Assembly: GCA_023645945.1 (NCBI GenBank)
Contig: JALAIB010000040.1
Coordinates: 1-42,862, forward strand
Length of the DNA: 42,862 bases
Reading direction: 5' to 3'
Source of the DNA: Diploschistes diacapsis
Taxonomy: Eukaryota
Positions 1-42,862 of this stretch are shown in pieces. The number at the start of each line of letters is the position of its first letter. The first letter of the stretch is position 1. The notes below the pieces were generated by a model. That model saw only the letters and a program-made list of their open reading frames with translations, was not told the origin of the DNA and did no database searches. A program made the position numbers and the translations under genes.

Positions 1-961
1 GAGGGGGGAGCTATAAATGAGTTCGAGGACACATGGACCGTTGAATACCGGCGCGGGCTTGAGCTGAAGCTTTGGCCTTTATTGGTATCAGCTTGGCTTG
101 CCGAACCTGGTAGCTCTCCAATGATACTTTGAGGGAGCACTCTGCCTTGTGATGCATTGTCCTGCGGCACGCATGTGGCTGCTGAGAGGGACCAAGGTTT
201 TGAATTGCCTTCTATCAAGCTGCTAAGGACACAACTACACATCCGGCACTCCCGGCGTCCTGACTCTCCAAATGTCCAAGAGCTGAAGCCGTATGCCCTG
301 CTCCTACGATCATGATCCACGTGTGTACTTTATGGTATACTTCCTCTTTTTCATTAGCCTGGCATTTCGACCGCTCAAAACGTGATGCCAGCACCCGGGT
401 CATTCGTATGTACAAAAAGTAGTTAAAGGTGCGGGGAAAGGTCGGATGCCGACTCTGCCCATGTAGCAAAAACTAACTCCGCCACGCGCAAGGTAGGCCC
501 GATACGGTTCCGCATGCGCAGTCGTATTATTATCACACCATACGTAGTATTGGAGGTAGGAACTGTTGACACGCTGGTGCTATGATAAAACGAAGGGGGA
601 GAGAAATCCTTTTGGCCCGGCTATCAGAGTTGTTGAAGCAGTACCCGCCCTTTCGAAGACTATACCCAAAGAGGCAAACGGGTACTTCTGTATGGGGGGA
701 TATCGGAAGTACCTTCTTTGCCTATCTAGGTATCTGCCTTGGGAAGGGGGAATGCTACCTACTGAACGCGTAAAGATGAAATTGGATGTGACGATTCACC
801 AGAAGTCTCAACCCACAACTTCAGCATCTACTCTTTTATTCGGTTATAAGAACAAAGCCTGATCGGACAAGGTCTTCAACGAAAATGGAGGATTTGCCGG
901 GGATGCAAACCAAGAAAGGGGATATCCAACATTAAGAAGGGGGCAGAGCTCGGCACTCAAT

Positions 962-1850
962 ATGCCAAAGGCGGGAGTACTACGTCAATTGGGTCCTTGC
1001 TATCAGTGCCTACACAAGCTATGGCTGCGATATCCATCCGAATTCCCGCCATGTACGGTTGCGCTCAACGGTGAAAAGAGCAGGTGTGCTTGGTGTAACC
1101 ATCAGAGCCATGTATGTACCGATGAGGCGCCCCCAGAGAGTATGAGTCAGAAAAGGAAGGTAGAAAGAATTCAGCGATCATGGTCCAAAATACGGGACGG
1201 TCGAGTGAGCCTGGCCCTTGCTATCGACGTCTGCATAGGAAGAAATCAACGACGAGCGAGCTCTCGGTTCTTAACCTGTAAGGCTAAAGCAGACGGAAGC
1301 AGTAGAAAATGTGCATGGTGTCGCTTTCACGGTCGACGCTGTTCCGATACCGGACCATTTCGTTCGAGACAACTATCTGAGAAGTCCAGATACTGAACTA
1401 GCCCCTGAGCTTGGCAATGAATCCTGCAGCATCGGCTTTTCTCAAGATGAACGAATTGTGGCGCAATCGATTGAGGGAGCCGCTACTCATTCGGAGGATT
1501 CAAATCTACAAAGTGAGCCTTATCCTAATGGCGTCCTTGAGGAGGATGAATGGAACGGGGTTGGATCGGACAACAAAACTGCAACTACTAGTCAGGTTAC
1601 TCAAGGAGACTATGAGTCGGACGAGGACTCAGAAAATCACCTACCAATCCTCTGGAGAAAGATCCACAAGTGGGTCGAGCAGGAAACTGAAAATCGGCAG
1701 ACCATGTTTCAGTACGCAGAATTCTTGAAGAAAGTGGGCGCTAAAACCCCAGGCCAACGTTTAACCAACGTCTCAATTACTTCTCATATTAGATTCGGGG
1801 ACCGGCGCGCGAAGGGCTCAAAAGCTTCTGCCCAATCTTCGGGAAGTTGA
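962..1850 (+). other. Degenerate or unresolved coding region with two tandem Zn2Cys6-like Cys motifs followed by an acidic tail
   Basis: ORF 962-1396 contains CYQC-x14-C-x10-CAWC-x6-C and a second copy ending C-x10-CAWC-x6-C. The start of the second copy (GPCYRRLHR, ~1213-1240) is in a different frame from its end. Overlapping ORF 1311-1850 is D/E-rich. No coherent exon model could be built. Confidence 0.35.
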
Positions 1851-2240
1851 ACATCGAGACAATAGCAACAAGGAAGAGGTGGCACTTTTACTCAATCCGA
1901 TGGAAATTTATTCTATGCTTCTCTTCCGGACATTGCCTGTTCATACTCCCAGAACGTATCTCCTTCGAGGGTTCAAGCTAGGTCCTTCATGGACTGGCCT
2001 GAATACTAGCAATCTACTGGAATAATGGCGTGAAGCCTTGGGGGGCCCCTTCAATTAAGCGACGATATCTATTAATCACAAGGACCCGTCTTCCCGGAAT
2101 GTAGCGTATAGGGACGCCAACCCATCGCTTGGGGACCTACCTCGTGCAGAGGTCGTGTATCCCCAATGCCGTCCTCCTCAATCCAGTCGATTCGACAAGG
2201 CTCCGCGGTATGAGAAAACGAGTGGAAGTATTTAAATCGG

Positions 2241-2562
2241 ATGACAGCGCCTTGTCCCTGTTGCACGAGCGGAAAGCTTTCTGCGTTTGTTGCTCGTGAA
2301 AGATCTCTACATTCCACGAGCTACGACAGTGTAAGACATAAGCACGCGATGTATGAGGCGATGGATCGTCTTCCTGCACCAGAGATGCGGATTCATCTAC
2401 GGACGGATGAGCACAGACGAGCTCAAGGCATGGCTCGTGTCTCACGGATTCGAAAACTACAAAGTCCAGCAGGGACGAAAGGAGGATATAGTATTGCGAG
2501 CTGAGGCCGTATGGGGCTACTTGAAAGGGCCACAAGACTTGGAGGCTAGCCGTATGTTGTAG
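2241..2562 (+). CDS. Possible small protein or terminal exon(s) with a SAP/HeH-like motif
   Basis: YGRMSTDELKAWLVSHGFENYKVQQGRKEDIVLRAEAVW resembles the SAP pattern (ELK..L...G....G.K.DL+.R). A putative phase-0 intron 2331-2382 (GTAAGA...CAG, no good branch site) would join it to ORF 2241. Confidence 0.3.
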
Positions 2563-3582
2563 GAAATCTGGGATAGGCACTAAACCATTTATCCACCTGC
2601 TCTGGGAAAATAAAAGAAGGCAGCTATATCTACCAGCAGAGCACCCCCACTCAGTCGAGCAGTGCAAGATGGGAGTACTGGTAGGATTGGAAGGGGGAGG
2701 GGAAAGAGAAAGACTGTGGATGATGAAGGAGAGTAGCCGGACGAGAAGCAGAAAGCTCCGAAGAAGCCCAAGATTAACACAGGTGCGGACGTGCTCACGA
2801 TCGGCGCGGAAGGCGGAGGACATGACTGAGCTTGTAAGAGGGGCGCCGTCCACCAGCAGAGCATCTTCTGGCAATGCATGGACCGGCAAAGCATCATCCC
2901 ATGATATCTTCCTTTTTTACAATGTTATCGCCAATAGAAACAGCTTCGCCTGCAGGGCAAGAATCATCGGCAGAGAAACAACTGCCCGCTTGACAAGCAA
3001 CTCCAGAGCCGCAGATGTGGTCGCCCATTCCTGAGCCGGAGATCAGAGAAAGGAGCATACCAGCTATTCATCTCACAGAAGAATGGTGCTTTTCAACTTC
3101 GCTCTGTAATTGCTTTCAAGCATCGCCTCTATGGCATAAACCGGTAGGGAAGGTGTTTGATGTGCTATTTGTCATCAACATCGCCTGTTAAGATAAGGCT
3201 AGGCGTAAGATTAATAGTCAATTTACTTCTTCCGTTTTACTTTACCACACACAGATCCTCTTGAGACATGTAGGCTTGAGTAAGTCAATGTAGTAGAAGA
3301 CTTTCGTACATACGCTATAGCCGACCATCATAGCTGTAATAAAATATTGATGTGTGAAGCGCAGCGACTTACTGAACTCTCATACCATGTGCTCATAAAG
3401 CCCCATTAGCCGAATCCCTGAACCCCCAACCAGCCCAATGCTTTGCGTATCGTCGGCGCAATCATGGCCTTCGTCAGTATCTGCCAAAGAGTAACTCGTC
3501 TGCCCGACAAAGCCACTCCGCAATCGTCATGGCTCCCGTCCCAGCTACCTTGCTTTTACCAATCCAGCTCAGGTGCTAGCTA

Positions 3583-4504
3583 TCACGTATCGCCACTATC
3601 GGTAGCTGCTTCACGAATTCTCTCCGCTCGGACCCTTTTCCGGTCCAGCAATGTTTTTAGTTTAGTGGCAACATTGAATACTCCCTTCGTATCTGCACCA
3701 CATGCACAACATGCCGGATTTTTCCTGTACCGCTTCAGGGCGCATGCCTCACAATAATAGTGACCGCATCGTGTCACGATAGGCGACTTGTAATCTTCTT
3801 TACATATGATGCACGCAAAAGGGATATTCTCGAGTTCGTCGTCGTCCTCCTGATCGCTCTCCTCGTCTTTGCTCTTTCTGGCGCTTGCAACAATGGTCCC
3901 GTTCAATGTCTTTCTCCCTTTAGTTACATTTTCCCATTCTCGGTCCAGTTGGTGTCCACTCATATAGTTACCCCGGTCATGGCTATATATGCAGGAGGAA
4001 CCGTACCCACAGTAGCCGCTAACGAAAAGTCAGTGAGCTGCTTGGAAGTTTTTGGGGCACTTATGGCAGTCTCGCTTACGTTGTCTTATAGTCTTTGCAT
4101 ACATCGGGCGCGTAGTCCGTGATGACGGTAGTGCGGACATTTGTAGAACCCTTAGTCGGGCCTATTTTTGTGTCATTGTCGAACGAGGTCTTGTGTTTAG
4201 TGGCATCGTTTGTGGCATGGAGAGCGATGTCACGATCCGCATGGAAGGTAGTCGGGAAAAGCTCTGTGCTGGATCGCTTCGTAGATGGGGCACTTGCTAT
4301 GCCTTCATTCAGGTGCCTGCGCTTGACTTGGCGAAGTTGTGCAGAATCGTCGTCAGAAGAGAGATCGTCAGAATCATGGTCGGGTCCTGACGAGATGGTT
4401 GCCGCCGATCTTTTCCTTATGTTTCCCTTGGAGCGCGAGCTTCTCTTCTTGAATAGCAAAACCGATGGGGCGTCGATGCTTTCTTCTTCTAATGGATCTG
4501 TCAT
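3583..4504 (-). CDS. CWC24: Pre-mRNA splicing factor Cwc24 / RNF113A homolog (CCCH zinc finger + RING)
   Basis: Exons 4504-4080 and 4018-3583, intron 4079-4019 (GTAAGC...TAG). Spliced product has [29 protein letters not shown] (C-x8-C-x5-C-x3-H) and the RING IPFACIICKEDYKSPIVTRCGHYYCEACAL...CACACG...GVFN. Confidence 0.93.
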
Positions 4505-4870
4505 AGGTGAGGGCGAGTTGTTTGTTTGTGTACTGGATTGGCGTCCAAGTTTCGATATACAGATGACGTTTCGTCTTATGTCAGCCTAGACCCTCGGGGT
4601 TGCAGTAAAGACTTAGCGCTCGCGAACACTAACATAACGATTACTTAGTTTCAGAAGCCCTTTAACGTCGCAATTAGAGAGCAATTTACGAACATGACTA
4701 GCAATTGTTTCCATGTAGTTCTATTTCAGATACTAATGTCAGCCCAGTGAATGCGCAATATTCCCTGAGCAACGGTGCCAGCACTATGATAGATCCCGAT
4801 CCAAGATGTCGAAGCGCTGACAGAAAGATAATACGCCTTCGCAAGCTCTATACTCTTCGCTGCAAAGTAT

Positions 4871-6531
4871 TTAAGCAAGCTTTCTTCTCTTGCTACGAGC
4901 CGACGGGCTGTTGAAAATTTCGACGGACAATCTTTGTGTTTCTGCCTCGTCCGTATCTCCATCTCTCTCGCTATCCCAGATCACAAAGTCTCCGTTCAAC
5001 CTTTTCCTTTTTCCGGGCGTGCTTGCGTCGCTCCTTGGGGTAAGTAGAACTACTGGATGCTTCGGTGACCCGGCGCTGCTGCAGACCGTTATTGATTCTG
5101 CTAATGACTCGGTCTCTTCCATCCCGCGTTTCTTGGTAGGAGTTGATGCATAGAAATCCCGATGTGCTGGTGGAGTCTTTCCGCTTGAATTGAGGATCGT
5201 ATTGCTAAGTGCCCGGCGATGTGAGGCAGGGGGTGTGGGTAACGTGCTCTTTGGAGATTTGCTTGGGGAGGACTTGGTGAATTTGCTGCCAACTGCGTTG
5301 CTGGGTGTCGTCTGAATATTCTCCTTATCTTGTTCACTGGAAGACTTCTGTGGGACTTGCATAATGGCCAACTTTCCCACCTTGAACGGTATTTGAGTCT
5401 GTCTGTCCCGGAATTTATCTCGCGCCCAGTCGTCACACTTCATGTCTATCCAGCAATCGATCGTTTCCCTCCACGTGCTCTCTGCAGGCGGGGACGAGTT
5501 CACAAAGATGACCTTGCCATTCTTCTTGGAGTGGACTGTTCTCGCAAACTCTTTGACTAGGATTTTGAGACCATGCACCTTGAGTGAGGTTCCCATAATA
5601 ATGAGCAAGTCCGGGCCGAGCCTTAAGTCATGGGAGACAATGGACGATATCGATTCTGAGGCTGGATTCTCCTCGCCATAAAGGACCACGTTCGGCCGCA
5701 CTGTCACTGGTTAGCTAACTCTTGGAAATATTCTAGTCAACTTACAGGTCCCTATCGTGCTCCCTCGCTTGCCTCTTTCACGTCGCTCCTGATCTTCGCG
5801 GGCACAAGTTGGACAAGCAGGAGCTTGGCCTCGGAAAAACTTGGCTTCCTGGAGCACTCCCCATGAACTTTGGTGTCTGCAGATTGTGCATCTGAGGGCC
5901 TCCAGATCACCGTGGAGCTGTACCACTTCGCATCCTCCTTCTAATTGTCCACCGGGCACACTGTGTCCCTGCTGGATCGGAAGTCTCAAGGCTTTCCTGG
6001 TGAATCGACCTCGACTGCCTTTCCCTCGTTCTAGATCTTGGCAAAGACCCTCTCGCGCCTCCAGACCGTCGATGTTCTGAGTGTAGCAGCGAACGAGCTT
6101 TTTCTCGTCCCTCAACCTCCTGATAAACTTATGCGTCGCAGAAGCACCTCGTGTTTCGTTCTTGATCTTCCGTCTCAGCGAAGCGATGAAGGTGTAAAAC
6201 ACAGAGGTACTCTCTTCGCTTTTCCATAGGTTGGCATCGAAGAGGTCCTTGCCCTTTATGTGGCCGCGAGCTTTGGAAGGTTGCTTGAGCGTAAGTCGAG
6301 CATTGTGTTTGGCGTTGATGAGCGAGTAAAGCCCGTCCTCGGACCGGAAGTCCTTCATCGTGTCAGTATATCAGTTGCAGCGAGCGATCCAGAGCTTGTA
6401 CTCACCGGGATCCCACAGCTAGTACTTATCCCAGCTCCTGTGACGACAACAATCTTTTTCGCTGCTTGGAGACAGTCTGATATGTCCCTCAAGAGCTTGT
6501 GGTCCTCGGAGCCAACCTTCTGGATTCCCAT
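4871..6531 (-). CDS. NAD-dependent deacetylase, sirtuin Hst3/Hst4 subfamily
   Basis: Exons 6531-6406, 6352-5746 and 5700-4871 (introns 53 and 45 nt, GT-AG). Motifs VVVTGAGISTSCGIPDFRS, RCYTQNIDGLE, VQLHG, CTIC/CPTC zinc site, LRPNVVLYGE and IMGTSLKVHG, plus a long S/P-rich C-terminal tail. Confidence 0.92.
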
Positions 6532-6708
6532 ACTGCAGCAATAGAGTGGATAGATTACGGTGCAGACGATGTAAAGACACTCATACAGCAAGTGGGATTA
6601 AAGAACTATAAGAGAAGGGGAATTGTAGGGAAAATTCTTGCAGCATTGGCATTGCATTTAGAAAAGGTCTAGCAGTACAGTAATGGAGATAATGGAACCC
6701 ATCATGGC

Positions 6709-6714
6709 ACGCGT
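6709..6714. promoter_or_regulatory. MCB-like element (ACGCGT) upstream of the sirtuin
   Basis: ACGCGT lies ~180 bp upstream of the sirtuin ATG; a palindromic TTATCGATAA is at 6792-6801. Short motifs, so chance occurrence is possible. Confidence 0.25.
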
Positions 6715-7638
6715 GTTCGTGGTGCGGGACTGAACTGGGATAGGGAGACGTGCCAATTCCGCGTTTATTGAATGAGTGTGCCAAGATCACCTTATCGATA
6801 ATGCCCCAAGCACGTGAATAGACAAAGGAATAAGAGAGAATTCTATCCTACCCGCCTTCCTCTGCTCCATCATCATTAAAGGCATTCATTGAAGCTTCAG
6901 CGCAGCGCAGGGGCCTGCAGAAAGCTTGCATGGCAATCGATGGGAGATTCACTTCATTTACGTTGGCACTTTAAATGCATCCCCAAAGGCCCCCAAAGGC
7001 CGAGTAGTTTCAGGATTCTACTTTGTGACTATGGCGTCCTATGCGCACCTACAGTCGTACCTACCATGGCTATAATCTTGCTGTCTGCAGGATGATATCA
7101 CTGCAGCTGTCTTTTACTAAACCCGTTCTTGCTGCCTTAGTTTTGCCCTTCTTTAACAGATATCTGCTGCCTTTCTCGACAAGCTGCCTCAGTTCCTCAG
7201 GCCAATCAGCTCTAACTAGCTAAGCCAATCCCATTTAGGTTAGACTACAACGCTAAGCCCCTTCGGGTCCGTGGCTGACAACATGCTATCAGAGGACGAA
7301 AGTGCTGGAAATGCTGGAGGTGCTGGAGGTGTTGGGGTGCTGAAGGTGCTGGCTTAGGTGGCTTAGACCTTAATTATAATCGAAAGGTCTAAATGCGCTA
7401 GCGAATGCGCTGCTTCAGAAGCTTGGAAAAGGTGCTCGAGAAGATGGCTCGAAAAGAGATTTACCACGTAGTAAAAATTAATAGCAGTTAACGGTTGAGT
7501 CAGCAGCCGCTAATCTGAATAGAATCTAACGAAAAGACTAATCCGAATGGGGCTTAGAATTTTGGGCCTCAGAATTTTGGCGCTGGTGAAGCCCTGGCCT
7601 GGTACGTCTCAAGCCCACAAAGATCAGATAGCTTCAGT

Positions 7639-9047
7639 ATGGCAACATTTGGGCGTCCCCTAAGGGAGGAACATTTCCTATTCGACAAAGACTATGTGCC
7701 CCTGAACCATGGCAGCTTTGGAACGTTCCCCAAATCAGTCGCAGACAGACTCACCGAGTTGGCTGCTCAAAATGAAGCCAGACCAGATACCTACATTAGA
7801 TATGAATTCCCGTCGCTACTAGAAGAGTCAAGGCAGATGATCGCCAAAATCTTGAACACGGAGCCCAGTACAATCGTCTTTCTACCAAATTCCACGACTG
7901 CGGTAAATACAGTGCTACGGTCTCTTGTCTGGGAAAAAGGAGATGTCATTTTAACCTGCTCACTAAGTAATGCTATTGGCTGTCCATCTAACTCTGTGCT
8001 AATAGAGATTGCTAAGTCTATAGCGGTTTTGATAAAACTGTCGAATACATAGTCGAAACCACCGCTGCGGATACTGAGGACCTTGGCCTAGAGTGGCCAG
8101 TTGAAGACGATGATCTTGTAGCTAGCCTCGAAAGGAAAGTAAAAGAGATCAAGTCGAGTGGTCGCAATGTTCGGCTGGCCATTTTCGATACCATTAGCAG
8201 CATGCCTGCGGTACGGCTACCGTTCGAGAGGCTGACTAAAACATGCAAAGACTTGGGTGTGATGTCCTTCCTTGATGGTGCTCACGGCATTGGTCAGATT
8301 CCACTTGATATAGGATTATTACAGCCCGACTTCTTCTGTACCAATGTCCATAAGTAAAGCCCCGAACGCACGTATTGGCTATTCTTCTGATGATAAGCTG
8401 GTAGGTGGTTCTATGTGCCGCGCGGATGTGCTGTGCTCTTTGTTCCGGAAAAGAATCAGCGTCTGATTCGGAGTTCCATCCCGACCTCTGACAGCTTTAG
8501 CCCACGTCCTAGGAAAGGCCAGCGAGCCATCAACAACCCTTATCCGCCAGACATTAGAACACCATTTCAGGAGCTCTTCGGCTTCGTAGGTACAGCAAAC
8601 AATGATGCATATATTACGGTACCAGCTGCGATCAAATTCCGCGAGGAAGTCTGCGGTGGCGAAGAAAAGATTATGAATTATTGCATTGAGCTTGCTCTGA
8701 AAGGGGGCGACAGAGCTGCCGAGATCTTCGGGACAGAAGTTCTGGATAATGAATCAAAGACGCTGCGGAATTGCGCCTTTGCTAATGTGCGTCTACCGCT
8801 CAAGTACGGCGAAGGCAAGGGCAAGGTCCCTCATAAAGATGTCGGCAAGGTCGCTCAGTTCATTGCCTTAGAGTCTGTGAAGCTGAACACGTTCTTTGCC
8901 ATTATCTTCTTCCGCGGCGCACATTGGTGGAGGATATCTGCCCAAGCATATCTTGAAATGGCGGATATTGAGTGGGGATCCGAAACGATGAAGAGGCTCT
9001 GTGAAAGAGCTAGCAAAGGCGAATACGAAAGCGCTCCTTCTCACTAA
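7639..9047 (+). CDS. PLP-dependent aminotransferase class V / C-S lyase (Egt2 hercynylcysteine sulfoxide lyase-like / LolT-like)
   Basis: Exons 7639-7966, 8017-8353 and 8405-9047. Motifs LNHGSFGTFP, FLPNSTTAVNTVLRS, FDTISSMP, LDGAHGIG, and the PLP-lysine motif FFCTNVHKWFYVPRGCAVL across intron 2. Confidence 0.88.
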
Positions 9048-9622
9048 TCGTATACTGCATGGACGGTTTCTTGAGCGTCAATGTCGACAATCTGCTAAGT
9101 GATTCGAGCATTCTCAAAATTTCTCAAAAAGATTCAAAGCCTACTTTGTTACAGGAAGAAATGTACGGATTTTGCTTCTGCGTTTTTTTATCAGGACTTC
9201 GGTGATTGCAAGCGTGAGTCTTGGATGGCGGATTCCTGCCGAATCGGGTTGCCCCTGCGCAAACCAACCCGTATTATCAACCCTCTTACCTGCTACCACT
9301 TTGTGGATCCTTCTTCCTCCAGAATCATTCGCTATTATAGTCAGTCGCTGATATTGCGGGGTTGACCCATCTCAATGTGCGCTCAAGGTTACCTAGTTCC
9401 TTTAGCTAGCAGCAATCATGAGCTAGAAGTGGAGAACTATAAACTAGAACGTGACTCGGAAGCAGCAATATGGGTGATTTGCATGGAAAGTCCTAGGTAT
9501 GGATGATTTTCTATCAGTCTCTCTGGTGGTAGCTTCTCACTCTCTCACCATGTCTCCTTCAAGCCTTCAGTCCTTGTGCATTTAGTGATTGGTCTATACT
9601 TCGTATCTGAATTTGGCGCATC

Positions 9623-11430
9623 ATGCCTTTCACTGTGACCAACAGCACGTCCCATCACGTCCTTCCACGACGGAGTATGGGTGACATCAAGGTCATCGCC
9701 GTCGGCGCTGGCATATCTGGCATTTTTGCAGGCATCAGATTTCCGCAGCATGTGCAGGATCTGAATCTGGTCATATACGACCAAGAACGAAGAGATTGGG
9801 GGGACATGATTCGAGAACAGCTACCCCGGCTTAGCCTGCGGTATGTGAAACGCGTCCACATCTCCGGAAGACTCCAAATCCAATAGACAGTAAACATCCG
9901 GCGCACGCATACCAGCTATCCTTCGAGTCGAACCCATCATGGCCTAACTTCTACGCTAGCGGAGTCGAAATCCTCCCTTACTGGAAGCGCATCGTCGAGT
10001 AATACGACCTGCGCAAGTACATGAAGCTGGGCAACAAGGTGCTCGAGGCGCGATGGAACGAGGGCGCAGCGAAATGGGTCGTCAAGCTGCAGAACGTAAG
10101 TTACGGGCAAGGTCTTCGAGGACACGGGCGAGGCGCTGTTCCGCGGCGTCAGCGCCCTGAACTCGTGGAAGTGGCCCGACATTCCGGGCCTGCACGACTT
10201 CGAGGGCAAGCTCATGCACTTGGCCGATTGAAACCACCCGTACGACTATAAAGTAAGTGCATCTATGTCCCTTACCAACCCGAAGTCCGAAATGCAAAGC
10301 CGCGAAGTCCTTCTTCCCCTGAAACTAACATTTCCTTCCACCAGGGCAAGGACGTCGCCGTCATCGGTGCCGGCGCCGGCTCCAGCGGCATCTAAATAGC
10401 ACCTCCCCTCCAACCACACGTGGCTTGGCTAGACCACTACGTCCGCGGCCGGACCTGGATCTCATCCAAGCTTCCTCGGCGACCAGATCGCCGCCAGCGG
10501 CGCATACGCTGCCAGAAGAAAGAGCGCTGGGCATTCTCCCCAGCCGAATACCTGGGTACCGCAAGGCGCTCGAAGACAATCCTCGCATTCCGCAACGCAC
10601 CGCGGCTCGGACCTGCACTAAGCTGACATCGCAGCCTTTACATAGCTCATGAAGAAGGGGTTGAAGAAAGAAGCCGCATGTCGCGGACCATCTAATTCCC
10701 ACCTATTCGCGCGGATGCAAGCGGCCCACGCCCGGCCCGGGCTATCTCGAGGCGCGGACGGAAGAGAATGTGACTGTCCATTCCGGGCGGCATGTCACGT
10801 GTGAGTGCAACGGGAATCGTCAGCAGCGGAAGAGGGCAACACAAAGCGGGATGTCGACCTCATCGTCTCTGCGGCCGGCTTCGACGCCTCGCCGCTGCAC
10901 CACTTCCCCGTATACGGTCTCGAAGGGCCGCAAGCTCTCGGACCGCTGGTCCGCGTCGCGCAGGCCCGAACCATATCTCAGCTTGGCCGTCGACGGATTT
11001 CCCAGCTCTGCTCCTGGGCGGGGAATCTGTTACCGAGTATTGAGGGCTTCGCGAATTATACGGGAAAGATGCAGCGGGAGAACATTCTGAGGATGATGCG
11101 GAAGATGGAAGCGGTTAAGGGGTTTGCTCGGTTCTGTGAGAGGTATTTTGAGGGGACGGTGTCTGGGGAGGGGTGCAAGAGTCGGTATAAGGCTGGACTG
11201 GGGGCGGAGCAAAGGAGAGGTGGAATGAGGCAGATTGGGGAAGGGGAGGGTGATAGCGTTGTGGCCGGGGAGCAGTCTGCATGCGATGAGCGCACTGGAA
11301 GAGGCCGAGGTGGGAGGACTGGGAGTATGAGTTTGTGAGCGGGGAGGGGGAGCGGTGTTGGTTTGGGGATGGATGGTGTGTTGTGGATAGGGAGGTGGAG
11401 AGGGGGATGACGTTTTATTTGGGGTGGGAG
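9623..11430 (+). pseudogene. Baeyer-Villiger / FAD-NAD(P)H flavin monooxygenase pseudogene
   Basis: Recognisable motifs VGAGISG, IGGT*FENSYPG (TGA 9807 in place of W), fingerprint FEGKLMHLAD* (TGA 10229), VAVIGAGAGSSGI* (TAA 10393) and ALWPGSSLH. Further stop at 10000 and several frameshifts. 3' end is approximate. Confidence 0.85.
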
Positions 11431-12730
11431 CCAAAGTGGTATTTGAGGATTTGTTGTTTGAAAGGGGCAGATGCCAAGAGAGAGAGGGGGACACGGAATG
11501 AGGAATTCGGGGTTTTGGTGAAGGAGGGCTGGGGCCAGGAGGACTGGTGAATGGGAGAACGTTGAGCGAGAAGGCATAAAGAGGAAGCAGAGGAGACGGG
11601 TAATGGAGAAGGTAAGGAAAGAACGAAGGGGGAGGTAGCAGATAAATGCCCAGGGAAAGAAAGGACCCGATGGATCTTGTGGCTCTTTTCGGGTTTTGAT
11701 TGCGTGCAAGCATTTATCAGCATTCCTAGGGAGGCATACTGTAGATTATACTAAACGAGACATCTCCAAGACATGCGGACCTACTAGAGACGATAAAACA
11801 ATAAATCAATCCCTCCAATCCCAACCCTCCCGTTTTTTCTCCCAAATTACAGGTGCCACACCGCCCTATCTCGAGCCTCCTACATCCCAGTTTTTTCTAA
11901 AGATGCTAGCTACTACTATCACTTCCAATACTTGTGACCTAGGCACCACCCCCCCACGAGAGAAAAAGTGATCATGGTACATGACACGGCAGGCCATCAG
12001 CAGAACGGGCATCGGCTACAAAATCGCGAATTAGTATACTCAAGGGGGGCTCCCAAAAATCTAGCGACGTCCCATGGCCGAGGGCTTATTAAGCTGCGAT
12101 AACGAAACACTATTAACCAACCCCCCCCCCCCGTTCGGGAGCTGGGTTTCATCTTCGCTGTCACAGCTCCAGCATCTTTCTAGAGAGAGAGAGGGAGAGA
12201 GAAGAGGGTAAGATATGGATTACTAGCCGCTGCTCATCAGTAGAGATGTGGTATTTAGGAGTCCTTTGGGGGCACTAGGGATGCTGAAAACTTCCGAAGA
12301 TTCCTGGAGATGCTAGAGATATCTGGAGGGGTTCTGAAGCCTGCTGGAGCTGGTGCTGGAGCTGGGAGCTGGCACTGTTGGAGCTGGCGAACATGCTGGA
12401 GGCATTGAAGGGTGATGGCGCAGATGCTGAAGGTATTGAAGACGATGGCGAGAGGTATGCGCGCAGGAAGGTGAAGGGGGTTTTTACATACAGTTTACTA
12501 CGTAAAGGTAACTCAAAGATCCTGCGTGATATAAGCAGAGAACAAGGGGCGCATGAGGGGCGCTTGAAACCATCTCATTGTTCAGCTGGAACTGCCGTGG
12601 TGCTTCCAAGCCTTGTCTCTCAGCCTTTTCTGGCTACACTACTCCAGAGTGCTTCAGCTCCATAAACGCAGTCGTGGATGCTTTTAAACTAGGCTGCCCG
12701 GGAGTGCTTCCAAAACTCATGAACTCTCTC

Positions 12731-15182
12731 TCACACATATTCAGCCCGGACTGCTCCGTAGTTGATCCCACCGTGAACAAGCTCGTATCTCGTGTAGCCC
12801 GAGAAATAGGTGACTTGTATTGAATATTGGATAGTGTAGTACAGCTTGCCGTCATGTCCTGTGAAAATTGGAAACTTGTGGATGGGAACCCAGCTCAAGT
12901 CTGCCGTAACCTCCACCAATTGCTGCACCTCTCCTGTTATACGGTTAGCGGAAACCAAATCCATGTTTGAAGAGTTGTAGGCAGGCGATGTTAGTCATGG
13001 TTGGCACACCAAACACCTCGTCTACCATTTTATGCCTATGTAAGAGCTTGTAGAGTGCTTCGGATAAATTACAAAGTCCTGAGGGATGTGAAGCTCTCCC
13101 AGAGCTTGAAAGTTTCTTTTATAATTCTTCCTGAAGCACCTCTCGAGCTTTTACACAGGCTTAAAATGATAAAGGAGGTATTTGGTGCGCTAAGTTATCA
13201 TTAATGTCACCTGAATGTATGGAGTAACATACCGTTCTCGTAGAGCGGGGCGCCAATGTTCTCTGGGTCGTTGCAGACTTGAATGCAAGTATGTAGTATG
13301 CTGGGCCGCCCAAACTCTTGCTTATGGTTGACATACTCAGGCATATCGATAGGCTTGTGCTCTTCCACCATATCGCCCTGAAACCATTAGCTTCCTTTCC
13401 AAGATTGAAGTTCGGGACTGTCGAACCTTTTTCAGAAACCAGTCTAGCGTAATGACACGCCAAAGGCCCTCTGAAGCATCCCAGGACCTAGCAAGATAAA
13501 CTCAACTTCCTCGAACCTTGCGGGAAGGAATGGCTCACTTGCGATGCTTCTCATGCAAGGCAGGATCGAATTTAGCCCAAATCCTCCTCCCGTAGTGTTT
13601 GCGCGCCATCCGTCCACCCACACTAACGCTTGCAGAGCCAGACATTAGAAGTTCAATGCCTCTGATCAGCGCTCCTCTGGCAACAGCTGACCAGCTATCA
13701 ACAATTAGCATCTCCCACCTTTTCTTGCGCCAATTCTTACCCATTCCCAGGCTGAAGAACTTCAACATCAGGAACTGCTTCCCGGATCCTTTCCCGTAGG
13801 TATGAGCTCTGGCCCAGCCCACCAACCATCAGCATCTTTGACGCAGACCCTTTCAGCGCTCTTATCTGTCCCAGTACTAGGCCAATGATATCCTGTACTA
13901 CTGGTTCGAAGATGGCCGTGATATCTTCGACGGTCATTGTGTATTTGCCGCGACGTATGCCCTTGGCCTCGTTATATGCCATTCCGGGAACTAGATCCAG
14001 TGAGCGGTGAAAAAAACAGACTGAGCTCCTCTAAGATGAACCTGGAATCTTGAAATCATGTCCGTTCTTAGAACCTCCACTGAAGCTAGGTTTAAGCTAT
14101 CCCATAATCAGCAACTTTATTCAATTACGTCTGAGCCCAGCTGAAGGGGCAATGAACCTCTCTTTGAAAGTATTGAGTCGCCTAAACTGATATAAGCGGA
14201 TCAAAGCCCGTCATATTCTGGAGATAACATTACCTCGTCCAGAACCTCTGCGTCCCAGCCTGTTTCGCTACCCAGGTCTGCTATCAATTTTTTCTGAAAA
14301 AGTCTGTCTATGAAAGTTGAGCCGCACAGACCACCTGTTCCGACTGATGCCTCGGCCACTTTGATGACTGGGGTGAGTTGCATGATCTTGTAAGAAATCA
14401 GATCAACGGTGCCGCCGCCGGCGTCGATCACGGTAAACGTATCCATGAGCTTCCACCCTGCATGTCTCATCGTCTTCAAAGCAAAGAGCGCAGCAGCTTC
14501 TGGCTCGCTAATAAGCTCCAAAGCCGCTCCATGGCCCATACCAGCCTTCTCCGCGCAAGCTCGAGTCTTTGCCTGAGCACCTTCACTCCAAACGGCAGGA
14601 ACAGTTAGCACGTACTGGATCGGCGTTTTGCTCAAGGCAGTAGCGGATATCTTATATCTCAACACCTCCTCAACGTGCTTTCGCAACGCTGTCAAGTAAT
14701 CGGTCGCTTTCTTCTCCACAGGCACGTCCTCTTCGTTCCGTGGCACATGTGATTCCATCAAAGTAGATGCGACTCCGTGCAATTTGTATCGTTGTTGTGG
14801 GTCAAGATCTAGCTTGAACCACTTATGGTGTGGAGCTGTAGACACGAACTGGAATCCCCATTGCGTTTCGCCATCGATGTAGCGAAGCACTCTTTAATTG
14901 TCTGTCAGAAGTGGACATGGATTCTTTCCGGCAATGAACTCACGTAGGTACCTTTTCGCTAGTCTTCCCTTCTAAGCCCCCTGATAGAGCATCAGGCCAT
15001 GTAGTAATGGCCACTTGCTCTTCCGGATCGGCTGAGTAGGCATACGCAACACCAGAACAAGTCGTTCCGAAATCCACGGCAATGATGACTCTTCCAATCA
15101 AATCCGATATCTTTACGACGCCTTCATGAGTTCGTTTACTACCTTTCGCTTTCAGCTTCGTCATGTTGTTATTAGTGTTCAT
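12731..15182 (-). CDS. Atypical Hsp70-family / actin-like ATPase (HSPA12-like fungal type), ~596 aa, 9 exons
   Basis: Exons 15182-14944, 14891-14234, 14181-14158, 14096-14042, 13990-13741, 13694-13539, 13487-13427, 13377-13233 and 12933-12731 sum to 1791 nt in frame. Motifs IIAVDFGTTCSGVAY, LTVPAVW, ISEPEAAA, VIDAGGGTVDLISY, MVGGLGQSSYL and WSAVARGA. No EEVD tail. Confidence 0.88.
12982..13213. repeat. Long imperfect inverted repeat (foldback/MITE-like) inside the last intron of the Hsp70-like gene
   Basis: Arm 13004-13076 matches the reverse complement of ~13117-13190 at roughly 78% by hand alignment, with a weaker extension to 12982/13213. Inner hairpin AAGCTCT-CCC-AGAGCTT at 13091-13107. 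Confidence 0.8.
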
Positions 15183-15603
15183 TGTATCCGAGGGATCCTC
15201 GATTTGTTCTCTATTCCCAACGTCAGTCTGTCTTCCGCATTGATTGAAGATGTTGGTGTCCTGCAGCTAGATTAGAATGAGTATTAAAAGTTTCTGAAGT
15301 ACTGAAAGGGAAATTGTATCCTTAGTAGATCATATTAGAGCTTTTAAAGGGGCATTGAAGCTTAGAAAGTGTTGGTTGCTGCGTAGTATTCACCAGAGGC
15401 AGAGTGAGGTGAGACTTGACAACTCATTAGAACTCACTCGAGTGATATTTTGATTAGAGTTCCTTCAATAACGGCTAATTCTGGAAAGTATTGCACAGGT
15501 AAGACTCAACGGTCGAAACTGATACTTCCTTTCAACTTTGCCGCAAATCGAGTAAACATACTCATCACAGCTGCATCTGTATTTGCGGTTCTAGCAGCTT
15601 AGG

Positions 15604-16955
15604 ATGGCAGATCGCCACTTGAGTCGTTGGTCACCCATACCACAATGGAGACTTCGAAGCCATAACGACCCTGCCTTTCAAGCTACAACAGAGACTCAGA
15701 TTCAGCATTCTACGGACCAAAATAGGTCTGTTCCTGAACAAACAAGGCTCAGGCGGTATGAACTCAGGTAAGCAACTAGAGACACAATGTTCTCGTTTGC
15801 TAATTGGCCAAGGCACGGTGGGCAAGTAAGTCGAGAGACTAGAATGCTATGGGTCGAAGTCGAAACCCTTCGAAGCCAGCGTAGTAGACTGGAGCAGGTA
15901 AAGAAAGAATTGCAAAGAAGACTCGACACGTTCGAACGGAACAACCAGGCAAACGAAGACAGTATTACTGCTTTGGTAAAATGGCAGAATAACGCGGAGG
16001 GGAAAATGCGCGAAGACGAAGAAACAATCATTCACCAGCGCAAGGAGATAAACTCATGCAAAGCCGATATTTTCAAATTACAACCAAAGGCAGAGGTACC
16101 TGACACTGAGTATATTCGCCTATATGACTCGCTTTGCACCAAAATCTCCGACTGGGTATATAGGGAGATTGATAGGTTCGAGCAAGGGGGACATAATATA
16201 GAGAGCCAACTTCAATGCAGTATAATCAAACAACATCCGGAAGCCATGTTTTTGGTTAAGGAATACCCTATTGCTTGGGAGTATTTCCTAGTAAGATCTG
16301 TACATTTAGTTCTCCAAAAAAACTGCTTTTCGGAAAAAGTAATGCTCTATGGGCTGCCGCGATACCTGGATTCAGCTTTGAGAACAGTATTGCAGGGGAT
16401 GGATGGTCTAACGCCAGCATCAGGTAAGAGTGTCGCATTGGAAAAGAGCCTTTTGTTAATATTTCTTGCATAGACAAGAAAGACATCACTAGATGGCGCA
16501 TCGGTGGAGTCAGAGCAGCAGCAGGAACGGTGGAAGTGACTGAAGCAAGGCAGGCGAAAGCAATGACCTTGGCTCAAGAGATCCTCAGCTCCATTCACGA
16601 AATCTGTCCTGATTTGGGAAGCGATGACCAGACGCTACAAAGCCTTAAGACAGACATAATCCTTCGCGCCATGGAGCTCGAGCTCATGATCCGTACAGCG
16701 TCTTCTTCATATCGATTCGCAATCCTTGATAAAGTCAAAGATCCTTCTGTGATTAACGACAGTACCATGGAAAAAGTGGTTTACTTTGACATTGCAAACA
16801 GAAAGAAGGTCACACCACGGACAACAGTCAACCCAAACAATGCAGGAGTCATTGGGAAGACCGTGATTGATATCTCACCCATGCTTTATCGCTTGGAGGG
16901 CAACTCATTTCTTGCTCTTCGTCCTAGCCATTGTTGTTTGGTGCTCTTTAAATAA
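15604..16955 (+). CDS. Uncharacterised coiled-coil protein (~418 aa) with a GrpE-like C-terminal beta region
   Basis: Exons 15604-15767, 15813-16423 and 16474-16955 (GTAAGC..AAG, GTAAGA..TAG) total 1257 nt in frame. Heptad-rich N-terminal half, helical middle with a RWR motif, and C-terminus IGKTVIDISPMLYRLEGNSFLALRPSHCCLVL. Confidence 0.75.
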
Positions 16956-17867
16956 CAGTCCACAGAGATTGGAGACGACTAAGCGAAGCGTACGGCAGGC
17001 GATTACGAGCGAACCTGATGATATCCTAGCTGACTATTAAACAGAGCTGGAAAGCAACGGGGAGAATGGAGTGACAGCATAACAACAGTCTTTGGCATAT
17101 CTATACGAGCAAGTGCTATGGACAAGCAGCATAGATACCGAGCAAGAAACACAGAAGGAAGGAAACCAGACTGTGACCGGGAAGAAATGGATTTTCGGCA
17201 AAGCAGTATTAGTAAGCACTTAAACCTGTGCACCACTCCTTTGCTACTATACCAAAGTAGGTAGATACACAGCATCAAGATTCCATATCTCCATAATCAA
17301 ACCAGCCGCTCGTGCTGCCCTCCATCCCTTGGGACTTCTGCCTAAATCAAGCCAGCGGCACTGCACCGTAAGCTATCAATATCAAAGACCACATACAAAG
17401 CCAGATCGATTGTAGTAATACTTTCTTCCACCACTTTACGCCCACCCAAGAGCTCGAGAGGGGAGAAAAAAGGCCAAGCGCGCCCCTGAGGTAGCAGAGA
17501 GGAAAGGACATGGATAAGATTGGTGGCTTAAGTTTTGAGAGCGGAATATGTACCTGAGGTCGGTGATCTCGAACTTGATGGATGAGTAGTATACTAGTAC
17601 ATGCTTCATTCTGTCTTCTGCTCGATAGCAGTCAAGTCAGCGATTTATCGAGACCGCACTCTAACAACCACCACCTTTTCACCCCAGCTGTATGCGCCCG
17701 CAGCAAGCAAGCAATTCGGTATTCATATTCGTACAAGCGCACACAGCAGAGCTCTATTGCGCTGCTGCATATCGTCCTTTCCCCTTACACTTCCTTTTCC
17801 CTCCCACGTCTCATTCTCCCTTCATCGTTACAAATTGCCACCCTTCAGCGCCGAACCCTTGTCAATC

Positions 17868-19619
17868 CTACTCGCTCTCGCTCCCCGCCTCCTCAACACT
17901 GGCATTCAAGCCACCCCTCCTGGCTATCTCTGCCCCACTAACGGTATCCACGCCAGTCGCAATCTGCTGCCCGCCCACGGTAACGCTCCGCGGCACGTCT
18001 CCATCCTCCTTGCCCGCTTCTTCTCCGCCGCTGCCCTCTTCGTCCTCGTCCTTGCCAGCGTTCTCGCTGGCCGCGGCGGGGGAGCCTCTTGTTGCGGCGC
18101 GGGCGTCGGCTTTGGCTTTACGCGCTTCGCGCTTGGCTTTGCGGGCGGCTTTTTTGTCTTCGGTGGTCTACGGGGGGAGAAAATGTTAGCGGTGTGGAAA
18201 TAGCAGATAGATGGAGAAGCAGCAGCGAGCGCAGAGAGCGGTAACCGGGGTGGTCTCGGCGAAGCCATAGAGCCAGGTAGTTACGCCTGGCCGCAGCAAG
18301 GCTTTGATATTTTTGAAACAAATGGGAAACAACTCACCTCGTGCCATCCCCAAAGCGGCCGAAAGCTATCAAAGAACCCCACATCCTCAAACAGATTCGG
18401 ATACAGCCATAAGCCCGGCGGTACCGTGAACACCGTCGCCATGAACAGAATCAACCTGACAAGCGCCATCGCAAAGAACAGCGCAATCAACCCGAGCATT
18501 CCCATGCTCAGGTACCACACTCCGACCCTCATCTTCAGCGGCCACAGCGGGAACAGTATAATCGCGAACACGGCTATCAGGGCCCCGACGGCGTAGAGCT
18601 GGGTCTTCCAGCTGGGCGTGTCCGCGAGAAAGACGTAGTGCAGGTCCGGTCGGATCTCTTGCTGCTGCTCGATGCGCACGGTCCAGAGGCCTTTGGTGCG
18701 TTTCTTAGGTTTGCTGGAGGAGCCGGGTTGCGGGGTGTTTGCGTCCTCGTTTTTGGAGACTCGTAGAGCGAGAAGAGAGAGTGGGAGAAGCTTGAAGATT
18801 TCGGAGGCGGGGTTTTCAGATGTGAGGGGTGGAAGGTTGGATTTAGGTTTCTGCGCGGCTTTTGTGTAGGCAGGTGAATCGATGGCACGGAGAGCGCGTT
18901 TGACTAGGTGCGGAGCGGAGTGTTAGAAAGAAATTTGTGGAGGCTGTTTTGAAATTGGGCAGCATGGTCACCAGCAGCTTCTTCCGCTGAGCTCAGCTGC
19001 CTCCATCAAGAGTTCACCTCCGCATGGGAGATGTTTTGCTGGGCTCAGCAGCTTCGATTCTCTGGCACGCCTTCACCCAGCCGCTGTAACAGAAGTAACA
19101 TTAAGAGGGCTTCTCACCTCTAAACATATCCTTCCTCTGTCCATTCAAAATACACGTCCTCGTCTTCAAGTCCTGGCCCCTCAACCACTTCATGACCGCC
19201 AACGCCCTCGGATCCGGCGTCCCCGAATTATTAATCGGCACCTGCTGTCCATGCTCATGTTGATGTTGATGTTGATGCTGATGCTGATGCTGATGCTGGC
19301 CGCCTTGCTGCCCCTGTTGGACCTGCATCGGCGTCGTCGGACTCCCCGGCTGCGCAGCCCCTCCTTCTTGCGCGGCCTGCTGCGCGGCCTTGCGCTGATG
19401 ATTCGCAATCGCGTCCGCGCGGAGCTTCTGAATATACTGCGGGACAGTCATCCCATTCGCTTTGGCCTCTGTCTCTATCTGTGCGCGCTGCTGCGCTTGG
19501 AACTCTTGCGGCGTCATGCCGCGGCGTTGGGCTTCGGCGGCCATGGCGGCTTGCATCTGCTGGATCTGTTCTGGGGTTGGGCTACCTTGGGGCGGGAGTG
19601 GAGGTGGCGGGGCGGCCAT
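17868..19619 (-). CDS. SEC62: ER translocation protein Sec62
   Basis: Exons 19619-19118, 18903-18338 and 18167-17868. Motifs LKTRTCILNGQRKDMFRVKRALRAI, two TM helices (FAIILFPLWP...), and PPGLWLYPNLFEDVGFFDSFRPLWGWHE. Q-rich N-terminus with (HQ)n. Confidence 0.93.
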
Positions 19620-20163
19620 GCCTTTGTTTATGTAGTGCGAAAAGAGAATGAGTCAAAAGCGTGTGTGAGAGGAGGAAGGGAGACAAAGGTTGGCTGGTTG
19701 TGGATGGATTTACTGTAGTGGATGCTGCTGGCAGCTTTTTTTTAATTTCCTTTGGGGAAGAAGACACGTCTTCGCCTCATTTCTTGCATGTGTGTGCCGC
19801 CAAGATACCGGGCCGCAATATCTTTATTCCTTCACAGCCCCCTGAAGTTTGAAGTTGCTCCTGAATCGCTTGAAGTAGGAAAGTAGGCGGTGCAAATAAC
19901 AAGTAATATGACAAAGACGCTCAAGACGTCGACTTATATCACACTTTGAAGTAGAGTATTTTTGGCCTATAACTGGTTCCTTAAACCGCCTGCCGTTCTT
20001 GACAAAAGCATGCTGTTACATTATCTCGACCTGGCAAATCGCTGCCCGTGCTAGTAATGCAATCTATGTCTAAGTGAAGAGTCGAGGAAAGCGGAAGTAC
20101 CACCACCCGTCGCTACAGGATCCAACCGCCCGTGCAAAACACTACTACCCAGCCTCAACCCAC

Positions 20164-23100
20164 TCAAGCAATGTCGAACAGCGGCTTCATCTTCTTGATC
20201 AACAACCACTCGTCGTTGCTGACATCTGACCGGTAGAATTCCTTGAGCGTATCGATACTCTGCCGCGATATCAACGAGTACAGCGTATCCTTCTCTTCGA
20301 GCTGTCTGCCGTATAGGGGCTGGTTCGGCCCTTCAATCTTCACGGCCACGGACGGTTGACCCTTCTTGCATACGGGAATTTGCTTGTGGTCTCGTTCTAT
20401 TGAAGTCCTGGCCAGACGTCAGCATACCAAAGTGGGACGATGAGAGATTTCCACCACTTACACTCTTCCAAGACTAACGACTTCCTTGACGTTGGTTACT
20501 GGGTTGTGCTTGACCGCGGCGATTGGAGTGGTCAGCTTGAGCTGCCCTTCGGTTACATCCACACCAACGACAATCGGATCCTTCTTGTTGAATACTGCCA
20601 CCGGTGTGAGAACGCAGGGGAATACGGCAAGTAGTTTCGCATCCTCCTTCCTCTGCTCGTTCAAATCCGCCATGTGCTTGGTAAAGTCATCGAACAGGTG
20701 ATAAATGATATCTGCTTTGAAAATCTTGACACCTACCTCGTCCGCATAAGCCTGTGCGTCCTTGTCCACTTTGACATCGAAGCAAAGCATGACAGCGTAC
20801 TCTTTTGATTTCTCAAGCATGATGCCCGCTTGCATCACGTCACGCTTGTAAACAGGACCAATGGAGATATTTGCAACGGGAATCTTTGAGACCCTAAGGA
20901 ATTCGAGAAGGGCTTCGAGCGAGCCCAACGTCGAAGCTTGGACGCTGACACCACGACCGGTCTTCGATACTTTGCCCAGCAAGTTCTCAAGATCTGACAT
21001 GACTTCCTCCTCGAGGTCTTCCTCATCATCGTCCGGACCGACGACTAGGAGACGTGAGCCGGCAATGGCATGCTCGAGATCGTTGGCGGCGATCTTGACG
21101 CCCAACGAAGCTTTGACTATGTCATTATGCACATACTGTGACTTGATTCGGAGTTCCTTCAGCGGCGCTGGTGTCAGCAATGCTCGTATATTTGTTGCTA
21201 TGGCCCCATTCAAACCACACAACACTACGCGGTCACCTTCTCGCAAGACTCCGTTCGAAAGGACGACGTCGATGGTCGTCCCGAGACCCTCGATGACCTT
21301 GACTTCCAGAACCGTACACTCAACCTCAGATAGGTACATGAGCTTGCTAGTCATCCTCTCTTGGGCCAGAGTCACGAGAAGCTTGAGAAGATCGCCGAGC
21401 CCTTCTCCGCTGTGAGCGGACGTTGGCACAAGTGAGACGTTCCTGGCCATAGATTTGTTCTCGTAATACCTGTTATATCAATTAGAGCCTCTTTTTCGTC
21501 CAAAAAAATAACAGGCGCGTCCAGACTGTTAGCACGCCCCACTTCCTTTTCGTGGTGAGAAAGGTAACAAACCAGGATTAAGGCGCTGATGGATGTGGGG
21601 AGAGCTAAAAGTTGAACATGGGCTGGAGAAACTGTAAAACTTACAATTCCGCATTGAACCCCTGCTCAGCAAAAGCAAGCTTGGTCTTTTCCAGACGGTC
21701 CCTGAACTCGTTCTGTACTCCCTTGTTCTGTAGCGAAAGCGATTCTTGGAAACCATTGTTGTCAACCCTCTTCCAGCCGTAGAGACGATCAATCTTGTTC
21801 AAGGCGACGATGAATGGTGTTTTCCTTTCCCGCAACAACCGCATCGACTCTAGTGTCTGTGGTTCCAATCCGTGCATGATATCCACCACCAAGATGGCAA
21901 TATTGCAGAGCGACGAACCGCGTGATCGAAGATTAGTGAACGACTCGTGTCCAGGGGTGTCGATGACCAGCAAACCAGGAACCTTGAATTCGAAAGCGCC
22001 GTCTTTGTTGACCACTGCGGTCTTCTGTTTCAGCGCTTCGACAGGGAAGAACGTAGCACCAATCTGTTGTGTGATACCACCCGCTTCGCCCTCTTGAACG
22101 TTCGTCTGTCTAATCTTATCTAGCAGCTTGGTCTTACCGGTATCGACGTGACCCAGGATACAGCAGATCGGCGATCGAAGGTTATCCTTCGACCGTGCAG
22201 CCAGGGCTTCTTCGTGCTGTTGTGCTCTTCTGGCCGCAGCATCGGCTTTCTTCTTTGCTGCTGCTTTCTGTACGGCAGTTGCGGCTTCTTCGTCTTCTGA
22301 GTCGTCTTCCTCGGACCCTGAGTCGGATTCTTCCTCTGTCTGAGCGATTGATTTCCTGCCGTTCACTGCAGCCTTCTCGGTTGCCTTTGTCTGTCCATTG
22401 GGTTGTCCTCTAGATCCGGCATTTGACTGAGCCTCTTCGTCGTCAGAGTCTACGTCCCAGCTGTCCTTCACATGCTGTTCCCCCCTATCCGCGGCAGCTT
22501 CCCAGTCTTCCTCGCCTGAGCTTTCTTCCGCTTCTGCTGCTTTGGCCGCCTCTTCGGCCCTCGCCTTCTCGGTCTCCATTCGTAGCTTTTCCCTTTCCTC
22601 GGCAAGACGTTGTGCTTCAGCCTCTGCAGCTTTCTGCGCCTCCGCAAGCATAGTTTCTTCATCGGGCCGCTGCTTGCCTCCCTTCTTCTTTTTCTCGTGC
22701 ACAGGCTTTGCCTTCTCTGCCGACTCGTCTAGTCCAGCGACTTTGGCACCCGCAGCGAGCATCTGTTGCCTTCGTAGTTGTGCTTTTTGCTGGGCCTCTT
22801 TTTGCGCTTTGGTCAGCAACAAGCCCTGTTTTTTCAGTTCCTCCTTCTTTTCCTTCTCCTTTTCCTTCTTCCTAGCCTTGGCTTCCGCAGCCCTCTTTAG
22901 CTTTTCCGCCTCGAGTTTCTCTTCTTCCTCTAAGCGTGCTCTCTCTTCCGCGGCTATTCGAGCCTCCTCCGCCTCCAACCGTTGTCGCTCCTCGATTTGC
23001 TTCTGCAACGCAGCCAAAGCGCCCTTTTTCGGTTTTTTGCCCGCATCCGCTTTAGCGGCAGCCGGCGCAGGTGCAGCTTCTGCTATGGGCTCCGGTTCAG

Positions 23101-23728
23101 CTTCCTCCACCTTCGGCTGCTCCGATTTCGCGGCGGGTGCGGCGGTCTTCTTCTTCGCTGCCTGGTTCGTCAAAGTTAGGTCACCGTGATGTATGCAGTA
23201 TGATGCTGTTGTAATACGCACCTGCTCCTTTTTGCGCTGCTTTTCCCTCTCCTTTTTTTCTTTCTCCTTCTCCTTCTTACTCTTCAGCCCCCCTCCTTCG
23301 GCTTTGTCTTCATCCTGCCCGTCCGCCGCCTCAGGGTCTTGCTTGGTTGGCTTGCCCTTGCCACCTTTACCTTTTACCGGCTCGGCGCTGAAAATGTCGT
23401 TCGCATCCGCCTCCTGTGCTGCCTTGCTCGCCGTGTCTTCTTTGACAGCATCATCTCCGTCAACGCCATTCGCAGATGGGACACTCTCTCCTTCGACAAA
23501 GTCTTCCTGGGCAATCTTGCCCTTCTTGGCTCTGCCCTTCCTGTTCCTCTGTACAGACGCCAGAAGTCCACCGCCTACGCCGTCCACCGATCCGTCTGGC
23601 TCGGCGTCCTTGACGGCCTCCTCACTGTTTGAGGCTTGAGCGGCAGCTGCTGCAGGGTCGATGGTTTCGGCGACTTCACTTTCCCAGTCGTCGTTCGCCT
23701 TCTTGTTTCCCTTCTTCTTGGGCGGCAT
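20164..23728 (-). CDS. FUN12: Eukaryotic translation initiation factor 5B (IF2-family GTPase)
   Basis: Exons 23728-23222, 23161-21645, 21469-20462 and 20407-20164. K/E-rich N-terminus, then [53 protein letters not shown] and [10 protein letters not shown]. Confidence 0.96.
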
Positions 23729-24436
23729 TTTTGATGGTGTCAGCCGTACGAGGTTATCCCCGGTCGGTGTAGTAAGTACGAAATGGCCAATAGCCAGTGC
23801 ATATAGGTTCGAAAACGAGAGAAGCACGCCAAGGTGCCAGGTGATACGTAAGCTACGGAGGTAGGGGCAAGAAAGAAAAGTGTCTTCTTAACAATATCGT
23901 GTTTTTATGATAGGGTCTGGAGAAAGTGAGGCTTGCCCGAGGTGTAGGAGTGGCGGGCCCCAGCGGGGCCATTGTTTTGCTGGGGATGAATAACCCTAAA
24001 CTCCGAAAAGGGACCGGCAAGGGTTCCAGGTACATGATATTAACTTCTATTCGGTCGCGTAAATACACGAACGTGCTTAAGCCAATATAAATCAATACAT
24101 TCACCTAACGGAGGGCACTGGTAAAACATTTTGAGTTCCAATAACGCCAGACAACCTGCTCCCCTGCTTTAAAGGCATCAAGCCTCCGCCTAACGCCTCG
24201 CTGGAAATGTCCAAAGAAATTAGTCGTCTATTCACAGTAATTTTATTGAAGCATAATGTTATACAAATTAATACAAAATAGAGATGCCTGGTTTCCGAGT
24301 CTATGTTGATAACCTCAATGATATCTCATCAAGCGCAGCGTTCAAGAATGCTAGGTCGTTACATCAGAAGGTCAGTAGAATACCAATGCATCTATTGGGT
24401 TGTCTGCGGGTGAAGGGGAATTTAACAATGAAATTT

Positions 24437-26833
24437 CTAGGTGTGGATTGGCTCGACTTTTGAGCTCGAGGATGTCCACAGTCTGGTGTTCTCCTCGGCG
24501 ACCCTAGTTCGCGGAATTTCAGGAAGAGGATTAGTCGGAGGAGGCGCCATGGGTGGACCAAGCACGTGACTTGGAGATCGGCCTATGAAACTGCGACGCT
24601 CTCGTACACTCCAATGGATAGCGAGATGAGAAGCAGGTTGAATTAGCATGGAGTCCGCTGCATCCGGCCGTAGCGTGGGACGGATTTGCATACTCGCAGG
24701 GCGACGCAAGTTTGGGGTCGTGGAACTGGTTCCTGGTTTCGCTGGTACATCTGAAGGAATTGCCGGCAGTGCGCCTGTTGGTGGTGGATGAGGAGGAGGT
24801 AGATACGACAGGCGATCTGGCGATCTTGGTAAAGCGCTGGCAGAGAATTCCACGGCAGAGAATTCCACGGCAGAGTGTCGACGAGGCGACTGGAGCTCGG
24901 GGGGCGAAAGGCTATGCTGCTTCGTTGCAGCTTCCCCCATACTTTGTGGTGGAAATAACGCATAATTGTTTCCCAAAGACGAATACCGTTTGGGAAGGGC
25001 CGGCTTGAAAACCGGCGCTGGAATAGGCTGCAGGTCGTCCACGTCATCCCACTCGCCCTCATCTTCGGCCAAGATTTTATCAACCTCGGTCGCGTCATTA
25101 TGTTGTTCCCAAGATGGGTCTGTGAGAATAGTAGGTAGGTCGCCAGCGATGGACCGAGTCGGCTTGGGTGGGGTGTCTTGAAGGCGTGAGGCTGGCGACG
25201 TAGCTCGGTATGTGGATCCAGACGAAGTAGGAGGCGTAGTGAGACTCCCAGACCTGGTACTGCGGGAAAATCTGTTACTAAATATTGGTACGCTAAAATT
25301 TGGTGCCTGGGTATCGCTCTGCTCACTCAGAGATCGATGGCTTCGGCCTTGAGATGATAGTGACGGAACGGATGACATGGATTCTCTTCGAGGATCAAAG
25401 TCATTACTAGCTGCAAAACCGCTTCCGATACCAGAGAAAGTAGGAGTGAAATTTGTGGGAAGTTCCCACTTGAGCAGAGCTCCGGAGTCTGGGTGGTCAG
25501 GTACCAAAACATTTGGTGGTACTTCTTGAGAAACATGCGACAATGCTGTCCGCGGTGTTCCAAATCGCTCGTTACTATTATGGAGGGAAGACTTGTGTCG
25601 GATGGTACACCGTGACATCTCTGATCTGGTCGTGCCAGTGTGCGAAAGGAACGGTCCATCGGTGGAAATCGTAGAGCCATTGCTTTCATCGGCCGACTCT
25701 CGTCCATCCTGAAGGTTGACTCCGCGAGAGAGCTCGACCTGGTCGGCTGACGCTTCTGGAGTCCGTTGGATGAGGAAACGACGACTTGGTTTTTGTCGAA
25801 GTTGCTGGACTACTTCGCTTGGATCCTTCCGAGCTATCTCATCAGGACGATAAGATTGGCCTCCCAAAGCCTGAATTTCTTTCCTTACCGATATCAGCCA
25901 CGAGTTCATTTCCTCGGCGCTTTCCATAACCAACAGGAAACTGTTTGCGTTCCTTTGAGTTTCGCTACGCAGTTTGGAAAACATGGATTTTGATGGTGGA
26001 ACCGAGCCGGCGCCCTCCTCCGGGAACGATGAGGTAACCTGCAGGACCCAATGTTTCCCAGGGATAGCGTCACTTGCGAATGCTGCCGAGTCGCTCGTCA
26101 GCTGCATTATATTTTCAGGAAGCCTGTCATGGTGTCCGGATCCGGCATACTGTAACAAAAACCCTGATCCTGTTAGAACGTATGTCTTGGTCGTCCAGCT
26201 GAACGTGCCCGTTCCCGGAGAACTCCTTCTCGATCTCTTGCTCTCGTCCTGTGCAGCATCGTTGAACGGAAGGGAGGCCCCTGCCGAGATGTTATCCAGT
26301 GTGGCAAAGTCCGATTTTTTCCTTGTCTGCAGTTGTTTGTCAATCTTGATGATAGCATCCGCAGATACTGTAGGAGCTGGTAGAGTGGAGCATTTGACCC
26401 CTTGAGAATAGGCCTGGAACAATGGAAGCGGATCCCATGTCATTATGGATCGGTGCGGCCTATCTTTTCTTGTCGAGACCGATTTCTTGGGCTTGCAATC
26501 CATTGCCTTTGGATCTAAAGTTTGGCTCGAGCGCCTAGGCTCCTCGGCCTCGGCGATGGCATTCGAGACTTTCTGAAACTGAAGATCTTTGACGGATCTG
26601 CTTCTACTGAAAAGACCCAAAAAGTTTCTAGAAGCACGGCGGTTTGTCGCTGGCGGTTCGCGGGAAGGCATTGGTCGTTCCGGAGACGTTTTGTAGATGA
26701 TTGTCTCCACGGGCGGTGGTCTTTGAACTGTGCGTATTGGGTCAGGAGCAAAGGTGGTCTGAATGGGCGGCAGTCGCTTCCCTCGCCGAGGCGCTCCTGG
26801 CGGGTTATCCAAAACGTTGTCGGTTTCATGCAT
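24437..26833 (-). CDS. Conserved fungal PH-domain-containing protein (798 aa) with a long S/P-rich tail
   Basis: Single long ORF. WDPLPLFQAY motif and a PH-like block WTTKTYVLTGSGFLLQYAG...AFASDAIPGKHWVLQV...FLLVMESAEEMNSWLISVRKEI. Internal 15-nt duplication (SAVEF x2) at ~24839-24875. Confidence 0.8.
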   Translation of the reverse strand: MHETDNVLDNPPGAPRRGKRLPPIQTTFAPDPIRTVQRPPPVETIIYKTSPERPMPSREPPATNRRASRNFLGLFSRSRSVKDLQFQKVSNAIAEAEEPRRSSQTLDPKAMDCKPKKSVSTRKDRPHRSIMTWDPLPLFQAYSQGVKCSTLPAPTVSADAIIKIDKQLQTRKKSDFATLDNISAGASLPFNDAAQDESKRSRRSSPGTGTFSWTTKTYVLTGSGFLLQYAGSGHHDRLPENIMQLTSDSAAFASDAIPGKHWVLQVTSSFPEEGAGSVPPSKSMFSKLRSETQRNANSFLLVMESAEEMNSWLISVRKEIQALGGQSYRPDEIARKDPSEVVQQLRQKPSRRFLIQRTPEASADQVELSRGVNLQDGRESADESNGSTISTDGPFLSHTGTTRSEMSRCTIRHKSSLHNSNERFGTPRTALSHVSQEVPPNVLVPDHPDSGALLKWELPTNFTPTFSGIGSGFAASNDFDPRRESMSSVPSLSSQGRSHRSLSEQSDTQAPNFSVPIFSNRFSRSTRSGSLTTPPTSSGSTYRATSPASRLQDTPPKPTRSIAGDLPTILTDPSWEQHNDATEVDKILAEDEGEWDDVDDLQPIPAPVFKPALPKRYSSLGNNYALFPPQSMGEAATKQHSLSPPELQSPRRHSAVEFSAVEFSASALPRSPDRLSYLPPPHPPPTGALPAIPSDVPAKPGTSSTTPNLRRPASMQIRPTLRPDAADSMLIQPASHLAIHWSVRERRSFIGRSPSHVLGPPMAPPPTNPLPEIPRTRVAEENTRLWTSSSSKVEPIHT

Positions 26834-27665
26834 GTCCGAAACTCGTAGTATATCTAGTTATATATCATATAAGACTGAGGACTGGTCATGTGCGACTGTT
26901 TAATGAGGGAGCAGGAGCTCGTTTGCTTGTTTCGACGCAAGGAATGTCAAGAAAGGCGAGAGCTTTGAAAAGTAAAGGTGAACAGAGAATGTGATAGTAA
27001 GGAGGTGAAGGTTGAGATTAGAAATTATTGCCGGACAGGCATGGTCCGGAAGCAGGTTCGCATAATGGAGTATTTGTACGATTCTGAGATAGTGTGGTTG
27101 GCCAAGGATGCTGAAACAGTTTGCTCAGAAATAGTAGGACGAAGGTGAGGCGAAGCAGCAAATATCAAGGTAGAGATGGTGCAAAGGAATGTGAGGTGAG
27201 ATAAAGACCACAAGTAAAGTAAAAGAGAGGACGGCACACACACGCGAGCGAGCATATACAGATAGGTAGGGGTAACAAACAGTAGGGGAGCAGGACGGGA
27301 GGAGGAGGTACAGTAAGACAAAGTAATAAATAATAAATTTAATTTATCTGGTTAACTCCGAGTTCTCCGAGTGGGACTTCTTTCATCTGAAGAATCAAAG
27401 ATGGTCACGTGCAAGTGCAAGTGCAAGACTACGTTACTTAAGGACGTAGCGAGAGGTCAAAGTCAGGTGACTTGTCCTCTGTATGTACGGAAATAAAAAT
27501 AAGCCCGGCAGCCTTACAAGGCTTGGGCCCCTTCCTTCTTCCATTTGTCTAACCTGATAAAATATTCGCTGTTTTGTGACGTCGCCACTCAGTCCCATAT
27601 TCATTGACATTGGCATAATCATCATCCCCAAGCTTCCTTTCCATTCGGGAATAGTTGTTCTTCTC

Positions 27666-28783
27666 ATGGCTTCAGAAACGAGTACTAGCATTCCGCACAA
27701 CGGCTTTGAAGACATCGCAACCTCGCCACGCTCTACCTCCCTGGCTGCGGCAGCTACCATCAATGCCGGCCATCAAGCTCAAGAAGGTCGTAATAGCCCG
27801 GCCGGCTCTGGCCGCAGCTCTGCATCATACGCCCTTCGACGAACCCCAACGAATGAGCGTCGTCGGAGCAACATCGCTATGAATATTAATCTGAACGACC
27901 CCGCTCTTCCTGGGCCAGGGGAGCTTCAAAGTACAGGAGATCATAGAGCTTCTTCGCAAACATTCAGAACCGCCAGTCCGCAGACCATCAGCCGCTCGCC
28001 CTCCATGGCAGACCCTCACCACCATCACCGAGCACCCAGCATCGGCGAGCTGCACCAGGAACTGGAACAGGAGCAAGAAGCTCAAGTCGTACGTGCCTAG
28101 CAAACATCATCTCTCTTTTTCATCATAACAGGTATCGTCCACTAACCCAAAATCTCCCCAGAATCGTCTCCTCCAGACCATCCGTCAACAGCAATCCCAG
28201 ATACAAGCTCTTCAAGCCCAAACTGGCACCCCGGCACTATCCGGAACTGACGCCTCTCCCACCTCGGAGCGCTCCTTCTCATTCACCTCTGCCGTAAGCA
28301 ATGCTCGTGCTCGCTCTCCAGTCCCGATATCCATTCGCTCCCGTCGCCCAAGCCAGGCCACTCCAGCCCCAGTACGCGGCTTACCCATGGGCGTCGCCCA
28401 TTCGCACAACATTCCTGCTACTGAGGAATATGCCATCCTACCCTCTGGTGCGCCACCGCCCATAGGTGCTGGAGGCAGTGGTGGCAAAGATGAGACGGCA
28501 TATTATCAAGCCGAGGCACAGAACCTGACAAGGGAGAACCAGATGCTGAAATTGAGGATTAAGGAACTTGGTCAGATGAGTCCTATAACTTAATTTCATA
28601 TGTAAGCACTGACGGCATCTAGAAAAGCAACTGGCTCATTCGAACGGATCCGGGTTGCAGTCGACCGCAAGCTCACACACAATACCACCTTCCTCTCATT
28701 CGAACCTTGCCTTGAGAGCCCTACCGGACGGCGCTACGGCTGAAGGGGCCGCAAAAGCTGCTGGGGCCATGGACACGGATTGA
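27666..28783 (+). CDS. Conserved fungal hypothetical protein with two short coiled coils
   Basis: Exons 27666-28088, 28162-28570 and 28623-28783 splice in frame. Motifs RAPSIGELHQELEQEQEAQV|NRLLQTIRQQQ and DETAYYQAEAQNLTRENQMLKLRIKELE. Confidence 0.8.
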
Positions 28784-29748
28784 AATGAAAAATACGTCCT
28801 TGGCGCACCGGGCTTTAAGAAGTACCATGAAAACGCTTAGCAGTCGTGTCAAAATCTCATGAAGATCAACAAAGGATGCCCAGGAGTAGTATACCACTGC
28901 TTCGCTTATCTCGTAAACCAACCGCAAGTGGGACCAGGCCAGCTTCTGCCTTGGGATATCAATTCACTAGCATGCATTGCTCATTGGCAGCTCACCGACT
29001 CAAGAGCTTGACACCTCGCTCACCCTGTCCAACCGTACGAACCCCGGATAAAGCAAGCTGGCATCCAGCACGCCGATGTGAAGATGCAACTGTCCAGCTA
29101 GTAGCTAGCTTCTAGCACAGAAAGCACATGCCCGCATGACTGCATGAGCCCATGCATGCATGAAATGTGTCCCAGTGCAGACACTTGATACAAGTAGCCA
29201 GATCCTTCTCCCCCCCTCTCTCTCTCAGAGAGAAAGAGAGCGAGCGAGCAGGACTATAAACAGAGATAATAGAAACACAATAGTTTTCGTGAAATCTGAT
29301 TTCCCATTCGCTCTGAGTGTGTCAGACTGCTTTGTTGAATTATATATACACTGCGATAGCTTCTTTGCGGACCTAGCCTTTTTAGATGGATATGTATACA
29401 GCGTATGTGAGTCCCAATACCCTATGTAGAGAGCTATGCGACCCCTCCCTTTTGTACGAACAAAACAACGGATTAGTGCTCTGGCGCTCTGGTTTCTGCC
29501 CAGGCCTAGTTCTATTCCCTCTAATAGATGCATCCCAAGTCCAAGCATCGCTTTTCACCCTAGTGGAGCGGAAAACGCCAATGCTCGCTGTCTGTCCTGT
29601 CAAGCTGATATCTACCTAACCCATACCCGGAAACCATCGCAAATTCTGTGCCGCAGAAACAAAGGCTTTTTCTATGTTTATTAGAATGTGGTGTGCCGAA
29701 CACGGTCAGGCTGGCACGCCTATGCTGCTAAACAGGCGCTAAATTTAA

Positions 29749-31518
29749 TTAGTTGTTCTGATCCGCGTGCCCTGTTGGTCCCTCTTCCGTATCTAACGGT
29801 AGAAAACATCAGTGGCAGAAAAATACCAAAAAGATTTTCAAGCCCATTGCGCAGGATGGAGAAGAATGACAAAATTAAAGGGCAGCGATCCAACTTACAG
29901 TCCGTGGTGACAAACGCCCTATCCACCTCCTGCAGGCCCTCGCAGCAGTACTGCAGCGTCTCCGCAACATCGTGCGCCTTGTTCAGCGGCGTCTTCTCGT
30001 CTAGCAGCAAATCAATCTCTGTCCATATCCCGTCGCCCGCATGGTACGCGTTGATGCTTTTGAAGCCGTCCACCACCGGGCTGAACCTGAAGGCCAGATA
30101 CGTGAGCTTCCGCTGGAGCTCGATGTCGACGGCCGAGCCGGAGAGTCGCGTCACGTTCTCGAAGCTGGTCCCGGCCCAGTCGCAGATGATGAAGAGGGAG
30201 AGCAGGCCGGCGCCGAGGGGGTCGAGCCACCAGATGCCAGCCTTTTGCCCAATGAAGGGGAATAAAAGGGAGAGGGTGTTGAAGATGACGTCTGTTTTGC
30301 AGTCCTGCGCTAGGGCCTGCACCTGCGTGGTTTTAATAGGGATGCATCCGAACCAGATTATGCCTTTGAGGATGATGGTGGCGAGCATGGCGCCGACGGC
30401 GATGGCGGGGAGGGAAGTCACTTCGTGGGAGCTGCTGGGGAGGAGTTTGGTGACAGATTCTTGCAGAATTTGGACGAAGGAAAGTATCATTATCTGCACG
30501 CGGTGGCTGTGAGCCGCGTATTTGAGGGAAAGATAATAGGCTGGGGGCTTACAATGGAAAACACAAGAATGCCGAGAGGCTCCAGACGGCGGCGGCCGAC
30601 CTGTTTTGTGTAAGCTAAGGAGCACTCTGTTGATCCACGGACGGGACTAACAGGGAATTTGCGCTGAAGGCTCTTCAAGCGCCATGATACAAGGCGGTTG
30701 GTCGTCCAAACTATGATGGTGCACAGTAGGTCGAGACCCGAATCGACAAGGGAGGCGATGAGCGAGAGCGAAGAAGAGTATATTGCTGCTATTGCCTTTG
30801 CAGCGAGAAGAAGAACATTGGCGATCACATTGATCTGTGATGCCATTAATCAGCTGCAACAAAAGGACTCACGGTAGGATCCTCGCACGTTTATCGCCCT
30901 CCTCGCTTTCCACTCTGCGTTCCGCCGTCGCTCAATTTCATCCTGTGGTAATAGCTTATCTATGTTCTCGCCGATCTCTTGTAAAGCGCCGCTCCTCTCT
31001 TGCTTGGTAGTCAGGCAAAGGTAGCCTCATACGATTGGATTGCCACATACCTATGACGCCATCATGATCTAACTGTTTAGTATACAACTCGTGAACACAT
31101 TCTTGATGTACCTACCGGCATCCGGGTTCATGCTATCGATAATATCGTCCGCCATGGCCATGACGAGCGCGTCAACCTCGACCCAGTCATTCAACCGCTG
31201 GTTCTGCAGCTCGTAATACTGGCGAATCTTCTTGTTCTTCATTTTCTTGATCTGCAGTATGTCAGAAATGACCCTTATTTACTAACAAGGTATTATATTA
31301 ACCTCTTCGGGGTCCTTCCTATACTCCGAACACCAGTCCCGGTCAATGCCCTCTTTTAGTTTCCTCTTGAGTTCATCCCTTCGCCTATCGCTCAGTGTAA
31401 TATGGGCTGCATCTCGAAATCTGGCGGCTGTAGGTCTCAATTTACCAGTCTCAATGTCCTCATGGGGCTGCTTGGTGTTTCCATTCGTGTTTGCTACGCG
31501 GTGCCTCTTTCCAACCAT
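29749..31518 (-). CDS. Cation diffusion facilitator (CDF) metal transporter, Mn-CDF/MTP-like
   Basis: Multi-exon, including an 18-nt microexon 31068-31051 and last exon 29792-29749 (YTEEGPTGHADQNN*). Motifs SSSLSLIASLVDSGLDLL, FPVGRRRLEPLG, ALAQDCKTDVIFN, WWLDPLGA and AHDVAETLQYCCEGLQEVDRAFV. D-x3-D sites in TM2 and TM5. Confidence 0.9.
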
Positions 31519-31770
31519 TTTTAGGGCAAATGGTGAATTGGCGGTTAGTTAGGATGGCAGAGCGTCTAGGTTTTAGTGTCTTTTCAGATCACTTAACAAG
31601 TGTAAAAGAGAAGGGACAGCTGGAATTTCACAGGTTTAGCAATCCAACATGATAGCTTGTTAGACTTGCACTGGCTAGTTTTCTGGGGAAGTCAACAAGG
31701 ATATGTTATGATTGACGTCACAACTATTTGGGGCTTGCGTCCCCGGGGATTTCTTTTTGAGATGATTGTG

Positions 31771-31780
31771 TATAATTATT
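31771..31780 (+). promoter_or_regulatory. TATA-like element upstream of the tRNA gene
   Basis: TATAATTATT ~28-37 nt upstream of the mature tRNA 5' end, the usual TFIIIB position. Confidence 0.4.
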
Positions 31781-31807
31781 ATTCGTTGGATCTAATTCAC
31801 ATACAGC

Positions 31808-31955
31808 GCATCGGTGGTCTAGTGGTCCGTATCTGTCGCCTCTTCCATAAACCTGAGTTTACTAACTTCGAATGTAGGTAGAATTGATCATTGCCAGTCC
31901 CAAAGTGGTATAACTCGAAATTGATCAGGCCCGGGTTCGATTCCCGGCCGATGCA
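31808..31955 (+). tRNA. tRNA-Gly(GCC) with two introns: a 53-nt spliceosomal-type D-loop insertion (31825-31877) and a canonical 24-nt intron at 37/38 (31897-31920)
   Basis: Exons 31808-31824, 31878-31896 and 31921-31955 give 71 nt: GCATCGGTGGTCTAGTGGTAGAATTGATCATTGCCATTGATCAGGCCCGGGTTCGATTCCCGGCCGATGCA. Acceptor GCATCGG/CCGATGC, anticodon stem GATCA/TGATC, anticodon GCC at 31893-31895, T arm CCGGG-TTCGATT-CCCGG. Confidence 0.92.
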
Positions 31956-31960
31956 TTAAC

Positions 31961-31965
31961 TTTTT
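31961..31965 (+). terminator. Pol III terminator (T5) of the tRNA-Gly gene
   Basis: TTTTT begins 5 nt after the discriminator base, with a further T-run at ~31980-31987. Confidence 0.7.
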
Positions 31966-32297
31966 ATCATTGTTTGTTATTTTTTTGCTACTTACTTACT
32001 GTATCTTCTTCCCACCGCATATCCATATATCATCATCATGCTTGTAGTTTCTTCAATTACCTAGAAAATTTCCTTAATTTCTGTCTAGACTACAATGATT
32101 ATCATAATGTACGCTGAAAGAGGTCACATCCTTTTTAGATATCGGAATCCGCGTTAGTATCAGCACGCCTTGGTGTTGGCAGGTAGACAGGCAGGTAAAC
32201 CTCGGATTTGAGAACGTCCTGATTACCAACAACACTAAAGCTAAAAAGCTTTGACGTAGCGAGCTGCGTATAACGGTGAGTACCTGGTAGAATAGAA

Positions 32298-32323
32298 ATA
32301 CATACATACATACATACATACAT
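32298..32323. repeat. (ATAC)n microsatellite
   Basis: Six perfect ATAC units. Confidence 0.9.
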
Positions 32324-32958
32324 GCCTCTCCAGGCAGCCACGAGACCAAGGCTCGATACTGTGGGCTACCGTGACTCACCAGCTTTGTTTCAGCTTTATG
32401 AGATATGATGACTCTTATACATTGGACGTCAGTTAGGCTGTTGACCGCATCAGTTTCTTGAGTTTCCATTCTGAATATATAACTCAAGACATCTTCTTCC
32501 GCTCTTCCGTTTCTTGAATCTATCCATTCTTTACTTCGTCGTAGCTTCTATAAGTGGGAGTTTGTTAGTTCTGCAGATGAAAGAAGAGCCATCCAGCCAT
32601 CCAGGCAGAGAAAGGCGTATTTCAGCTGGCGCAAAATACGACTTCGCGCTGTGGCGCCAAAAGATGTCACTCAGAATTCAGGTACGCCTGCCGCCCTTGC
32701 ACTTGTCAACTTGTCAGTGCCATGAAAGGTGCCGCATAGGTGCCTTGCCAGAAGATAGAGAGTAATTGCAAGCTACCATCACTGCTAGTTGGGCAAGTCT
32801 GCGTCCAAGCAAGACCTGTTGGCTGCCACATTGATTTGGAACACTTACCGAAGATGATGAAGCTGACTGCCGCATGCTAGACACGAGAATCCACCTTTTC
32901 CTATCTCCCGTAGGCCACTGTACATAAGCCTGTCCTACCTACCATTACGACTTCTCCA

Positions 32959-35900
32959 ATGGGCCTTCCCATCCCACGGACCTCGTTCACCCCCACTACC
33001 CTCATCTCGGACACATCGAGCCAGCAGACTTTCACCCCAGATTATACTCCCTCATCCACGTCGAGTCGGGAGCGCTGCGGCGCCGCTCAAGAGAGTTCAA
33101 GGGCAATGGACAGCATCAAGGTCGAGAACGGCGTTGCCGACAAGGAACAGCCTACAAATCCCGGGCAGGAGAAGGAAGTCAAAATCGAGAGCAAGGAGGA
33201 GCATAAGAGCCAGTCCAGCGGAGGCAAAAAGAAAAACAAGTGCACACGGCACCACAAACACAAGAGCTGTAAGAAAATAAAGAAGGCGAAGAAATGCAAG
33301 AAAGAAAAGGGGGATTCGGACAACGAGAGCAGCTCTTCCCCGTCATCCTCAAGCGACTCCAATAGTGGAGACAGCGGGGAAAGCTCTGTATCCTCGTCTT
33401 CCTCCTCTTCGTCAGATGATGACCGTGCTGCTCGACGCCGCCGAAAAGTCAAGAAGCAAAAGGAGCAGCAAAAGAAGAAGAGTAAGCGGCGCTGCCAGCC
33501 TGACCCTTCCAGTTCAGAAGACGAAGAGAACGAGACCGATACAAGCTCAGGGGAAGAGGAAATACGGCGCACTAAGAAGAGGGGCTCCAAAAGGACCAAT
33601 AAAAGGTCGTGCCGTAACGTCGAGGAGAGCGACAACTCCGAGGCTGCCATGGATGAGACAGACGAGGCGCAGAATACTACAGCACGGCTTAAAGCGCTAC
33701 AACTCCGGAATGCGAGGCTGCAGAAACAGATTGGCCGTGACGGTGGTGCGGGAGGCCTCCGCATGAAGACGAGGAAGACCAAGGGGAAGCACGGTAGGAA
33801 GGGAAGTAGCTTGTCAGGGAAGCCACAGTACTTCAGGGGCGACGAGTTGTGGGATCGAGAGATTCATGACTACCGTCTCACACCCACGTCGGAGCGAGTA
33901 GACGAGGAAGACTATGGAGAATATATCTTTCATGTGCGGAGGAGGTTCGATTGGGAAGGAAAGTATACGGATGTGAGTGCATCCAGTACGGAGGTTGAAG
34001 CAGGAGCTAATCCTGTATAGACTGTTCTCGACATTAAGAGCAAAACGCTGAGTGTTTGTCTGAAGGAGGTCATGGCTTCTTGCAAGTGAGTGCTAGCCCT
34101 TGCCTAAATTCCGCAGTTGCTAACCTTGACATAGGCTGGTCTCGCTGGCTGAGGACACACCTACGCTCGACCCGAACCAGCTGTTCTTGTATCTGGAGGA
34201 GATACAGTCCTACCGAAAGGAGTTGAAAGGAAAGCTCAAAAATAAGAAGATGAAGAAGAAAGCCAAGAAAAGTCTGAAAGATCAGATTGCCCATCTTAAA
34301 TGCTTACTCAAATATCTAAATAAGGACTTCGCTACGACCAAAAAAACCCTCCACTCCATGCTTGAAGCTGGCAACATCACCTTCGACCTACTGTGGACCC
34401 TTTTTCGGAGCGACACTATCTGCTATACATCGACATATACCGCCCACGACGAGCCTCGCGCGTTCAAAGTCGAATACGCCACTAAGGAAAGCAGCTTTGT
34501 CAAAGGTACCTGGATGAAGATCGAAGGCCGCTACATGGACTTCGACGGCAAGACTTTCGGCCTTGGCTCGTTGGACATCGAAGTCGCATCCTTCAAAGGA
34601 CCCCGCAAGATTAATTCCCTGCCGTGCTACCCATTGAAATACCACAAAAACCCCGAAGCACTCAAGGCTAGGCTTGTTGCTCGAGGCAGGAAGTTCACTG
34701 AGCTAGCTGGCATGCAGTACAAGTTCCACAAGGGCATCAGCTTTACCAAGCGCAAGCGCCAGGTCATCAAGGTCACCACCAATGGCAGGGTGATGATCGA
34801 TCCCGCTACTTTCCGTAGAGTGAACCCCAACTATCCCATCTCCACCGTCAAGCCCCCAGACCCAGAGATGACAGCCGCTCTGGTAGTTGGTGGCGAGGCC
34901 AGCGACTCTGAGGAGGGCGGCTGCTGCTGCGATGAGTCTGATGAGGATGATACTGGGCATGATCACACGTTTGGCGACGCCAACGCCGAGCCGCGCAAGG
35001 AGGATCGCCTCATTGTCGACAAGCAGGGCTTAGCGCACCACGTTACCGTCGAGCTTGACGAACATGGTATGGAAATCAAGAAGGAGAACATGGAGAAGAT
35101 GGCCGGAGGCTCCGAGAAGATGCGCGAGTTTACGGACGAAGAATTGCTCATCTCCTCGCCAGTCATTCTAGGCTTTGCCTTCTCTGAGAAGCTCTGGCTC
35201 GAGTTCACGGTCTCTGGGATCCACGATATCGAATGGAACGACGGCGCGTTCGAGTCCTTGGTGCTTCCAGAGAAGCAGAAGAGTATCGTAAAAGCCCTGG
35301 TCCAGAGCCACACCTCCGAAGCCGCAGAAAGGAAGAACATCGACGACGTCATACAGGGCAAGGGCCGGGGTCTTGTCGCTGTCTTGCACGGAACGCCAGG
35401 GGTGGGTAAGACGCTCACAGCGGAGTCCATCGCAGAGTTGCTGAAATGCCCGCTCTACTGCGTCAGTGCAGGGGAGCTGGGTACCAGTCCGAGAGAGCTA
35501 GAGCAGGAGCTGCAGAAGATCCTGGACCTGGCGCACTCGTGGGGCGCGGTGCTGCTGCTCGACGAGGCGGACGTGTTCCTCGAAGCGCGGACGGCGCAGG
35601 ATATACATAGGAACGCGCTGGTGTCGATCTTTTTGCGGCTGCTGGAGTATTTCCAGGGGATACTGTTCCTTACAACGAACCGCGTGGCGACGTTTGATGA
35701 CGCGTTTCAGAGTCGGATTCATATTGCTCTGAGGGTAAGCGCTCTTTTCCCTTCAATGGCGTACTTCTCGTAGTTCTTGTTCGTTTGAGATTTGGGAGGA
35801 AGCTGCTAACGTGCGCTACCAAAAGTACCAAGAGCTCGACTACAAAGCCCGCCGTGCCATCTTCACCATGTTCCTCAACCGCGTCGCCTCTCTGCGGCAT

Positions 35901-36344
35901 AGCCCCAACAACCCATCCGCCGCCACCAATACCACGACAACGACACCACCATCGGCGTCGCCCCTTGCCACTTCCTCTCCCTCGTCCTCCTCCACCGCCG
36001 AAACCACCTCCGCCACTCAGCCCCCCCTGACATCAATAACACCATCAGCACGAAAAACAGCATCGATGACAAAAACAACCTCTCCACCCTCCTCCACCAC
36101 AGCAGCAACAACGACCCAAGTCCCCAATTTCACCGACACCGACCTCGACCACCTTGCCCGCCACGCGAACCTCAACGGGCGGCAGATCAAGAACGCGGTG
36201 AGGTCGGCGCAGGCGCTCGCCGTGCACGCTGGTGAAGTGCTGGGCATAGCGCATCTGCTGCAGGTGCTGGACGTGGCGGAGAGCTTTGAGCGAGACCTCA
36301 AGGGGGGGTCTGGGTACAGTGATGCTATGAGGAGTTATATGTAG
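32959..36344 (+). CDS. Fungal AAA+ ATPase with a long K/S/E-rich low-complexity N-terminus
   Basis: Exons 32959 (or ATG 33106)-33972, 34021-34085, 34135-35734 and 35826-36344. Walker A LHGTPGVGKTLTAE, Walker B LLLDEADVFL, sensor LTTNR, FDDAFQSRIH, and lid LNGRQIKNAVRSAQALA. Confidence 0.9.
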
Positions 36345-39021
36345 AGGGAGGTAGTTTGTGGGAGGGGAGAAGAAGAGGAGAGGAGAGGAGAGGGGGTGAA
36401 AGGGAAAGGGAAAGGGAAAGAGAGCCGCGCTTGTCATGCGTGCGTGTCACTAAGGCATATTCTACGATTTATGCGGTCATTTACTCAAAGGGGGGGCTTT
36501 GTTTGGTGTTGTACATGCCTACCCTTACTTACCCTTAAGAAGCTTCAGGAAGGGGCACAATGTGTTCGTGGAAGTCTGTATGCATGGTGCGCTGGACGGT
36601 ACCAGCAGTGACTGCTTGGAGAAGTTTGAAAATATTTAGATACAGATTCATTTAGTTGAATTGAGTTCATTTAGATCCGGCTTGAAGTGAAACATGTCTA
36701 ATCAATAACGATGAGTGTTCTACAACGCTTATTATCGACTATTACGAAGCCATGATGGTTGTTGATATTTGAATATTTGCGTAGGTTGGTTGGTTGGTAG
36801 GTACAGGTAGTAGTAGTAGTAAGGGTATGTCTTATTCTGCCTACTGTAAAATTGTGTAACATATTTAGTGGCGCCTTAGTGTGTATTCTACCTAGTTTAC
36901 TGGTGCTTTATGAAATACTTAGATATCCATATAATTTGCATATACATATATATTACTTATAAAAATACGTAAAATTATATAAAATTAAAAATAAAATAAA
37001 TAAAATTTAATGATTATTATGGCCATAAAGATTATAACGTAATAAGAAATAGATATTAAAGCACTAAAAGATGTTTAAAATGTTTTAAAAATAACTTAAA
37101 AACATATTCTTAAATCTTTTATAATTTTTCTTATACCGTGTTCTTCTTCCGTCCATTATATTCGCCTTTTCCGCCCATTATGCTCCCTTCCGCCGTTTAT
37201 TATACTCCTTTCCGCTCCTTTTCCATCTCCGCGTCCGGTCGTAGTGATCAATGGCCATAAAATTTACCCGTAGCGCGTAAGAAATTGCTTATAAGGGTAT
37301 TTAATACTTCTAAACGTCCGATTAAACGTCTAGAAATTGTTCACATAAGGTTAAAACGCGTTAAAATCGGTCACGGTCATCCGAAGGATGTCCGCGACGG
37401 CAAAGAAACGCGTCCTCCACGCCGGGAAATCCGCAGAGAAACTATAAAACCTCCCCGTAACAGGTAGCGGCGGCAAGGGTATCCGGGCCCGCGCAGGCTC
37501 GGCGAGAGCGGCGAGGGCAGGCGAGCCAGGGGCGGCGAGGCAGCAGGCGTCGGGGCGGGCGAGGGGGCAACACCACGACCCAGAGCGGCGGAAAGGGCGT
37601 CGTAGAGCATGAAATCTTCAAGACCTAACTCATCGTTGTCGGCGGCAACGTGGCCGCGGCGGAGGCAGGGAGGGCTACAGAACGCGCAGGGCGAGCAAAC
37701 AACGAGACCTCTATCGGATTTAAAAAAAATTTAGAATATTAAGATCAAAAATAATAAAAAATAAATAAATATAACTAAAAAGAGCGTTAATTTTATAAAT
37801 ACTTATAACTACATACAAATTAGTATAACTAAAAAAGTATCTTAAGAACCATAATATTTATCATATAATTTATATGTATAGTAAATAGAATAAGACTTGC
37901 CTAAAGAACTGGGATCAATATAGGACGCGCAAATCTTTCTAAAGGAACGCGGATACGGAACATTCAATCCACACAAAAAGAGGCTTACAAGTATGGCTTC
38001 AAGTATCAAGAGACTTTAGTGAACTATGAAACAGCCATAAAGTTTTATAATAAAATAGATAGCTAGATACGCAAATTCACGGCGTGTAACTGCTGACACT
38101 AGATTCAAAAATCTTGGGATCAAGATACACAAAGTGAGGCAAGGTATCCAATTCTACTCATTAAATGGGCCTTATATCGATTTTATGAATCTCTTCACTT
38201 ATACAGATGGCATTCTATATTTAAAGAGGTCCAGGGACGCACCTTAAGACGAAAATAAAAATGAAGAAACGAATAGAAATAATAAGAAGACGATAGGGCG
38301 GACGAAAATGAGAGGACTACATACCTATTTTATCTTAGTTACAGCGGGCAGCCCCTTTTCCACAACGGCAAATCTGTTATAAAAGGCTTCGCCTATTGTC
38401 GGTATTTCAGGTGCAGTGATAAGATACTTCATATTACGCATATTTCGAGCAAAGCGCTATCATGATATTAAATATACACATATTATTCATCGATTCTTAA
38501 TAAGACTTTTTATAAAACCGGAATGTTTTATTAAATTCATTCCGGAACCTGAAACAAAATTAACTAATCGATCAAATACAAAACGCTGATGAAAAAATAT
38601 AATTTGGTTACTAAAATCTGTCCTGATAAAATATTGAATTCAAATATATATATATATATATCTCAGACAGCTGTGATAGCCCATAATAGAAATATATAGC
38701 CCATAAAATAACAAATAATGATTACTTAAGAAGTGCAAGGCTACAGGCCACCCCTTTGCCCTTTGCTCCCCTGTAAAGAGGTAGGGGGATAATAATAATA
38801 AATCCTCAGACATTATTAAAGGCCGAAACCATAACGGAGATCTTAATACTATCAAACAAACCCTAGCCTTTCTTCAACGATACCCATCAGAAATCTAATC
38901 GGAGATTCTGATAAATACCGTTAACCCATCTTAAATAAACGTAAGAAAAAATTATAAACAAGTAGTAAACCGGGACACGCTAAGTCTGTTTAAATAAACT
39001 TTAATGGTATTATTTCTGCCG

Positions 39022-39822
39022 ATGGATCGCTCCGCTGCCAATAACATAGATAAGACGAGAAATCATTCTAACAACTTTTATTCTATTACGATCTAAATAG
39101 GCGTCTCAACCAATCGACAATTCAGCGATAAGGTCGCTGCTTGCGTCAAGAAAGGGCGTAAACTGGAAGATCTCTTCCTAAACCCAGAGATTATTTCTAA
39201 GACCATCCTCCATACGCCGCTAACCATTACATAATTTATATCTCATTACAAGACCTTCTGTGGAACACTACCAGCTAAAGCACGGCAAATCATCCAAGAT
39301 CTTGGTCGGCAGGTCAACCAGAATCTTAGTCGGCAGCATGCTCAAAGTAAGCGAGGGAAGAGCTATTTATTAAAGATACAACAAGTTAAAGCAACCGACG
39401 TTGGTATTTCAAAGGACTTTACACCGTTTTTTAAATCATGAACGGAGCCGGAAGCTTTCTTTAACCCATATAAAAAACTAAATGCAGATTCAATAATGTC
39501 TTAAATCTACGAGGAATTACGACATATCAGTAAACGCAATATTATTAATTCTATCCGTTAACGAATCTACGCCGTAATTTTTTGCGACTTACGCTGTCTA
39601 ATAAATAAAAATTTTCGATCCTTACTAAGACCCGGAATCAAGAAATCAATCGCACAGATCATTTTCGACTCGTTAATTATCAATAACTCTCTCGAAGAGA
39701 TTATGAGATAGATTGAATTGTATGTGAAGTTTAATCAGAAAATGAAGACCATCGCAGATCACAACGGAAAACTTAGGGCGTTAATAATAATACTATCATA
39801 ACTCTTATCGCTTCGCCAATAA
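39022..39822 (+). pseudogene. RIP-mutated relic ORF of unknown family
   Basis: One frame runs from ATG 39022 for ~265 codons without frameshift. It is interrupted only by isolated stops (39094, 39232, 39439, 39502, 39559, 39709, 39799) explicable as C>T/G>A changes of CAA/CAG/CGA/TGG. Reads as protein-like helical sequence (QFSDKVAACVKKGRKLEDLFLNPEII...). Confidence 0.6.
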
Positions 39823-40578
39823 GTTCTTCATACCTAAGAACGGTTCGCTCGCTTACAGTTTCAAGATAAACGAAAAAACTCAATACCGCCGACTTTAACA
39901 AAACGCTACAACATTTCGATAACATTAAGATTGCTCAAAAAGCGATTGAGACAGATTCCTATAATATCGCAAACCGGATTCATAACGTTATTATATAAAA
40001 GTTCATTTCCAGTATTTACGAAGGTCCTGCTTCTACGCCACAACACGTCCGGTCAGCAATTTAAGAAGGCGTAATATCGGACAAGAACTCAATAAATAAT
40101 AAAGATATGCTCGATAAAGATAAGTCGTCGGTCGACAGCCATCTAAATAATAATAATATCATATCGTTACGCACAAGTCTAGATATTTTAAATTAAAAGT
40201 ATTTATATTAAATCGGCGGGGGATCTAGGGATCCAATAATCTTTAACGAGTCACATAAGTCTTATCGTTCTATATCAGCCTTATCAAACTCTTCGGCTCG
40301 AGACGGCCTAAAGTTTGTATTAATACAGATTTAAATACAAGATTGATAGCCGTCTCGAAATAATGAGATCTTACTTAATATTAAATTTCAAGAATATAGC
40401 TCGATAATTATGACTTAGGTTTTTCTAACTATACTTACGGAAACCGCAATCGAAAAACTTGGAATTAAGTAATCGCAGGATTAAGGAATTCGTAAATAAC
40501 GTATCAACGAAGCTTTTAAAAGTTAAATTAAGAAAAAAAAGTGAATCAAGATAGATCGAGCCAGAACACATTATATCA

Positions 40579-40935
40579 GAAGTTTTAAACCTTACAGTCA
40601 TTCTATAATCTATATATCCAACAGTCTGAAAATCTTTAAACGCCGTAATTATTACGAAATCCGTATATCGTGCAGCATAAAAGCTTTTAAGTACCATAAC
40701 GATTTCAGAATCCGTACATCGTGTAGAATAAGAGCTTTGAAGTACAACAATTATTCCAGAATACGGATCTCTTACAACCAGAAAGCTTTCAGGTTTTACA
40801 ACGATTCTAGAACCCTTATATCCCGTAACCCGAAAGCTTTTAAGCATAATAGTCATTTTAGAAATCGTACGTTCCGCAGTCTGAAACCTTATAAATATCA
40901 TAATTATTATAAAACGCGTTTATCGCTCGATATAA
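40579..40935 (+). repeat. Degenerate tandem repeat, 7 x 51 bp (17 codons)
   Basis: Units start at 40579, 40630, 40681, 40732, 40783, 40834 and 40885, with recurring AAGCTTTTAAG...ATT...GAA. No indels between units. Confidence 0.8.
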
Positions 40936-42862
40936 TTAAACTTAAGCATTATAAAAACATAAAAATGTACATCGTTCGCAGGGAGGACACTATGGTGCAC
41001 CGTTGAACCCCTATTATAAGCCAGTTATTATATATAATACAGATCGAACTGTGGTAAATCCCTATAGATGAACCTTTTATAAGATTAATAGATATGTTAT
41101 ACCTCCTTCTTGTCTATCAAAGGTCTGCGAATCATCCTTAGACAAATTCAGGTCCTAATCTTGCTCGAAGATTATAGATTGACGAAGATCCTGCCGAAGA
41201 AGACCGTTAAATTAAATTAAACGATTGAACGTAATGATTATTATAATAATATCAGGGTAGAACCGTTCGATATATCCTGGTTTTATAATCGTTGTGAGGT
41301 AACAGACTAACTTCGCAACGAGAATTTTCGTAGGATTAATTAACGTTACTACTATACCATGTTTTTATGTAACTTATTGTCGATTTGATAGCGACTACTA
41401 TAATTAACGATATCCTTCCCGCCCGTAATAAATCACATACGTTAAACCATTAGTTTTTAACGTCGTTTATATTAGTCATAGCTTCTTCCGAAACCCGTAA
41501 ATACTTAAAAAGAATATCTTAAAACTCTTATACTGAACCAGCCTCCTATTCTAGCTATTCAAGAATTCTTTTAGCGCATACCTTCGTTATAGCTTAAACG
41601 GACATAGGTTCATAAAAAGCTCGCAGACGTCAGATTAACGCAGAATTAAATAATCGGTTTATTATGCGCGCTCCGAATATAGAAAGTTTAGCCGGCTAAT
41701 AAGCTTTTTAACACCACGACTATATATTCTTAAAAACGATCATACAACGTAAATTTTAAGCGTTGCGAGCTATCGGAACAGTAGCTGAAATCGATATTAA
41801 TAACATTTGATCTACGGGGCCGAAAGTAGAAACGACATTTTTTAAAGCACAAAAATACGGTCATGTGATTTAACAATCTTATCAAATTTTTTCAGCCATC
41901 CCAGTTTCCAGGATTCTAACACCTCTCGAACAGAACTCAAATTCTATCGATAAGACTCGTGAAATAGATTCCAATAAATAAAAAAGATGAATTAAGGAAG
42001 TTTACTATTGCTACCTCGTAAACATATATAATGACGAATACAATCGAGTCGGTCTAAGATTTATTATTAACGAGTACATACATATTCAAGAGCAATCCTC
42101 TTCTTTACTTTATCCTACAAAATTCAGCGAGACCTATTACTTGTTCTAAATCTTCTATCGACTTAACTAAACTTTATTAAATCAGACGTTAACTTCCTTT
42201 CCCATAAAGAAACGAATCCTCCTAACACGATTATAAATAACGAACTCCCTTAAAAACGCTTATCATTTATTTCTTACAAACCCGAGATCTCGGCTTATAT
42301 TTCCTGTTATTTACCATAAATTCAAACACCTATTTAATAATACCGCCTATTCGGCCTATATAAATTAGCTTTATTGAGTCACGTAAACCCTCCTACTGAG
42401 CTTCGGACATTAGAATGACCGCATAAACTATATCTTTATTAAATATAAAAATATTTTTTCTATAGAACGTGAACATTTTAAACCCTTTACTCTTTAAAAG
42501 AAATCGCGTGCCATTGATTTTTAAGGAATTATTCACCATTTTATCCTCTATTACGAACCCGCGGATAAAACCTTAAAAACGCCTTCGGACGCTTCTAATT
42601 TTCCAAGGATCTCGCTTCGTCCGGAACTAGCCCTTCAGCTGCATGGAGCAGGAGAATAGCAAGCTTAGAAAGATAGCGGCGAGAAGGAGGATAGAAGCAG
42701 CGAATCTACGGTTTATTCTATACAAAATCTTTCGCATGCGAAAGACTTTATATAGGGATAACAAGTCAATTAAAAATAACGTTTCCGTTCGCCATTCTTT
42801 TCCCGCTTTTGATTTATAATTCAATAACACTATTCATTACATCCGAAAGATTAAATATAAGC

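Follow-up and report, generated by a model that had tools for sequence, protein, structure and literature searches.

The D-loop of a nuclear tRNA-Gly(GCC) gene in the lichen-forming ascomycete Diploschistes diacapsis (positions 31808-31955 on the + strand of the window, the whole 42,862-nt stretch of DNA that was analysed) is split by a 53-nt insert that is, with high probability, a genuine spliceosomal-type intron located precisely inside an otherwise intact tRNA gene. Judging by its signals and placement, the insert is a real spliceosomal intron or is derived from one, and chance is no serious explanation for it. More tentatively, and with a confidence that stops just short of even, we propose that the whole chain operates, including productive splicing of the spliceosomal intron from a Pol III tRNA-Gly(GCC) transcript.

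Organization of the Interrupted Gene

Exon 1 of the tRNA (31808-31824, + strand) is 17 nt long and comprises the 5' strand of the acceptor stem, U8, G9, the 5' strand of the D stem, and A14, G15, U16, and G18. It is followed on the same strand by the spliceosomal-type D-loop intron (31825-31877), whose 53 nt open with GTCCGT (31825-31830), contain TACTAAC (31860-31866), and end in TAG (31875-31877). The remainder of the tRNA is held in 78 nt (31878-31955), whose anticodon loop is broken by a 24-nt intervening sequence. Within this part, exon 2 (31878-31896, + strand) supplies G19, U20, and A21, the 3' strand of the D stem, the 5' strand of the anticodon stem, and the loop sequence UUGCCA, with the anticodon GCC at 31893-31895. 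The canonical tRNA intron (24 nt, + strand) lies after position 37 and occupies 31897-31920 or, equivalently, 31896-31919. Exon 3 (31921-31955, + strand) consists of U38, the 3' strand of the anticodon stem, the variable loop, the T arm, the 3' strand of the acceptor stem, and the discriminator A73. This layout of 17 nt, a 53-nt insert, and a remainder agrees letter for letter with the one given in an earlier, sequence-only reading of the same DNA.

Both intervening sequences have to be taken out before a cloverleaf with a GCC anticodon is obtained. After their deletion by script, ARAGORN reported a 71-nt tRNA-Gly(GCC) with perfect acceptor, anticodon, and T stems, in which U8, A14, G18, G19, A21, U33, G53, T54, T55, C56, A58, C61, and A73 are all retained. 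The earlier claim that the exons show no decay is borne out by this cloverleaf, with its three perfect stems and full set of conserved positions, and the insertion at 18/19 neither lost nor added any tRNA nucleotide. Position 17 is missing in this tRNA, which makes G18 its 17th nucleotide and places the GT-AG cut between G18 and G19. Excision at GT/AG had been said to restore the invariant D-loop G18-G19. It does so, with the refinement that the cut separates these two nucleotides and that a G/G/T repeat at both junctions allows four cut positions, all giving an identical product.

The one weak element of the 71-nt tRNA is its D stem, which ARAGORN pairs as G.U, U-A, C*A, and U.G, with two G.U pairs and one C*A mismatch. 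However, an identical 16-nt D arm is present in L008, an ordinary uninterrupted tRNA-Gly(GCC) gene, and also in L003 (two of the 18 metagenome loci described below), and for this reason the weak stem is not read as decay.

In its native state the locus escapes the usual tools. ARAGORN found no tRNA gene there, and Rfam returned no match at the gathering score, with a permissive scan recovering the T arm alone. When introns were allowed, ARAGORN called a "Trp(CCA)" with a 58-nt intron; this is a forced model, in which the D stem is nearly unpaired and the 21-nt variable region is unstructured. The prediction that standard finders would miss or mis-score the gene therefore held, and comparison of the locus with and without its intervening sequences gave a clear difference, in that ARAGORN identified Gly(GCC) once both had been removed and did not recognize the native locus.

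Intron-Like Features of the Insert

The 5' site of the insert, GTCCGT, fits the fungal GTNNGT pattern. The branch A is A31865, which lies in a perfect TACTAAC motif 12 nt from the insert end, and the terminal TAG carries the first AG past the branch, none being present between 31867 and 31875. The signals listed in the sequence-only reading were all verified. The GC content of the insert is 0.43, it contains no T4 run, and it is almost unstructured, with a fold of its own of just -2.1 kcal/mol. Folding of the entire precursor was uninformative, its stability not exceeding that of shuffled sequences (z = -0.84).

The chance of such a combination was estimated by moving a 53-nt frame along the window on each strand, which gave 85,618 positions with the locus itself included. 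GT..AG ends were found in 302 of the 85,618 frames and GTNNGT..YAG ends in 6, while 69 contained TACTAAC at 8-30 nt before the end. The motif TACTAAC occurs three times in the whole 42.9-kb window. The combination GTNNGT..CTRAY..YAG was present in a single frame, that of the locus itself. Because the boundaries of the insert are set by the tRNA and were not picked to fit the signals, this frequency of 1/85,618 indicates that the splice signals are not due to chance. A reading on the minus strand, in which TACTAAC would serve as a GTTAGTA 5' site, was rejected on the ground that the GT and AG of the + strand sit exactly on the tRNA boundaries.

As a comparison set, 10 candidate mRNA introns were picked by hand from 62 ORF-continuity candidates in the window; among these 10, Pfam contiguity supports the intron of the cation-efflux gene alone (profile positions 3-77, then 77-197 in the next ORF piece). 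The candidates are 45-91 nt long, have a GC content of 0.38-0.58, start with GTRNGY, and have their CTRAY-like branch at a distance of 9-22 nt from the 3' end. With its 53 nt, a GC content of 0.43, and a branch distance of 12 nt, the insert falls within these ranges. Its likeness in length to local mRNA introns, as claimed in the sequence-only reading, is thus confirmed, although the reference range from the 10 candidates is 45-91 nt and not 45-61 nt. At position +3 the insert has a C, where all 10 candidates have a purine, which makes its 5' site weaker than that of any of them. Between the insert and the rest of the window, shared words are 10 nt or shorter, and no second copy, local donor, or repeat family was found there.

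Transcription Signals and Genomic Context

Read from the DNA alone, the signals of the host gene are those of Pol III transcription, namely an A box, a B box, and a T5 terminator. The A box, TGGTCTAGTGGT (31815-31826, + strand), is uninterrupted in the DNA; it remains whole because the first two letters of the insert, GT, are also those that come after G18 once the tRNA is mature. The B box, GGTTCGATTCC (31934-31944, + strand), is also intact. From the start of the A box to that of the B box, the distance is 119 nt in the native locus, 66 nt without the insert, and 42 nt without both introns; the native spacing far exceeds the usual value. The longest T run within the tRNA gene is of three residues, so that no internal T4 is present. 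A T5 run on the + strand (31961-31965), 6 nt past the tRNA end, is the likely Pol III terminator, and a T7 run (31980-31986, + strand) lies 15 nt beyond it. Upstream, the TATA-like sequence TATAAT (31771-31776, + strand; -37 to -32 from the tRNA start) may be a Pol III promoter element.

The tRNA locus is situated in a divergent intergenic region of 1.4 kb. On the minus strand, its neighbour is the cation-efflux gene, which starts near 31518 and in which another GTTAGTA, at 31280, is a possible minus-strand 5' splice site. On the + strand, it is followed by a Lys/Ser-rich ORF from about 32.9 kb and by an AAA ATPase gene. The insert has the same orientation as the tRNA (+), and none of the + strand ORFs that overlap the tRNA locus has a Pfam match. 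Elsewhere in the window, the eIF5B sequence has its best named relatives in lichen-forming Lecanoromycetes (Thelotrema, Calogaya, Xanthoria, Lobaria, and Teloschistes among them), with 67-77% identity in full-coverage matches. The host is taken to be a lichen mycobiont to which nothing closely related has been sequenced.

Metagenome Contigs and a Second Gene Copy

Logan contigs of three lichen metagenome runs from the same study (X1, X2, and X3) were aligned to positions 30500-33500 of the window at 80% likeness. In X1, a first contig (record 1; 31,941 nt, depth 94.4) covers 30500-31949 with no differences, the insert and both junctions included. This speaks against an assembly artefact, a concern raised in the sequence-only reading, but X1 probably derives from the very sample that gave the window, so that record 1 is not independent support.

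A second contig of the same run (record 3; 909 nt, depth 41.2) aligns to 31877-31949 with eight differences, at least five of which are in the canonical intron (31913, 31915, 31916, 31917, and 31919). Its unaligned end before 31877 finishes in GCATCGGTGGTCTAGT, and the preceding flank is unlike that of the window. Taken together, the GCATCGGTGGTCTAGT end, the different flank, and the diverged 24-nt intron identify record 3 as a second tRNA-Gly(GCC) copy without the D-loop insert, which may belong to the same genome or to another fungus of the thallus. The visible 5' part of record 3 is identical to exon 1 of the interrupted gene, and the canonical introns of the two copies differ at five positions or more, from which it follows that the exons were held constant while neutral sites diverged. 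The presence of an uninterrupted copy in the same sample also means that the mature tRNA need not derive from the interrupted locus, which is dispensable in principle. Uninterrupted genes able to supply the mature tRNA, together with a lack of spliced intermediates, had been named in the sequence-only reading as evidence against it. The first half of this finds a counterpart in X1, in the form of a copy with the same first exon at depth 41.2, which may be that of another fungus.

The 3' exon shared by the two copies is represented in X1 by a 37-nt unitig (31920-31956) with a depth of 169.3, which equals 94.4 + 41.2 + about 34. The remaining depth of ~34 suggests a third copy of this exon. Copies with this 3' exon would then be few, with the interrupted locus making up about half or more of them, but depth is no copy number and is used here solely as a rough indicator.

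No contig of X2 aligned to 30500-33500 at 80% likeness. From X3, the alignment was limited to a T-arm piece of 36 nt; it belongs to another tRNA-Gly(GCC) gene, in which TTGCCA is followed by a different short intron, and it stops short of the D-loop region. An anticodon-loop intron in tRNA-Gly(GCC) seems to be usual among these lichen fungi. The metagenomes were also scanned with a pattern composed of the exon-1 end, a gap of 40-70, the exon-2 start, a gap of 20-50, and the T arm; none of the 18 loci recovered was interrupted, all being ordinary tRNA genes with a chance upstream word.

A Putative Maturation Pathway and Origin

If the gene is functional, Pol III would transcribe it across both introns, with the A box whole and no T4 in the insert. 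The spliceosome would then excise the 53-nt intron as a lariat at A31865, with the first downstream AG as acceptor. The D arm and the mature domain are predicted to form only after this removal, and TSEN and tRNA ligase would subsequently excise the 24-nt intron at 37/38. The two copies differ in their 24-nt intron, and a spliced intermediate could therefore be assigned to the interrupted locus.

As for its origin, the intron most likely arose when an excised mRNA intron was reverse-spliced into the tRNA or pre-tRNA, with reverse transcription and recombination to follow. Reverse splicing is suggested by the precise insertion of an entire intron that brought no flanking exon sequence with it. 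The junctions also show a GGT repeat, which hints weakly at another route, a DNA-level insertion that would have duplicated its target.

Alternative Explanations

The main rival to a functional gene is a recently inactivated copy. A spliceosomal intron, or its cDNA, would have hit one of at least two tRNA-Gly(GCC) genes; the transcript would be left unspliced or be destroyed by nuclear surveillance, the uninterrupted copy would supply the tRNA, and the locus would be a young pseudogene. We consider this a serious prospect, though clearly below even. Intact exons and signals are compatible with both readings, as a very recent hit on a dead gene would also leave them intact. In other respects the evidence is divided. 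An uninterrupted gene is found in the same run, X1, local introns have stronger 5' splice sites than the insert, and no other interrupted tRNA was seen among the 18 metagenome loci; in addition, the D stem, weak to begin with, has its strands parted by the insert, which also stretches the spacing of the A and B boxes to 119 nt. On the other hand, an inactivated copy would have to show zero decay over 71 exon positions and in every splice signal, would have kept its A box and acquired no internal T4, and would nevertheless be at a full contig depth of 94.4, against 41.2 for the intact copy. Moreover, an intron that entered by reverse splicing would, by construction, be a substrate for the forward reaction.

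Several points speak for productive splicing: the A box is preserved, internal T runs are missing, the locus is at full depth, copies are few, and there are precedents in lichens and in U6. Function is given almost an even prospect. Against it, Pol III transcripts in mammalian cells have been reported not to be splicing substrates. The interpretation put forward in the sequence-only reading stands in part. The anatomy of the intron, the lack of a bulge-helix-bulge (BHB) motif, the intact exons, and the failure of the finders were all upheld, and splicing itself is predicted from sequence; the uninterrupted copy and the C at +3 weigh against it.

A second alternative is that the intron belongs to an overlapping + strand Pol II transcript, such as a lncRNA or an extended UTR, from which the tRNA would be released by RNase P/Z or not made at all. 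The locus is indeed in the 1.4-kb divergent intergenic region, ahead of the + strand genes that follow from about 32.9 kb, and it is in transcripts of this class that spliceosomal introns normally occur, according to the part of the source that bears on the point (PMC12530127). However, the intron boundaries match the tRNA structure to the nucleotide and in the same orientation, the locus is a full Pol III unit (both boxes and, just behind the gene, a T5 run), and the + strand has no Pfam-matching ORF over it. This explanation is accordingly improbable.

Even less probable is that the insert is a non-canonical tRNA intron cut by the tRNA splicing endonuclease, or a small degenerate group I intron. 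A group I intron has a P1-P9 core and requires a U to close the upstream exon and a G to close the intron itself; none of the four equivalent boundaries of the insert offers this U and G together. The insert is not at the canonical 37/38 site, which the separate 24-nt intron occupies, and it has no BHB motif, a 4-bp helix flanked by two 3-nt bulges, at its junctions: for the four equivalent cuts, 0-2 of the 4 central-helix pairs can form, and none of the cuts joins its central helix to good outer and inner helices. As a control, the 24-nt canonical intron scored 4/4 for the outer helix and 3/4 for the central helix. The sequence-only reading had likewise seen no BHB, and both the BHB-type and the group I readings were rejected on these grounds, the near-structureless fold of -2.1 kcal/mol also counting against them. 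What can be said in their favour is that Cyanidioschyzon merolae has D-loop tRNA introns (PMC3978253, in the portion concerned) and that lichen fungi splice degenerate group I introns with the help of host factors (PMC8527467, likewise).

Finally, it is very unlikely, and the least credible of all the explanations, that the insert arose by chance or through faulty assembly and resembles an intron by accident, for although the locus is single and has no second example, its full signal set occurs in at most 1 of 85,618 frames, that of the locus itself, and a 31.9-kb Logan contig with a depth of 94.4 spans both junctions with no differences.

Significance

In the textbook view, the unrelated intron types have separate hosts, and the exceptions so far are fungal snRNA and rRNA genes. 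If the insert in the tRNA-Gly(GCC) gene is spliced, the exception would widen to tRNA, the most abundant class of Pol III transcripts, and the spliceosome would be able to act on an uncapped RNA of ~150 nt with a first exon of 17 nt. A blind spot in tRNA annotation would also be exposed, with both ARAGORN and the Rfam tRNA model failing at this locus. It is possible, though we hold it with somewhat less confidence than an even prospect would warrant, that this is the first tRNA to need the spliceosome and then TSEN and ligase in series on one Pol III transcript, in a gene that may account for ~half or more of the tRNA-Gly(GCC) gene dosage; the intron habit of lichens would thereby extend from rRNA to tRNA, and the intron may act as another brake on translation. 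Such serial splicing, if real, would fit the idea of "molecular frugality" proposed for rDNA introns. If the copy is dead, it would still capture, with rare clarity, the transposition of an entire spliceosomal intron, free of any exon sequence from its source, into a gene for a non-coding RNA, which is the very outcome predicted by reverse-splicing models of intron gain.

Relation to Other Introns

Transposon-derived introns are known, and introner-like elements, which were reportedly described in fungi by van der Burgt et al. in 2012, have many near-identical copies in a genome and a stable fold. The insert resembles these elements in being a short, complete intron unit at a new site with a 3-nt direct repeat (GGT) flanking it. 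It differs from them, as far as the 42.9-kb window goes, in having no second copy, and its own fold is not stable.

With respect to tRNA introns, a 2025 paper places spliceosomal introns in Pol II transcripts and has tRNA introns cut by TSEN, in the sections relevant here (PMC12530127). The 24-nt intron at 31897-31920 is like the TSEN-type introns found at 37/38, whereas the 53-nt insert lies at 18/19, is unstructured, and has spliceosomal signals. Introns at non-canonical positions of tRNA genes occur in Cyanidioschyzon merolae, in nucleomorphs, and in archaea, where, as far as the source covers them, they are defined by BHB motifs and cut by the tRNA endonuclease (PMC3978253). Like these, the insert is an intervening sequence in the D-loop, of a kind that exists besides or in place of the 37/38 intron; unlike these, it has GT, branch, and AG signals and no BHB.

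A search of mainly open-access literature brought to light no tRNA gene described as carrying a spliceosomal intron, in line with the sequence-only reading, which knew of none. The nearest parallels are in other RNA genes of fungi. The genes for U6 (a Pol III gene), U1, U2, U5, and rRNA carry spliceosomal introns in fungi, and the account of them in PMC5855946 names no tRNA in the part that concerns these genes. Introns of the mRNA type in U6 are known from Schizosaccharomyces pombe and other fungi (Tani and Ohshima, 1989, 1991; Canzler et al., 2016; cited in the same part of PMC5855946), and reverse splicing with reverse transcription has been proposed as the origin of U6 and rDNA introns (for U6, the same source). 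As in U6, the intron described here is a short GT/branch/AG intron and lies in a gene that has internal Pol III promoter elements and whose non-coding RNA product is small and structured. Unlike U6, however, the tRNA host is not part of the spliceosome, so that the argument of "proximity to the catalytic centre" does not apply; furthermore, the tRNA-Gly(GCC) transcript would also bear a TSEN-type intron, and its splicing is predicted from DNA.

The second parallel is in the rDNA of lichens. Spliceosomal introns in the nuclear rDNA of lichen-forming and other ascomycetes are said to have been described by Bhattacharya et al. in 2000. Lichen rDNA has ectopic spliceosomal introns, and when one of 57 bp from Cladonia grayi was placed in yeast rDNA, the spliceosome excised it from the Pol I transcripts (Armaleo and Chiou, 2021; PMC8527467); the part of this source that concerns these introns mentions no tRNA case. 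The insert in D. diacapsis is similar to these introns in its lichen-fungus host, in its size class (53 nt vs. 57 bp), and in its location in a gene outside the Pol II system. The two differ in their transcripts, which in rDNA are Pol I precursors of many kb and here would be a Pol III transcript of ~150 nt with a 17-nt first exon. With a tRNA as its host, a class unreported in the searched literature, the locus is best filed with the ectopic spliceosomal introns of fungal RNA genes that are not transcribed by Pol II.

Phylogenetic Position of the Fungus

The translation initiation factor gene eIF5B (20461-23887, minus strand) reached a maximum identity of approximately 77% with database proteins aligned over their full coverage, and its best matches bearing names were, in every case, lichen-forming Lecanoromycetes. 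Therefore, the fungus has no close sequenced relative in the collection that was searched.

Neighboring Genes and the Low-GC End of the Window

A gene with DUF7025 and AAA ATPase domains was identified with Pfam at 34130-36341 (plus strand); its match to the fungal AAA+ lid domain was weak and below the cutoff (23.2 bits vs. a 27-bit cutoff). Upstream of it lies an ORF of 368 aa rich in Lys, Ser, and Glu (32914-34017, plus strand), which had no match in Pfam. Of the three occurrences of the word TACTAAC in the window, one is at 31280-31286 (plus strand) in the cation-efflux gene; on the minus strand, 31286-31280 reads GTTAGTA, the 5' splice site of a likely intron of this gene (GTTAGT...TCTGAC...CAG).

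Toward the end of the window (38001-42862), GC content falls from approximately 0.50 to 0.34-0.35. This stretch, which may be a RIP-degraded repeat, contains a single long ORF (40428-40919, minus strand), for which no Pfam match was found.

Copies of tRNA-Gly(GCC)

In run X1, a lichen metagenome that is probably the window's own sample, the contig carrying an uninterrupted tRNA-Gly(GCC) copy (record 3, 909 nt) had a depth of 41.2, and the long adjoining contigs had depths of 83-94. The unitig of the common 3' exon (31920-31956) had a depth of 169.3, of which approximately 34 is unexplained, depth being a rough indicator rather than a copy number. The depth of record 3 and this unexplained portion could correspond to a single second locus whose two alleles each occur at half depth because the thallus is mixed; alternatively, they could derive from a second, related fungus.

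The tRNA-Gly(GCC) of the window has a 24-nt intron in its anticodon loop (31897-31920). An anticodon-loop intron is also present in the tRNA-Gly(GCC) of a contig from a different lichen (run X3, record 7), where the letters following TTGCCA differ from those of the window. To our knowledge, tRNA-Gly(GCC) is intronless in most eukaryotes.
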